From contig CAVVLJ010000016.1 of assembly GCA_963749075.1 (NCBI GenBank), positions 1,056,001 to 1,120,000 of the forward strand: a DNA stretch of 64,000 bases. The letters are read 5' to 3'. Of the stretch, positions 1 through 64,000 are shown one piece after another. Origin of the DNA: an uncultured Pseudomonadota bacterium (lineage in GTDB: Bacteria > Pseudomonadota > Alphaproteobacteria > JACZXZ01). Each line of letters begins with the position of its first letter. The stretch's first letter is position 1. The notes below the pieces were generated by a model. The model did no database searches and was not told where the DNA came from. It worked only from the letters and a program-made list of their open reading frames with translations. Position numbers and translations under genes: made by a program.

Positions 1-1294
<1,294 letters not shown>

Positions 1295-1316
1295 GGCCGT
1301 TTAGCCCTCGCCTCCG

Positions 1317-1976
1317 TCACTGGGTGCTCTGGAACAGCCGGTTCATGTCCTTGATCTCATCGCGGTTATACCCCTCGCGGTCCTTGGGCGCATCAGCTTT
1401 GGGGGCCGGTTGGCTCAATTGGTCGAACTCCTGCTTGGCAGCTATGCCCTCGCGCGTCTTGGCCGCGGCGTCGTTCACCGCCTGGGCGCCGCGGCGCTTG
1501 GCGCTCTCGGGGATGAGCTGCTCGATGAGGCGGGCGCCGCGCTCGATGATCGGCATGGTGCGCGCCTCGCGCACCCAGGAGGGGTACTGGTCAGCCGAGG
1601 TGAAGGCCCAGCCGAGCGCCAGATAGCCGAGGCAGACCACGACGGCCCCGCGCACCAGCCCGAAGACGAGCCCCAGCGACTTGTCGAGCGTGCTGAAGTT
1701 GCTCTGGTGCACGCGCCGGGCGATGACGTGGGTGATCGTCGAGAGGATGACGAGGACGATGACGAAGACGGTGACGCCGGCGGCACCATCGGCCAGCCAC
1801 GGCACGGCGATGAACTTGCGGAACCAGGGCGTCACCCAGCGGAAGACGTAGAGGGTGGCGAAGGCGGCTCCCACCCAGCCGGCGACGCCGAGCACCTCCT
1901 TGACGAAGCCGCGGATGAGCGCGAAGAGGCCGGAGACCAGGAGGATGACCAGGACGGCGATGTCGGTCGTGTTCAT
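1317..1976 (-). CDS. cvpA: CvpA family membrane protein (colicin V production)
   Basis: MNTTDIAVLVILLVSGLFALIRGFVKEVLG...DKSLGLVFGLVRG; radA-cvpA-purF synteny. Confidence 0.93.
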   Translation of the reverse strand: MNTTDIAVLVILLVSGLFALIRGFVKEVLGVAGWVGAAFATLYVFRWVTPWFRKFIAVPWLADGAAGVTVFVIVLVILSTITHVIARRVHQSNFSTLDKSLGLVFGLVRGAVVVCLGYLALGWAFTSADQYPSWVREARTMPIIERGARLIEQLIPESAKRRGAQAVNDAAAKTREGIAAKQEFDQLSQPAPKADAPKDREGYNRDEIKDMNRLFQSTQ

Positions 1977-1989
1977 GGCGCTGCCGTCA

Positions 1990-3426
1990 TCATGCGTTGA
2001 GCTCAGCACCCTTGGCGCGCGCCGGCTTGCCGGGGAGGCCGCCCGCCCCATCCTCGAAGAGCGCCAGAAGCTCGTGGAGCCGCCCCACTTCGGTGAGGCG
2101 CAGCCCTGCAGCACCAAGCGCCGCTGCGCCGGGGAGCGCTCCCTTGCGCGGCCGCGCCGGCACGATGGCGTGGCTGAAGCCGAGCTTGGCAGCCTCCTTG
2201 AGGCGCTGATCCATATGGTTCACCGGCCGCACCTCGCCCGAGAGGCCGATCTCTCCGAACACCACCGTCTCGGGCGGCACGGGCCTGTCGGTGTGCGATG
2301 AGGCGAGCGCTGCCGCGACCGCCAGGTCCGCCGCCGGCTCGGCGATGCGCAGTCCGCCCGCCACGTTCAAATAGACATCCCGGCCCACAAGAGCAAGGCC
2401 GCAGCGCGCCTCGAGCACGGCGAGCACCATGGCGAGCCGGCCGCCGTCCCAGCCGATCACGGCGCGCCGCGGCGTCGCCAGCGCCGAGGGTGCGACGAGC
2501 GCCTGGATCTCGACCAGCATGGGGCGGGTGCCCTCGATGCCGGCGAACACCGCCGAGCCGCTCACCGGCCGCTCGCGCTCCGAGAGGAAGAGGGCGGAAG
2601 GGTTGCTCACCTCGATGAGACCGCGGTCGGTCATCTCGAAGACGCCGATCTCGTCGGTCGGGCCGAAGCGGTTCTTGACCGCGCGCAGGATGCGGAACTG
2701 GTGGCCGCGCTCGCCCTCGAAATAGAGCACCGTGTCGACCATGTGCTCGAGCACGCGGGGGCCGGCGATCTGGCCCTCCTTGGTGACGTGGCCGACCATG
2801 AGCACGCTCGTCCCCCGGCGCTTGGCCACCCGGATGAGCTCCTGGGCCGAGGCGCGCACCTGGGCGACCGTGCCGGGCGCCGAGTCGAGGCTGTCGACAT
2901 ACATGGTCTGGATCGAGTCGATCACCGCGATGGCGGGACCGTCGGGCTGATCGAGGCAGGTCAGGATGTCGCGGATGCTGGTGGCGGCGGCAAGCTCGAC
3001 CGGTGCTGAGGCGAGGCCCATGCGCGCGGCGCGCATGCGCACCTGGTCGACCGCCTCCTCGCCCGAGATATAGACAGCACTGGCATCCTGGGCGAGGCGC
3101 GCGGTGGCCTGGAGCAGGAGGGTCGACTTGCCGATGCCGGGATCGCCGCCGACGAGCACGGCGGAGGCGGGTACTAAGCCGCCGCCGCACACGCGGTCGA
3201 ACTCGAGGATGCCGCTCGCGCGGCGCGGCAGTGCCGCTGCGGGGCCGTCCAGGCGCGCGAGCGCGAGCGCCCGGCCCTTGCCGCCGTCGAGACCGCGGGG
3301 GCTTGCCTCGCGTGCGAGCTCCTCGACGATGCTGTTCCAGGCGCCGCAAGCCTCGCAGCGGCCCTGCCAGCGCCGGTGGCTGGCACCGCATTCCTGGCAG
3401 ACATAACGGCTCTGCGGTTTGGCCAC
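1990..3426 (-). CDS. radA: DNA repair protein RadA/Sms
   Basis: C4 zinc finger CQECG...GRCEACG, Walker A GDPGIGKST, KNRFG motif. Confidence 0.97.
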   Translation of the reverse strand: MAKPQSRYVCQECGASHRRWQGRCEACGAWNSIVEELAREASPRGLDGGKGRALALARLDGPAAALPRRASGILEFDRVCGGGLVPASAVLVGGDPGIGKSTLLLQATARLAQDASAVYISGEEAVDQVRMRAARMGLASAPVELAAATSIRDILTCLDQPDGPAIAVIDSIQTMYVDSLDSAPGTVAQVRASAQELIRVAKRRGTSVLMVGHVTKEGQIAGPRVLEHMVDTVLYFEGERGHQFRILRAVKNRFGPTDEIGVFEMTDRGLIEVSNPSALFLSERERPVSGSAVFAGIEGTRPMLVEIQALVAPSALATPRRAVIGWDGGRLAMVLAVLEARCGLALVGRDVYLNVAGGLRIAEPAADLAVAAALASSHTDRPVPPETVVFGEIGLSGEVRPVNHMDQRLKEAAKLGFSHAIVPARPRKGALPGAAALGAAGLRLTEVGRLHELLALFEDGAGGLPGKPARAKGAELNA

Positions 3427-3464
3427 TTAAGCGCGACCTCCGAGGTGCTGCCGCCTCAGGCGGC

Positions 3465-4241
3465 TCACGCCCGCACCTCCATCTTGATCGGTCCCTCGGC
3501 GCGGCCGTTGATGAACTGGTCGAGGTAGGCGTTCTCGGCGTCCTCGAGCTCCGCCACCTTGCCGCTCCAGATGATCTTGCCGCCGTAGAGCATGGCGATG
3601 CGGTCGGCGATCTTGCGGGCACTCGCCATGTCGTGGGTGATGGAGAGCGCCGTCACCCCCAGCTCGCTCACGCATTTGCGGATGAGGTCGTTGATCACGT
3701 CGCCCATGATCGGGTCGAGGCCGGTCGTGGGCTCGTCGAAGAAGATGATCTCGGGGTCGGTGGCGATGGCGCGCGCGAGACCCACGCGCTTCTTCATGCC
3801 GCCCGAAAGCTCGGCGGGCGCAACCTCGGCCACCTCGGGCCCGAGCCCGACTTGCGCCAGCTTGCCGAGTGCGATCGCCTTGGCCTCCGCGCGCTTGAGG
3901 CCTTTGCCCTGGACCAGGCCGAAGGCGACGTTCTCCCACACCGGCAGGCTGTCGAAGAGGGCGGCACCCTGGAAGAGCATGCCGAACTTGCGCAGGATCG
4001 GCTCGCGCCGCTGCCAGCCGATCCCCACCACCTCCTCGCCGTCGACCTCGATCGAGCCGCGCTCCGGCTCGAGCAACCCGAGGATGCATTTGAGGGTCAC
4101 CGACTTGCCCGAGCCCGAGCCGCCGATCACCACCACCGACTCGGCGACGCCGATGTCGAGGTCGACTCCGGTCAGCACCTCCTTGGCGGCGAAGCGCTTG
4201 TGCACGTCTTTGAGGCGGATCTTCGGCCTGGCGCTGCTCAT
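3465..4241 (-). CDS. mlaF: Mla/Ttg2 ABC transporter ATP-binding protein
   Basis: GGSGSGKS, FQGAALFDSL, LSGGMKKRVGLARA, DEPTTGLDP. Confidence 0.92.
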   Translation of the reverse strand: MSSARPKIRLKDVHKRFAAKEVLTGVDLDIGVAESVVVIGGSGSGKSVTLKCILGLLEPERGSIEVDGEEVVGIGWQRREPILRKFGMLFQGAALFDSLPVWENVAFGLVQGKGLKRAEAKAIALGKLAQVGLGPEVAEVAPAELSGGMKKRVGLARAIATDPEIIFFDEPTTGLDPIMGDVINDLIRKCVSELGVTALSITHDMASARKIADRIAMLYGGKIIWSGKVAELEDAENAYLDQFINGRAEGPIKMEVRA

Positions 4242-4335
4242 GCGGAAAGGCTCGCTCCTCGGCTCGCCGCCGGTTCATTCGGGTGCCGCCGATTATGCGC
4301 CGCTCGAGAGCCCCGGGACAAGCGCGGCTCTCGCC

Positions 4336-5115
4336 TCAGGTGCCGAAGAACATCGCGGTCAGCACGTAATTGAAGGCGAAGATGAGGGCCGAGGCCGAGA
4401 CCACGGCGTTGGTCGTGGCGGCACCCACGCCCTCGGCGCCGCCCTTGGAATGATAGCCGTGGTAGCAGCCCATGAGCGCTATGAGAAAGCCGAAGACGCC
4501 GGCCTTCACCAGTCCCGAGACCACGTCGAGGGTCTTGAGGTCGTCCCAGGTCAGCTTGATGTAGTTGGCCGGGTTGAAGCCGAGCTTGTGGACGCCGACG
4601 ATGTAGCCGCCGAACACGCCGATGATGTCGGCGACGAAGACGAGGCAGGGCAGCATGGCAAAGCCGGCGACGAGGCGCGGCACCACGAGATACTTGAAGG
4701 GGTCGGTCGAGAGCGTCACCAGCGCGTCGATCTGCTCGGTCACCCGCATGGTGCCGATCTCGGCGGCCATGGCGGCACCGACGCGCCCCGCCACCATGAG
4801 GCCGGCGAGCACGGGGGCGAGCTCGCGCGTAATGGCGAGCACGACCACGGTCGGGATCGCCCCCTCGGCATTGAAGCGCGTGAAGCCGGTGTAGCTCTGC
4901 AGCGCCAGCACCATGCCGGTGAAGATCGCGGTCAAGCCCACGACCGGCAGCGAGAAGTAGCCGATCTGGACCATCTGCTGGCCGATGAGGCGCAGGAAGA
5001 AGGGCGGCCGGATGCAGTGGGAGAGGGCGATGCCGGTGAAGAGGGTGAGGCGGCCCGCCACCGCGAGGAAGGCGAGGGCGACGCGTCCGATCGGGGCCAG
5101 GACGGCTGAAATCAC
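4336..5115 (-). CDS. mlaE: MlaE family lipid-asymmetry ABC permease
   Basis: RELAPVLAGLMVAGRVGAAMAAEIGTMRVTEQIDAL...GAEGVGAATT. Confidence 0.93.
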   Translation of the reverse strand: MISAVLAPIGRVALAFLAVAGRLTLFTGIALSHCIRPPFFLRLIGQQMVQIGYFSLPVVGLTAIFTGMVLALQSYTGFTRFNAEGAIPTVVVLAITRELAPVLAGLMVAGRVGAAMAAEIGTMRVTEQIDALVTLSTDPFKYLVVPRLVAGFAMLPCLVFVADIIGVFGGYIVGVHKLGFNPANYIKLTWDDLKTLDVVSGLVKAGVFGFLIALMGCYHGYHSKGGAEGVGAATTNAVVSASALIFAFNYVLTAMFFGT

Positions 5116-5461
5116 CGCTCAAGCCCCGCGGGCGGCCGGCTGATCGGCGGTATCGGGCGCGAAGCGAGCCATTCCCAAGCGGTCCCCGAGAGGTGCAAGG
5201 CATTCCTTGCGGCATCGCCGCCGCGGCCAAAATCAGCCGCCACCACGACCGACGCCGACCGCCGGGAGAGGCGCGGCGGCCGGCGTCCGGTGAGGCCCGC
5301 ACGATAGCCAACGGCCCTCTCAGTGTCAACGCGGGCCGCGGCGGATTTGGACTGCGGGGACAACGGGTTGCGCAATCGGGCGGGTAAACGGCGCGTTTCC
5401 CGTTCCGCTTTGCGGCGCCGTCTCATACGATGGGCTGGCCCGTGAGGAGGAGGCAGCACCG

Positions 5462-7909
5462 GTGCCCAAGAGCCTGCCCAGCCATGCCCGCGTCGTCGTC
5501 ATCGGCGGCGGGGCCGTCGGCTGCTCGATCGCCTATCACCTGACCAAGCTCGGCTGGCAGGACGTGGTCCTCCTCGAGCGCAAGCGGCTCACGAGCGGCA
5601 CCACCTGGCATGCCGCCGGGCTCATCGGGCAACTGCGCGCCACGCTCAACATGACGCGGCTCGCGCAATATACCGCCGGGCTCTATGCCGGGCTCGAGGC
5701 GGAGACCGGCCAGGCGACCGGCTGGAAGCAGCGCGGCAGCATCGCCATCGCCGCCACCCCCGGCCGCTTCGAGGAGCTCCTACGCGGCGCCTCGATGGCC
5801 AAGACCTTCGGCCTAGAGGTGCATGAGGTCGGCCGTGACGAGATCAAGCGCCATTGGCCGCTGCTCGACGTGAGCGACGTGGTGGGCGGGGTCTTCCTCC
5901 CCAAGGACGGCCAGACCAACCCGGTCGATACCACCGTGGCGCTCGCCAAAGGCGCCGCGATGCGCGGCGCGCAAATCTTCGAGGAGACGAAGGTGAGCGC
6001 CATTCTCCGCGAGCGGGGCCGTGCCGCAGGCGTCGCGACCGAGCGCGGCGAGATCAGGGCCGAGCACGTTGTTATCGCAACGGGCATGTGGTCGCGCGTG
6101 CTGGGTGCGAGTTGCGGCGTCAATATCCCGCTCCAGGCCTGCGAGCATTTCTATGTGGTGACCGAGGATTTCCCCGAGCTCGCGCCGACGCTCCCGGTGC
6201 TCCGCGACCCCGACCATTGCGCCTACTTCAAGGAGGACGCCGGCAAGCTCCTCTTCGGCGCCTTCGAGCCCAAGGCCAAGCCCTGGGCGGTGGACGGCAT
6301 TCCCGAGGATTTCGAGTTCGGCGAGCTTCCCGAGGATTTCGACCATTTCCAGCCCATCCTCGAGGCGGCGATGCGGCGGTTGCCGGCGCTCGAGCGCGTC
6401 GGCATCCGCAAATTCTTCAACGGCCCCGAGAGCTTCACGCCCGACGTGCGCTATATGCTCGGCGAGGCGCCCGAGCTCCCCGGCCTCTTCGTCGCCGCCG
6501 GCTTCAACTCGACGGGCATCCAGTCCGCGGGCGGGGCAGGGAAGGTGCTCGCCGAGTGGATCGTCGGCGGCCATCCGCCGATGGACTTGTGGGACGTGGA
6601 CATCAGGCGCATGCAGCCCTTCCAGGGCAACCGGCGCTATCTCGCCGAGCGCGTCTCCGAGTCCTTGGGCCTCCTCTACGCCATGCACTGGCCCTACCGC
6701 CAGTACGAGACGGCGCGCGGCGCGCGCCTGACGCCGCTCTACGCGCGGCTCAAGGAGTACCACGCCTGCTTCGGCGAGACGGCGGGCTGGGAGCGCGCCA
6801 ACTGGTTCGCCACCGACGGCGTGGCACCGCGCTACGAATACAGCTACGGGCGGCAGAACTGGTTCGCCGAGGCGGCGGCCGAGCACAAGGCGGCGCGCGA
6901 GACGGTGGCACTCTTCGACCAGTCGAGCTTCGCCAAGTTCCTCGTCGAGGGCAGAGATGCCGAAGCTCTGCTCCAGCGCCTCTCCGCCAACGACGTAGCC
7001 ACCCCGCCCGGCCGCGTCGTCTATACCCAGTGGCTCAACGAGCGCGGCGGCATCGAGGCCGATCTCACGGTCGCGCGCCTCTCCGAGACGAGCTACATGG
7101 TGGTGACGGCGACCGCCACCGGCGTGCGCGACCTCAACTGGCTCAAGCGCCACATCCCGGAGGGCGCCCAAGCCCTCGCGACCGACGTGACCTCGGGCTA
7201 CGCCATGCTGAGCCTGATGGGCCCGGCGAGCCGCGCGCTCCTCGAGGCACTCTCGGGCGAGGACCTCTCGAACGGCAGCTTCCCCTTCGGCAGCACGCGC
7301 GAGCTCGAGATCGGCTACGCCAGGGTGCGCGCCCAGCGCATCACCTATGTGGGCGAGCTCGGCTGGGAGCTTTATATGGGAAGCGAGTTCGCGGTCGGCG
7401 TCTTCGACGCCATCATGGCAGCAGGTCCCCCCTTCGGCCTGCGCCTCGCCGGCATGCATGCAATGGACTCCTGCCGCATGGAGAAGGCGTACCGAAGCTG
7501 GGGCCACGACATCTCGGACGAGGATACGCCCATCGAGGCGGGCCTCATGTTCGCGGTCAAGCTCGACAAGAACCTCGACTTCATCGGCCGCGAGGCGCTC
7601 CTGCGCGCGCGCGAGCAGCGCACGACCAAGCGGCTCCTCCAGCTCGCCCTCCAGGATCCCAAGCCGCTCCTCTACCACAACGAGCCCATCTTGTGCTGTG
7701 GCCGCATCGCCGGCCGCACCACCTCGGGCGCCTACGGCCATCACCTCGGCCGCGCCATAGCCCTCGGCTACGTACACGACGAAGGCGGCGTCGACGCGCA
7801 TTACGTGGCGAGCGGCAAGTTCGAGATCGAGGTCGCGGGCAAGCGCCATGCCGCCATCGCGAGCTTGGCACCGATGTACGATCCGAAGGGGCTGCGGATA
7901 AAAGCCTGA
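5462..7909 (+). CDS. GcvT-fused FAD-dependent oxidoreductase (dimethylglycine/sarcosine dehydrogenase family)
   Basis: GGGAVG FAD motif, GTTWHAAG, NGPESFTPD, C-terminal GcvT domain (TYVGELGWEL, RMEKAY); 815 aa. Confidence 0.9.
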   Translation: MPKSLPSHARVVVIGGGAVGCSIAYHLTKLGWQDVVLLERKRLTSGTTWHAAGLIGQLRATLNMTRLAQYTAGLYAGLEAETGQATGWKQRGSIAIAATPGRFEELLRGASMAKTFGLEVHEVGRDEIKRHWPLLDVSDVVGGVFLPKDGQTNPVDTTVALAKGAAMRGAQIFEETKVSAILRERGRAAGVATERGEIRAEHVVIATGMWSRVLGASCGVNIPLQACEHFYVVTEDFPELAPTLPVLRDPDHCAYFKEDAGKLLFGAFEPKAKPWAVDGIPEDFEFGELPEDFDHFQPILEAAMRRLPALERVGIRKFFNGPESFTPDVRYMLGEAPELPGLFVAAGFNSTGIQSAGGAGKVLAEWIVGGHPPMDLWDVDIRRMQPFQGNRRYLAERVSESLGLLYAMHWPYRQYETARGARLTPLYARLKEYHACFGETAGWERANWFATDGVAPRYEYSYGRQNWFAEAAAEHKAARETVALFDQSSFAKFLVEGRDAEALLQRLSANDVATPPGRVVYTQWLNERGGIEADLTVARLSETSYMVVTATATGVRDLNWLKRHIPEGAQALATDVTSGYAMLSLMGPASRALLEALSGEDLSNGSFPFGSTRELEIGYARVRAQRITYVGELGWELYMGSEFAVGVFDAIMAAGPPFGLRLAGMHAMDSCRMEKAYRSWGHDISDEDTPIEAGLMFAVKLDKNLDFIGREALLRAREQRTTKRLLQLALQDPKPLLYHNEPILCCGRIAGRTTSGAYGHHLGRAIALGYVHDEGGVDAHYVASGKFEIEVAGKRHAAIASLAPMYDPKGLRIKA

Positions 7910-7919
7910 GCGCCGCCGT

Positions 7920-8007
7920 CCCTCACCCTTCCCATCGCTTGCGCGATGGGCCCCTTCCCTCTCCCGCAAGCGGGAGAGGGTGGCGAGCGCAGCGAGCCGG
8001 GTGAGGG
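7920..8007. repeat. REP/RIME-like palindromic intergenic element
   Basis: CCCTCACCC...CCCTCTCCCGCAAGCGGGAGAGGG...GGGTGAGGG nested hairpins between convergent genes; related to 16443-16519. Confidence 0.8.
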
Positions 8008-8018
8008 AGGGCTCCGCC

Positions 8019-9515
8019 CTACCGCATCGTCGGCATGACGTACTCCGCACCCTTGCGGATGCCGGTCGGCCAGCGCGAGGTGACGGTCTTGAGCCGCGTA
8101 TAGAAGCGCACGCCCTCGGCGCCGTGCACGTAATGGTCGCCGAAGAGCGAGCGCTTCCAGCCGCCGAAGGAGTGGAAGGCCATGGGCACGGGGATCGGTA
8201 CGTTGATGCCGACCATGCCGATCCTGGCGCGCGCCGCGAAGTCGCGCGCGGCGTCGCCGTCGCGGGTGAAGATGGCCGTGCCGTTGCCGTACTCGTGGGC
8301 ATTCACAAGGCCGAGCGCCTCCTCGTAGCTCGTGCTGCGCACGACCGCGAGGACGGGTCCGAAGATCTCCTCCCGGTAGATGCGCATCTCCGGCTTGACC
8401 GCGTCGAAGAGGCAGCCGCCGATGAAATAGCCGTTCTCGTAGCCTTGCAGCTTGAGGCCGCGGCCGTCGACCGCGAGCTTGGCCCCCTCCTTGATGCCGA
8501 GGTCGACGTAGCCCTTGACGCGCTCATAGGCCTCCCTGGTGACGAGCGGGCCCATCTCGGCCTCGGGGTCCGTATAGGGGCCGATCTTGAGCCCGCGCAC
8601 GCGCGGTGCGAGCTTCGCCATGAGGGCATCGCCGGCACCGGCGACGGCGACCGCGACGGCGACCGCCATGCAGCGCTCGCCCGCCGAGCCGTAGGCGGCA
8701 CCCATGAGCGCGTCCGTCGCCTGCTCCATGTCGGCGTCCGGCAGCACGATCATGTGGTTCTTGGCACCGCCCAGCGCCTGCACGCGCTTATTGTGCGCGG
8801 TGCCGGTGTGATAGACGTATTCGGCGATGCGCGTCGAGCCGACGAAGCTCACCGCCTCGATGCCGGGGTGTGCGAGGATGGCGTCGACCGCCTCCTTGTC
8901 GCCGTTCACCACGTTGAGCACGCCGGGAGGCGCTCCCGCCTCGAGGAGGAGCTCGGCCAAAAGGAGCGGTGCCGTGGGATCGCGCTCGGAGGGCTTGAGC
9001 ACGAAGCAGTTGCCGCAGGCGACCGCCACCGGGAACATCCACATCGGCACCATGGCGGGAAAGTTGAAGGGTGTGATGCCGGCCACGACGCCGAGCGGCT
9101 GGCGCAGCGAATAGCTGTCGACGTTGGTGCCGACGTTCTCGCTGTACTCGCCCTTCAAGAGATGCGGGATGCCGCAGGCGAACTCGACGACCTCGATGCC
9201 GCGCGTCACCTCGCCGGTGGCGTCGGCCAGCACCTTGCCGTGCTCGCTGCCGATGATGCGCGCGAGCCGCTCGCGGTTCCGCTCGAGGAGCTCCTTGTAC
9301 TTGAAGAAGACGCGCGCGCGGACGAGCGGCGGCGTGGCCGCCCACTTCGGGAAGGCGGCCTTGCCGCTCTCTACGGCCGCATCGACCTCGGCAGCGCTCG
9401 CGAGCGGCACGCGCGCACTCGCCTCGCCGATGGCAGGGTTGAAGACATCGGCGAAACGCCCGCTCTTGCCCACCACGCTCTTGCCGCCGATGAAGTGATG
9501 GAGCTCGCTCGCCAT
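8019..9515 (-). CDS. mmsA: CoA-acylating (methyl)malonate-semialdehyde dehydrogenase
   Basis: [35 protein letters not shown]; start [11 protein letters not shown]. Confidence 0.93.
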
Positions 9516-9644
9516 GGCGTCCTCCCGGGAAAGTGCGTCCTTCGGCGCCACTCTAAGCGCGATCCCGGCCAAGGCCAACAGGAGAGCCTCGCGCGCTTGT
9601 GCCAGGTCATTGCCAGGGCGAGGGCGCGGCCGGAGAATAGGGTC

Positions 9645-11406
9645 ATGGAGAAGGCGAGCAAGGCAGCGTCCGTGCCGGCGGCCGCAACGCTGAGCAACGC
9701 GAGGATCGCGGAGGAGCTCTTGCGCCTTGCCGAGCTTCTCGAGATCGGCGGCGCCAATCCCTTTCGCGTGCGCGCCTACCGCAATGCGGCGCGCACGGTC
9801 GAGAACCTGCCCGAGAGCGTGGGTGCGATGCTCGCGGCGGGGCGCGATCTCGCCGAGCTCCCGGGCATCGGCAAGGACCTCGCCCAGAAGATCGCGGAGC
9901 TCTCGAAGAGCGGCCACCTCAAGCTCCTCGAGGAGGTGGAGGAGACGTTGCCGCCGGCGCTCGTCGAGATGGCCAAGCTCCCCGGCCTCGGCCCCAAGCG
10001 CATCAAGCTCATCTACGACAGGCTCAAGATCGCGAGCCTGGACGAGCTCGCCAAGGCCGCTGCCGCCGGCCGGCTCGCGGCACTTCCGGGCCTCGGCGCC
10101 AAGACCCAGGCGAAGCTCCTCGAGGCGCTCGCGGCGCGCCGTCCGGGCCCAGAGCGCATCAGGCTCGCCGCCGCCGAGGAGAGTGCCGAGGCGCTCCTCG
10201 CCTATCTCAAGGACAGCCCGGGCGTGCGCCGGGCGATCATCGCCGGCAGCTATCGGCGGCGCAAGGAGACGGTGGGCGACATCGACATCCTGGTGACGAG
10301 CGCCAAGGGCACCGCAGTGATCGAGCGCTTCGCCGCCTATCCGGAGGTGAGGGACGTGCTCGCCAAAGGGCCGACGCGCTCGACCGTCGTGCTGGAGTTC
10401 TGGGCTGCAGGTCGATCTGCGCGTGGTGGCGGAGGAGAGCTACGGCGCCGCCCTCCATTACTTCACCGGCTCCAAGGATCACAACATAGCACTGCGCCGA
10501 ATGGCTCAGGCGAAGGGCCTCAAGATCAACGAGTACGGAGTCTTCCGCGGCGAGAGGCGCATCGCCGGCCGCACGGAGGAGGAGCTCTACGCGCTCTTCA
10601 AGCTCTCCTACATCGAGCCCGAGCTCAGGGAGAACCGCGGTGAGATCGAGGCGGCGCGGGCGGGGACGCTGCCGCACCTCGTGACACTCGCCGACATGCG
10701 GGGCGACCTCCACGTCCACACCAGGGCCTCCGACGGCAACGCCACCATCGCCGAGCTCGCCGCGGCGGCGCGCGCGCGCGGCTACGCCTATCTCGCCATG
10801 TCCGACCACAGCCAACGCCTGACCGTGGCGCACGGGCTCGATGCCAGGCGGCTCGGCCGGCAGATCGACGAGATCGAGAAGCTCAACGCCACGCTCAAGG
10901 GGATGCGCATCCTCAAGGCGGTCGAGGTCGACATTCTTGAGGACGGCAGCCTCGATCTCCCGGATAGCATCCTCGAGAAGCTCGACTTCGCCATCGGCGC
11001 CGTGCATTCCCATTTCGAGCTCTCCGCCGCGCGGCAGACCGAGCGCTTGATGCGCGCCATGGACAACCGCAACCTCTCATTCGTCGCGCATCCGACCGGC
11101 CGCCTCATCGGCGGGCGCGAGGCATATGCCGTCGAGATCGAGCGCCTCGTGGCGGCGGCCAAGGAGCGCGGCTGCTTCTTCGAGATCAACGCCCAGCCCG
11201 AGCGGCTCGATCTCAACGACAGCCACGCGCGCCTCGCCAAGGAGGCGGGCGTCAAGCTCGCGGTCAATACGGATGCCCACAACGTGCACCAGCTCGATTT
11301 CATGCGCTACGGCATAGACGTGGCGCGGCGCGGCTGGCTCGAGCGCAATGACGTGCTCAATGCGCGTCCGTGGGCCGAGCTGCGCCGCCTCCTCAAGCGG
11401 CGCTGA
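9645..11406 (+). CDS. polX: DNA polymerase X with PHP 3'-5' exonuclease domain (+1 frameshift near 10398, probably sequencing error)
   Basis: [41 protein letters not shown] motifs GDLHVHT/SDHS/AHPTGR/NTDAH; split over ORFs 7980..10643 and 10423..11406. Confidence 0.9.
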
Positions 11407-11436
11407 CGCTCCCGATTTCGCACGAGGCCAAAATCC

Positions 11437-12154
11437 ATGTCGCTGCAAGATTTCAGGCTGCTCAGCTTCGACGTGATGGGCACGCTGATCGACTACGAGA
11501 GGGGGATCGTGAGCTATATCCGGCAATGCGCCGGGAGCGCGGCGCCGCGGCTGAGCGACCGGGACATTCTCGAGGCTTGCGCACGCGCCGAGGAGGCGGC
11601 GCAGAAGGCAATGCCCCACATGCCCTTCACGCGCCTCCTGGCGCCGATCTATGAGGGGATGGCCGGCGAGCTCGGCCTTGAGGCCGGGCGCGACGCGGCC
11701 GAGGGGTTGCGCAGCTCGGTCGCAGAGTGGCCGGCCTTTCCCGATTCTCGTCGCGGCCTTGAGGCGGCTTCGCGCGCGCTTCCGCCTGGTCGCGCTCACC
11801 AATGCGGACAACCGCGCGCTCGATCTCATGGCGCGCACGCTCGGCGATCCCTTCGACGACCGCGTGACCGCCGAGGACGTCGGCGTCTCGAAGCCCGATC
11901 CGCAAGTCTTCGCCTATTGCCGCGGCCGGCAGGGCGCCGCGGGCTATGGCCTCGCGGACTGGCTCCACGTGGCGCAGAGCCAGTACCACGACATCGGCGC
12001 CGCCAAGGCGCTCGGCTTCACCGTCGCCTGGATCGAGCGCCGCAAGGGGCAGGAAGGCGCCGGCGCCACGCCCCTGGCGGCGGACCCGGTTGAGCCCGAT
12101 TACCACTTCGCCTCGCTCGCCGAGCTCGCGGACGCGGTCGAAGGGAATGCCTGA
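11437..12154 (+). CDS. HAD family hydrolase (type II haloacid dehalogenase-like), +1 frameshift near 11746
   Basis: FDVMGTLIDYE...WPAFPD in one frame, then LTNAD, SKPDP, LHVAQSQYHDI in the next. Confidence 0.85.
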
Positions 12155-12164
12155 CGTTTTTAAG

Positions 12165-12267
12165 CCCCACCCCCACCCCAACCCTCCCCCTTCAAGGGGG
12201 AGGCGGAAGACTTTCAGGTCGTTCACAGTGCCCCTCCCCCCTTGAGGGGGAGGGCAGGGGAGGGGGG
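12165..12267. repeat. REP-like palindrome pair (CCCTCCCCCTTNAGGGGGAGG type)
   Basis: Two inverted copies of the CCCTCCCCC-TTCA/TTGA-GGGGGAGG hairpin between convergent genes; same family as 55594-55677. Confidence 0.8.
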
Positions 12268-12281
12268 TGCCAATGCAGCCC

Positions 12282-13067
12282 CTACCGCCGCTCGCGCCAT
12301 TCGTTAGGCGCGCGGGCAGGCCAGCCGAAGTCGCGGGGGCGAAGCCCGGCGTGGAACCAGGCGACGAAGCTGTAGATGTCGTAGACCGGAAGCCCGGTCG
12401 CCTCTCTCAGCGCCAGCGCATAGGGCGCCATGTTGGTGCATTCGAGCACGATGGCGCCGATGTCGCGGTGTGCCGCGAGAAGCGCCGCGCCGGCCGCCAG
12501 GATGTCTGCCTCCGCGGCGGCCACGTCGAGGGTGGGCTCGTCGCCGATGAGGACGCGGCTGAACTCGCGGCCGCCGTCGGTGCCGGCAACCGGCGCCGCG
12601 GGGTCGCATCCGGCGGCCGAGAGGTGCTCGGCCGTCAGCGTCTTGGCGCTGACCGTAAGCACGCCGCAGCGCTTCCCCGGCGGCAGCAGGCGCTCGACCC
12701 ACGGCACCTGCATGAGGCTCGAGAGCGCCGTCGGCACGCCCGCGCGCCGCGCGATCTCCGCCTGATAGAGCGAGAGGAAGCCGCAGTTGCTGGTGATGCC
12801 GTCGGCACCGAGGCGCACGAGCTCGAGCGCCCCCTCGGCGAAGGCCTCGAGGAGGCCCTCCGCGCGCCTCAGCACGACGCGCGCGGGCGAGGCGCCGGCG
12901 ACGACCTTGTAAAGCACCGGGAAGGGCCAGGTCTCGGCGTTCCCCATGTCGCCCGGGATGCGCGGGAAGCGCGTCTCGAGCATGAGGATGCCGAGCCGCG
13001 CGCCATAGACCTGCTTGCCGCCGTGGGCGAGGCGCGCCGGGCGATTGTCGCGGCGCTCGTCCGTCAT
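12282..13067 (-). CDS. aspartate/glutamate racemase family protein
   Basis: GILMLETRFPRIPGDMGN, TSNCGF, LECTNM (two catalytic-type Cys). Confidence 0.85.
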   Translation of the reverse strand: MTDERRDNRPARLAHGGKQVYGARLGILMLETRFPRIPGDMGNAETWPFPVLYKVVAGASPARVVLRRAEGLLEAFAEGALELVRLGADGITSNCGFLSLYQAEIARRAGVPTALSSLMQVPWVERLLPPGKRCGVLTVSAKTLTAEHLSAAGCDPAAPVAGTDGGREFSRVLIGDEPTLDVAAAEADILAAGAALLAAHRDIGAIVLECTNMAPYALALREATGLPVYDIYSFVAWFHAGLRPRDFGWPARAPNEWRERR

Positions 13068-14038
13068 GGCTCGGCGGCCTCGCCGGGGTGGGCGTGGCAC
13101 AGGCGCTCCCACATCGCCGTCCCAAGTGCTGCCAGGCCGCCCATGTAGCTGCGCATGAGGACGATCACCAGCAGCGCGTAGATCACCATGTCCCACTCGC
13201 CGTATTTCTGCAGATAGGTCGTCAGGATCTCGACCGGTGCCGCGCCGATGAGGGGTCCCGCAAAGGAGCCGAGCCCGCCCACCACCACCATGACGATGAG
13301 CTTCGCCATCTCGTTGAAGTCCGCGAGCTGGGGACTGAGCACCAGGAGGTAATGCGCGTAGAACACACCGGCCAGGCCGGCGAAGGCGCTCGAGAGCGTG
13401 AAGACGAGCACCTTGACCCGCGTGGTGTCGACGCCGAGGCTCTCGGCACGCAGCTCGTCGTCCTTGATCGCGCGCATGAAATAGCCGAGCGGCGAGCGCA
13501 CGAGAAGGTACATGGCGAGCACGGAGACGAGCGCCAGCGCCGCGAAGGTGTAGTAGTAGGGCGTCGGCTCCACGCTGTGGAAGAGCGGCGGCACGGTGAG
13601 CCCGAGCTCGCCGCGCGTATAGCCGTAGTCGGCGGCGAGGAGGATGTGGATGGTCTCGGCGAAGGCCCAGGTGGCGATCGCGAGGTAGATGGCGCGCATC
13701 TTGAGCACGAGGCGGCCGAGCACGTAGCCGAGCGCGCCGGCGAGCAGCACGCCCGCCGGCATGCTGAGGTAGAGCGGCGCCTGGTAGTGGTAGATGAGAA
13801 GCCCGGTGGTATAGGCGCCGACCGCGGCGAAGGCCTGGTGTGCCAAGGAGAACTGCCCGGTGAAGCCGGCGAGCAGGTTCCAGCTCGCGGCGAGGATCGT
13901 GTAATAGAGGCTCACGGTCAGCACATGCACCGCGAAGCTGCCGAGGAACTGGGGCAGCAGCGCGAGCACGAGTGCCGCCGCCGCACTCACCAGCACCACG
14001 CGCCGCCAGTCGATGAGCGACAGCATCGCGGCCCTCAT
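13064..14038 (-). CDS. livM: branched-chain amino acid ABC permease (LivM-like)
   Basis: SWNLLAGFTGQFSLAHQAF, AIKDDELRAESLGV, VGGLGSFAG; ATGA overlaps at both ends. Confidence 0.88.
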   Translation of the reverse strand: MRAAMLSLIDWRRVVLVSAAAALVLALLPQFLGSFAVHVLTVSLYYTILAASWNLLAGFTGQFSLAHQAFAAVGAYTTGLLIYHYQAPLYLSMPAGVLLAGALGYVLGRLVLKMRAIYLAIATWAFAETIHILLAADYGYTRGELGLTVPPLFHSVEPTPYYYTFAALALVSVLAMYLLVRSPLGYFMRAIKDDELRAESLGVDTTRVKVLVFTLSSAFAGLAGVFYAHYLLVLSPQLADFNEMAKLIVMVVVGGLGSFAGPLIGAAPVEILTTYLQKYGEWDMVIYALLVIVLMRSYMGGLAALGTAMWERLCHAHPGEAAEP

Positions 14039-14769
14039 CCCATGAGGCATTCTTGAATCAAGGCGCGCACGCGCGTCGCGCCGAACTCGGCGGGCGGCCC
14101 GTCCGCCTTGATGCGGCCGAGATTGACCATATAGACGTAGTCCGCGTGGGGGATCGCCTCCTCGATGTTCTGGTCGACGAGGAGGATGGTGGCGCCGATC
14201 GCCCGCCGCGCGGTGAGCAGGAGCTCGTAGACCTGGTCGACGAGGTTGGGGGCGAGGCCCGCCGTCGGCTCGTCGACCAGCATGAGCTTGGGATCGGTCA
14301 TCATCTCGCGCGCCACCGAGAGCATGCGGCCCTGGCCGCCCGAGAGGTCGCCCGCGCGCGCGCGCCGACGCTCGGCGAGGGCGGGAAAGATGCCGTAGAT
14401 CTTGGCGAGCTGGGCTGCGAGCCGCGTCTTCTCCTTGCGCAGCGTCCAGCCCCCCATGCGCAGGTTCTCCTCGACCGTGAGGCTGGGGAAGGTGTTGATC
14501 TCCTGCGGCACGTAGCTGATGCCGAGCCGCTTCACCTGATAGGGCTCGAGGCCGAGCGCCGGGCGCTCGAGGAAGCGGAGGCTGCCGCGATGCGGCTTCA
14601 AGAAGCCGAAGATGGCGCGCAGCAGCGTCGATTTGCCGGCGCCGTTGGGGCCGATGACGAGGGTGAGGCTGCCAGGGGCTACGGCGAGAGAGAGGCCCTG
14701 CAGGATGTCGACGCCGGGCTGATAGGCGGCGTAGAGCTCTTCGACGGCAAGGAGTGCGGCGGCGCTCAT
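14035..14769 (-). CDS. livF: branched-chain amino acid ABC ATP-binding protein (LivF-like)
   Basis: GPNGAGKST, LTVEENL, LSGGQ, DEPTAGLAP. Confidence 0.88.
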   Translation of the reverse strand: MSAAALLAVEELYAAYQPGVDILQGLSLAVAPGSLTLVIGPNGAGKSTLLRAIFGFLKPHRGSLRFLERPALGLEPYQVKRLGISYVPQEINTFPSLTVEENLRMGGWTLRKEKTRLAAQLAKIYGIFPALAERRRARAGDLSGGQGRMLSVAREMMTDPKLMLVDEPTAGLAPNLVDQVYELLLTARRAIGATILLVDQNIEEAIPHADYVYMVNLGRIKADGPPAEFGATRVRALIQECLMG

Positions 14770-15506
14770 GCCAGCGCCTTGCCGAGATAGGCGGCGATCA
14801 CGTCCTCGCGCGCCGCCACCTCGTCGAGCGTGCCCTCGGCCACCACGCGGCCGGCGATCATCACGGTGATCTTGTGGCAGAGCCGGCGCATCACCGTCAT
14901 CTCGTGGCTGACGATGAGGAAGCCCGTGCTGCGTTCGCGGTTCTCGTGGAGGATGAGATCGATGATGGCGTCCTTGATGAAGGGGTTGATGCCGGCGAAG
15001 GGCTCGTCGAGCACGTAGCACTTGAGCGCCGGCACCATGAAGCCGCAGCACACCTGGAGGAGGGCGCGCTGGCCGCCCGAGAGCGCCTTGGCCGGAAGCC
15101 CGGCCAGCCGCTCGAGCTTGGTGAGGGCGAGGAACGCATGCGCGCGTGCGAGGCCGTCGCCGTCTGCCGTCCGCGCGCTGCGGCGGCGCGCCATATGGGG
15201 AATGAGAAGGTTCTCCAACACCGTGAGATTGCCGAAGAGGCGGCAGAGCTGGAAGCTGCGCAAGAGGCCCTTCCGCGCGATCTCGTGGGGTGCCAGGCCC
15301 AAGAGGCTCTCGCCGTCGAGCCGGATGTCGCCCGCGTTCGGCGCCTCGATGCCGGTGATGAGATTGGCGAGCGTCGTCTTGCCAGCACCATTGGGTCCGA
15401 TGAGACCGCGGATCTCGCCGCGCGCGAGCGCCATCGTCACGTCGCTGTTGGCATAGAGGCCGCCGAAGCGCTTGCTGAGGCCCAGGGTCTCGAGGAGCGC
15501 TGCCAT
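14766..15506 (-). CDS. livG: branched-chain amino acid ABC ATP-binding protein (LivG-like)
   Basis: KRFGGL, GPNGAGKTT, LDEPFAGIN, VIAAYLG. Confidence 0.88.
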   Translation of the reverse strand: MAALLETLGLSKRFGGLYANSDVTMALARGEIRGLIGPNGAGKTTLANLITGIEAPNAGDIRLDGESLLGLAPHEIARKGLLRSFQLCRLFGNLTVLENLLIPHMARRRSARTADGDGLARAHAFLALTKLERLAGLPAKALSGGQRALLQVCCGFMVPALKCYVLDEPFAGINPFIKDAIIDLILHENRERSTGFLIVSHEMTVMRRLCHKITVMIAGRVVAEGTLDEVAAREDVIAAYLGKALA

Positions 15507-15520
15507 GGCCGGGGTCCTCC

Positions 15521-16417
15521 TCACGCCTGCCGGGCGCGCGCGCCGAAGAGGCCGCGCGGGCGGATCAGGAGGACGAGGAGCACGAGGACGAAGCCGTAGG
15601 CGTTCTGGTAGGGCGGCGAGATGAAGGCGGCACCCAGGCTTTCGACGATGCCGAGGAGGAGGCCTCCCACGAGCGCTCCCGGGATCGAGCCGAGGCCGCC
15701 GATGACGATGATCTCGAAGCCCTTGACCGTGGTGACGACGCCGTCGGTCGGGAAGACGAGGAAGACGGGTGCGAGCAAGGCACCGGCTGTGCCTGCCAGC
15801 GCCACGCCGATGCCGAAGGCGAGCTGGTCGAGGCGGAGTACGTCGACGCCGGAGGTCTGCACGCCGACGCGGCTGTCGGCGGCGGCACGCAAGGCGAGGC
15901 CGAGCCAGGTGCGCTTGATGAGGAATTGGAAGAGCGCGATCGCGACGAGCGCGAACACGAAGGCGGCGACGCGGGCGCCGTCCAGCGGCAAGGGGCCGAT
16001 CGTCACGGTCGGCAGCACCGAGCCGGGAGTGCGCTGGTAGGGCCCGCTCAAGGCGGTCGCGAGGTTGCGCAGGAGGAGGAGGAGTGCGATGGTGACGACG
16101 GTCGCATAATCGTCGCGCCGCTCGAGCGCCTTGGCGAACATGGGCTTGATCAGGATGGGCTCGAGCACGATGCCGATGAGGAAGACGCCGAGCGCGGAGA
16201 ACGGCAGCGCCAGCCACCACAGCGCCGGACCGAGAAGGTGGGCCACGAGCATGAACTGCAGATAGCTGCCGATCATGTAGAACTCGCCCATCGCCCAGTT
16301 GATCATCTTCACGATGCTGTAGATGAAGGTGATGCCGAGCGCCATGAGGGCGTAAAGCACGCCGATCATGACGCCCGCGATGAACGTCTGGACGAAAAGC
16401 TCGTTCGAGTAGATCAC
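15521..16417 (-). CDS. livH: branched-chain amino acid ABC permease (LivH-like)
   Basis: YALMALGITFIYSIVKMINWAMGEFYM, IGGLGSIPG, RPRGLFG; GTG start inferred. Confidence 0.88.
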   Translation of the reverse strand: MIYSNELFVQTFIAGVMIGVLYALMALGITFIYSIVKMINWAMGEFYMIGSYLQFMLVAHLLGPALWWLALPFSALGVFLIGIVLEPILIKPMFAKALERRDDYATVVTIALLLLLRNLATALSGPYQRTPGSVLPTVTIGPLPLDGARVAAFVFALVAIALFQFLIKRTWLGLALRAAADSRVGVQTSGVDVLRLDQLAFGIGVALAGTAGALLAPVFLVFPTDGVVTTVKGFEIIVIGGLGSIPGALVGGLLLGIVESLGAAFISPPYQNAYGFVLVLLVLLIRPRGLFGARARQA

Positions 16418-16442
16418 GGCGGCGTGCCCATGAGCGGGCGAT

Positions 16443-16519
16443 CCCTCACCCGGCCGCTTCGCGGCCCGATCGATCCGCTTCGCGGCTCGATCCCGCAAGC
16501 GGGAGAGGGAGGGTGAGGG
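16443..16519. repeat. REP/RIME-like palindromic element inside the ABC operon
   Basis: CCCTCACCC...CCCGCAAGCGGGAGAGGG...GGGTGAGGG with an internal duplicated CCGCTTCGCGG hairpin. Confidence 0.75.
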
Positions 16520-16543
16520 ACTGCACCCCCCACGCTGCCACCT

Positions 16544-17728
16544 CTATTCCGACCCGTAGGCCAGCTCCGCCTCGCGCCAGTCCTGGTTGGGCTGGGTGTA
16601 GTGGAGGATCATGATCGGCGGCGACCAGTTGTGCCAGAAGATGCCGTCCGCCTTGGGGAAGGTCACGGCACCCGGCGCCCAGCTCTTGAAGCTCACGCTC
16701 TCGAGCGCACTCACGACCGCCTTGGGGTCGGTGCTTTTCGCCTGATCGACCGCCTGGGCGATGATCAGCACGTCGCCGAAGCCGTTCAGGCTCGAATAGG
16801 TCGCGGCCTCCTTGTACTTGTCCATGTAGGCCTTGGCGAGCCAAGAGCCCACTTCGGAGAGCTTCTGCTTCGGCGTGTAATAGGCGATGAAATAGATGCC
16901 GCTGCCGTCCTTGGGATGGAGCTGCCACCACTGGGGCCGGATCGGCGCATCGTAGGAGATCAGCATGGGCGTTCCCGGCAGGAGGCCGATGGTCGCCGCC
17001 TGATCGACCATGAGATCGAGGGGCTGGCCCACGCCGATGTTGATGATGACGTCGGGCTTGAAGGCCTTGACCTGGAGGAGGAGCGGCGTCAGGTCGGTCG
17101 TGGCATGGTCGAAGGTGAGGCTCTGCAGCTCGAGGCCCATGTTCTTGGCCTTGGCCTGCTCCTCGGTCTCCTTGACGAGGCCGATGCCGTAATCGGTCGT
17201 CTCGGCGAGGATGGAGACCCGCTTGTAGCCCTGCTTCTTGATCCAGCCGAGCCAGGCCGCGGCGCGCAGCGGATCGATCACGTGGGTGCGGAAGGCGACA
17301 TCGTAATGCTTGCCGGTCACGTCGGCGGCACCGGTCTGGGTGCCGATGGTGGGGACGCCGAGCTCCTTCGCCACCTCGTTCGCCGCGATATTCACCGAGC
17401 TGTGGAAGAAGCCGGTGACGCCGACGGCGTGATCCTCGGTGACGAGGCGGCGGTAGGCGGTGACGCCGGCCTCGGGGCGGCCTTGCGAATCCTGCACCGC
17501 GAGCTCAACCTTGCGCCCGCCGAGAACGCCGCCCATCACCGTGTTGATGTATTCGACGGCGAGCTCGGCGCCGCGGCGGATGAGCTGGCCCGAGGCCGGA
17601 TCGCCGGGCGGCGAGAGGGGAATCACGAGGCCGATGGTGACGGGCTCGCCGGCGGCCATGGCAGCACCCGCAAGCCCCGCCGCGAGCGCCAGCCCGGCGG
17701 CGCCGAGAACGAGAGGTCTCCTTTTCAT
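16544..17728 (-). CDS. LivK-type ABC substrate-binding protein
   Basis: Signal peptide, GGVLGGRKVEL.VQD, TDYG, DLTPLL.QVK. Confidence 0.88.
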   Translation of the reverse strand: MKRRPLVLGAAGLALAAGLAGAAMAAGEPVTIGLVIPLSPPGDPASGQLIRRGAELAVEYINTVMGGVLGGRKVELAVQDSQGRPEAGVTAYRRLVTEDHAVGVTGFFHSSVNIAANEVAKELGVPTIGTQTGAADVTGKHYDVAFRTHVIDPLRAAAWLGWIKKQGYKRVSILAETTDYGIGLVKETEEQAKAKNMGLELQSLTFDHATTDLTPLLLQVKAFKPDVIINIGVGQPLDLMVDQAATIGLLPGTPMLISYDAPIRPQWWQLHPKDGSGIYFIAYYTPKQKLSEVGSWLAKAYMDKYKEAATYSSLNGFGDVLIIAQAVDQAKSTDPKAVVSALESVSFKSWAPGAVTFPKADGIFWHNWSPPIMILHYTQPNQDWREAELAYGSE

Positions 17729-18021
17729 GTCGTCTCCCTTGTTTCTACGGCGCCGTTCGGGGAAGCGCCGCTCGGCCCATCTTAGATCGACTTCGAGGGG
17801 GGCGTAAACCGGGGCTCTTCGCCGCAGGCTTCACGTCAGGCGGGCGAAGGCGCCGCCGCGGGCAGCCTGGTTGCCCAAGCTCGCTCTGCGACCTAATTTG
17901 AGCGGGACACTCCTCGGCGGGCGAGAGCATTCGGCTGCGCTTGCTCAGTCTCTCCCGGTCAAAGAGACATTCGAGGGCGTGACGAAAGGCAGCCGAGCGT
18001 GATCCATCGAGAGGGGGTCCG

Positions 18022-19566
18022 ATGTTCACTCAGTCTCTGCGAACGGCCCTGCTGGGTTCCGGCGCCGCCTTCGCGATGATGGCGGGTCCGGCGCTCGCGG
18101 GTCAGGCGGACGGTTTGCAGGCCGAGATCGACTCGCTTCGCTCGCAGGTCGATCAGCTCGAGAAAGAGAGGGCGTCGATCGAGACCCCGCAGGCCGCAGC
18201 TCCCGCCGACGCGGTCATCGGCGGCGACTTCCCCGGTTCCTTCAAGCTGCCGGGCTCCGACACCTCGGTGGCGGTCCACGGCTATGTGAAGGCCAACTTC
18301 ATCTACGACTTCGACGAGAACCTGGGCGACAGCTTCGCGGATACGGGCATCACCGGGCGCCATACGCCGCAGCAGCACCAGGGCGGTAATTTCCATTTCG
18401 GCTCCCGCCAGTCGCGCTTCGACATCGAGACGCGCACGCCGACCGACTGGGGTCAGCTGAAGACCTTCATCGAGATGGACTTCTACGGCAGCACCGTGAA
18501 CAACAACAGCACGGTGAGCGGCGGCGGCAACACCTCGAACCCGCTTCGCATGCGGCAGGCCTATGGCCAGCTGGGCCCGGTCCTCGCCGGCCAGACCTTT
18601 TCGAACTTCAACGATCTCGACGACGAGCCCGAGTTGCTCGACTTCAACACAGGTCAGCTGCAGTCGGGCCACAAGCGCCAGACCCAGCTGCGCTACACCT
18701 TGCCGGTGGCGAACTGGACGCTGTCGTTCGCGGCGGAGAACCCCAACCCGCGCATCGCGGGCGGCAATGGCATTTCGACGTCGAACGGGTTTGCCACGTT
18801 CGTCGCGAACCCGGTCACCGCCGGCACCGTTCCCACGTTGGGCAACAACGCCAACGACATGCCGGACCTCACGGGCCACATCGAATACAAGGACGTGTGG
18901 GGCGACGTGAACTTGGCCGGCGTGGTGCGCCACTTCAACCTCAATACCGGTGGCAATGCCGGCAACACGACGGGCGCTGCCGTCAACTGTCAGGGCTCTT
19001 CGGCGGCCGCCGGCGCAGCCGGGGTGGGCTGCTTGATCAACACGACGGCCAGCGCCTTCGCCGGCGGCCTCATCGTAGGCGGCAAGTGGAAGATCGGACA
19101 AGTGCTGGGCGGCCTTTTCGCCATGGACAGCATCGCGGCGACGGGAAGCTGGGGTCCGGGCATCAACCGCTACTTCTACGAAGGGTCGACGCCGCCCTTC
19201 GATGCCACGGACGTCTATACGCTCAACGCCGCCGGCACGGCCATCAGCGGCTCGATCAAGACGGTCACGCAGACGGGCGGCATCATCGACTTCCAGCATT
19301 GGTGGACGCCCAATGTCCGTACGACCATAGCGTACAGCGTCACCGCGTGGGACTTCGGCGCCGTCCCGTACTCAGCCGCGCAGATCAGGCATATGCAGAC
19401 GGGCTACGTCAATTTGATCTGGAGCCCGGTCAAGGCGGTCAACATCGGCCTCGAGTTCATGTACGGCTCGGTCGATTTCCGCCATGAGGGCGCCACGCCG
19501 GCGTACGCGGGCGGCAACTCCGGCTCCGCCAAGCGGCTCATGGCCAGCCTGCAATACATGTTCTAA
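18022..19566 (+). CDS. DcaP-family outer membrane porin
   Basis: Signal peptide, short coiled coil, FPGSFKLPGSDT..HGYVK, RQSRF, FIEMDF, RMRQAYG, GQTFSNF, C-terminal Phe. Confidence 0.85.
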   Translation: MFTQSLRTALLGSGAAFAMMAGPALAGQADGLQAEIDSLRSQVDQLEKERASIETPQAAAPADAVIGGDFPGSFKLPGSDTSVAVHGYVKANFIYDFDENLGDSFADTGITGRHTPQQHQGGNFHFGSRQSRFDIETRTPTDWGQLKTFIEMDFYGSTVNNNSTVSGGGNTSNPLRMRQAYGQLGPVLAGQTFSNFNDLDDEPELLDFNTGQLQSGHKRQTQLRYTLPVANWTLSFAAENPNPRIAGGNGISTSNGFATFVANPVTAGTVPTLGNNANDMPDLTGHIEYKDVWGDVNLAGVVRHFNLNTGGNAGNTTGAAVNCQGSSAAAGAAGVGCLINTTASAFAGGLIVGGKWKIGQVLGGLFAMDSIAATGSWGPGINRYFYEGSTPPFDATDVYTLNAAGTAISGSIKTVTQTGGIIDFQHWWTPNVRTTIAYSVTAWDFGAVPYSAAQIRHMQTGYVNLIWSPVKAVNIGLEFMYGSVDFRHEGATPAYAGGNSGSAKRLMASLQYMF

Positions 19567-19667
19567 ATCGAGGCTCGACACCGATCCGCGAGGCGACCGC
19601 GGCGGCGCTGCGCTGGTAGCGGAGCCCTTGCCGGCCTGCGGCGCCGGCCTTGCGCCGCCCGGCCTCT

Positions 19668-19684
19668 TGGCATAATGTATTCCA
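19668..19684. promoter_or_regulatory. putative GntR/FadR-family operator
   Basis: Palindrome TGGcATA-atg-TATtCCA about 66 bp upstream of the GntR start, overlapping a CATAAT -10-like hexamer. Confidence 0.55.
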
Positions 19685-19750
19685 GCCCGAGAGCAACAGC
19701 CCTAAAAACCAGGCGCGCGCCGCCGTTGCTGGCCGATTGAGGATACATCG

Positions 19751-20440
19751 ATGTCCAGCGCCAAGCTCAACGTTCAACCGATCGACGCAAGCTTTGCCCT
19801 GAAAGACAAAATCTATGATTCGCTCAAGGCGGCGATCACGGCGATGAACATCTATGCCGAGCCGGGCGAGCCGCGCCTTGACGAACGTCAGCTTTCCCTC
19901 GAGCTCGGGGTGAGCCGCACGCCCATCCGCGAGGCGATCGCGCGCCTCGAGCAGGAAGGGCTGGTGCGCACGGTGCCGCGCAAGGGCGTCTTCGTCGTGC
20001 GCAAGAGCAAGCGCCAGATCCTCGAGATGATCACCGTGTGGGCGGCGCTCGAGAGCATGGCGGCGCGTCTCGCGACCGAGCGCGCGAGCGATGCGGAGAT
20101 CGCCACGCTGAGGGCCATGTTCGCCACCTTCGAAGGCGACGAGCTCACGGCCCATATCGACGAGTATTCCGAGACCAACATCAGGTTCCACTTGGCCATC
20201 CTGCGCATGAGCCGCTGCGAGCTCCTGTGGCAGATGGCGGAGAACCTCTTCATCCACATGCGCGCCATCCGCCGCACGACGATCCAAGAGGATCGCCGCG
20301 CCGAGCGCTCGATCATCGACCACCTGGCCATCATCCAGGCGCTCGAGCGGCGCGACACCGAGCTCGCCGAGCGCCTCGTGCGCCAGCATACCCTCGGCCT
20401 CGCGGCGCACGTGGAGAGGAACGTGGATTATCTCGATTGA
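19751..20440 (+). CDS. GntR family regulator (FCD domain)
   Basis: LGVSRTPIREAIARLEQEGLV, RFHLAI, DHLAIIQALE. Confidence 0.92.
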   Translation: MSSAKLNVQPIDASFALKDKIYDSLKAAITAMNIYAEPGEPRLDERQLSLELGVSRTPIREAIARLEQEGLVRTVPRKGVFVVRKSKRQILEMITVWAALESMAARLATERASDAEIATLRAMFATFEGDELTAHIDEYSETNIRFHLAILRMSRCELLWQMAENLFIHMRAIRRTTIQEDRRAERSIIDHLAIIQALERRDTELAERLVRQHTLGLAAHVERNVDYLD

Positions 20441-20498
20441 ACGCCCATTTTGATCGAACACCCGCGCCCAGCGAGGCGTCGGCCCAGGGAGGAGTGCC

Positions 20499-22217
20499 AT
20501 GGCAGAAGCGGCAAGGAAACTCGAGGCGGCGGAAGCGGCACCGGAGAAGATCTCGGGCGGCCATCTCGTCGCCAAGGCGCTCAAGGCGGAAGGGGTCGAG
20601 GCCATCTTCACGCTCTGCGGCGGCCACATCATCGACATCTACGACGGCTGCCTCGACGAGGGCATCAAGATCATCGACGTGCGCCACGAGCAGGTGGCGG
20701 CCCACGCCGCCGACGGCTATGCGCGCATGACCGGGCGGCCCGGCTGCGCCGTGGTCACCGCCGGTCCCGGCACGACGGATGCCATGACCGGCGTCGCGAA
20801 CGCCTTCCGCGCCGAGAGCCCGTTCCTCCTGATCGGCGGCCAGGGTGCCTTGAGCCAGCACAAGATGGGCTCGCTCCAGGATCTCCCCCACGTCGACATC
20901 ATGCAGCCGATCACCAAGTTCGCCGCCACCGTGCCGGCGACCGCGCGCATCGCCGACATGGTGAGCATGGCCTTCCGCGAGTGCCTCAACGGAGCGCCCG
21001 GCCCCTCCTTCCTCGAGATCCCGCGCGACATCCTCGACGGCCACGTCGAGCTCGCCAAGGCGCGCATCCCGGCGGCCGGAAAGTACCGCGCCTCGACGCG
21101 CCTGCTCGCCGACCCGGCGGACGTGGAGAAGCTCGCCAGGCTCGTCGTCAAGTCCGAGCGGCCCTGCATCCTCCTCGGCACGCAGGTGTGGACCTGCCGC
21201 GCCTCCGAGGCGGCGCGGGAGTTCGTGCGCAAGCTCAACGTGCCGGCCTATATGAACGGCGCCGGGCGCGGCACGCTGCCGCCGGGAGATGCGCACCACT
21301 TCCACCGCACGCGCGCTTTCGCCTTCGACAAGGCCGATCTCATCGTCATCGTCGGCGCGCCCTTCGATTTCCGCATGGGCTACGGCCGCCGGCTCAATCC
21401 CAAGGCGACGGTGGTGCAGATCGACATGGACTACCGCACGGTCGGGAAGAACCGCGACATCGATTTGGGCCTCGTGGGCGACGTGGGGCTCATCCTCTCC
21501 ACCGTCACCGCGGCGACGACGGGCAGCGCCGACAACGGCGCCAAGCGCCGCGCCCCGTGGCTCGAGGAGCTGCGCAAGGGCGAGGGAGCCGGGCTCGAGA
21601 AGCTCATGAAGGACTTCAAGTCCGACTCCGTGCCGATCAATCCCTATCGCGTTGCCTGGGAGCTCAACGAGTTCATGGGCGAGGACACCATCTACATCGG
21701 CGACGGCGGCGACGTGGTGACGATCAGCGCCCAGGCCGTGCAGCCGCGCCAGCCCGGCCACTGGATGGACCCGGGTCCCCTCGGCACCCTCGGCGTCGGC
21801 GTCCCCTTCGCCATGGCCGCCAAGTTCGTGCATCCGGAGAAGGAGGTGCTCTGCTACTTCGGCGACGGCGCCTTCGCCATGACGGGCTTCGATCTCGAGA
21901 CCTGCGTGCGCTTCAAGCTGCCGTTCCTTGGCGTCATCGGCAACAACTCGGCGATGAACCAGATCCGCTTCGGCCAGATCGCCAAATACGGCGAGAACCG
22001 CGGCAACGTCGGCAACAAGCTCGGCGACGTGCCCTTCTCCAAGTTTGCCGAGATGCTCGGCGGCTACGGCGAGGAGGTGCGCGATCCGGCGCAGATCCGG
22101 CCGGCGCTCGAGCGCGGCCGCCAGGCGGTCAAGTCCGGCATCCCGGCCCTCATCAACATCTGGGTCGACGTGAACATCTACGCGCCGGGCACCAAGAACC
22201 AGACGATGTACAAGTGA
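20499..22217 (+). CDS. ThDP-dependent enzyme, probable oxalyl-CoA decarboxylase / 2-hydroxyacyl-CoA lyase type
   Basis: [27 protein letters not shown]...GNN ThDP motif; directly upstream of frc. Confidence 0.8.
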
Positions 22218-22228
22218 CGGGGGAGGCG

Positions 22229-23470
22229 ATGGCAAAGGCTCTCGAGGGCATTCGCGTTCTTGACATGACGCACGTCCAGTCGGGTCCGTCGGCGACCCAG
22301 ATTCTCGGCTGGCTCGGCGCCGACGTGATCAAGGTTGAGCTCCCCGGCCGCGGCGACATCACGCGCCAGCAGCTGCGCGACGTACCGAACGTGGACAGCC
22401 TTTATTTCACCATGCTCAACTGCAACAAGCGGAGCATTACGCTCAACACCAAGCACGAGACCGGCCAGGAGATCTTCAAGAAGCTGATCCAGGCCTGCGA
22501 CGTGATGGTGGAGAACTTCGCACCCGGCGCGCTGGACCGCCAGGGCTTCACCTGGGAGGTCATCCACAAGCTCAACCCGCGCCTCGTCTACGCCTCGGTC
22601 AAGGGCTTCGGCCCCGGCCCATACGTCGATTGCAAGGCCTATGAGAACGTGGCGCAGTGCATGGGCGGCTCGGCCAGCACCACCGGCTTCGACGAGGGGC
22701 CGCCCCTCGTCACCGGCTCGCAGATCGGCGATACCGGCACCGGCATCCACTGCGTGGCCGGCATCCTGGCCGCCTTGTACCAGCGCGAGCGCACGGGCGA
22801 GGGCCAGCGCGTCGAGGTCGCCATGCAGGACGCCGTGCTCAATCTCTGCCGCGTCAAGCTGCGCGACCAGCAGCGCCTCGCGCACGGCCCCTTGCGCGAA
22901 TATCCGCAGTTCCCCAACAAGAATTTCCTCGAGGCGGTGCCGCGCGCGGGGAATGCCTCGGGCGGCGGTCAGCCGGGTGACGCGCTCAAGTGCAAGCCGG
23001 GCGGGCCCAACGACTACATCTACGTCATCATCCAGCCGCCGGGCTGGGAGCCGCTCATGAAGCTCTGCGGCCGCGAGGAGCTCATCGCCGACGCCCGCTT
23101 CGCCACGCCCGAGGCGCGCCTGCCGCACCTCGACGAATGCTTCGCCATCGTCGAGGAATGGACGCAGAAGCACGGCAAGTTCGAGGTGATGGCGCTGCTC
23201 AACGAGCATGACATCCCCTGCGGCCCGGTGCTCGACATGAAGGAGCTCGCGGAGGACGCCTCGTTGCGCGCGCAAGGCACCGTGGTCGAGGTGAGCCATC
23301 CCGAGCGCGGCACCTTCCTCACCGTGGGCTGCCCGATCAAGCTCTCGGCCTCGCCCGTCGAGGTCAAGGCCTCGCCGCTCTTGGGCGAGCACACGGACGA
23401 GATCCTGCGCGACATCGTGGGATTCGACGAGGCGCATATCGCCGCCGCACGCGCCAAGGGTGCGGTCTGA
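22229..23470 (+). CDS. frc: formyl-CoA:oxalate CoA-transferase
   Basis: [31 protein letters not shown] (catalytic Asp), GGGQPG glycine loop; GGAGG RBS before ATG 22229. Confidence 0.93.
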
Positions 23471-23494
23471 GCCCTCCATCGGAGGAGTCCCGCC

Positions 23495-23971
23495 ATGCGC
23501 ATCGCCGGATGGTTCGCAGCACTCGCGGTGGCGCTCGTGCTTTTGGCCTGCGCGCCCGCGGCCGCCCAATCGCCCGGCTTTCCTTTTCCCGACAACCTGA
23601 TCCGCATCTACAAGCCGATTGACGTGCGGACCAAGATCGTCTTCGGCGATCTCTGGCTCAGCAATACGATCGCCCATTTCGCCGAGCTCAATGGCCGCAT
23701 GCAGATCCGCTTCGAGGGCACGCTGCCCGCCTCGGCGAATACCGACATCTCGGAGGCCCGCGTCTACCGCATTCTCAACTGGGCGCAATACTCGCGCTTC
23801 AACCGGCGCAAGGCGGGCTTCTGCTCCTTCCCCATCCAATGGCTCGGCCTGCGCGACCTCGGCAACATGCAGCTCCGCGTGACGCTCTTCACGATCGACG
23901 ATTACCATGCCGCCACGCCGGAGAAGCCGGGCCTTTGCTCCGCCGACACCTACCGGCTGCCGCAGCAGTAG
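23495..23971 (+). CDS. hypothetical exported protein
   Basis: GGAGG RBS, signal peptide, globular composition with a Cys pair; family not recognised. Confidence 0.7.
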   Translation: MRIAGWFAALAVALVLLACAPAAAQSPGFPFPDNLIRIYKPIDVRTKIVFGDLWLSNTIAHFAELNGRMQIRFEGTLPASANTDISEARVYRILNWAQYSRFNRRKAGFCSFPIQWLGLRDLGNMQLRVTLFTIDDYHAATPEKPGLCSADTYRLPQQ

Positions 23972-24004
23972 GGGAGCGCCGGCGCTCTCTGCGCCCGCCG
24001 CCCC

Positions 24005-24769
24005 TCAGCGCGACGCCATGGCCGGCATGTCGGCCACGATGAGGGAGGCCAAGAGGCGCCCGACGCAGCGGTAGCCGGCGTCGCTCATGTGCGTCTCGTC
24101 CGGGCCCACCATGGCCGGCTCGCCGTCCTCGCCGAACCAGTAGCGCATGGCCTCGAAGCGGTCGAGGAGCGCCACATGGGTATCGTCGGCGATCTCTCGC
24201 AGCTGGCGGTTGAAGGCGGCGTAGGCGGGGTTGGCGAGGAGTCGCGGCGCGTATTGCGCGTCCATGAGGATGGTGTCGATGTGGCCAGCGTGCAGCCGCG
24301 CCAGCCCGTCGAGCACCTCGGCATGGAAGGGCTCGACCGGACGCTTGCGCAGGATCTCGTTGGAGCCCACCTGCCAGACGACGAGGTCGGGGTGCTCGTC
24401 GAACACGTCGCGCTGGAAGCGCGCCAGCATGTCCGGCGTCTCCTCGCCGTTGACGCCCTTGTTGAGCACGAGGATGCGGCCCTGCGGGAAGCGCCGCTCG
24501 AGGGCGGCGGCGAGCTGGGCCGGGTAGGCATGGGCCGCGTCGCTGGCGCCGGCACCGGCGGTCGAGGACGAGCCGATCGCCACGATCTTGACCGGCAGCC
24601 CGCGCATCAGCCGGTCGCCCGTGCGCATGAGCGGCGCGCCGAGCTCCATCACCGAGCCCGGTGCGGCGCATGCGTCCCTCTGTTCCTGTGCAGTTGCGTT
24701 GCCGCCGTGACAGAGCAGCCCCGCCGCGAGCATCCCCGCGGCCAAGCTCGTCACGCCGCGGCTAGTCAC
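24005..24769 (-). CDS. SGNH/GDSL hydrolase family protein (exported)
   Basis: IGSSSTAG, NKGVNGE, QVGSNE, DETHMS blocks. Confidence 0.85.
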   Translation of the reverse strand: MTSRGVTSLAAGMLAAGLLCHGGNATAQEQRDACAAPGSVMELGAPLMRTGDRLMRGLPVKIVAIGSSSTAGAGASDAAHAYPAQLAAALERRFPQGRILVLNKGVNGEETPDMLARFQRDVFDEHPDLVVWQVGSNEILRKRPVEPFHAEVLDGLARLHAGHIDTILMDAQYAPRLLANPAYAAFNRQLREIADDTHVALLDRFEAMRYWFGEDGEPAMVGPDETHMSDAGYRCVGRLLASLIVADMPAMASR

Positions 24770-26256
24770 GCGCTATCTCTGGGAATGCCATCGTCCCGTC
24801 CCCCCTCGTTGGCCGATCTTACGATATGCGCAAGCCGCATGCCACCATAGATAAGCGCCAGCACGGCCACCCAGGCGATGCGGCTCTGGTAGCGGTCGTT
24901 GGGATTGGAGAGCGCCCCGCACACGAAGGCATTGCCGAGCAGTGCGAGCAGCACGAGCGCCGTGAGCGTGGCGCTAAGACGCTCGCGCCTTTTCACCGCC
25001 AGCCACAGCAGCGGGAAGAGTGCTGCGAAGCACGCGAGCTGGAGGGGCACCTGGATGTCGTTGATGAGCGTGAAGTCGATGCCGGCCTGCTGCTCGGCAT
25101 CGAGGAAGGCCGGCATCTCGCCGGGATAGTCGGTGCGCACGGCGTGGCCGATGAAGAAGCTCATCGGCGTCAGCCCGTCGCCGCTGCCGACCATGGCGAG
25201 CTGCTGGAAGGTGAGCTTGAGCGAGGCCCAGGCATAGCCCAGCGGGAAATCGTGGAGGCAGCCGTGAACGATGCGGGCCGCGTCGCTGCGCATGCCGGTC
25301 CAGCCGCCGTACTTCCAGAAGTCGGAGTCGTGCCAGAGAAAGTCGTTCGCCGTGGGCGGCAGCCGGTTGCGCGCCATGCAGAGCCGCGGCTTGTAGAGGC
25401 CGGGCTCGTGGCACACCTCGTCGAGATAGCGCTTGGCAAGCCCGTCCTGCACGAGGAGGCCGAGGGTGAGCACGGCGCTCGGCTGCATGAGGAAGACCCG
25501 CCCGGTCATCAGCCAATTGGAGCCGGCGGCAAGGCTGAGCGCCATCGCGAAGGCGATGGGGATGGTGCGCAGCCGCGGCCCGACGAGCGGCCAGCCGCGC
25601 CTGGCGAGTGCGCGCGCGGCGAGGAGGCAGAGGATGAGCCCCGCAAGGATGGCGAAATGGGAGGTGTGCACCGCGGTGCCGACGGCGAGGATCGCGGTGA
25701 GCGTCCAGCGCCTAAGCGCGCCGAGGCGGCCCTCCTCGAAGGCGAGCACGAGCGTGGCGAGAACGACGGTGCCGGTAAAGGCGTCGGGGATGATCTGGCT
25801 CGTGACCCAGGGCAGGCCCGTGAAGAGCGCCAGCAAGGCCGCCGAGAAGAGGAGCGCGCGCAACGCCGCCGAGGGCAGGAAGACCCGGCAGCTCTCGTAG
25901 AGCACATAGGCGACCATCAGGCTCTGGACGAAGACGACCCCCCAGAGGCTGTGCGCCAGCCTGCCGAAGCCGGCAAAGACCCCGTAGGCGGCGGTGCGGT
26001 AGATCGGCATGTCCCAGGTGAACGGCATCACCACGTAATCGACGCTGTCGTAATAGGCGAGGGGGTAGCCGTTCCACAGCGCCGGCGACACCAGGAGCGC
26101 CGTGGTCAGCATCACGGCAAGCAGCGGCCAGGGCGCCGCCTCCGCGCGCTCCCGCAGGCGGCTGTTCGCAAGCGCCGTCACGGCGGTGGATAAGGGTTGG
26201 CCGGCCAAGTGCTTTTCGTTCGTTGCTAAAGCAATTCTACGGGCAAGGAGCCACAA
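24766..26256 (-). CDS. polytopic membrane protein, possible GT-C-type glycosyltransferase (start uncertain, may be 26112)
   Basis: About 10 hydrophobic segments, NGYPL.YYDSVDY after the first TM, IIPDAF, NDRYQSR; GTGA overlap with the SGNH gene. Confidence 0.65.
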   Translation of the reverse strand: MWLLARRIALATNEKHLAGQPLSTAVTALANSRLRERAEAAPWPLLAVMLTTALLVSPALWNGYPLAYYDSVDYVVMPFTWDMPIYRTAAYGVFAGFGRLAHSLWGVVFVQSLMVAYVLYESCRVFLPSAALRALLFSAALLALFTGLPWVTSQIIPDAFTGTVVLATLVLAFEEGRLGALRRWTLTAILAVGTAVHTSHFAILAGLILCLLAARALARRGWPLVGPRLRTIPIAFAMALSLAAGSNWLMTGRVFLMQPSAVLTLGLLVQDGLAKRYLDEVCHEPGLYKPRLCMARNRLPPTANDFLWHDSDFWKYGGWTGMRSDAARIVHGCLHDFPLGYAWASLKLTFQQLAMVGSGDGLTPMSFFIGHAVRTDYPGEMPAFLDAEQQAGIDFTLINDIQVPLQLACFAALFPLLWLAVKRRERLSATLTALVLLALLGNAFVCGALSNPNDRYQSRIAWVAVLALIYGGMRLAHIVRSANEGGRDDGIPRDSA

Positions 26257-26504
26257 ATCGCCGGCGGCTTCCGGCGGTTCTCTTTACCGGGAATGTGCGC
26301 GATTTGGCAAGAAAATGCTGAACCGAGGCTGAATTGGCCAACTCAACGGGTCGCCTCAAGCCAGCGCTCGCTGCGGCATCGCCCTATGAGATCATTACTT
26401 CGATATCTCAATAAATTATGGCCGTTATCTGAAAATAAAGATTAGCGAAGCATGGATGGCCCTCGACGGTCGATGGCCGCATTTCTGGAAAATAAACGAC
26501 GGAG

Positions 26505-27401
26505 CTATGGGCAAGACCTCGCGATCTGCGCGAAACGCGCGAGCCTGACGCCGGCGCTCCCGAGGGTGGCAGTGAAGGCCTCGCTGAGGAAGTAGCGATA
26601 TTCCTCCTCGCGTTGGCCGGTCACCGGGTTGGCCTCGGCAAGGGCGGCGTCGCTCAGCCCCGGGTGGGCCATGACCAAGGCGCCCGGCTGGGCGTCCTCG
26701 AGGAAGGCGGCGAAGAGGCGGGGGTAGGGCACGGCGCCCGAGAAATCATGCACCCCGCTGAAGCGGCGGTTGCCCGGGATGCCTGCGGCGCGCGCCCGGC
26801 GGGCGAAGCCGCGGCTGAGCAGGCTGATGACGAGCGCCTCCGCGGCGGCGTGGCGGCGATTGAGGATGGCGGCGAGGGGCTCGCTGCAGTAGCGCATGTA
26901 GGTGCTGCGGCCGGCGAGGCGCTGCCGGTAGAGCTCGATCACCGCCTCGCGCACGACCGGCAACTGATGGACGTGCTGGTGCCCGTCGAGGAAGTCGGGC
27001 GGGCGGCCGAGCTCCGCCTCGAAACGGTCGAGCTGGCGGGCGAGCTCGGCGGCGATCTCGCGGCCCTCGAGCCTTCCCCCGTAGGCAAGGAGGATCATGC
27101 GGCGGATGCCGGGCAGCCTGCCGGCGGGAGCGAGCCGCGGCATGGCGCCGAGCGGGCGCTGGTCGGTGAGCGTGAGATGGAGCCCGATGTCGGCGGCGTG
27201 GCCCAAGGGCTTGAGCGCCCGGGCCTCCTCCGGCCAGAACGCGCTCGTGGTCATGCAGCTCGTGGCGCTGAGGCGGCCGAGCGAGAGGAGATGGCGGATC
27301 GCCTTGCCGACCCCCGGTGCGATGCCATAGTCGTCCGCGCAAAGCACGATCGGGATGGCGCCGGCTGCGCCCGAGCTGGGAGTTTCCGGGCTGCGGTCCA
27401 A
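26505..27401 (-). CDS. ChbG/HpnK (YdjC) family deacetylase
   Basis: CADDYG, GLHLTL, DGHQHVH, MAHPG. Confidence 0.88.
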   Translation of the reverse strand: MDRSPETPSSGAAGAIPIVLCADDYGIAPGVGKAIRHLLSLGRLSATSCMTTSAFWPEEARALKPLGHAADIGLHLTLTDQRPLGAMPRLAPAGRLPGIRRMILLAYGGRLEGREIAAELARQLDRFEAELGRPPDFLDGHQHVHQLPVVREAVIELYRQRLAGRSTYMRYCSEPLAAILNRRHAAAEALVISLLSRGFARRARAAGIPGNRRFSGVHDFSGAVPYPRLFAAFLEDAQPGALVMAHPGLSDAALAEANPVTGQREEEYRYFLSEAFTATLGSAGVRLARFAQIARSCP

Positions 27402-27507
27402 GGGGATTGCCTCTTTTGAGGGCGGCGATCGATCCTATATAAAGACGGTTTGCGCCGGATACGAGGGCAAATCCGGCATGGCGGCATGGGCCGCAGGGGG
27501 CGGAGTC

Positions 27508-28588
27508 ATGGCATTGCGCTCCGAAGAGGCGGCGGACGGCGGGCCGCGTGCGCGGCAGAAGACGGCGGCGCTCATCTCGGTCGTGGTGCCCTTCTACAAC
27601 GAGGGGGCGGGGGTCGAGGCCTTCTTCGCCCGCCTCCTCCCGGTGCTCGAGCGCCTCGGCTTCGCCTGGGAGATAGTCTGCGTCAACGACGGCAGCGAGG
27701 ATGATACCCTCGACCGGCTGTTAGGCGCGCACGAGCGCGATCCGCGCATCAAGATCATCGATTTCTCGCGCAACTTCGGCAAGGAGCTGGCGCTCTCCGC
27801 CGGCCTCGCGCACGCCAAGGGCGACCTCGTGGTGCCGATCGACGCCGACCTGCAGCATCCGCCGGAGGTCATCCCGGAGATGGTCGCGAAGTGGCGGCAG
27901 GGCTACGAGGTGATCTATGCCGAGCGGGCGTCGCGCGATTATCAGAGCCGGCGCGCGCGTTTCATGTCGCGCGCCTTCTATTGGATCTTCGACCGGCTCT
28001 CCGACGTGCCGCTGCCGCAAGGTGCCGGCGATTTCCGCCTCCTCGACCGCCGCGTCGTCGACGTGATCAATCGCATGCCCGAGCGCACGCGCTTCATGAA
28101 GGGCATCTTCGCCTGGGTGGGCTTCCGCCAGATCGGCGTTCCCTTCACGCCCGAGGCGCGCCAGGCGGGCGGGAGCAAGTGGGATTTCGTGCGCCTGCTG
28201 CGCTTTGCCTTCGACGGGCTGACGGCGTTCTCCAACTTCCCGCTCAAGGTCTGGGGCCTGATCGGCGCCACCATCTCGCTGCTCGCCTTCGTCTATATCG
28301 TCGTGCGTCTGCTGCGCACCGCGATCTACGGCATCGACGTGCCCGGCTACGAGTTCGATCATCGTCACCATTCTCTTCCTCGGCGGCATGCAGCTCTTGA
28401 CGCTCGGCATCATCGGCGACTATCTCGGCCGCGTGTTCGACGAGGTGAAGGGCCGCCCGCTCTACGTCGTGCGCGCGGCCTACGGCTTCGAGCAGGCGGA
28501 GGCGGCCGAGCTTGCGCGCGCGGCGCCCCCGCGCGACATTCCTGGCCGCGAGACCGCCGAGGCCGCGCGCGCCGAGGTGCGGTCCTGA
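27508..28588 (+). CDS. GtrB-like GT2 polyprenol-phosphate glycosyltransferase, +1 frameshift near 28354
   Basis: [38 protein letters not shown]; C-terminus [19 protein letters not shown] in the next frame. Confidence 0.87.
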
Positions 28589-28983
28589 AGGCAGCCCTTC
28601 TCCGCGCGCGGGCCTTTTGGCTCGGCCTCGCCTTGCTTGCGCTCGCCTACGCCGCCGCCTGGGAGCTGCGCCAGCTCTATATTGAGCCGAGCGCGGTGGC
28701 GCTCGTCTGCAATGCCGCCTCCCATCCCTCCTGGTGCGCCATCCGCTTCGCGATCCTCTTCGCCCAGCGCGAGGCGCTCTTCGGGATCGCCGCCGTGGTC
28801 ATGGGCGGCGTGGCACTCCTTTGCGGCGGACCGAAAGCGGCCATAGCCGCGATCGCGCTCTCGGCGCTGGCGATCGCCAATTACAACGTGGAGATGGGGG
28901 CGCTCGCCCTCGTCGCCGGCCTCATTGCGAGCGTGGGGCGAGGGCGGCGGCGCCTGCCGGGCGAAGGCGCCGCGCAAGCCTGA
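28585..28983 (+). CDS. small hypothetical membrane protein (start uncertain)
   Basis: About 4 TM segments, YIEP..VALVC...WCAIR; distal part of ORF 27355..28983. Confidence 0.6.
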
Positions 28984-30583
28984 CGCCCCACGGCAGCGCC
29001 AGCAGCAGAAGCACGGCACACCAGCCGAGGGCCTCCCAATTGCGCAGACCCTCGCCGATCAGCACCGCCGCAGCACCGAGGAGGAGCAGCGCCACGAGCA
29101 GCGCTTCCTCGCCGAGGGAGCCCGCCGCCGCTGCCGCCGGCTCGCGCCAGGCAAGTGCGGCAAAGCCCACCGCCGGCAGGAGGAACGCAGCACTCGGGAA
29201 GTCGCGGTAGCGCGGGTCCACGACGAGCGCCACGGTCACCACGGCCGCCGCCACCACGAAGCCGAACTGCAGCAAGCCGAGCATGCGCTCGCCGAGGCTC
29301 GGCCCCGGGAGCGGCCGTCCGCGCAAGAGGTTGAGCGCCTCCTCGGCACTCGGCAGCGGGCCTGCCGGAAAGCGTCCTCCGGCGAAGGCCTCGGCAAGGG
29401 CGCGCAACAGAAGCACGGCGAGAAGTGCTGACGCGGCAAGGCCGAGGGCGCCGGCAATCCAGTCGAAGGGGGACCAGGAGATCAGCAGGGTGAGCGTCGC
29501 GTCGCCCACGAGGAGCGTGCCGATGAGCTCCGCCGCGCAGGCGAAGACGAGGCATCCGGCGAGGCCGAGTGCTGGGCGGCGCCACGCCGCGAGGAGGAGT
29601 GCCAGAGCGGCGAAGCCGGTCGCCAGCGCATAATGGCGGCGCCAGAGACGGTCGTTCGACACCGGACCCGAGAGTGCGAACTTGGCCTCGCGGTCGGCAT
29701 CGTAGAGGCCCCAATGGCCGCCGACCGTGCCCTCGAGGCTGCGCTTCCACGGCTCGTCGAAGGCCTCGAAGAGGTTGTAGTCGAGACCCCGGTCGCGGGC
29801 CAGACTGACGAAGCCGCGGATGAGGCGCGCCTCGTTCACCAGGCTGGCGGCCGCCCCCTCGCGCATGCGCCCGGCGCTCGGCCAGCCTATCTCTCCGATC
29901 ATCACGCGCTTGCCGGGAAATGCCGCCTGCACCTTGGCGAGCACGGCGGACACATGATCGAGGGCGTGGCCGATGGCGACCGGAGCGTCCTCCCAATAGG
30001 GCAGGATGTGGATGGTGATGAAGTCGACATGGGAGGCGAGCTCGGGGTTCTTGAGCCAGAACTCCCATACGTCGGCGTAACTCACCGGCTGCCTGACCGC
30101 CGCCTTGACCCTGTCGATATAGGCGGCGAGCTCGGGGGCCGTGAGATCGCGGCGCAGCATCACCTCGTTGCCGACGATCACCCGCTCGATGACGTCGGGG
30201 TAGCGGTTGGCGAGATCGATGCCGCTCGCCAGCTCGCGCTCGTTCACCTCGGGCTCGCGGCCGAGCCAGATGCCCTGGGTCACCTTGAGGCCGAGCGGCC
30301 GGGCGAAGCGCGGTACGGCCTCCAACCCCTCGAGGCTCGTGTAAGTGCGCACGCCGTCCACGCTGTCGGCGAGCACGGCCAGGTCCCCTGAGATCTCGTC
30401 GAGGCTCGGTGCGATGCGGGCAAGCGGGCTCTCGCCGCGGCGGTAGGGGCTGAAGGAGACGCTTGCGGTGCGCGCGACGCCGGCGTCCGGCACCGCCTGC
30501 TTGCGGCCCTCATGGCTCCAATAGAGAAGACCGCCAAGTGCTGCGGCGACGAAGCACAGCAGCAGGACCGCCGAACGCATCAT
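28922..30583 (-). CDS. GH17 beta-glucan glucanosyltransferase with C-terminal membrane domain (NdvC-like)
   Basis: SFSPYR, VGNEVMLR, YADVWEFW, HILPYWE, GEIGWPSAG, EAFDEPWK, DPRYRDFP. Confidence 0.85.
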   Translation of the reverse strand: MMRSAVLLLCFVAAALGGLLYWSHEGRKQAVPDAGVARTASVSFSPYRRGESPLARIAPSLDEISGDLAVLADSVDGVRTYTSLEGLEAVPRFARPLGLKVTQGIWLGREPEVNERELASGIDLANRYPDVIERVIVGNEVMLRRDLTAPELAAYIDRVKAAVRQPVSYADVWEFWLKNPELASHVDFITIHILPYWEDAPVAIGHALDHVSAVLAKVQAAFPGKRVMIGEIGWPSAGRMREGAAASLVNEARLIRGFVSLARDRGLDYNLFEAFDEPWKRSLEGTVGGHWGLYDADREAKFALSGPVSNDRLWRRHYALATGFAALALLLAAWRRPALGLAGCLVFACAAELIGTLLVGDATLTLLISWSPFDWIAGALGLAASALLAVLLLRALAEAFAGGRFPAGPLPSAEEALNLLRGRPLPGPSLGERMLGLLQFGFVVAAAVVTVALVVDPRYRDFPSAAFLLPAVGFAALAWREPAAAAAGSLGEEALLVALLLLGAAAVLIGEGLRNWEALGWCAVLLLLALPWGVRLARRLRPAGAAALAPRSQ

Positions 30584-31113
30584 GGCGTGCGGCTGGCCCC
30601 GGAGACATGCTCGAGAAGTGCCAGCAGCCCCTCGAGGAGCTGCTGCGGGGAGGGCGGGCAGCCGGGGATGTGGAGGTCGACCGGGAGCACCTCGCCGACG
30701 CCGCCCACCACCGCGTAGCTGCCGGCGAAGGCGCCGCCGTCGCGCGCGCAGTCGCCCACGGCGACGACCCACTTGGGGTGCGGGGCCGCCTCGTAGGTGC
30801 GCTTGAGCCCCTCGCGCATGTTAGCCGTCACGGGGCCCGTCACCAGCAGCACGTCGGCGTGACGCGGCGAAGCCACGAAGCGGATGCCGAAGCGCTCGAG
30901 GTCATAGATGACGTTGTTGACGGCGTGGATCTCGAGCTCGCAGCCGTTGCACGAGCCGGCATCGACCTCGCGGATGGCGAGGCTGCGCCCGAGCCGGGCG
31001 CGCGCCGCCGCCTCGACGCGCCCGGCGAGCTCGGCGAGCGCCGCCTCGCCTGGCCGAGGCGCCGCCACGGTCAGCGGTCCTCCGAAAACGCTCTTGGCGA
31101 TCAGCTTCCACAT
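30580..31113 (-). CDS. hyfI: Ehr/hydrogenase-4 small subunit (HyfI/NuoB-like, Fe-S)
   Basis: GSCNGCELE, SPRHAD, GDCA, PGCPP. Confidence 0.9.
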   Translation of the reverse strand: MWKLIAKSVFGGPLTVAAPRPGEAALAELAGRVEAAARARLGRSLAIREVDAGSCNGCELEIHAVNNVIYDLERFGIRFVASPRHADVLLVTGPVTANMREGLKRTYEAAPHPKWVVAVGDCARDGGAFAGSYAVVGGVGEVLPVDLHIPGCPPSPQQLLEGLLALLEHVSGASRTP

Positions 31114-31147
31114 GGCCCGAGGGAATTTTCCTCCGCTGACGCGCCTC

Positions 31148-32671
31148 TCAAAGATCGGCGCCCGAGTAGGAGCAGTTGAAGGACTTATTGCAGAGCGGGA
31201 AGTCCGCGACGATGTTGTTGAGGATGGCGGCCTCGAGGAGCGGCCACTGCAGCACCGAGGGGTCGCGCGCGTGGCAGCGCACGACGCGGCCGTCCTCGCC
31301 GAGCCGCACCCAGGTGAGGATGTCGCCGCGGAAGCCCTCGACGAGGGCGCTGCCCTCGCCGGCGCGAGGCGAGAGCTCGGTCTTGACCGGGCCAGGCGGC
31401 AGGTGTGCCAAGATGTGCTCGACCAGGCCGAGGCTCGCGTCGATCTCCTCCATGCGGAGCTGCACGCGTGCATTCACGTCGCCCTCGCTCAGCACCGGCA
31501 CCGTGAAGTCGAGCTCGTCATAGGGCGGATAGGGTGCCGCCTTGCGCGCATCGAAGCCGCGCGAGGACGCGCGGCCCACGTAGCCGCCCGCCGCGAAGCG
31601 GTGCACGAGCGCCGCCGAGACGGTGCCGGTCGCGACCGTGCGGTCGAGCAGCGAGGGCTTGTTGTCGTAAATCTCGGCGAGCGGCGGGAAGTCGCGGCGG
31701 AGCGCCTGCGCGAGCTCGCCGAGGCGGTGCCGGCCCTCGGCCGCCAGGTCCACGGCGACGCCGCCGGGGACGACCCTGTCCATCATGAGGCGGTGGCCGA
31801 AGGCGGCGGCCGCCGCCTGCAAGGTGCGCTCGCGCAGCACGCCGCAGTGGGCGTGCATGAAGGCGAAGGCGGCGTCGTTGCACACGGCACCCACGTCGCC
31901 CACGTGGTTCGCTATGCGCTCGAGCTCCGCCATGAGCGCGCGCAGCCAATGGCCACGCGCCGGCACGCTCGCGCCGAGCGCCGCCTCGACGGCGCGCGCG
32001 AAGGCGAGCGAGTGGCCAACCGTGCTGTCGCCCGAGATGCGCGCCGCGAGACGCGCCGCGTCGCCCACCTCGCGGCCCGCCATGAGGCGCTCGGTGCCCT
32101 TGTGGACGTAGCCGAGCCGCGCCTCGAGCCGCACCACCGTCTCGCCGCTGGCGTGAAAGCGGAAGTGCCCCGGCTCGATGATGCCGGCATGGACGGGCCC
32201 GACCGGGATCTGATGAAGCGCCTCGCCCTCGGCGGCGAGGAAGGCATATTCGCTCGCGGGCCGTGCCGTGGCCGGCTCGGGCCGCGTCGACAGCGGGTGG
32301 CGCAGCGCCCATTGCCCGTGGTCGAGCCAGGGGCGCGCGTCGACGAGCCCGTCGGCCGTAAGGCCGCTCAAGTCCTGGATCGCGCGCTCGAGCCGGATGG
32401 CGCCCGGACGCACGGCCGAGAGCGAGGGAAAGCGCCCCTCCGGACAGGGCAGCGAGACGATGGCGAGCGCCTTGCTCGCCTCCTCGAAAACCGCCGCGTG
32501 AACTTCGGCGGGCTCGGCCCAGAGGGCGAGGAGCGCCCAGTCGGTCTGCCCGAGCCGTGCGATGAGAGTTTGCCAGCCGTCCGGAGAAAGGCGCACGCGC
32601 GGCCAGGGGCCATGCTCCGGCACCGGCGTGCCCAGGCCGAGGAAGCCCGGGAGATCGGCAGCGTCGCTCAT
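31148..32671 (-). CDS. hyfG: Ehr/hydrogenase-4-like large subunit (NuoC+NuoD-like) lacking NiFe-binding motifs
   Basis: GPVHAGIIEPGHFRF, GYVHKG, ARISGDS (no CxxC), C-terminal DFPLCNKSFNCSYSGADL. Confidence 0.88.
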   Translation of the reverse strand: MSDAADLPGFLGLGTPVPEHGPWPRVRLSPDGWQTLIARLGQTDWALLALWAEPAEVHAAVFEEASKALAIVSLPCPEGRFPSLSAVRPGAIRLERAIQDLSGLTADGLVDARPWLDHGQWALRHPLSTRPEPATARPASEYAFLAAEGEALHQIPVGPVHAGIIEPGHFRFHASGETVVRLEARLGYVHKGTERLMAGREVGDAARLAARISGDSTVGHSLAFARAVEAALGASVPARGHWLRALMAELERIANHVGDVGAVCNDAAFAFMHAHCGVLRERTLQAAAAAFGHRLMMDRVVPGGVAVDLAAEGRHRLGELAQALRRDFPPLAEIYDNKPSLLDRTVATGTVSAALVHRFAAGGYVGRASSRGFDARKAAPYPPYDELDFTVPVLSEGDVNARVQLRMEEIDASLGLVEHILAHLPPGPVKTELSPRAGEGSALVEGFRGDILTWVRLGEDGRVVRCHARDPSVLQWPLLEAAILNNIVADFPLCNKSFNCSYSGADL

Positions 32672-32870
32672 CCGGTTCTCCTCTTCCGGGCGGCAACCGG
32701 GAGACCCGGTTTCGCCCGATCAATACCGGCTCTCGCGGAGGGCCGCAATGGCCTGATGGCGCAGCGCCGCGAGCCGCCGGGTGCGGCCCGGCGCAAGCTT
32801 GTACGGATCGGACAATGTGGTAGATAATCGCCCGGCGTCACGGAACGGCCGCTTTTGCAAGGTGGGGGCG

Positions 32871-35094
32871 ATGGCCGAGTTCGACCCGCGGTTCCTGGAT
32901 ATTCTCCGCAAGCGGATCGCGTGGATGCGGCAGAACGGGAAATTGCTGCCCGAAGCCAAGCTCAAGGAGCACTACCGCAGCTTCGCCGGCCGTTTCGGGC
33001 CCGAGCGCCTGGCGAGCGTGAACGGCGAGCCGCTGCTCCGGCTCATGCACCAGCGCCAGTCGCCGAACTCCTTGCTGCACTGGCTCGAGACCAAGGACGA
33101 CGCCGAATTCCCCAAGGGCATCGGCAGCATGATGGGCGAGAGTGCCACGAGCTACGGCGTCTATCAGTCGGCTTCCGGCGGCGCCTGGCTCAAGGACGGG
33201 CCACGGGGGGACGAGGAGATTCTCGCTGCGCGAGGCGGTCGGCTTCGCCGAGGCGCAGCGCGACGAGCTCTTGCGCGGCTGCGAGCTCCTGCGCGCGCTG
33301 CCGCCCGAGGCCGGCGACGACGAATACGCGAACCTCGATGCGGAGATGGGCCAGTTGGCCCACAGCGTGAGCGGCACTGCCTGGGGCCACCGCTACTTCA
33401 CCCTCGTCCATCCCGAGAAGCTGGATCACTTCCACAGCCCCGTCTACCAGCGCTTCCACCTCATCAAGTCGCTGCAGCTGCCGCCGGAGGAGACCGGGCG
33501 CTACGCCTGCGCGGGACGCTTCGTGGCGCTTGCGCGCGCGCTCGAAGTGCCCATGAGCCACCTCGTCACGATGCTCAACTACCGCAATGGCCGGCCGCAC
33601 GGCTATTGGCGCGTCTGGGCCGAGGAGGAGGACGGCGACAAGGGCTCCTGGCTCCTCATGCAGGCGCGCTCATGCATGGCCATCGGCTGGCCGGCGCTCG
33701 GCAATCTCGATTGGCTGCTCGACGAGAATGCCGACGAGGACAGGCTCACCCAGCTCCTGCAGCAGCACTATCCGACCAATCCGCGCGCCATCGGCCATGC
33801 GCGGCGGCAGATCCTGAATTTCATCCTGCGCGCAAGGCCGGGCGACTTCGTCGTGGCCGCCGACGGCAGGGGCAACCTCGGCATCGGCCGCGTCAAGGGC
33901 AACTACAGCTTCGACGCCAACGCGGCATTTCCCCATCAGCGGCAGGTCGAGTGGCTGAACCTGGAAACCTGGCTGATGCCGGAGACGGAGGCGCCGCGCA
34001 CGATCTTCTGGCAGCTCCTCAACCAGCTCAACCTGATCGCCGTCGAGCGGCGCCTTGCCGGCCTCTCGCCGCCGCCGGCGGTGCCGCGCGGGCGCATGGT
34101 CGATACCTCGCCGGTGGTGGCGCGCATCCGCTCGGCGCTGCAGCGCAAGGGCCAGGTGATCCTTCACGGACCGCCGGGGACGGGAAAGACCCATTGGGCG
34201 CTGCGCGCCGCCTTCCAGCTCAGCACGCGGGAGGAGCCTCCCGGCAAGGTCGAGTTCTGCGCCTTCCATGCCGGCTTCGGCTACGAGGACTTCATCGAGG
34301 GGCTGCGCCCTGCGCCGCTCGAGGCGGGCGCCGGCTTCCGCCTCGAGGACGGCGTCTTCAAGAGGCTGTGCGCGGCGGCGGAGGAGGAGCCCAACCGCAA
34401 TTTCTATCTGGTCATCGACGACATCAACCGGGGCGACGTTCCGCGCATCTTCGGCGAGCTCATGACCGTCATCGAGAAGAACAAGCGCAGCCTCGACGTG
34501 ATGCTGCCGCTGAGCAAGACGCATTTCTCGGTGCCGGAGAACGTCCTCCTCATCGGCACGATGAATACGGCGAGCCGCGCGGTATCGGCGTTCGACGCGG
34601 CGCTGCGCCGGCGCTTCGCCTTCATCGAGTTGATGCCCGACGCCTCGGTCCTGGGAGACGCGGAGATCGAGGGCATCCGGCTCGCCTCGCTCATGGAGGA
34701 GCTCAACCGCAGGATCCTCGCCCACGTCGCCGCCGACGCGCGGCATTTCCAGGTCGGCCAGTCCTATTTCCTGCGCAGCGAGCAGCCGATCGGGGATTTC
34801 ACCTCGCTCGCCGAAGTGCTGCAGAACGAGATCGTTCCCCTCCTCGAGGAGTACTGCGGTCACGACTTCGCGGCGCTCGAGGACGTGCTCGGAGCGGAGC
34901 TGATCGACAAGCCGCGCCTGCGCGTCCGTCACGAGATGTTCGAGCGGCCGTCTTGGGAGAGGCTCACCGAGATCCTGCGGGAGATCGCCGGGGCGGGTGC
35001 CGCCGTGGCGGAGCCCGAGCAGAGTTCGACGACCCGTGCGGCGCTGAAGCGCCTCTCCAGCTCCACCGGCGAGGGCCCGCCCGCTATTGCGTGA
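32871..35094 (+). CDS. McrB-like AAA+ GTPase with long N-terminal domains, +1 frameshift near 33220
   Basis: GPPGTGKT, FHAGFGYEDFIEG, IDDINRG..RIFGEL, GTMNTASR, DAALRRRF, IVPLLEEY; N-terminus in ORF 32781.., remainder in ORF 33142..35094. Confidence 0.85.
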
Positions 35095-35329
35095 GCGTCT
35101 GCCAGCCGCTGCCCCAGCTCTCGGGGCCGGGGATGGCATCCACCCAGGTCGCGATCAGCACGACCCAGATCAGGATGGCGCCCATCGCGATGAGCGGGCG
35201 GCCGTAGTTTCGCGCGTAAAGGAATCCCATGAGGGCGGCGAAGATGAGCGCCTTCCAGGTCGCGACCTGAAGAAAGACGAGTGCCGCCGTGAAAACACCG
35301 GCAAAGAGCACCGTCTCGAACCCGGCCAT
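35084..35329 (-). CDS. small hypothetical membrane protein (81 aa)
   Basis: GGGGGAG RBS, 2-3 hydrophobic helices, stop overlaps the convergent McrB-like gene. Confidence 0.6.
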   Translation of the reverse strand: MAGFETVLFAGVFTAALVFLQVATWKALIFAALMGFLYARNYGRPLIAMGAILIWVVLIATWVDAIPGPESWGSGWQTLTQ

Positions 35330-35464
35330 CACTCCCCCCTCGACGCGCAGCACGGGGACCATCGCTCGGCTGCCGAAGCGGCAAGGCGCCCGCGGCCGCG
35401 CGACCGATTATCCATGACCCTCCGGCCGCGGACAAGCAACCTTAGCCGCACCATGGCAGCGGCG

Positions 35465-36898
35465 CTAGCCCAGGAGCCGCGCCACGTTCTGGAACCAGCT
35501 CACCAGCGCCGCCGGAAGATAGAGACCGGCCACCAGCACGAGCGCCAGATGCACTGCGAGCGGCACGAGCGTCGCGGTGCGCGCCGGACCGCCGCCTTCG
35601 CCCGCCCCGAAGGCGAGGCCTTGCAGGCGGAGGAGGAGCGCTCCGAAGCCCACGAGCAGGCCGACGATGAGCGGGACGGCGAGGAGAGGTGCTCGCGCGA
35701 AGGTCGAGCTCACCACCAGGAACTCGCTCATGAAGACGCCGAACGGCGGCAGGCCGGCGATCGCCACGACGCCTACGACGAGGGCCCAGCCGAGCAGCGG
35801 CTGGCTCGCGGTGAGGCCGCGGATCTCGGCGATCTTCTGCGTGCCCTTGATCTGCGTGGCGTGGCCGACGGCGAAGAAGATCGCGGATTTGGTCAGGCTG
35901 TGCATGGTCATATGGAGGAGCCCCGCGAAATTGGCGAGCGCTCCGCCCATGCCGAAGGCGAAGGTGATGATGCCCATGTGCTCGATCGACGAATAGGCGA
36001 AGAGGCGCTTGATGTCGCGCCGCCGGTAGAGCATGAAGCTCGCGAGGAGGAGCGAGCTCAGGCCCATGCCGATCATGAGCGGCCCGGGTGCGATCGCCTG
36101 GGGATTGCCCGCCAGCAGTATCTTGAAGCGCAGCACCGCGTAGAGGGCCACGTTCAGTAGGAGCCCCGAGAGCACCGCCGAGATCGGCGTCGGACCTTCC
36201 GCATGCGCGTCGGGGAGCCAGGCGTGGAGCGGTGCCAACCCGACCTTGGTGCCGTAGCCGACGAGGAGGAAGACGAAGGCGAGATTGAGGATCGCCGGGC
36301 TGAACTTGCCGACCTCGGGGAGGAGCGTCGACCAGGTCATGGCGGGGAGGCCGGCGCCGACCACGGGCTCCGCCGCGAGATACATGAGCGTGGTGCCGAA
36401 GAGCGCCAAGGCGATGCCCACGCCGCAGAGGATGAAATACTTCCACGACGCCTCGAGTGCCGCCGGCGTGCGATAGAGCCCGACCATGAGCACGGTGGTG
36501 AGCGTGGCGCCCTCGACGGCCACCCACATGACGCCGAGATTGTTGGCCGAGAGCGCCAGCAGCATGGTGAAGATGAAGCCCTGGAACATCGAGTGGTAGA
36601 AGCGGACGTAGCGCGCGTCGAGCCGCCCGATCGCGATCTCGTGGAGGATGTAGTGCTGGCTGAAGAGGCTCGTGGTGAAGGCGACGAAGGCGGTGAGCGC
36701 CAGGAGATAGATGTTGAAGTCGTCGATCAGGAAGAAGGGCGTCGTCGCCGGCCGCACCGCGAAGGGCACCAGGCTGGCGGCGAACGTCAGCGCGGAGGCG
36801 AGGACGTTGAGCCGCGCCGCGATCCTGTAGGAGGGGATGGCCGCGAAGAGGAGCGCCGCGAGCACGGGCGTGCCGAGTATGAGGACGAGGGGGTTCAT
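35465..36898 (-). CDS. hyfF: hydrogenase-4 subunit F (antiporter-like)
   Basis: EASWKYFILCG, GYGTKVGLAPLHAWLPDAHAEGP, KRLFAYSSIEHMG. Confidence 0.9.
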   Translation of the reverse strand: MNPLVLILGTPVLAALLFAAIPSYRIAARLNVLASALTFAASLVPFAVRPATTPFFLIDDFNIYLLALTAFVAFTTSLFSQHYILHEIAIGRLDARYVRFYHSMFQGFIFTMLLALSANNLGVMWVAVEGATLTTVLMVGLYRTPAALEASWKYFILCGVGIALALFGTTLMYLAAEPVVGAGLPAMTWSTLLPEVGKFSPAILNLAFVFLLVGYGTKVGLAPLHAWLPDAHAEGPTPISAVLSGLLLNVALYAVLRFKILLAGNPQAIAPGPLMIGMGLSSLLLASFMLYRRRDIKRLFAYSSIEHMGIITFAFGMGGALANFAGLLHMTMHSLTKSAIFFAVGHATQIKGTQKIAEIRGLTASQPLLGWALVVGVVAIAGLPPFGVFMSEFLVVSSTFARAPLLAVPLIVGLLVGFGALLLRLQGLAFGAGEGGGPARTATLVPLAVHLALVLVAGLYLPAALVSWFQNVARLLG

Positions 36899-37569
36899 CC
36901 GCCGCGCTCGCCGCGGAAGCGCTCGAGGTGATGGACGTCGAGCGTGTCGAAGCGCTCGCGGATGTGGAAGAAAAAGATGCCGAAGATGATGAAGGCGACC
37001 ATCACGGAGAAGGCGATGGAGAGCTCGACCACGAACGGCATGCCCTTCACGCCGACCGCGGCCAGGATGAGGCCGTTCTCGAGCGACATGAAGCCCACGA
37101 CCTGGCTCACCGCATTGCGCCGGCTGATCATCATGAGCAGTCCGAGCAGCACCACCGAGAGTGCCGTCGCCAGGCTTTCGCGCGTGAGCGCTCCGGCCGC
37201 AACCGTCACCGGGAGGACGAGGAGGATGGAGAGCGCCACCAGCGCCATGCCCCCGACCATCGTGGGACCGACGCCGATCACCGTCTCGATGGTGCGGTGG
37301 ATGCGCAAGGCGACGATGATGCGGTGGAGGGCCAGGGGGATGATGATGGCCTTGAGGACGAGGGCGATGCCGGCGGTGATGTAGAGGTGCGGGGCGTTCT
37401 GCGCATGGGCCTGCCAGGCCGCCGCCGCCGCGAGCACGAAGGCCTGCCAGGCATAGGTCTTGATCACGCCGAAGAGACGCCTCTGATAGAGCAGGGCGAA
37501 GCTCAGGAGAAGCACGCCCGTGTCGAGGAGATGGGCGGTATCGTAGGCGGTGTTCGCGAAGCTCGGCAT
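36895..37569 (-). CDS. hyfE: hydrogenase-4 subunit E
   Basis: KAIIIP, QVVGFMSLENG, GMPFVVE, IRERFDTLDV. Confidence 0.88.
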   Translation of the reverse strand: MPSFANTAYDTAHLLDTGVLLLSFALLYQRRLFGVIKTYAWQAFVLAAAAAWQAHAQNAPHLYITAGIALVLKAIIIPLALHRIIVALRIHRTIETVIGVGPTMVGGMALVALSILLVLPVTVAAGALTRESLATALSVVLLGLLMMISRRNAVSQVVGFMSLENGLILAAVGVKGMPFVVELSIAFSVMVAFIIFGIFFFHIRERFDTLDVHHLERFRGERGG

Positions 37570-38516
37570 CAGAGGCCCTGCGAGACGTAAAGGAACACCG
37601 CGGCGAGGAGGCCGAGGAGGAGAGCTCCGCCGAGGAGCTCGCCCACCCGGAAGACGCGCATCTTGGCGATGCTCGTCTCGAAGAGGCCGAGCAGCACGCC
37701 GCCCGCCGCGAGCTTGCCGAGATAGGCGGCAATGCCGATCGCCAAGCTGCGGCCGCCGCCCGCCTCGAGCGCCAGGCCCCAGGGGGCGAAGAGGCAGGCG
37801 ACGAGCGAGATGTAGAGCACCAGCTTGAGCATCGCCGCGGCCTCGATGAGCGCCAGATGGCGACCGGAATATTCCAGCACCATGGCCTCGTGCACCATGG
37901 TGAGCTCGAGGTGGGTCGCCGGATTGTCGACCGGGATGCGGCCGTTCTCGGCGATCGCCACCATCATGAGCGAGACCGCGGCTAGCCCGAGCGAGACGCG
38001 GATGCCCACGCCGTGCGTCAGCACGAACTCGGCGATGTGCGGCAGCGAGGTCGTGCGCACGAGGAGCGCCATGGTGAAGATCACCATCAGCATGGCGGGC
38101 TCGGCGAGCGAGGCGATCATCATCTCGCGGCTGGCGCCGATGCCGCCGAAGCTCGTGCCCGCGTCGATCCCGGCAAGGGCGAGGAGGAAGCGCGCGCTGC
38201 CGAGGAGTGCTACGAGTGCGATGAGGTCCGCGGTGGGGGCGAGGATGAGGCCCGTGGCGAAAGTCGGCACGATGGCGGCGGCGAGCCACACGGCGGTGAA
38301 GATGAGATAGGGGCTCACACGGAAGAGCCAGGAGGCGTTCTCGGCCAGCACGACCTCCTTGCCGAGGAGGCGCCGGAGGTCGCGGTAGGGCTGGATGAGC
38401 GAGGGACCGCGGCGGCCGAGCAGGCGCGCCTTGACGAGGCGCACGAGGCCGCAGAGGAGCGGCGCCACCGCGACCGTGAGGGCGAGCTGAAGAATCTCGA
38501 GCGCCAAGGCTCTCAT
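37569..38516 (-). CDS. hyfC: hydrogenase-4 subunit C (NuoH-like)
   Basis: RRGPSLIQPYRDL, FGGIGASRE, ENGRIPVDNPATHLELTMVHEAM. Confidence 0.9.
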   Translation of the reverse strand: MRALALEILQLALTVAVAPLLCGLVRLVKARLLGRRGPSLIQPYRDLRRLLGKEVVLAENASWLFRVSPYLIFTAVWLAAAIVPTFATGLILAPTADLIALVALLGSARFLLALAGIDAGTSFGGIGASREMMIASLAEPAMLMVIFTMALLVRTTSLPHIAEFVLTHGVGIRVSLGLAAVSLMMVAIAENGRIPVDNPATHLELTMVHEAMVLEYSGRHLALIEAAAMLKLVLYISLVACLFAPWGLALEAGGGRSLAIGIAAYLGKLAAGGVLLGLFETSIAKMRVFRVGELLGGALLLGLLAAVFLYVSQGL

Positions 38517-40519
38517 TGGCTCACCGCGATCAGCACGAGCAGGATCACGAGCGCCGCGAACATCAGGCTGAGATAGCGCCTGATGGTGAGGAACTGCGTC
38601 GCATTGAGCCTGTCCGCGAGGTAGGAGACGAGGCGCTGGATGGGCACATAGATGCCCTCCCAGGCGGGATCGCGGAGCGTCGCCTCGAAATGCGCCGGCC
38701 GCGGATCGCCGGGCTCGGGCATGTCCACCTGCTCGCGGGCGGCGAAGGCGACCGTGCCGAAGACGCGGCGGATCGGCTGGGCGAAGCTCGCGGCGCTGTA
38801 CTGAGTCTCCGGCCGCGCATCGGGAAAGCCGCAGTCCCAGGCTGGAGCGCGCCGCACGCGGTTGGAGGCGAAGCGGTGGATGACGAGCACCAGGACGCCG
38901 GCGAGGAGGCCCACGGCCACGAGCACGATGAAGCCGCTATAGGAGCTGCGCTCGATGCCGAGCGGCACGAGCAGAAGCCAGCTCGTGTCCGCGAGCGGCG
39001 GCGCCGGCGTCGCGATGAGCTCGCCCACGACCGGGCGCAGAAGTGCGACTACCACGGACGGCAGCACGCCGAGCGCCACGCAGAGTGCCGCGAGGCCCGC
39101 GAGCGGCGCCAGCATGACGCTCCCCACCTCCCGCGCTGCGCCGGCGGCAGCACTCCGCGCGCGGCCGAGGAAGACGATGCCGAAGGCCTTCACGAAACAG
39201 ACGGCCGCGAGTGCCGCGGAGAGCGCCAGCGCAGCCCCCACCACCGGCACGGCAAATTTGGGCATCCAGGCGGCCAGGCGCGAGCCCTCGAGGATCGCCT
39301 GAAAGGTGAGCCACTCGGAGACGAAGCCGTTGAACGGCGGCAGCGCCGAGATGGCGGCGGAGCCGATGAGGAAGGTGAAGGCGGTCACCGGCATGCGGTG
39401 GATGAGCCCGCCCAGGCGCTCCATGTCGCGCTCCCCCGTCGCCTTGAGCACGGCGCCCGCGCCGAAGAAGAGCAGGCTCTTGAAGATCGCGTGATTGAGC
39501 ACGTGGAAGAGTGCGGCGGTGAGCGCCAGCGCCGCGAACGCCGGCAGCGCCTCGGCGCGGAAGGCGAGCGCCAGGCCGAGGCCGATCACGATGATGCCGA
39601 TGTTCTCGACCGTGTGATAGGCGAGCAGGCGCTTGAGGTCGTGCTGCATCAGCGCATAGAGCACGCCCAGGACCGCAGTCAAGCCGCCGAGGAGGAGGAC
39701 CGCCGTGCCCCACCACGGCTGCGGCGCGCCGACAAGGTCGAAGAGGATGCGCACGAGGCCGTAGATCGCGACCTTGGTCATCACCCCGCTCATCAGCGCC
39801 GAGACGTGGCTGGGTGCGGCCGGATGCGCGAGCGGCAGCCAGACGTGAAGCGGCACGAGGCCGGCCTTGGAGCCCGCGCCGATGAGCGCCAGCACGAGCA
39901 CGCCCGCGGCCATGAGCGGCGTCAGATGGTGGGCGCGAATCGCGGCGAAGCTGTAATCGCCCCCGGCGCCCGCGAGCAGCCCGAAGGCGAGGAGGAGTGC
40001 GATCGTGCCGGCAGAGGCCATGACGATGTAGACGTAGGCCGCGTGGCGGGTGTCGGCCTCCTCGTGGGTCGCGAGCACGAGAAGCCACGAGCTCAGCGAC
40101 ATGAATTCCCAGGCGAGGAGAAAGATGAAGGCGTCGTCGGCCACCACCACGAGGCTCATGCCGGCGAGGAAGAGCGGATAGAACGGCAGCACCCGCTCGG
40201 GCTCGCCCTCGTGCCGTGCGTATTGCCAGGCGAAGAGGCTCGCGGCGGCACCTATGAGGTTGACGACGAAGAGGAAATAGCCCGAGAGCCGGTCGAGCGA
40301 GAGATGCCCGGAGAGCCATGGCAGCCCGATGGGGAGCGTCAGGCTCTCGGCGCCGCCGCCGCGGCCGATGCTGAGAAGTGCTGCCGCCGCGAGCAGGCCG
40401 CAGGCGGCGAGCGAGCCGCCGTAGACGACGTCGTGGGCGCGCGGCAGCCGTGCTCCGGCCATGCCGACCGGGCTCAGCGCCAGAAGTCCCAGGATGGCGC
40501 CTGCGACGGTCGACAGCAT
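38513..40519 (-). CDS. hyfB: hydrogenase-4 subunit B (antiporter-like)
   Basis: WEFMSLSS, KAGLVPLHVWLPLAHPAAPSHVSA, KRLLAYHTVENIG, APAWDCG. Confidence 0.9.
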   Translation of the reverse strand: MLSTVAGAILGLLALSPVGMAGARLPRAHDVVYGGSLAACGLLAAAALLSIGRGGGAESLTLPIGLPWLSGHLSLDRLSGYFLFVVNLIGAAASLFAWQYARHEGEPERVLPFYPLFLAGMSLVVVADDAFIFLLAWEFMSLSSWLLVLATHEEADTRHAAYVYIVMASAGTIALLLAFGLLAGAGGDYSFAAIRAHHLTPLMAAGVLVLALIGAGSKAGLVPLHVWLPLAHPAAPSHVSALMSGVMTKVAIYGLVRILFDLVGAPQPWWGTAVLLLGGLTAVLGVLYALMQHDLKRLLAYHTVENIGIIVIGLGLALAFRAEALPAFAALALTAALFHVLNHAIFKSLLFFGAGAVLKATGERDMERLGGLIHRMPVTAFTFLIGSAAISALPPFNGFVSEWLTFQAILEGSRLAAWMPKFAVPVVGAALALSAALAAVCFVKAFGIVFLGRARSAAAGAAREVGSVMLAPLAGLAALCVALGVLPSVVVALLRPVVGELIATPAPPLADTSWLLLVPLGIERSSYSGFIVLVAVGLLAGVLVLVIHRFASNRVRRAPAWDCGFPDARPETQYSAASFAQPIRRVFGTVAFAAREQVDMPEPGDPRPAHFEATLRDPAWEGIYVPIQRLVSYLADRLNATQFLTIRRYLSLMFAALVILLVLIAVSQ

Positions 40520-40677
40520 GGAGCCAGAACCTCTCACGCACGCTTCGGCGGAACAGTCGTGCTCGCCGGACAAGGCGATCCCGCGTCGCTTCGACGGCGC
40601 TGCGAGGGGATGCCGCATGGCTGTCGCGGCTGAACGCGCCGCGGACGGCGTGCAGCATCAAGATCGCGGCGCGGACC

Positions 40678-40704
40678 CTAATATGGCAGAGCCCCCAGCG
40701 TCAA
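40678..40704 (-). promoter_or_regulatory. possible sigma70 promoter of the hyf/ehr operon
   Basis: Minus strand TTGACG...GCCATATT, resembling alphaproteobacterial housekeeping promoters. Confidence 0.3.
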
Positions 40705-41081
40705 TGCGGACGAGAGACGGCAGCCGGCATGGGTGCGGCCATGCGCTGTCCCGAGGGCGGACTTTTATCCCCCTCTTATTCCGAATCAACGCTTGCCTGC
40801 CCGCATATGGCAGGTTACGGTTGCCACGCGCAGTGCGAGTGCTCAAGACCCAAGAGAGGCCTCACGGGCCGCTGCGGTCAGGGGAAGAGGCGGGCGGAGC
40901 ACGGGAGGGGGCCGGACGCTGACCGGCGCCGCGGCACGATGAGCCGGAGGCGGCCGTCAGACAGCCTGGCCAATCGCCGGAGGGTGCGGCGCGCGGCCAA
41001 CATGCCGCGCGGGAGGCGCGTTGTGTCGAGGGCGCGCCTCTGTGCATTCCGGACGCAGAGAGGACGGGAGGTGGCGGCAAC

Positions 41082-42659
41082 ATGCTGGTCCGCAGGCTTG
41101 CGTGCCGGGCTCACGGCATCATCAATGAGGCCTTCCGCGAGCGTCAGCTGTTCTTGCGCGCGGGCGCCGAAGTACGTTTTTTCAAGATCTCGCGCCGCCG
41201 GCAGATGGCGGCGGCGGCACTCGTAGCGGGGCTCGTCGCGTGGTCGCTCTATGCGAGCGTCGTTTATTTCTCGTATGACGCGCGGCTGGCGGCAAGCGAG
41301 GCGCGCTACGCCCACGTCCGCGCGGCCTACGAGCGCGCGGCCGTCGAGCGGGATGCGGCGTCGGCGGCGGCGCGCGAGGCCTATCGCGGCGTTCTCGCGA
41401 CGCTCATGAGCCCCTTCGGCGCGCTCGACGACGCGCGTGCCGAGAGCCGTCAGGAGCTCGCCGCCTTGCGCGGACGCAATGCCAAGCTGGCCTTGGAGAT
41501 GTCCGAGGTCGAGCGCGAGATCGCCGCGGCGCGCGAGGAGCGCGCGCGGCTCACGCGCGCCGACGCGTCGCTCGTCTACCGCGACGACGCGCTGGAAAGC
41601 GAGCTCGCGGGCCTGCGCAACCGGAACAGCGCGCTCGACGGCAACGTCGCGTTGCTCGAGCGCGAGCTCGCGGCAGGGCAGGCGCGCGAGCGCGGCATGG
41701 AATGGGACAATGCGGCCCTCGGCGATGCGCTCGCCAAATCCAAGCGCGACACCGCCGAGGTGCTTGCCAAATCGAAGCGCGACCTCGCCGATGCGCACCA
41801 GCGCAACGACGCGGCGAGCGCCGAGATCGCCGGGCTGCAGGCTAATCTGGCAGGCGTCGCCGCCGAGCGCGACAAGGTGAGCGAGGAGCGCGCCGCACTC
41901 GCGCACCACGTGGACGATCTCGAGCGCCACCTTGCCGCCCTGCAATCGGACCAGAATGCGCTCGTAGCCCGGCTGAGCGAGCGCGCGATCAGCCACAACA
42001 CGGCCGTCGAGCACACCATCGCCATGACCGGTCTCGACGTGGGCAAGCTGATGGCGAAAGTCGAAAGGACGGCGGCGGCGCCGCGCGCCGTCAAGCCCGG
42101 AGCCGGCGGGCCCTTCATCCCGTACCGTCCCGAGCCGGTGCCCTTCGGCAAGGCGAGCCTGCACTCGGGCGAGGTCGAGCTCGTCGTGGCCTCGCTCGAC
42201 CGGCAGGAGGAGCGGCGCGACGGGCTCAACCGCGTCCTCGCGCACCTGCCGCTCGCGAGCCCGATCGATCACTACAGGATCATGAGCGATTTCGGCAAGC
42301 GCATCGACCCCATCAACGGCCGGCTCGCCATGCATGAAGGGGTCGATCTCACCAGCGAGCCGGGCGCCCAGGTCATGGCGACCGCACCCGGCATCGTCAC
42401 CTTTGCCGGCTGGGACGGCAGCTACGGCAAGTTGGTCGAGATCGATCACGGCATGGGCATCCGCACGCGCTACGCGCACCTCAAATCCATCGTCGTGGAG
42501 GTCGGCCAAAGGGTCGCGGCGCGCACGGCGGTCGGCATCATGGGCAGCACCGGCCGCAGTACGGGCACGCACGTGCATTACGAGGTCATGGTCGACGACG
42601 AGCACTACGATCCGATGAACTTCATCAGGGCGGGTGAATATGTTTTCAGCAAGAACTAG
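41082..42659 (+). CDS. M23 peptidase with N-terminal DUF5930-like segment, TM and coiled coil (LmdC-like)
   Basis: FRERQLFLR, TM helix, long heptad region, HEGVD and HVH zinc motifs, YAHL. Confidence 0.88.
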   Translation: MLVRRLACRAHGIINEAFRERQLFLRAGAEVRFFKISRRRQMAAAALVAGLVAWSLYASVVYFSYDARLAASEARYAHVRAAYERAAVERDAASAAAREAYRGVLATLMSPFGALDDARAESRQELAALRGRNAKLALEMSEVEREIAAAREERARLTRADASLVYRDDALESELAGLRNRNSALDGNVALLERELAAGQARERGMEWDNAALGDALAKSKRDTAEVLAKSKRDLADAHQRNDAASAEIAGLQANLAGVAAERDKVSEERAALAHHVDDLERHLAALQSDQNALVARLSERAISHNTAVEHTIAMTGLDVGKLMAKVERTAAAPRAVKPGAGGPFIPYRPEPVPFGKASLHSGEVELVVASLDRQEERRDGLNRVLAHLPLASPIDHYRIMSDFGKRIDPINGRLAMHEGVDLTSEPGAQVMATAPGIVTFAGWDGSYGKLVEIDHGMGIRTRYAHLKSIVVEVGQRVAARTAVGIMGSTGRSTGTHVHYEVMVDDEHYDPMNFIRAGEYVFSKN

Positions 42660-43125
42660 CGACAAGCCGGCGCCTCTCACTGAGGTGCCGCGCAGCCATC
42701 CCAAGGCGGCCGTGCCCTCGATCATCAGCAAGCAGCTGGTGGTGCACGGCAACCTCACGACCGACGGCGACATCCAGGTCGACGGCACGATCGAGGGCGA
42801 CATCAAGACGAGCGTGCTGACGATCGGCGAGGGCGGCACGGTCAAGGGCGCCGTCGTCGCCGACACCGTGACGGTCTCGGGCACCGTCGACGGCCAGATC
42901 CGCGCCAAGGCGGTGACGCTGTCGCGCACCGCGCGCATGCAGGGCGACATCTGGCACGAGAGCCTGGCGATCGAGGCGGGGGCGCGCTTCGAGGGCAGCT
43001 GCAAGCACCTGAGCACGGCCACCCAGGCCGAGGGCGAGGTGGCGAGCTGGGCCATGGCGCGCCGTGCCGGCGCGGTCAGCCCGGCGGCCGTCGAGACGGC
43101 GGTGCCGCAGGCCGCCGAGAGCTGA
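42640..43125 (+). CDS. bactofilin (polymer-forming cytoskeletal protein)
   Basis: MFS start, PSIIS, GDIQVDGTIEGDI, LAIEAGARFEG; overlaps the M23 gene. Confidence 0.92.
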   Translation: MFSARTSDKPAPLTEVPRSHPKAAVPSIISKQLVVHGNLTTDGDIQVDGTIEGDIKTSVLTIGEGGTVKGAVVADTVTVSGTVDGQIRAKAVTLSRTARMQGDIWHESLAIEAGARFEGSCKHLSTATQAEGEVASWAMARRAGAVSPAAVETAVPQAAES

Positions 43126-43138
43126 GCGCCTTCGCGGG

Positions 43139-43993
43139 CTAGAGGTCGGCGAGGAAGGCGGCGAGCGCCGCGCGCGCGGCCGGCTCCTCGAGCGACGGCG
43201 TGTGGCCGACGCCGGGCACGCTCGCGCGCCTGAGGTCCGGCTTCTCCTCGGCCATGCGCTCGAAGGTGGCGCTCGTCAGCACGTCGGAGAGCGCGCCGCG
43301 CACGGCCAAAACCGGGATGCGGGCGAGCGAGCGGAAGAGCGGCCAGAGCGGCCGCACGGCGCCCCTCGTTCGCACGAGCGGCTTGACGATGGCCGGGTCC
43401 CAGTCGAAATGGAGCAGCCCGTCGCCGCCCGCCCGGTAGGTGCCCTCGGCCGCGCGCCGCCAATCCTCGTCGCTCGTCAAGCCGAGCGCCGGGAACATCG
43501 ACTTGATGTGGCGGACGGCACTGTCCCAGTCGGGCTGCGGCCGGTCGGTGCCGACGTACTTGAGGATGCGGGCAAGGCCGCCGGTGGCGATCTCCGGTCC
43601 CACGTCGTTGAGCACGACGCCGGCAAGGGCCGTCGGCAGAAGCGCTCCGAGCGCCATGGCGAGCACGCCGCCGAGCGAGGTGCCGACCGCGACCACTTTG
43701 TGGACATTGGCGGCGGCAAGCAGATGGCGCACGTCGTTGAGGTAGGTCTCCGGCCGGTAGTTGCGCCAATCGGGGTCGTATTGCGAGCGTCCGCGGCCGC
43801 GGTAATCGAGACAGAGTACGCGGCGCGTGGCGGCTTCGCGTGCTGCCAGGCGGGCAAAGTCCTTGGCGTTGCGCGTGAGGCCGGTGAGGCAGAGGAGCGG
43901 CGTCCTTGCCGCCCCCGGATCGCCGTAGTCGCGATAAGCGAGCTCGAGATCGTCCTCCGAGCGGTAGCTGCGCTCGCGATACAATTGCGGCAC
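43139..43993 (-). CDS. alpha/beta hydrolase
   Basis: GLTRNAKDF, DYRGRGRS, GTSLGG, GVGHTP. Confidence 0.88.
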   Translation of the reverse strand: MPQLYRERSYRSEDDLELAYRDYGDPGAARTPLLCLTGLTRNAKDFARLAAREAATRRVLCLDYRGRGRSQYDPDWRNYRPETYLNDVRHLLAAANVHKVVAVGTSLGGVLAMALGALLPTALAGVVLNDVGPEIATGGLARILKYVGTDRPQPDWDSAVRHIKSMFPALGLTSDEDWRRAAEGTYRAGGDGLLHFDWDPAIVKPLVRTRGAVRPLWPLFRSLARIPVLAVRGALSDVLTSATFERMAEEKPDLRRASVPGVGHTPSLEEPAARAALAAFLADL

Positions 43994-44009
43994 GGCCGCG
44001 GCCCGGCGC

Positions 44010-44696
44010 TCAGAAGCCGAGGAGAGCCGGCAGCTCGGCGAGCGAGCGCACCTCGGCGTCGGGCCGGCCCGGCAGCCGCTCGCGGCGCTGGCCGTAGCGG
44101 TTGCACCACACCACCTTGCAGCCGAAAGCGCTCGCCGCATGGGCGTCCCAGGCGTTCGAGGACAGGAAGACGATGGCGCCCGCCGGCACGCCGAGGCGGT
44201 CGACGGCGAGCTGATAGACCTTGGGGTGCGGCTTGAAGACGCCGGCCTCCTCGACCGAGAGCACGGCATCGAGGAGCTCGCCGAGCCCGGCTCCCTCGAC
44301 CGCGGCCGCAAGCATGCTTGGCGAGCCGTTGGAGAGGATGGCCGTGGTCAGGCCAGCCGCCTTGAGCTGGCGGAGGAGCGCCGGCACCTCGGGGAAGCAG
44401 TCGAGCGTGAGGTAGCAGTCCATCAGGCGCTCCTTGAGCGCCGCATCGGCGATGCCGAGGGTCTCGAGCGAATAGTCGAGCGCCTCCGAGGTGACCTGCC
44501 AGAAATCGGCATGGCGGCCCATGAGGGCCCGGAGCCAGGTGTATTGCAGTTGCTTGTCGCGCCACAGCGGAGAGAGCTGGTTGGCCTTGCCGCGGAGCGC
44601 CGCGCGGCAGCGCGCCGCCGCCGAATTGAAATCGAACACCGTGCCGTAGGCGTCGAACACGGCGGCCCGGATGCCCGCAAGCTTTGCCGTCGTCAT
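44010..44696 (-). CDS. haloacid dehalogenase type II
   Basis: FDAYGTVFD, WRDKQLQY, LSNG, FKPHPKVY, SSNAWD. Confidence 0.92.
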   Translation of the reverse strand: MTTAKLAGIRAAVFDAYGTVFDFNSAAARCRAALRGKANQLSPLWRDKQLQYTWLRALMGRHADFWQVTSEALDYSLETLGIADAALKERLMDCYLTLDCFPEVPALLRQLKAAGLTTAILSNGSPSMLAAAVEGAGLGELLDAVLSVEEAGVFKPHPKVYQLAVDRLGVPAGAIVFLSSNAWDAHAASAFGCKVVWCNRYGQRRERLPGRPDAEVRSLAELPALLGF

Positions 44697-44700
44697 GGCA

Positions 44701-46671
44701 TCAATCCGCCGGCACGCCCAGGTCCTTGGCAAGGCGGAGGCTGAGGCGCGTGCCGGCCAGGCGCTCGCGGTAGACGTGGAGCGCCTCGACGACGCGCTGC
44801 ACGTAGTTGCGCGTCTCCTCGAAGGGGATCATCTCGATCCAGTCGATGACGTTGACCTGCGGCGCGCGCGGGTCGCCGTTCTCGCGGAGCCATTCGTGCA
44901 CGCGCGCCTCGCCGGCGTTGTAGGCGGCGAGCGCCAGCACGTAATTGCCGCCGAAACCGTCGAGCAGCTTGGCGAGGATGGTGCAGCCGAGACGGACGTT
45001 GTACTCGGGGTCGTCGGTGAGGCGGCTCACGGCATAGCGCAGGCCCATCCCACCGGCCGTCTTGCGCGCCGTCCCGGGCATGACCTGCATGAGGCCGAGG
45101 GCGCCCGCCTGGCTTATGGCGCGCGGGTCGAAGCCGCTCTCCTGGCGGATCACCGAGAGCACCAGGGCGCGCTCGGTGCCGGCCGAATCGGCGAGCTGCA
45201 GCACCGGATAGCCGTGCACCGTGAGCGGCATCTCGCCGTGCCAGGTCTGGCGCGCCATGCGCACGGCGAGGTCCGGGCGCTGCTCGGCGATGGCGAGGGA
45301 GGCCACGAGCTCGGCCTCCTCGGGTGCCGTGGCGAGGATCGCCAGGCGCTTGAGGAAGACCTCCTTGAGGTCGTCCTCGCCGACCTCGCCGAGCTCCTTC
45401 ACCACGCGCACCAGCTCCTTGCCGTTGAAGGCGCTACGCGCGGCAGCCGAGGGCTGCGGCGGCGGGGGAAGCGTCGGCCGCGAGGCGGGGTCGAGGCGGA
45501 GGGCGGCGAGCTGGCCGTAGTAGGTCGTGCTGAAATTCGCCGCCGCGACGTAGGCCCGCCGGGCCTCGCTGCTCTTGCCCATGGCCTCGAGCGCGCGGCC
45601 CGTCCAATAATCGGCTCGCGCGCGGCTGATGGGATACTGCACGGTCGCGGCCATCTTGCGGAAATGGGCCAGCGCCGTTGCCGGATCCTTGAGCAGCCTG
45701 AGTGCTATGAAGCCCGCGGTCCATTCGCCGCTGGCGAAGCCGCGCGAGCCGGGGTCCTGGCCGTGCTGCTCGGCCATGCGCTGGGCCTCGGAGTAATAGC
45801 CCTCGAGAAAGGCGCGGTGGATCTCGATCGAGCGTTCGCGCCACCACAGATCGGGCCGTACGAGGTCGGAGGGCGGATGCATGAGGATCGCGCGCGCCTC
45901 GTCGTCGCGGTCCTTGCGCACGCGCCAGCGCAGGCGGTCGAAGATCAGGCCGGGATCGTTCTGCAGCGCCGCCGGCACGCGCCTCAAGGCGTATTCGGCA
46001 CCCGGGTCCATGGCCTGGAGCTTGAGCCGCGCCTCCGCGAGAAGGGCGCGGTCCTTGCCCACGCGGTTCAGCATGTCGCGTGCCGCGCGCGTCTGGCCGT
46101 CCCACAGCAGGCGGTCGAGTCGCGCCACATGGTCCGACTGGCGGATCAGATCGTGATGCTTGAACATCAGGATCTGCTCCTGGCGGTCACCCATATTGTC
46201 TTCGACCCAGACCTTGCGCAGGAGCTCGGTGCCGCGCTGCTCCTCGCCCGTTGCCAGAAGCCCTTCGGCATAGCGGATGCGGCCGGTCGCCGAGACGGGC
46301 GGATTGGCCTCGAACCATTCGCGCAAGGATGACGGCGACTGGTCGTCGGGAATCGCCTCCTCGGCGCGCTCGTGCAGGCTCTCCTGCTTCGGCCAGTCGG
46401 GGTTGTCCTTGATGAAGGCGGCGATCTCGCCGAAGCTGGCGCCGCTGCCGGCCCGCACGAGGTAGAGCCACTCGACCGCTTTGGCGAGAAGCCCGTCCTT
46501 GGCCTCAAGGGCGAGCTCGCCCGCCGCGCTGTAGTGGCCGGCCTCAGCCGCCGTGAAGGCAGCGCGGTAGATCTCGAGGTCGCGACCCGAAAGCGCCGCC
46601 GCATGCGCCGGCGCTGCCGCCGGCAGGATCAGGCAGAGTGCGATGAGGCACGCCAGCAGACTTCCCCTCAC
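44701..46671 (-). CDS. slt: soluble lytic transglycosylase (Slt70-like)
   Basis: IRQESGF, GALGLMQVMP, AYNAG, IPFEETRNYV; divergent from dapA. Confidence 0.9.
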   Translation of the reverse strand: MRGSLLACLIALCLILPAAAPAHAAALSGRDLEIYRAAFTAAEAGHYSAAGELALEAKDGLLAKAVEWLYLVRAGSGASFGEIAAFIKDNPDWPKQESLHERAEEAIPDDQSPSSLREWFEANPPVSATGRIRYAEGLLATGEEQRGTELLRKVWVEDNMGDRQEQILMFKHHDLIRQSDHVARLDRLLWDGQTRAARDMLNRVGKDRALLAEARLKLQAMDPGAEYALRRVPAALQNDPGLIFDRLRWRVRKDRDDEARAILMHPPSDLVRPDLWWRERSIEIHRAFLEGYYSEAQRMAEQHGQDPGSRGFASGEWTAGFIALRLLKDPATALAHFRKMAATVQYPISRARADYWTGRALEAMGKSSEARRAYVAAANFSTTYYGQLAALRLDPASRPTLPPPPQPSAAARSAFNGKELVRVVKELGEVGEDDLKEVFLKRLAILATAPEEAELVASLAIAEQRPDLAVRMARQTWHGEMPLTVHGYPVLQLADSAGTERALVLSVIRQESGFDPRAISQAGALGLMQVMPGTARKTAGGMGLRYAVSRLTDDPEYNVRLGCTILAKLLDGFGGNYVLALAAYNAGEARVHEWLRENGDPRAPQVNVIDWIEMIPFEETRNYVQRVVEALHVYRERLAGTRLSLRLAKDLGVPAD

Positions 46672-46867
46672 GGCCTCCCCTTTCTCCCCTCGGGACGCGG
46701 CGGCGGGCATGCGCGCGCCGCTGCTGTGGATATTATTCGCAAGCCCGGCTCTCGCCAAGCGTTGATGTGAGGAATGCGGCGGGATACCACCGCTCGCGGT
46801 GCTTGCCCGCGGCTCTGCCCGGGACTATCGTCGCGGGCGAGAGGAAGCCCCGGCAAGGACAGATGCC

Positions 46868-47767
46868 ATGTTCAAGGGATGCTTGACCGCGCTCATCACG
46901 CCGTTCCGCGACGGAGCGGTCGATGCCAAGGCCTTCCAGCCGCTCGTCGAGTGGCAGATCAAGGAGGGCATCAACGGCCTGGTGCCCTGCGGGACGACCG
47001 GCGAGTCGCCCACCTTGAGCCATGACGAGCACGCGCGCGTGACCGAGCTTTGCGTGGAGGCGGCGAAGGGCCGCGTCCCCGTCATCGCCGGCACCGGCTC
47101 CAACTCGACCGCGGAGGCGATCGCCTTCGCCAAGCATGCCGAGAAGGCAGGCGCCGACGCCCAGCTCGTCGTCACCCCCTATTACAACAAGCCGACCCAG
47201 GAAGGGCTCTACCGCCACTACAAGGCCATCCACGACTCGTGCGGCCTGCCGATCGTCATCTACAACATCCCGCCGCGCTCGGTCGTCGACATGACGGTGG
47301 AGACCATGGCGCGCCTCGCCAAGCTGCCGCGCATCATCGGCGTCAAGGACGCCACCAACGATTTGACGCGCGCCGTGCGCACCAAGCTCGCCATCGGGCC
47401 CAAGTTCGCGCTCCTCTCGGGCGAGGACGGCACGGCGCTCGCCTTCCGCGCCGCGAGCGGGCACGGCTGCATCTCGGTCACCTCGAACGTCGCTCCCGCC
47501 CTGTGCTCGGGCATGCACGCCGCCTGGCAGAAGGGCGACGTGGCGCGCGCCCAGGAGCTCAACGAGAGCCTGATGCCGCTTCATCTCGCACTCTTCGCCG
47601 AGACGAGCCCGGCGCCGGTCAAGTACGCGGCGAGCCTCTTGGGCCTCTCGACCGCCGACGTGCGGCTGCCGCTCTGCGAGATTCAGGACGCGACCAAGGC
47701 GCGGGTGCGCGACGCCATGACCAGGCTCGGCCTCCTCAAGGGCGGGGTGCTGAGCGCCGCCGAGTGA
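46868..47767 (+). CDS. dapA: 4-hydroxy-tetrahydrodipicolinate synthase
   Basis: GTTGES, PYYNKP, YNIP, GVKDA. Confidence 0.96.
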
Positions 47768-48222
47768 CGCCGCCCCGCACCGTCGCCCAGAACCGCCGCG
47801 CGCGCCACGATTACACGATCGAGGAGACGCTCGAGGCGGGCATCGTGCTTGCCGGCAGCGAGGTCAAGGCGCTGCGCGAGGGGCGCGGCAACCTGAACGA
47901 CGCCTACGCGCACCCCGCCGAGGGGGCGCTCTGGCTCTACAACGCCTATATCCCCGAGTACCGCGCCGCCAACCGCTTCAACCACGAGACGCGGCGGCCG
48001 CGCAAGCTCCTCCTCCACCAGCGCCAGATCGAGCGGCTCGCCGGGCTCGTGCAGCGCGAGGGGGCGACGCTGATCCCGCTCTCCGTCTATTTCAACGAGC
48101 GCGGCATCGCCAAGGTGCAGCTCGGCCTGGCGCACGGCAAGCGCAAGGCGGACAAGCGCGCGAGCGAGAAGGAGCGCGACTGGAAGCGCGACAAGGCGCG
48201 CCTGCTGCGCGCCAAGGGCTGA
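47764..48222 (+). CDS. smpB: SsrA-binding protein
   Basis: [29 protein letters not shown]. Confidence 0.96.
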
Positions 48223-48231
48223 GCGCTGCCG

Positions 48232-48888
48232 TCAGCCGCCGCCGGCGGTCTCCGCGGCGGGAGCGGCGAGGGCACGGAGGAGCCGCTCCGGCGCCTCGCC
48301 CGCCTCGAAGCGCTGCACGAGCTCCTCGAAGTCGAACAGCACGCCGATCGGATTGTCGTTGAAGGCTCGCCCGGCGAGCCAGTCATTCAGCGTCTGCTTG
48401 TCGGGAAAGGCGTCGACTTGCAGCTCCACCCGGTTGTCGTCGGGGTCGAGATAGTAGTTCGACACCGTGATGCCGTGATGGATCGTGCGCACGGGAAGGA
48501 TGCCCTCCCGCTCGAGCCGCTTGTAGGTGGAGACGAGATCGGCGAGCGAGGCGTAGCTGAAGGCGATGTGATGGACGCCGGCCACGGCCGCGTCCTTCGC
48601 CTTCGGCCGCACCGCATCGCGCTTGAGGATGGCGACCCGGTGGTGCTCGTCGTCGAAGGTGATGAACTCGAGCGCATCGGAGGAGAACGTCGGCGCACCT
48701 GCAAGCACGGTGCGCCACCAGGCGCTCATCTCCGCGATCCTGTCCGTCTGGAACACCACGTGCGCGAGATAGGCGGGCCGCACCGTCTCCGTGGCCGGGT
48801 CCGGCACGCGCGCCGTCGCGGTCTCCTCGAGACCGGAGCAGAACTTGAGCTCCGCCGCGGCGAGGCGGGCGGATGCAAAGCCGGTCAT
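48232..48888 (-). CDS. VOC/glyoxalase-family protein (extradiol dioxygenase-like)
   Basis: LAHVVF, FDDEHHRVA, HHIAF, HGITVSNYYLDPDDNRVELQVD. Confidence 0.85.
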   Translation of the reverse strand: MTGFASARLAAAELKFCSGLEETATARVPDPATETVRPAYLAHVVFQTDRIAEMSAWWRTVLAGAPTFSSDALEFITFDDEHHRVAILKRDAVRPKAKDAAVAGVHHIAFSYASLADLVSTYKRLEREGILPVRTIHHGITVSNYYLDPDDNRVELQVDAFPDKQTLNDWLAGRAFNDNPIGVLFDFEELVQRFEAGEAPERLLRALAAPAAETAGGG

Positions 48889-48964
48889 GTGCTGTCCCTC
48901 CGAGGCGTTTCTCGTCTGGAAAGGATGGCATCCTTGTCGCCATCACCGCAAGGGGCCGAACTCG

Positions 48965-49112
48965 CTCCTCTCCTCCTTTAGGAGGAGAGGAAGGGGCCCG
49001 TCGCGGGAGCGACGGGAAGGTGAGGAGGCTGCGGTCGCCCGCCTCGTCCGCCGCCGGCGCGCCTTGAAAAGACCTCCTCACCCCAACCCTCTCCTCCTAA
49101 AGGAGGAGAGGG
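48965..49112. repeat. REP/RIME-like palindrome pair
   Basis: Two inverted copies of CCTCTCCTCC-TTTA/TAAA-GGAGGAGAGG with GGTGAGG/CCTCACC arms. Confidence 0.8.
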
Positions 49113-49115
49113 AGC

Positions 49116-49757
49116 TCAGGCGGCGGCCGTGGCGAGATAGGCCGCGATGCGGGCGAAGACGGCCGCGAACATGCCGGCGGTGAGGCGGCCGGTGTTGGTG
49201 TTGAGGCGCGAGCAGTGATAGCTGTCGAAGAGGCGGATGCGCTTCGTGAGCGCATGCTCGGCGCCGTGAGCGAAGGGGAAGCCGCCCGCCTTGAGCCCGC
49301 AGCTCGCGACGACGGCGGCGTGCGCGATGCCGCCGAGTGCGAGGATGGCGCGGAGGCGGGGAAGGCCAGCGATCTCCGCGGCGAGGAAGCCGCGGCAGGC
49401 GGCGACCTCGGCGGGCAGAGGCCGGTTGGCCGGCGGCACGCAGCGCACCGCATTGCTGATGCGCGCGGCTCTCAGCCGCAAGCCGTCATGGGGGTCGGCG
49501 CCGTAGCGACCCGCGGCGAAGCCGAACTTGAGAAGCGTGCCGTAGAGGAGCTCGCCCGCGTAGTCGCCGGTGAAGGGACGGCCGGTGCGGTTGGCGCCCT
49601 TGAGTCCAGGCGCCAAGCCGACGAGGAGGAGGCGCGCATGCGTGCCGCCGAAGGAGGGCACGGGCGCGTTGTAGAAGTCCGGGAAGCGCTCGCGGTTGTC
49701 GCGCCGGAAGGCAGCTAAGCGCGGACAGAGCGGGCAGTCGCGCTGCGGCTCGCGCAT
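49116..49757 (-). CDS. uracil-DNA glycosylase family 5 (Fe-S)
   Basis: CPLCPRL, GLAPG, NRTGRPFTGD, NAVRCVPP, YHCS. Confidence 0.9.
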   Translation of the reverse strand: MREPQRDCPLCPRLAAFRRDNRERFPDFYNAPVPSFGGTHARLLLVGLAPGLKGANRTGRPFTGDYAGELLYGTLLKFGFAAGRYGADPHDGLRLRAARISNAVRCVPPANRPLPAEVAACRGFLAAEIAGLPRLRAILALGGIAHAAVVASCGLKAGGFPFAHGAEHALTKRIRLFDSYHCSRLNTNTGRLTAGMFAAVFARIAAYLATAAA

Positions 49758-49780
49758 GCGGCCTGCCTCGCGCGGGCGCT

Positions 49781-50389
49781 TCAGTCGTCGTCGGTGCCGA
49801 AGGCGTCGTCGCGCTCCTCCACCACGGTGCGCCGGTTGTTCTCCGGCGCCTCGCGGTGGTGATGGGTGCGCTGGATCTGCGGCGCCAGATCGAGGAGCTC
49901 GATGAAGGTGTCGGCCTGGCGGCGCAGCTCGTCGGCCACCATGGGCGGCTGCGAGCGGATGGTGCTCACCACCGAGACGCGCACGCCCTTGCGCTGGACG
50001 GCCTCCACCAGGCGGCGGAAGTCGCCGTCGCCGGAGAAGAGCACGATGTGGTCGAGCCGCTCCGCCATCTCCATCACGTCGATGGCGAGCTCGATGTCCA
50101 TGTTGCCCTTGATCTTGCGGCGGCCCATGGCGTCGGTGAATTCCTTGGTCGGCTTGGTCACCATGGTGTAGCCGTTGTAGTCGAGCCAGTCGACAAGCGG
50201 GCGGATGGGCGAGTACTCCTGGTCGTCGACGAGGGCGGTATAGTAGAAGGCGCGCACGAGGTTGCCCTTGCCCTGGAAGAGCTCGAGGAGCCGCTTGTAG
50301 TCGATATCGAAGCCGAGAGCCCGGGCCGCCGCGTAGAGGTTGGAGCCGTCGATGAAGAGCGCCAGGCGCTCGTTGGGATAGAAATGCAT
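49781..50389 (-). CDS. NYN/LabA-like PIN domain protein
   Basis: FIDGSNL, KGNMDIEL, SGDGDF, ELRRQAD. Confidence 0.92.
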   Translation of the reverse strand: MHFYPNERLALFIDGSNLYAAARALGFDIDYKRLLELFQGKGNLVRAFYYTALVDDQEYSPIRPLVDWLDYNGYTMVTKPTKEFTDAMGRRKIKGNMDIELAIDVMEMAERLDHIVLFSGDGDFRRLVEAVQRKGVRVSVVSTIRSQPPMVADELRRQADTFIELLDLAPQIQRTHHHREAPENNRRTVVEERDDAFGTDDD

Positions 50390-50536
50390 TTTCCAATACC
50401 CTAGCCGTAATCGCCAAGAACCACTAGAAACAACCGTCGCAACCGGGAACAGCACGCGGTCGCCGTCTAGCAAGTCGCTAGTTACGTAATGATCAAATCG
50501 CGCGCTGGCAAGTGCAAAACGAAGATCTGTGCCGCC

Positions 50537-51031
50537 ATGATTCTCGTGGCCCTCGGCGCCAACTTGCCAAGCCCGCGCTTCGGCGGCCCCCGCGACACGC
50601 TGGAGGCGGCGCTCGAGGCCTTGGCCGAGCGCGGCATCCGCGTCGTGCGCCGCTCGCGCTGGTACCGCTCGCACCCGGTGCCGGCCTCGGACCAGCCGGA
50701 CTACGTGAACGGCGTCGTGGCCGTCGAGACGGAGCTCGAGCCTTCGGCGCTGCTTGCCGAGCTTCACCGCATCGAGGCCGCATTCGGCCGCGTCCGCAGG
50801 GAGCCCAATGCCGCACGCCTGCTCGATCTCGACCTCCTCGCCTATCACGGCCGCGTGAGCGACGGCAGCGACGGCGGCCCCGTGCTGCCTCACCCGCGCA
50901 TGAGGGCCCGCGCCTTCGTCCTCAAGCCGCTCGCCGAGGTGGCGCCGGCCTGGCGCCATCCGGCAACGGGCGAGCCACTGGGGGAGCTGCTTGCCGCGTT
51001 GCCGGAAGAGAGCCCCGCCGAGCCTCTCTAG
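50537..51031 (+). CDS. folK: 2-amino-4-hydroxy-6-hydroxymethyldihydropteridine diphosphokinase
   Basis: ALGANL, QPDYVN, RLLDLDLL, LPHPRM..RAFVL. Confidence 0.94.
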   Translation: MILVALGANLPSPRFGGPRDTLEAALEALAERGIRVVRRSRWYRSHPVPASDQPDYVNGVVAVETELEPSALLAELHRIEAAFGRVRREPNAARLLDLDLLAYHGRVSDGSDGGPVLPHPRMRARAFVLKPLAEVAPAWRHPATGEPLGELLAALPEESPAEPL

Positions 51032-51155
51032 CCGATCGCGGCCGCTCGGCCTAAGGTGCGGGAATCCCTGATATTCCCAGGCATCGCCCTTGCTTTGGCC
51101 GGGCGCAACCCATATATTGACCGGCCGCTTTCGCTGAAATTCGAGGTGATTCGAG

Positions 51156-51578
51156 ATGGCTCGCGTAACCGTGGAAGATTGCGTCGTCAAAGTTCCCAAC
51201 CGCTTCGAGCTGGTCATGCTCGCCGCACATCGCGCGCGCGATCTCGCGGCGGGCGCCACGCTCACCGTCGATCGCGACAACGACAAGAACCCGGTCGTGG
51301 CGCTGCGCGAGATCGCCGACGAGACGGTGGGGATCGACCACCTGCGCGAGGGCGTGGTCAAGGGCATGCAGAAGCTGGTCGAGCCCGACGAGCCCGAGGA
51401 AGAGGAGATGGACGCGCTGGCGGCCCAGCAGCTTGCGGCGGCAGGCGGCGAGCTCGCCGCTGCCGTGGCGGAGGATGCCGAGGGCGAGGAGGACGACGAG
51501 CTCTCGGCCGAAGGCGACGACCTCGAGGAGGACTCCGGGGCGGAAGCCGCAGAGGAGTTCCCGCAGGACGCGGGGTGA
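51156..51578 (+). CDS. rpoZ: RNA polymerase omega subunit
   Basis: [27 protein letters not shown]. Confidence 0.97.
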
Positions 51579-51684
51579 TCGCGCGGAACGCGAGCGCGCT
51601 GCGGCGGCGCCCGCGGCAGCGCCCCTGTTCCGGTATCCTCGAGGGTAGCGATTGCGCGGCGCCCGGCCGGGGAGGTTGGCCGCC

Positions 51685-53842
51685 GTGATTCGTCAATACG
51701 AGCTGGTCGAGCGGGTCAAATCCTACGATCCCCACGCGGACGAGGACAAGCTCAACCGCGCCTACGTCTTCTCCATGAAGGCGCACGGCAGCCAGACCCG
51801 CGAGTCGGGCGACGCCTACTTCTCCCATCCGCTCGAGGTCGCCGGCATCCTCACGCGCTACAAGCTCGACGACGACACCATCGTGACGGCGCTCCTCCAC
51901 GACACCGTCGAGGACACGCTCGCCACCCTCGAGGGCATCGAGCGGCACTTCGGCGGCGAGGTGGCCCGGCTGGTCGACGGCGTCACCAAGCTCTCGCGCA
52001 TCGAGCTGCAGTCCGAGGAGACGCGGCAGGCGGAGAACTTCCGCAAGCTCGTGCTCGCCATGTCCGAGGACATCCGCGTGCTGCTCGTCAAGCTCGCGGA
52101 CCGCCTGCACAACATGCGCACCCTCAGGTTCATCACGGACACCGATCGCCGGCGCCGGATCGCGCGCGAGACCATGGACATCTACGCGCCGCTCGCCGAG
52201 CGCATCGGCATGCACGATCTCAAGGACGAGCTCGAGGACCTGGCGTTCGCCGAGCTCAATCCCGACGCGCGCGAATCGATCGAGGCGCGGCTCAAGTTCC
52301 TGCGCGAGCAGGGCGGCGGCCTCGCCGGGCGCATCATCGCGGAGCTCACGCGCATTCTCGGCGAGGAGGGCGTCGTGGCCCAGGTCTCCGGCCGCGAGAA
52401 GCAGCCCTACTCGATCTGGCGCAAGATGCAGAAGCGCAACGTCGCCTTCGAGCAGCTCTCCGACATCATGGCCTTCCGCATGGTGGTCGACACGGCGCCC
52501 GAGTGCTATCACGCGCTCGGCGTGCTGCACAGCCATTACCGCGTGGTGCCGGGCCGCTTCAAGGACTACATCTCGCTGCCCAAGGCGAACGGCTACCGCT
52601 CGCTCCACACCGGCGTCTACGGCCCCGAGAAGCAGCGCATCGAGATCCAGATCCGCACCAAGGACATGCACGCCGTCGCCGAGTACGGCGTCGCCGCGCA
52701 CTGGCAGTACAAGGAAGGCACGCCCACCGACGGCAAGCAGTACCGCTGGCTGCGCGAGCTCCTCGAGATCCTGGAGCATGCCCCCAACCCGGACGAGTTC
52801 CTCGAGCACACCAAGCTCGAGATGTTCCAGGACCAGGTGTTCTGCTTCACGCCCAAGGGCGATCTCATCGGCCTGCCGGCCGGCGCCACGCCGGTCGACT
52901 TCGCCTACCAGAATCCACTCCCAGATCGGCGACCGCTGCGTCGGCTGCAAGATCAACGGCCGCATGATGCCGCTCCGGACGCTGCTCAAGAACGGCGACC
53001 AGGTGGAGATCGTCACCTCGAAGAACCAGACGCCGTCGCCCGAGTGGGAGCGCTTCGTCGTCAGCGCCAAGGCGCGCGCGCGCATCCGCCGCTTCATCCG
53101 CACCCAGAAGCGCCAGGAGTACGTGACGCTCGGCCGCAGCATCCTCGAGAAGACCTTCCGCCAGGCCGGCTACGCGTTCACCGAGAAGGGCCTCGATGGC
53201 GTGGTCAAGATCTTCAAGGCCGCCGACGCCGAGGAGCTGATCGCCAGCGTGGGCGAGGCGCTGCACACCGGGCGCGAGGTGCTGCATGCGGTCTATCCCG
53301 GCCTCAAGCGGCAGATCGCCAAGGAGTCCCGCAACGGCAAGGTGGTGCCGATCGCCAAGGCGCGCGGCCGGCGGGAGAAGCCCGGCGACAACGCCATTCC
53401 CATCAAGGGCCTCACCCCCGGCATGGCGATCCATTTCGCCGGCTGCTGCCATCCGCTGCCGGGCGACCGCATCGTCGGTCTCGTCACCACCGGCAAGGGC
53501 ATCACCATCCATACCATCGACTGCCCGACGCTCGAGCGCTACAACGACTCGCCCGAGCGCTGGCTCGACGTGAGCTGGGACGAGGATGCCGCAAGCGAGG
53601 ACGGCCACGTCGGCCGCCTGACCGTGGTGGTGGCGAACGAGCCCGGCACGCTCGGCGAGCTCACCACCCTGATCGGCAAGCACAAGGGCAACATCACCAA
53701 CCTGCGCATCATCAACCGCTCCACCGACTTCTTCGAGATCGCCATCGACATCGCGGTGCAGGACCTGCGGCACTTGAGCAACATCATGGCAGCACTGCGC
53801 GCCTCGCCGGCGATCAACTCGGTCGAGCGGGCGCGCGGCTGA
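51685..53842 (+). CDS. spoT: bifunctional (p)ppGpp synthetase/hydrolase, +1 frameshift near 52912
   Basis: HD motif [35 protein letters not shown]; TGS domain split at TPVDFAY/IHS; CCHPLPGD and ACT domain in the second frame. Confidence 0.93.
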
Positions 53843-53874
53843 GTGCTGCAAGGGGAGGGCGGGAGGCGGCAGCG

Positions 53875-54630
53875 ATGAAGCGTCAATTGCGCCTGGGCGT
53901 GAACATCGACCACGTGGCGACCGTCCGCAACGCGCGCGGCGGCCGCCATCCGGATCCCGTGCGCGCGGCCCGCCTCGCGGCCGCCGCGGGCGCCCAAGGC
54001 ATCACGGCGCACCTGCGCGAGGACCGCCGCCACATCTCGGACGACGACATCGAGCGCCTGAGCGGCAGCATCGATCTGCCGCTCAACCTCGAGATGGCGG
54101 CGAGCGACGAGATGCTGGAGATCGCGTTGCGTCACAAGCCGCATGCCGCCTGCATCGTGCCCGAGCGGCGCGCCGAGCTCACGACGGAGGGCGGGCTCGA
54201 CGCGGCGGGCGGCCGGGATCGCCTCCGCCCTTATGTCGAGGCGCTCGTCGGCGCCGGCATCCGCGTCTCGCTCTTCATCGATCCCGAGCCCCGCCAGCTC
54301 GACGCGGCGCGGGCGCTCGGCGCTCCCGTGGTCGAGCTCCATACCGGCGCCTATTGCGATTCGGAGGGTGCCCTCCGCGAGCACGAGCTCTTGCGGCTGT
54401 GGCGTGCGGCGAGCCACGCGGACGCGATCGGGCTCGAGTGCCACGCGGGCCACGGGCTCTCCTTCGACACGGTGGCGCCGGTCGCCGCGATCGCCACCAT
54501 CGTCGAGCTCAACATCGGCCACTTCCTCATCGGTGAGGCGATCTTCAGCGGGCTCGAATCCGCGATCCGGCGCATGCGCGCGCTCATGGACAAGGCGCGC
54601 GCCGAGGCCGCGGGCGAGAAAAGCGCCTGA
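53875..54630 (+). CDS. pdxJ: pyridoxine 5'-phosphate synthase
   Basis: [40 protein letters not shown]. Confidence 0.96.
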
Positions 54631-54640
54631 GCGCCGCCCC

Positions 54641-55051
54641 GTGATCCTCGGCATCGGCAGCGACCTCATCGACATCCGCCGCATCGAGCGCACGCTCGAG
54701 CGCTTCGGCGACAAGTTCATCGCGCGCATCTTCACCGACACAGAACGCGCCAGGTGCGAGCGGCGGCGTACGCGCGCGGCGAGCTACGCCCGCCGCTTCG
54801 CCGCCAAGGAGGCCTGCTCCAAGGCGCTCGGCACCGGCTTCCGCAAGGGCGTCTTCTGGCGCGACATGGGTGTGGTCAACCTCGCCTCGGGCCGACCCAC
54901 CATGCGCCTCACCGGCGGCGCCCTCGCGCGTCTCGCCGAGCTCGTGCCACCCGGCATGGCGGCGCGCATCGACGTGACGCTGACCGACGAGCCGCCCCTC
55001 GCCGAGGCCGTGGTGATCATCTCCGCCGTGCCGCCCGGGTGCGGCGACTGA
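54641..55051 (+). CDS. acpS: holo-ACP synthase
   Basis: [23 protein letters not shown]. Confidence 0.95.
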
Positions 55052-55122
55052 GTGCTGCGCCTTTTTGTCCCTGGCCTCGGGGCTTGCCGCCGCTATACTA
55101 GGGCCAAATCCAGGAGGGACCC

Positions 55123-55566
55123 ATGAACGACGTAGAGAGCAAGACGGCGCCCCGCGCGGGTGCTGGCGACTTCGCCCGCTTCCGCTTTCTCCACACCATG
55201 ATCCGCGTGCGCGACCTCGAGAAGTCGCTCGACTTCTATACCCGCCTCTTGGGCATGAAGCTCCTGCGCAAGAAGGACTTCCCCACGGGCGAGTTCACCC
55301 TGGCCTTCGTCGGCTACGGCGAGGAGGAGAGCTCGACGGTGATCGAGCTCACGCACAATTGGCCGCAGAAGGAGCCGTATAATCTGGGCAACGCCTTCGG
55401 CCATCTCGCCATCGCGGTGCCGGACATCTACGGCACCTGCGAGACGCTTGCCAAGGAAGGCGTCAAGATCCCGCGCCCGCCCGGCCCCATGAAGCACGGC
55501 GGCTCGGTCATCGCCTTCATCGAGGATCCGGACGGCTACAAGATCGAGCTCGTCGAGCGGGCGTAG
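55123..55566 (+). CDS. gloA: lactoylglutathione lyase
   Basis: LHTMIRV, ELTHNW, FGHLAI, DPDGYKIEL. Confidence 0.95.
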   Translation: MNDVESKTAPRAGAGDFARFRFLHTMIRVRDLEKSLDFYTRLLGMKLLRKKDFPTGEFTLAFVGYGEEESSTVIELTHNWPQKEPYNLGNAFGHLAIAVPDIYGTCETLAKEGVKIPRPPGPMKHGGSVIAFIEDPDGYKIELVERA

Positions 55567-55593
55567 TACCTGGATTTATAGACGCGTAGCGCA

Positions 55594-55677
55594 CCCCCCT
55601 CCCTAACCCTCCCCCTCAAGGGGGGAGGGGAAGTGCTTCGCATGGCAACGAAAGTCGCCCTCCCCCTTGAAAGGGGC
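55594..55677. repeat. REP-like palindrome pair (one copy degenerate)
   Basis: CCCTAACCCTCCCCCTCAAGGGGGGAGGG...CCTCCCCCTTGAAAGGGG; same family as 12165-12267. Confidence 0.72.
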
Positions 55678-55686
55678 TCTTCCGCT

Positions 55687-56497
55687 TCAGATCTCCGACT
55701 CCGGCGCGAAATTCGGGCGGCGCTTCTCGCGGTGGGCGGCCAGCCCCTCTTGCACGTCGGGCGAGGAGAAGCCGAGGAACTCGAGGGCGAGCGAGGTGTC
55801 GAAGGTCGGCCCCGCGAGGCGCAGCCAGTTGTTGAGGGCGTATTTCGTCCAGCGGATGGCGTGCGGCGCCCCTTCGGCGAGGCGGGTCGCGATCTCGACC
55901 GCCTTCTCGTCGAGCTCGCCGTCCTCGACCGCCAAGGAGACGAGGCCGATGCGCTCGGCCTCCGCACCCGAGAGCGGCTCGCAGAGCAGGAGATAATATT
56001 TCGCCTTGGCCATGCCGCAAAGGAGCGGCCAGATGATGGCGGCGTGATCGCCCGCGGCCACGCCGAGGCGCGTATGGCCGTCGATGATCCGCGCGTCCTT
56101 GGCGGCGATCGAGAACGTCGGCGAGGAGGCCGCAGACGAGCCCGGCGCCGACCGCGGGCCCGCGCATGGCGCTCACCACCGGCTTCGAGCAATTGATCAG
56201 ATTGTAGACGAGGTCGCGCGCCTCCTTCCAGACGTGCGCGCGCGCGTGGAAATCGTCGATGTTCTTCTGGATCATGGCGAAATCGCCGCCCGCGGAGAAC
56301 GCCTTGCCGGCGCCGCGGAGGATCGCCGCCGAGACGCTCTCGTCCGCGTCGATGTCGCGCCAGAGGCCCGCGAGCTCGCCGTGCATCCTCGCGTCGGCGG
56401 CATTGAGCTTGCCCGGGTTCGACATGGTCGCGCGCAGCACCCGCGGGTGCGGGCGGTCGAACTCGAGGCGCTGGTAGTGGCCATAGCGGTCGGTCAT
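55687..56497 (-). CDS. enoyl-CoA hydratase/isomerase family protein, +1 frameshift near 56114
   Basis: AFSAGGD, GPAVGAG, then [21 protein letters not shown] in the second frame. Confidence 0.87.
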
Positions 56498-56626
56498 GGA
56501 CGCCCTCCTGGCATGCAGGCGGCGTCATGCTGCGCCATCATGCCGCAAAAATCCACGGCGCCGCGCCGTGACGGCCGTTCGTCAGCTAGTGGATGCACAC
56601 ATCTCAAGGATGCTTGCAGGGCCGTC

Positions 56627-56746
56627 GTGCGTCCTTCGAGACGCGCCCCTTCGGGGCGCTCCTCAGGACGAGGCGAATTCGTGTGTGGCAGAAAGATTTG
56701 ACCTCATCCTGAGGAGCGAGCGCAGCGAGCGTCTCGAAGGACGCAC
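56627..56746. repeat. CGTC-tagged palindromic repeat doublet
   Basis: GTGCGTCCTTCGAGACGC...CTCCTCAGGACGAGG and inverted copy CCTCATCCTGAGGAG...GCGTCTCGAAGGACGCAC. Confidence 0.82.
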
Positions 56747-56795
56747 CGCCCTCAGTCCGAGACACCTTTGCACGGCGCTCTCGGGAGGACGCGCG

Positions 56796-58118
56796 CTACG
56801 TCCGTTTCTCGACGGGGACGTAGCCGCGCTTGGCGTAGCCGGTGTAGAGCTGGCGCGGCCGTCCCAGCTTCTGGGAGGGATCCTCGATCATCTCGTTCCA
56901 CTGGGCGACCCAGCCGACCGTGCGCGCGAGCGCGAAGAGGGCGGTGAACATGCTGCTCGGGAAGTTCATGGCGCGCAAGATGATGCCCGAGTAGAAATCG
57001 ACGTTCGGGTAGAGCTTGTGCCCGACGAAGTAATCGTCCTCGAGTGCTATCTTCTCGAGCTCCATGGCGAGTTCGAGCAGCGGCTCGTGCTTGACGTGAA
57101 GCTCCTCGAGCACCTCGTAGCAGGTGCGCCGCATCACCGCGGCGCGCGGGTCGTAATGCTTGTAGACCCGGTGCCCGAAGCCCATGAGGCGGAAGCTGTC
57201 GTCCTTGTCCTTGGCGCGCTTGATGTACTCGGGGATATGCTCCTTGCTGCCGATCTGCCGCAGCATGTTGAGCACCGCCTCATTCGCGCCGCCGTGCGCC
57301 GGGCCCCACAGCGAGGCGATGCCGGCGGCGATGCAGGCGAAGGGATTGGCGCCGCTCGAGCCGGCGAGGCGTACCGTCGAGGTCGAGGCGTTCTGCTCGT
57401 GGTCGGCATGGAGGATGAAGATGCGGTCCATGGCGCGCGCGAGTATCGGGCTCACCTTGTACTGCTCCGCCGGCACGGAGAAGGTCATGTGGAGGAAGTT
57501 CTCGGCATAGGTCAGCTTGTTGCTCGGATAGACGAAGGGCTGGCCCATCGAATATTTGTAGGCCATCGCCGCGATCGTCGGCATCTTGGCGATCAGCCGG
57601 TAGGACGCCACCATGCGGTGATGCGGGTCGGTGATATCGGTCGAGTCGTGATAGAAGGCCGAGAGCGCTCCCACCACGCCGCACATCACCGCCATGGGAT
57701 GCGCGTCGCGCCGGAAGCCGCGGAAGAAGGTGATGAGCTGCTCGTGCACCATCGTGTGGTAGGTGATGTCGCGCACGAACTGCACCTTCGCCGCCGCGTT
57801 CGGCAGCTCGCCGTTGAGCAGGAGATAGGCGACCTCCATGAAATCGCTGTGCTCCGCCAGCTCCTCGATGGGATAGCCGCGGTAGAGCAGCACGCCCTGA
57901 TCGCCGTCGATGTAGGTGATCTTGGACTGGCAGCTCGCCGTCGAGGTGAAGCCCGGATCGTAGGTGAACATGTCCGTTTCGGCGTAGAGCTTGCGCACGT
58001 CGATGACCTTGGGTCCCAACGTGCCGCTCATCACGCTGAGATCGAGCGAGCGGTTGCTCTTGGGGTCGGCAAGCGTGACTACCTCGGCCGGGGCCGCCGC
58101 TGTCTTGACATCGCTCAT
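56796..58118 (-). CDS. gltA: citrate synthase (type II)
   Basis: [46 protein letters not shown]. Confidence 0.97.
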
Positions 58119-58213
58119 GGCCAATACTCTCGTTCCTGGGAGGGGTTCCGCGGGCCTCGGCGCCGCCGGTTATTCTGCACCGCACAATAGGCCTATCGAG
58201 CGGATTTATCAAA

Positions 58214-59632
58214 TCAACTTGACGTTTTTTCGGGCGTTGCAGCATCGCGCATCCTGCCCAAAACTTCACCACTGCCAAGTGCTTCCATCACCTCGAAAAT
58301 TCCGGGCGAGACGGTGGCCCCCGTGAGGGCCGCGCGCAGCGGCTGGGCGATCTGGCCGAGCTTGATGCCTTCCGCCTCGGCGAGCCCGCGCACTTGGCGC
58401 TCGAGGGCCGGGGCCTTCCACTCCGGCACATGGACGAGGCGCTCCGCGAGCCTTGCCAGGCGCTGCCGCGCATCTGCGGTCAACAGGGCCGCGGCCTTGG
58501 CATCGATGGGGATCGGATGCTGCCGGACATAGACCGCGGCGGCGTCGGCCAGCTCGACGAGCGTCTTGGCGCGCTGCTTCAAGCCGTCGAGGCCGCGCGC
58601 GAGCCTTGCCTCGCCGGCGGCATCCGGCGAGCCCGCGAGCGCCCTCTCGAGGAACGGGCGCAGGAGCTCGATGAGCCGGCCATTGCCGCATTGGCGGAGA
58701 TAATGGGCGTTCAGGCTGTCGAGCTTGGCGAAGTCGAAGCGCGCGGCCGAGCGGCCCACATCTGTGATGTCGAACCACTTGATCGCCTGGGTGGTCGAGA
58801 TGATCTCGTCGTCGCCGTGCGACCAGCCGAGGCGGAGGAGGTAATTGTCCAACGCCTCGGGCAGGTAGCCCATGTCCCGGTAGGCGTCGACGCCGAGCGC
58901 GCCGTGCCGCTTCGAGAGCTTGGCGCCGTCCGGCCCGTGGATGAGCGGGATATGGGCGAAGTGTGGCACCGGCCAGTCCAAAGCGCGGTAGAGCAGCGTC
59001 TGGCGAAAGGCGTTGGTGAGATGGTCGTCGCCGCGGATGACGTGGCTGATGCCCATGTCGTGGTCGTCGACCACCACCGAGAGCATGTAGACGGGGCTGC
59101 CGTCGGCGCGCAGCAGCACCATGTCGTCGAGCTGCTCGTTGGCGACGCGCACGGTGCCCTGCACCAGGTCCGCGATGACGGTCTCGCCCGTCTCCGGCGC
59201 CTTGAGGCGGATGACCGGCGGGCGGCCGCTCGGGACCTCGCCCGGCTGCAAGCCTCGGCAGCGGCGGTCGTAGCCCATAGGCCGTCCTGCCGCGCGCGCC
59301 GCCTCGCGCCGCGCCGCGAGCTCCTCCGCCGAGCAATAGCAGTGGTAGGCGCCGCCGCTCGAGAGGAGCGTGCGCGCAACCTCGGCGTGGCGGGCGGCAC
59401 GTGCGAACTGGTAGACCACCTCGCCGTCCCAATCGAGCGCGAGCCAGCGCAAGCCCTCGAGGATCGCCTGCGTCGCCGCCTCGGTCGAGCGCGCGCGGTC
59501 GGTGTCCTCGATGCGCAGGCGGAAGACGCCGCCGCAATGGCGTGCGTAGAGCCAGTTGAAGAGCGCCGTGCGGGCGCCGCCGATGTGAAGGAAGCCGGTG
59601 GGGGAGGGCGCGAAGCGCACCACGACGGACAT
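58214..59632 (-). CDS. gltX: glutamate--tRNA ligase
   Basis: [30 protein letters not shown]. Confidence 0.96.
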
Positions 59633-59715
59633 GGCGGGAGAGGTTCCTCGCTCGCAAGGAAGGGTCGCGTCCTGTAACATATCCCGCCTGGGGTGTCTCT
59701 AAGAGGCGAGGAGCC

Positions 59716-61938
59716 GTGAGCGGCGCCGAGCTCAGCGAGCGCGCAGAGGACCTGCGCCCGGCATTGCACGAGGGGGTTGTCCGCCGCGCGCTCATGATCG
59801 CGTGGCGCGAGCTCGCGGCCGAGCGCGAGCGCTGGCCGCTCTGGCTGCCCGCCTTCTTCGGCGGCGGCATCGCCCTCTATTTCGCGCTCACCTTCGAGCC
59901 GAGCCACCGGCTGGCCTATGCGGCCGCGGCGGCCCTCGCCGCTGCGGCGGCGATCTGCCGCAAGCGTCCGATGGCGCTCCTCGTCCTCGTGCCGCTCGGC
60001 ACTGTCGCATTGGGCTTCGCGGTTGCCGCCTGGCGCACGGACCAGGTTGCGGCACCCAGGCTCGAGAAGCGCCTCGGACCGGTCGCGGTGAGCGGCCGTG
60101 TCGTCGAGGTCGAGCAGCTCGCCAAGGGCCGCCGGATCACGCTTGACCATGCGACAATCGAGCGGCTGGCGCCCGAGCGCACGCCGCCGCGCGTTCGCGT
60201 GCACATCAGGGACGCCACGTCGCCGTTGCGCCCGGGCGACCGCGTGTCGCTGCGCGCCGTGCTGCTGCCGCCGGCGGCGCCGGTGGCGCCCGGCGCCTTC
60301 GACTTCCAGCGCCACGCCTATTTCCTCGGCCTCGGCGCGGTCGGCTATGCTTTCGGCAAGGTCGCGGTCGAGCCTGCTACGCCGGGCGGCGCCGCACTCT
60401 GGATCGCGGCCTTGCGCGATCGCATCGCGGCGCGGGTGACCAAGGGCCTGCCGGGTGCCGAGGGCGGCATCGCGGCGGCGCTCATGACCGGCGAGCGAGG
60501 CGCCATCCCGCCCGACGTGGTCGAGGCCATGCGCAATTCGGGTCTCGCCCATCTCCTCGCCATCGCCGGCCTCCATCTCGGCATGGTGACGGGCGCCATC
60601 TTCTTCGGCGTGCGCGCGCTCCTGGCGCTCGTCCCCTGGCTTGCGCTGCGCTATCCGACCAAGAAATGGGCGGCGCTCGCGGCACTCGCGGGTGCCACCT
60701 TCTATCTCGTCGTAACCGGCGCCACGGTGCCGACGCAGCGCGCCTTCATCATGACGGGCGTGGTGCTGCTCGGCGTGCTGCTCGACCGCATGTCGATCTC
60801 GCTGCGCATGCTGTGCTGGGCCGCGGTCGCCATCCTCCTCATCGCGCCCGAGAGCCTGACCGGGCCGAGCTTCCAACTTTCGTTCTCGGCCGTGCTGGCG
60901 CTGCTCGCCGCCTACGAGACCCTGCGGCCGAAGCTCCTATCCTGGGTCGGCGGCGAGGGCTGGTGGCGCACCCCGCTCCTCTATGTGGCCGGCGTCGCCT
61001 TCACCAGCCTCGTCACGAGCCTGGCGACCATCCCCTATTCGATCTATCACTTCGACCGCCTGGCCGCCTTCGGCGTCGTCACCAACCTGATCGCCGTGCC
61101 GGTGACGGCGCTCTGGGTGATGCCGTGGGCGCTCGCCGCCTTCGTCCTCATGCCCCTCGGCCTGGAAGGCCTGGCCTTGCCGGCCATGGGCTGGGGACTT
61201 CACGCCGTCATCTGGTCGGCCAAGACGATCGTCGCCTGGCCCGGCTCGGTCGCCATCCTGCCGGCCATGCCGATCTGGGGCTTAGCTTCGGTCAGCCTCG
61301 GCATGCTGTGGCTCTGTCTGTGGCAGCGGCCGTGGCGCGCGCTGGGTGCCGCCGGCATCGCACTCGGCCTCGCCAGCATCGCCATCGAGCGCCAGCCCGA
61401 CGCCATAGTCTCGGGCGACGGCCGCCTCTTCGCGGTGCGCGCCGCGGACGGGCGCATGCTGATCTCGCCGGTGCACGGCAACGACTACGACGCGGAGACG
61501 ATCGAGAAGCGCGCCGGCCAGACGCTGCGCGATCCCTGGCCGGAGGACGGCGCGAGCGCCGATGGACGCCTCGTCTGCGACGAGCTCGGCTGCCTTTATC
61601 ACGCGCAAGGCCAGACCGTGGCGCTCGTGCGCGAGCGCGAGGCGCTGCTCGAGGATTGCCTCCATGCGACGGTGATCTTGAGCGCCGTGCCCGTCAAGGG
61701 GCGCTGCCCGCAGCCGCGAACCGTGATCGACCGCTTCGCCCTCTGGCGCGACGGCGGCCACGCCGTCTGGCTATCGCCGGGCGGCGTCGCGAGCGAGAGC
61801 GTGCGCGACTGGCGCGGCGCCCGTCCGTGGGTGCCCGAGCTGCCCGCGCGTGCGGCGGCCAAGGCGAAGCCGGCGGCGGCAGCGGTAGCCCCGCCGGAGA
61901 CGCTCGAAGAGCCTTCGGATATGGACGGCGGGGAGTAG
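59716..61938 (+). CDS. comEC: ComEC/Rec2 competence channel
   Basis: FDFQR, GLAHLLAIAGLH, PTQRA, SFQLSF, NLIAVP; gltX-comEC-lexA synteny. Confidence 0.92.
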   Translation: MSGAELSERAEDLRPALHEGVVRRALMIAWRELAAERERWPLWLPAFFGGGIALYFALTFEPSHRLAYAAAAALAAAAAICRKRPMALLVLVPLGTVALGFAVAAWRTDQVAAPRLEKRLGPVAVSGRVVEVEQLAKGRRITLDHATIERLAPERTPPRVRVHIRDATSPLRPGDRVSLRAVLLPPAAPVAPGAFDFQRHAYFLGLGAVGYAFGKVAVEPATPGGAALWIAALRDRIAARVTKGLPGAEGGIAAALMTGERGAIPPDVVEAMRNSGLAHLLAIAGLHLGMVTGAIFFGVRALLALVPWLALRYPTKKWAALAALAGATFYLVVTGATVPTQRAFIMTGVVLLGVLLDRMSISLRMLCWAAVAILLIAPESLTGPSFQLSFSAVLALLAAYETLRPKLLSWVGGEGWWRTPLLYVAGVAFTSLVTSLATIPYSIYHFDRLAAFGVVTNLIAVPVTALWVMPWALAAFVLMPLGLEGLALPAMGWGLHAVIWSAKTIVAWPGSVAILPAMPIWGLASVSLGMLWLCLWQRPWRALGAAGIALGLASIAIERQPDAIVSGDGRLFAVRAADGRMLISPVHGNDYDAETIEKRAGQTLRDPWPEDGASADGRLVCDELGCLYHAQGQTVALVREREALLEDCLHATVILSAVPVKGRCPQPRTVIDRFALWRDGGHAVWLSPGGVASESVRDWRGARPWVPELPARAAAKAKPAAAAVAPPETLEEPSDMDGGE

Positions 61939-62013
61939 CGCGGAGCTCTCGGAGCGGCACGGCCGACCGAAGCAGCCATTGCGATATTGGTGCTGCGCGT
62001 TCTTTTCCACTCA

Positions 62014-62100
62014 CGTCACACCCGCGAAAGCGGGTGTCCAGCGCTATCGGGCAATGCCTCGTTTCGGCGCCCCTGGATACCCGCCTTCGCGGGCATGACG
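62014..62100. repeat. CGTC-tagged REP doublet
   Basis: CGTCACACCCGCGAAAGCGGGTGTCCAG...CTGGATACCCGCCTTCGCGGGCATGACG inverted pair between convergent genes. Confidence 0.82.
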
Positions 62101-62136
62101 ACGACAAAAGGGATTCAATTAATTTTCCGGCGAGTC

Positions 62137-62853
62137 CTAATAGCGCCGGAACAGGCTCACGAGCTTGCCTTGGATGCGCACGCGGTCGGGGCCGAAGATG
62201 CGCGTCTCGTATTTCTTGTTGGCGGGCTCGAGGGCGATGGAATCGCCCTTGCGGCGCAAGCGCTTCAGCGTCACTTCGTTCTCGTCGATGAGCGCGACCA
62301 CGATGTCGCCGCTCTCGGCCACGTCGCCGCGCTTGATGACCACCACGTCGTCGTCGAGGATGCCGGCATCCACCATGGAATCGCCCTCGACCTGGAGGGC
62401 GTAATACTCGCCGCGGCCGAGGATGCTTGCCGGCATGGCGATGGTGCTCGAATGATCGCGCAACGCCTCGATCGGCGTGCCCGCGGCGATCTTGCCGTAG
62501 AGCGGCAGCTCGACCGGCGCGTCGTCGCCCTGGCTCGCCGTGCCGCCGAGACTGCGGTTGCGGAAGCTGCCCTCGATCACCTTGGGCGAGAAATCGCCGG
62601 CCGATGCCGCAGCGCTGGCGCGACCGGTCGCCGCCGCGGCCTCGGGCAGCCGCAGCACCTCGAGCGCGCGCGCGCGATGCGGCAGACGGCGGATGAAGCC
62701 GCGCTCCTCGAGCCCGGTGATGAGCCGGTGGATGCCGGATTTCGAGCGCAACGAGAGGGCCTCCTTCATCTCGTCGAAGGACGGCGAGATGCCCTGCTCG
62801 CGCAGGCGACGCTCGATGAACATCAGGAGCTCGCGTTGCTTTCTCGTCAGCAT
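62137..62853 (-). CDS. lexA: SOS repressor LexA
   Basis: [26 protein letters not shown] cleavage site, GDSM, TLKR. Confidence 0.97.
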
Positions 62854-62887
62854 CTATTTCTCCCGGGCTGCGGAGCCACTAAATCTA

Positions 62888-62927
62888 GAACAAATGCAAA
62901 ACGTCCACACATGTTCTAGTTTAGTTC
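62888..62927. promoter_or_regulatory. LexA (SOS) boxes upstream of lexA
   Basis: Perfect alphaproteobacterial GTTC-N7-GTTC at 62913-62927; one-mismatch GAAC-N7-AAAC at 62888-62902. Confidence 0.85.
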
Positions 62928-62975
62928 GCGGAAGAGGTCAAGAGGCTTTTCGCGCGCCGTCACGGCGAGCGGCGC

Positions 62976-64000
62976 TCAGATCGGGGACGTGAGCCCGTCG
63001 AGGGGGATGATCGCGACGCGCTCGCCGGCCGCGGCGGGAGGGGCCAGCGGAGGGCGGACGACGAGGCAGTCGGCGTGCGCCAGGCGGGAGAGATTGGAGC
63101 TGTCCTGCACCTCGAAGGGGGTGGCGATCAGCCCGCCGTCGGGTGCCCGCGCGAGGCGCGCGCGCAGATAGTCCTGGCGGCGGTCGTTGGCCGCGAGGTC
63201 GCGGCCGAGGATGGCGCTCGCTTCCGCGGCGTCGGCGCTTGCGAGGCCGAGCATGCGTTCCATCGCCGGGCGCAGGAAGATGATGGCGCACACGAGCGAG
63301 GAGACGGGATTGCCGGGAAGGCCCAAGAGAGGCGTGGCGCCGAGGCGGCCGAAGATGAGCGGCTTGCCCGGCCGCATGGCGATCTGCCAGAAATCGACGG
63401 CGAGGCCGCGCTCGGCAAGGGCGCTCTGCACCAGGTCGTGCTCGCCGACCGAGGCGCCGCCGGTGGTGATCAGGAGATCGGCGCCCGCCGCCCCAGCGGC
63501 GAGGGCCTGGAGAGAGTCCTTGGTGTCCTCGGCGATGCCGAGGTTGCTCGCCTCTCCGCCCCAGGCGGCGATCGCCGCGGCGAGGGCCAGCGCGTTCGAG
63601 CTCACGATCTGGTTGGGGCCGAGCGGATCGCCCGGCATGACGATCTCGTTGCCGGTGGCGAGCACGGCGATGCGCGGGCGCCGCCGCACGCTGAGCCAGG
63701 GCACGTTCATGGCGGCGGCAAGCCCGATGTCGCGCGCGCCTAAGCGGCGGCCGGCGGCGATGCCGACCTCGCCCGCCTTGAAGTCGAGGCCGGCCAGGCG
63801 GACGTAGCGGCCGGCAGGTGCCGCCTCGCGGACGACGACGCGGTCGCCCTCGGCCGTGGCGTCCTCCTGGATGACGACGGCATCGGCACCTCGAGGCAGC
63901 GGCCCGCCGGTGAAGATGCGCACCGCCTCGCCGGGCCTAAGTGTGCTGCCATAGGCTCCCCCGGCGGGCGCCGAGCCGACCACGCGCAAGCTCGCCGGCA
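62976..64000 (-). CDS. moeA: molybdopterin molybdotransferase MoeA (5' end outside window)
   Basis: RIFTG, TGNEI, TGGASVG, MRPGKP, GLPGNPVS, QDSS. Confidence 0.95.
   Translation of the reverse strand, partial: PASLRVVGSAPAGGAYGSTLRPGEAVRIFTGGPLPRGADAVVIQEDATAEGDRVVVREAAPAGRYVRLAGLDFKAGEVGIAAGRRLGARDIGLAAAMNVPWLSVRRRPRIAVLATGNEIVMPGDPLGPNQIVSSNALALAAAIAAWGGEASNLGIAEDTKDSLQALAAGAAGADLLITTGGASVGEHDLVQSALAERGLAVDFWQIAMRPGKPLIFGRLGATPLLGLPGNPVSSLVCAIIFLRPAMERMLGLASADAAEASAILGRDLAANDRRQDYLRARLARAPDGGLIATPFEVQDSSNLSRLAHADCLVVRPPLAPPAAAGERVAIIPLDGLTSPI

Follow-up and report, generated by a model that had tools for sequence, protein, structure and literature searches.

The locus described here raises a question in three parts: how an Ehr operon (hyfBCEFGI) came to be cut in two by an McrB-like gene on the opposite strand, whether the divided operon still looks usable, and what the protein encoded in the gap might be doing. 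The window, a stretch of 64,000 nucleotides, belongs to contig C16 in a genome assembled in 23 contigs (G000); proteins of its relatives carry the label Alphaproteobacteria. It was compared with five relatives that complete a genus set of six (G001 to G005) and with five further genomes that bring the family set to eleven, including G008 from the sister genus and G006, G007 and G009 from genera without Ehr at the site of the GH17 gene that ends the operon. The genomes of the genus are MAGs, 79-100% complete, and the six are kin that do not count as independent events. The genes concerned are the following.

38513 to 40519, minus strand: hyfB, Ehr antiporter-like membrane subunit (NF005086, 863 bits against a cut-off of 667; G001 orthologue 79%)
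37569 to 38516, minus strand: hyfC, NuoH-like (PF00146; G001 orthologue 89%)
36895 to 37569, minus strand: hyfE (NF008556, 91 bits, below the cut-off of 136; 83% to G008)
35465 to 36898, minus strand: hyfF, end of the proximal unit (NF005043, 804 bits, above the cut-off; G001 orthologue 90%)
35084 to 35329, minus strand: predicted membrane protein of 81 aa, hydrophobic, its 3' end overlapping the 3' end of mcrB by 11 nt
32871 to 35094, plus strand: McrB-like gene with a DUF8426-type N-terminus, an EVE/PUA-like domain and AAA+; +1 frameshift near 33220, NxxD lost
31148 to 32671, minus strand: hyfG, the large subunit of Ehr, lacking the CxxC pairs that bind Ni (PF00346/PF00329)
30580 to 31113, minus strand: hyfI, NuoB-like (PF01058), its stop overlapping the GH17 start
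28922 to 30580, minus strand: GH17-family membrane glycoside hydrolase, end of the distal unit (PF00332)

The full Ehr gene set (HyfB, C, E, F, G and I) was recovered from G000 by family profile searches. HyfG carries the motifs RISGD and DFPLCNKS and no CxxC, its only cysteines lying at positions 76, 264, 276, 466, 494 and 500, and the lack of a CxxC pair identifies the complex as Ehr-type by the description in the accessible part of PMC6349859. An earlier sequence-only reading had described hyfB, C, E and F as coupled and hyfF and hyfG as about 2.8 kb apart, and both statements hold: hyfB/hyfC and hyfE/hyfF overlap as ATGA and hyfC/hyfE as TGATG, and 2,793 nt separate the hyfF end at 35465 from the hyfG start at 32671. 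The gap contains, as that reading also said, an 81-aa hydrophobic ORF on the minus strand and an McrB-like AAA_5 gene on the plus strand; its term "inverted cassette" suits mcrB and not the small ORF, which runs in the direction of the operon. By a simple counting method applied to high-GC sequences, dN/dS between G000 and G001 is 0.26 for hyfG, 0.24 for hyfI and 0.15 for hyfF, beside 0.25 and 0.31 for the neighbouring GH17 and YdjC genes, and the hyf genes show no relaxed selection in either genome. On this pattern of substitutions, the split Ehr still looks functional. Because G000 has two more Ehr-like operons, both on contig C4, its split copy is possibly redundant.

Misassembly, a doubt that the sequence-only reading had itself raised, deserves next to no weight as an explanation of the gene order. 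The assembly does contain indel errors, 6 of 123 orthologues being flagged as frameshifted, mcrB and rel/spoT among them; against an artefact, the same gene order recurs in five independently assembled genomes, and each of the three junctions is spanned by contigs from public runs of a single study (possibly on the source sample), X1 covering 32325-33197 and 34098-35228 and X2 covering 35348-35544. An assembly artefact is thus refuted for the gene order and not for the single-base frameshift in mcrB.

Nor is the split unique to G000, as synteny in related genomes makes plain: mcrB occupies the same site in the five other genomes, so that in 6/6 of the genus it stands divergent to the GH17 unit, at 65-68% identity. 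In the five remaining family genomes, the only trace of it was a 28% match to one domain in G009, and among 401 genomes sampled from the class, matches to mcrB at E of 1e-100 or less occur in this genus (g1) only. In the sister genus, G008 has the order M23-hyfBCEFGI-GH17-YdjC with 7 nt between hyfF and hyfG, and the expectation that such operons are normally contiguous is borne out at 7/7 loci outside the split lineage with HyfG identity of at least 57%; in the HyfG tree, G000 and G001 form a group (support 97/90). A mobile element, whether IS or integrative island, was considered as the source and rejected. As had been noticed from the letters alone, mobility genes, flanking repeats and a GC shift are all missing: no transposase or integrase family was detected in the three insert ORFs scanned, the longest repeats common to both junctions (terminal repeats or target duplication) measure 8 nt, and codon GC is host-like, with a GC3 of 0.915 in mcrB against 0.91-0.93 in the hyf genes and 0.864 in the small ORF; furthermore, no tRNA or Rfam match was found for the insert. 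A 25-nt inverted match between the starts of mcrB and the small ORF was likewise discarded as a repeat, since an RBS followed by ATG-GCC explains it. Of the two origins proposed earlier, an old domesticated insertion is the one supported, by its presence in 6/6 genomes of the genus, by the intact operon in the sister genus and by a leftward promoter-like motif kept in 6/6. On these comparisons, the insertion is old and genus-wide; it was likely a single ancestral event and likely cut the Ehr operon into two units.

How the distal unit might be expressed is suggested by the signals predicted in and around the gap, which are listed here with a further motif upstream of hyfB.

40673 to 40706, minus strand: promoter-like motif before hyfB, seemingly the GH17 promoter of the ancestor, near-identical to a motif before GH17 in G009
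35407 to 35435, minus strand: promoter-like site TTGTCC-N17-GATAAT before the small ORF, the sole match in a consensus scan (9/12; shuffles mean 0.2)
32799 to 32828, plus strand: rightward promoter-like motif for mcrB, (C/T)TGTAC-N16-TAGATAAT, with exact spacing in 6/6 genomes of the genus and one copy in G000
32720 to 32748, minus strand: TTGCnn-N17-TATT(C/G)A, promoter-like and leftward, facing into hyfG-hyfI-GH17, with the same place and spacing in 6/6
32695 to 32711, minus strand: hairpin in the predicted hyfG leader (z -0.93)

The promoter-like TTGTAC-N18-GATAAT reported before mcrB is present and conserved in 6/6. The leftward motif (32748-32720) had been overlooked, and the consensus scan missed it too because it has no -7 T, a lack that is usual for alphaproteobacterial promoters according to the accessible text of PMC8407463. 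Between G000, G004 and the remaining four genomes, alignment of the hyfG-mcrB gap is poor outside these two exactly spaced motifs. Across the eleven family genomes, the leftward pattern, which was derived after the fact from the six-genome alignment, gave 42 matches versus 5 for the reversed control. In G004, where hyfG-I are gone, it is kept and faces GH17 directly. Of the signals claimed for hyfG, the AGGAG RBS and the hairpin sequence are both there, and the significance of the hairpin did not stand: 36 of 200 shuffles equalled its fold (z -0.93), its sequence is not conserved in the relatives, and the fold is not significant in three relatives either (z -0.93 to +1.03). The fold after hyfF was not significant against shuffles. 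With the leftward motif conserved in this way, hyfG-hyfI-GH17 likely runs from a putative promoter there.

The Ehr block appears to have a history of its own at this site. In G009, a motif near-identical to the one upstream of hyfB stands immediately before GH17, and G007 has a similar one, with no Ehr between; GH17 adjoins an M23 gene in G006 and G009 and a hydrolase gene in G007, again with no Ehr between. Since the hyfB-upstream motif corresponds to the GH17-upstream motif of G009 and G007, it is likely that the Ehr block, too, was inserted, at an earlier time, separating the GH17 gene from its promoter, and that the mcrB block is nested inside it. The alternative is loss of Ehr in the genera of G006, G007 and G009; the order of events is read from a count of genera, three lacking Ehr at the site and two having it.

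What followed the cut differs from genome to genome. In G001 (97% complete), mcrB-lemA-htpX interrupts a set made up of the end of hyfE and single intact orthologues of hyfB, C, F, G and I; this split Ehr is the only Ehr found there, and its block spans a contig gap estimated at about 55 nt. In 4/5 relatives (G002-G005), native hyfG-I are absent at the site. G002, G003 and G005 have an in-frame deletion at a short shared sequence, in which everything after hyfG codon 40 is gone as far as the hyfI end, leaving a leader coupled to GH17; G003 and G005 additionally carry at the site a distant, foreign, contiguous Ehr operon next to 53 nt left over from native hyfF, and G004 has lost Ehr at the site and has another elsewhere in its genome. 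The GH17 gene remains in place in 6/6, and mcrB is retained in 4/4 of the relatives without native hyfG-I. The frequency of hyfG-I loss, with a foreign Ehr in two cases, suggests that the split may be a handicap often resolved by loss. The antisense block varies as well, consisting of mcrB-lemA-htpX in four relatives and of mcrB with the small ORF in G000, whose lemA-htpX lies elsewhere (C17:3613-5176). Operon splitting by insertion is already known and alone would be ordinary; here, the six genomes form a natural series of outcomes after the cut, in which the split operon is kept under selection, trimmed in frame, replaced by a foreign copy or lost. Should the split Ehr be expressed, its membrane and soluble arms can do without being co-transcribed.

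The inserted gene belongs with McrB, its NF008457 match falling below the cut-off and its best PDB matches being McrB by both sequence and fold. Intact orthologues in the relatives have 726-727 aa. The model of the G001 protein (pLDDT 86) comprises helical N-terminal domains, an EVE/PUA-like domain and an McrB AAA+ domain; a single-sequence model of the N-terminal 399 residues reached a pLDDT of 36. Residues 240-393 of the G001 model superpose on 1wmm, which we take to be an EVE domain structure, with Z 10.4 and an rmsd of 2.4 over 107 aligned residues, and only one EVE-like domain is seen; the AAA+ domain matches 6ut5 with Z 23.8. Atlas neighbours carry Pfam DUF8426 and EVE, and the EVE/PUA-like region draws weak PADLOC PDC-S02 matches.

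Two parts of a canonical McrBC system are missing from the genus. The NxxD motif is present in 115/115 of the non-genus matches listed (the best 120 of 993) versus 0/17 genus rows, which include near-copies and represent about six lineages; in its place, the genus loop shows eight different sequences of constant length. The genus rows form one long-branched group in the tree (support 100), and the nearest outside relatives, at 42-48%, are canonical mcrB-mcrC pairs from several phyla. McrC lies downstream in 16/17 near-full-length metagenome relatives, the seventeenth having only 148 nt of downstream sequence, and in 5/5 distant genome loci tested, a sixth (L058) having ended too soon. Within the genus, McrC (PF10117) was not found in 6/6 genomes, by a search whose control matched in 2/14; it is not adjacent to mcrB in the five genomes with downstream sequence, and three McrC queries gave no tblastn match in G000. 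In a DUF2357 search for McrC-type partners, the control gave no match. A metagenome scan turned up no close relative among its best 80 of 181 matches, which have 30-54% identity.

The rest of the protein has been kept. Its dN/dS of 0.22-0.36 is like that of the neighbours, and by this measure mcrB is under purifying selection. Columns invariant in the outgroup are retained at 3-7 of 11 positions in the loop, at about 70% over residues 1-120 and at 82-93% elsewhere, and the genus McrB preserves Walker A, mostly Walker B, the arginine fingers and the helical bundle. From these motifs we infer a protein that would bind GTP, oligomerise, hydrolyse poorly and cut nothing; any new role is a guess by analogy.

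The G000 copy has peculiarities of its own, foremost the +1 frameshift near 33220, which had previously escaped notice. It alone shows Glu357-to-Asp (Walker B DE to DD; 1/16 rows) and His501-to-Gln (1/9 rows), in T. gammatolerans numbering, and record 4 of contig X1 matches the window over both positions. Of another 122 genes in the assembly, 3-5 count as frameshifted, rel/spoT among them (two flagged genes are doubtful), and both halves of the G000 gene have dN/dS of 0.30-0.48. With no bridging contig over 33198 to about 33307, an assembly error and a young pseudogene account for the frameshift about equally well. The 81-aa ORF beside it has no family match, its Atlas matches all being under 0.8, and was not found in the five other genus genomes. 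A homologue (P0123, 73%) nevertheless exists in a further genome, on an 11,518-nt contig with an intact McrB (P0005, 76-79%) under a consecutive accession; no protein of that contig appears among the best 120 HyfG homologues.

Gene order, conservation, motif loss and dN/dS together point to an account that is probably right: a block with mcrB sits between hyfF and hyfG throughout the genus, the operon would be expressed as two units, with hyfG-hyfI-GH17 transcribed from a putative leftward promoter, and McrB would serve as a non-cutting, GTP-binding scaffold that binds nucleic acid. The Ehr operon would have landed between the GH17 gene and the GH17 promoter; the genus ancestor would then have gained, by horizontal transfer, an mcrB (probably accompanied by lemA-htpX) that inserted in inverted orientation between hyfF and hyfG; a divergent promoter pair in the gap would have restored expression of hyfG-I-GH17, GH17 probably being the chief reason why the leftward promoter was kept; and in a protein without McrC, the McrC-responsive NxxD loop could drift as selection continued to act on Walker A, the arginine fingers and the fold. 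Two mRNAs would supply the Ehr subunits, with assembly following afterwards. A bolder version, possible and yet doubtful, makes this an independent alphaproteobacterial domestication, in which an McrB that lost its McrC-trigger loop became a core gene of the genus with a cell-biological job and its promoter block re-wired the six-subunit Ehr into two halves under separate regulation. The neighbouring M23, bactofilin, LemA-HtpX and GH17 genes are the reason for proposing a chromosome or envelope/division scaffold.

The other origin offered by the sequence-only reading was an excludon-like operon, in which one mRNA would run from hyfB-hyfF across antisense mcrB into hyfG-I, with mcrB and Ehr repressing each other. 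By definition, a noncontiguous operon has functionally linked genes in one orientation with an antisense gene set between them, a layout that fits this locus, and such operons are not predictable from sequence, a spanning transcript being required (PMC11034616, accessible part). Intrinsic terminators were found neither downstream of hyfF nor where mcrB and the small ORF converge at their 3' ends, and some antisense overlap is plausible. Such an operon is nevertheless quite unlikely here: the leftward promoter-like motif before hyfG makes read-through unnecessary and is kept even in G004, the antisense block differs by lineage and in G001 measures about 4.1 kb with three genes, and mcrB persists where hyfG-I or the whole Ehr is gone (G002-G005). 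Additionally, Rho is expected to cut short an untranslated read-through of 2-4 kb. The excludon reading is, in short, unsupported, and nothing links McrB to Ehr function.

A lasting role in defence, in which McrB senses modified phage DNA and signals to an effector other than McrC (LemA, the M48 protease, the 81-aa protein or a distant partner), is unlikely as well. The EVE/PUA-like fold, a candidate reader, is kept, with its PDC-S02 matches, lemA-htpX follows mcrB co-directionally in four genomes, and McrB proteins coupled to co-effectors are mentioned in the accessible text of PMC10602043; however, a fixed site in all six genomes and a dN/dS close to that of the neighbours set the gene apart from typical, patchy defence genes, G000 carries lemA-htpX at another place, the small ORF converges on mcrB and is not co-transcribed, and no paper combining McrB, LemA and HtpX was found in the literature searched. 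Very improbable is a decaying passenger, with the mcrB block a neutral relic kept only for a promoter region that GH17 needs and the split Ehr on its way out. The loss of hyfG-I in 4/5 relatives, in three of them by an in-frame deletion that retains the GH17 coupling, and the frameshift in G000 would suit it, as would a high dN/dS between G001 and G003 (0.88 in the N-terminal part and 0.71 in the AAA domain, for a close pair with few changes). It is difficult to reconcile with mcrB being full length in 4/4 complete copies from the relatives, at 69-94% mutual identity, dS of at most 0.8 and dN/dS of about 0.3, with the retention of outgroup-invariant columns beyond residue 120 outside the loop, or with hyf genes that show no relaxation in G000 and G001. 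The account of two units and a non-cutting McrB scaffold remains the one preferred.

In the mostly open main texts covered, no paper on the locus or on this McrB clade was found; several known systems nonetheless invite comparison. Like other Ehr hyfBCEFGI complexes, as far as the accessible text of PMC6349859 describes them, the locus has the six-gene set and a large subunit without Ni/Fe ligands; unlike known Ehr, it has two predicted transcription units and GH17 coupled behind hyfI. It resembles operon death by insertion, as of ptr into recC-recB, in that the operon is split with both halves nearby, and replacement by a foreign copy, seen in G003 and G005, also has its parallel there (PMC1480536, accessible part). 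In E. coli, 11 of 66 dead pairs kept both halves nearby, and energy-conversion operons were unusually resistant to splitting, with 31 genes in surviving operons and none in dead ones (same part of PMC1480536). The present case differs from those described there in that several stages of the process are visible within one genus. With the noncontiguous operons of S. aureus, as set out in the accessible part of PMC11034616, it shares an antisense gene placed among functionally linked genes of one orientation; in contrast to them, the read-through transcript that defines the class would be hypothetical here, and the distal genes have a conserved promoter-like motif of their own.

As for McrB itself, the genus protein shares with the McrBC systems of E. 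coli and T. gammatolerans the AAA+ fold, Walker A, the pi-stacking residue after it, the double arginine motif and putative N-terminal reader domains (accessible text of PMC7680126 and PMC11090510). It departs from them in that no McrC was found with it and in having neither NxxD nor NxD or NxxxD, an Nx(x)D-type motif being described for all McrB-like GTPases in the part of PMC11090510 available. A published precedent for McrB co-option is PcdA of Staphylococcus aureus, which has FtsZ/DivIVA binding among its traits and is likewise an EVE-type McrB AAA+ protein with no McrC, degenerate catalytic motifs and conservation in one clade (PMC10602043, accessible part). PcdA, unlike the genus McrB, has two EVE domains in tandem, both Walker motifs (A, B) in degraded form and no C-terminal helical bundle (same source and part), and the genus McrB, of a different McrB subfamily in Alphaproteobacteria, has instead lost the NxxD loop; it is likened to PcdA without being counted as one, and a cell-division role would be conjecture. 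The seemingly domesticated McrB, whose job we infer, is the part worth following: lacking McrC and NxxD and keeping the rest, it amounts to a natural test of a nuclease-free McrB and a candidate for PcdA-like domestication.

In two relatives of the same genus, the native Ehr operon has been replaced at the same site by a distant Ehr operon (37-43% identity), which occupies L041:3672-10919 in G003 and L042:4048-11286 in G005. Its HyfI carries a fused 4Fe-4S domain in both genomes, and a 53-nt remnant of native hyfF has been left at the site. The first 40 hyfG codons are joined to the last hyfI codons by an in-frame deletion in three genomes, all of which retain the resulting leader of roughly 50 codons, whose stop overlaps the start of GH17, the last gene of the distal unit:

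L041:15200-15355, hyfG-hyfI fusion leader, in-frame deletion
L039:1248-1403, the same
L040:8403-8558, the same

Two more Ehr-like operons, adjoining each other and each with a hyfB-like gene downstream of hyfI, lie elsewhere in G000, the genome of the window (C4:507000-528500); a close relative of one of them lies on G003:C165.

Within the insert, the promoter-like regions of mcrB and the 81-aa small ORF (window 32823-32884 and 35316-35412) have GATAATCG in common, and the two starts (MAEFD, MAGFE) are identical at 21/25 nt in inverted orientation, a likeness that may reflect either signals that have converged or an old duplication. Besides the promoter-like motif, the M23-hyfB intergenic region (window 40700-40810) has another short element, CAAGCGTTGATTC, in common with the M23-GH17 intergenic region of G009, from another genus of the family; in that genome, L149 (G009:C36:198223-198696) matches McrB at 28%, over the EVE-like domain only.

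Elsewhere in the window, a presumed rel/spoT-like gene, so named from its sequence, is frameshifted at ~52910 (C16:1108910) when compared with the orthologue in G003, to which it is 84-89% identical; an indel in the assembly is the most likely cause. A GT2 glycosyltransferase (27478-28588) has an apparent frameshift near 28350, its C-terminus being carried on by ORF 28388-28588.

The G000 orthologues of lemA-htpX, which follow mcrB in four relatives, lie within C17:197-6572, near the contig start (90% and 76% to G003), flanked by ORF pairs that we take to resemble toxin-antitoxin modules.
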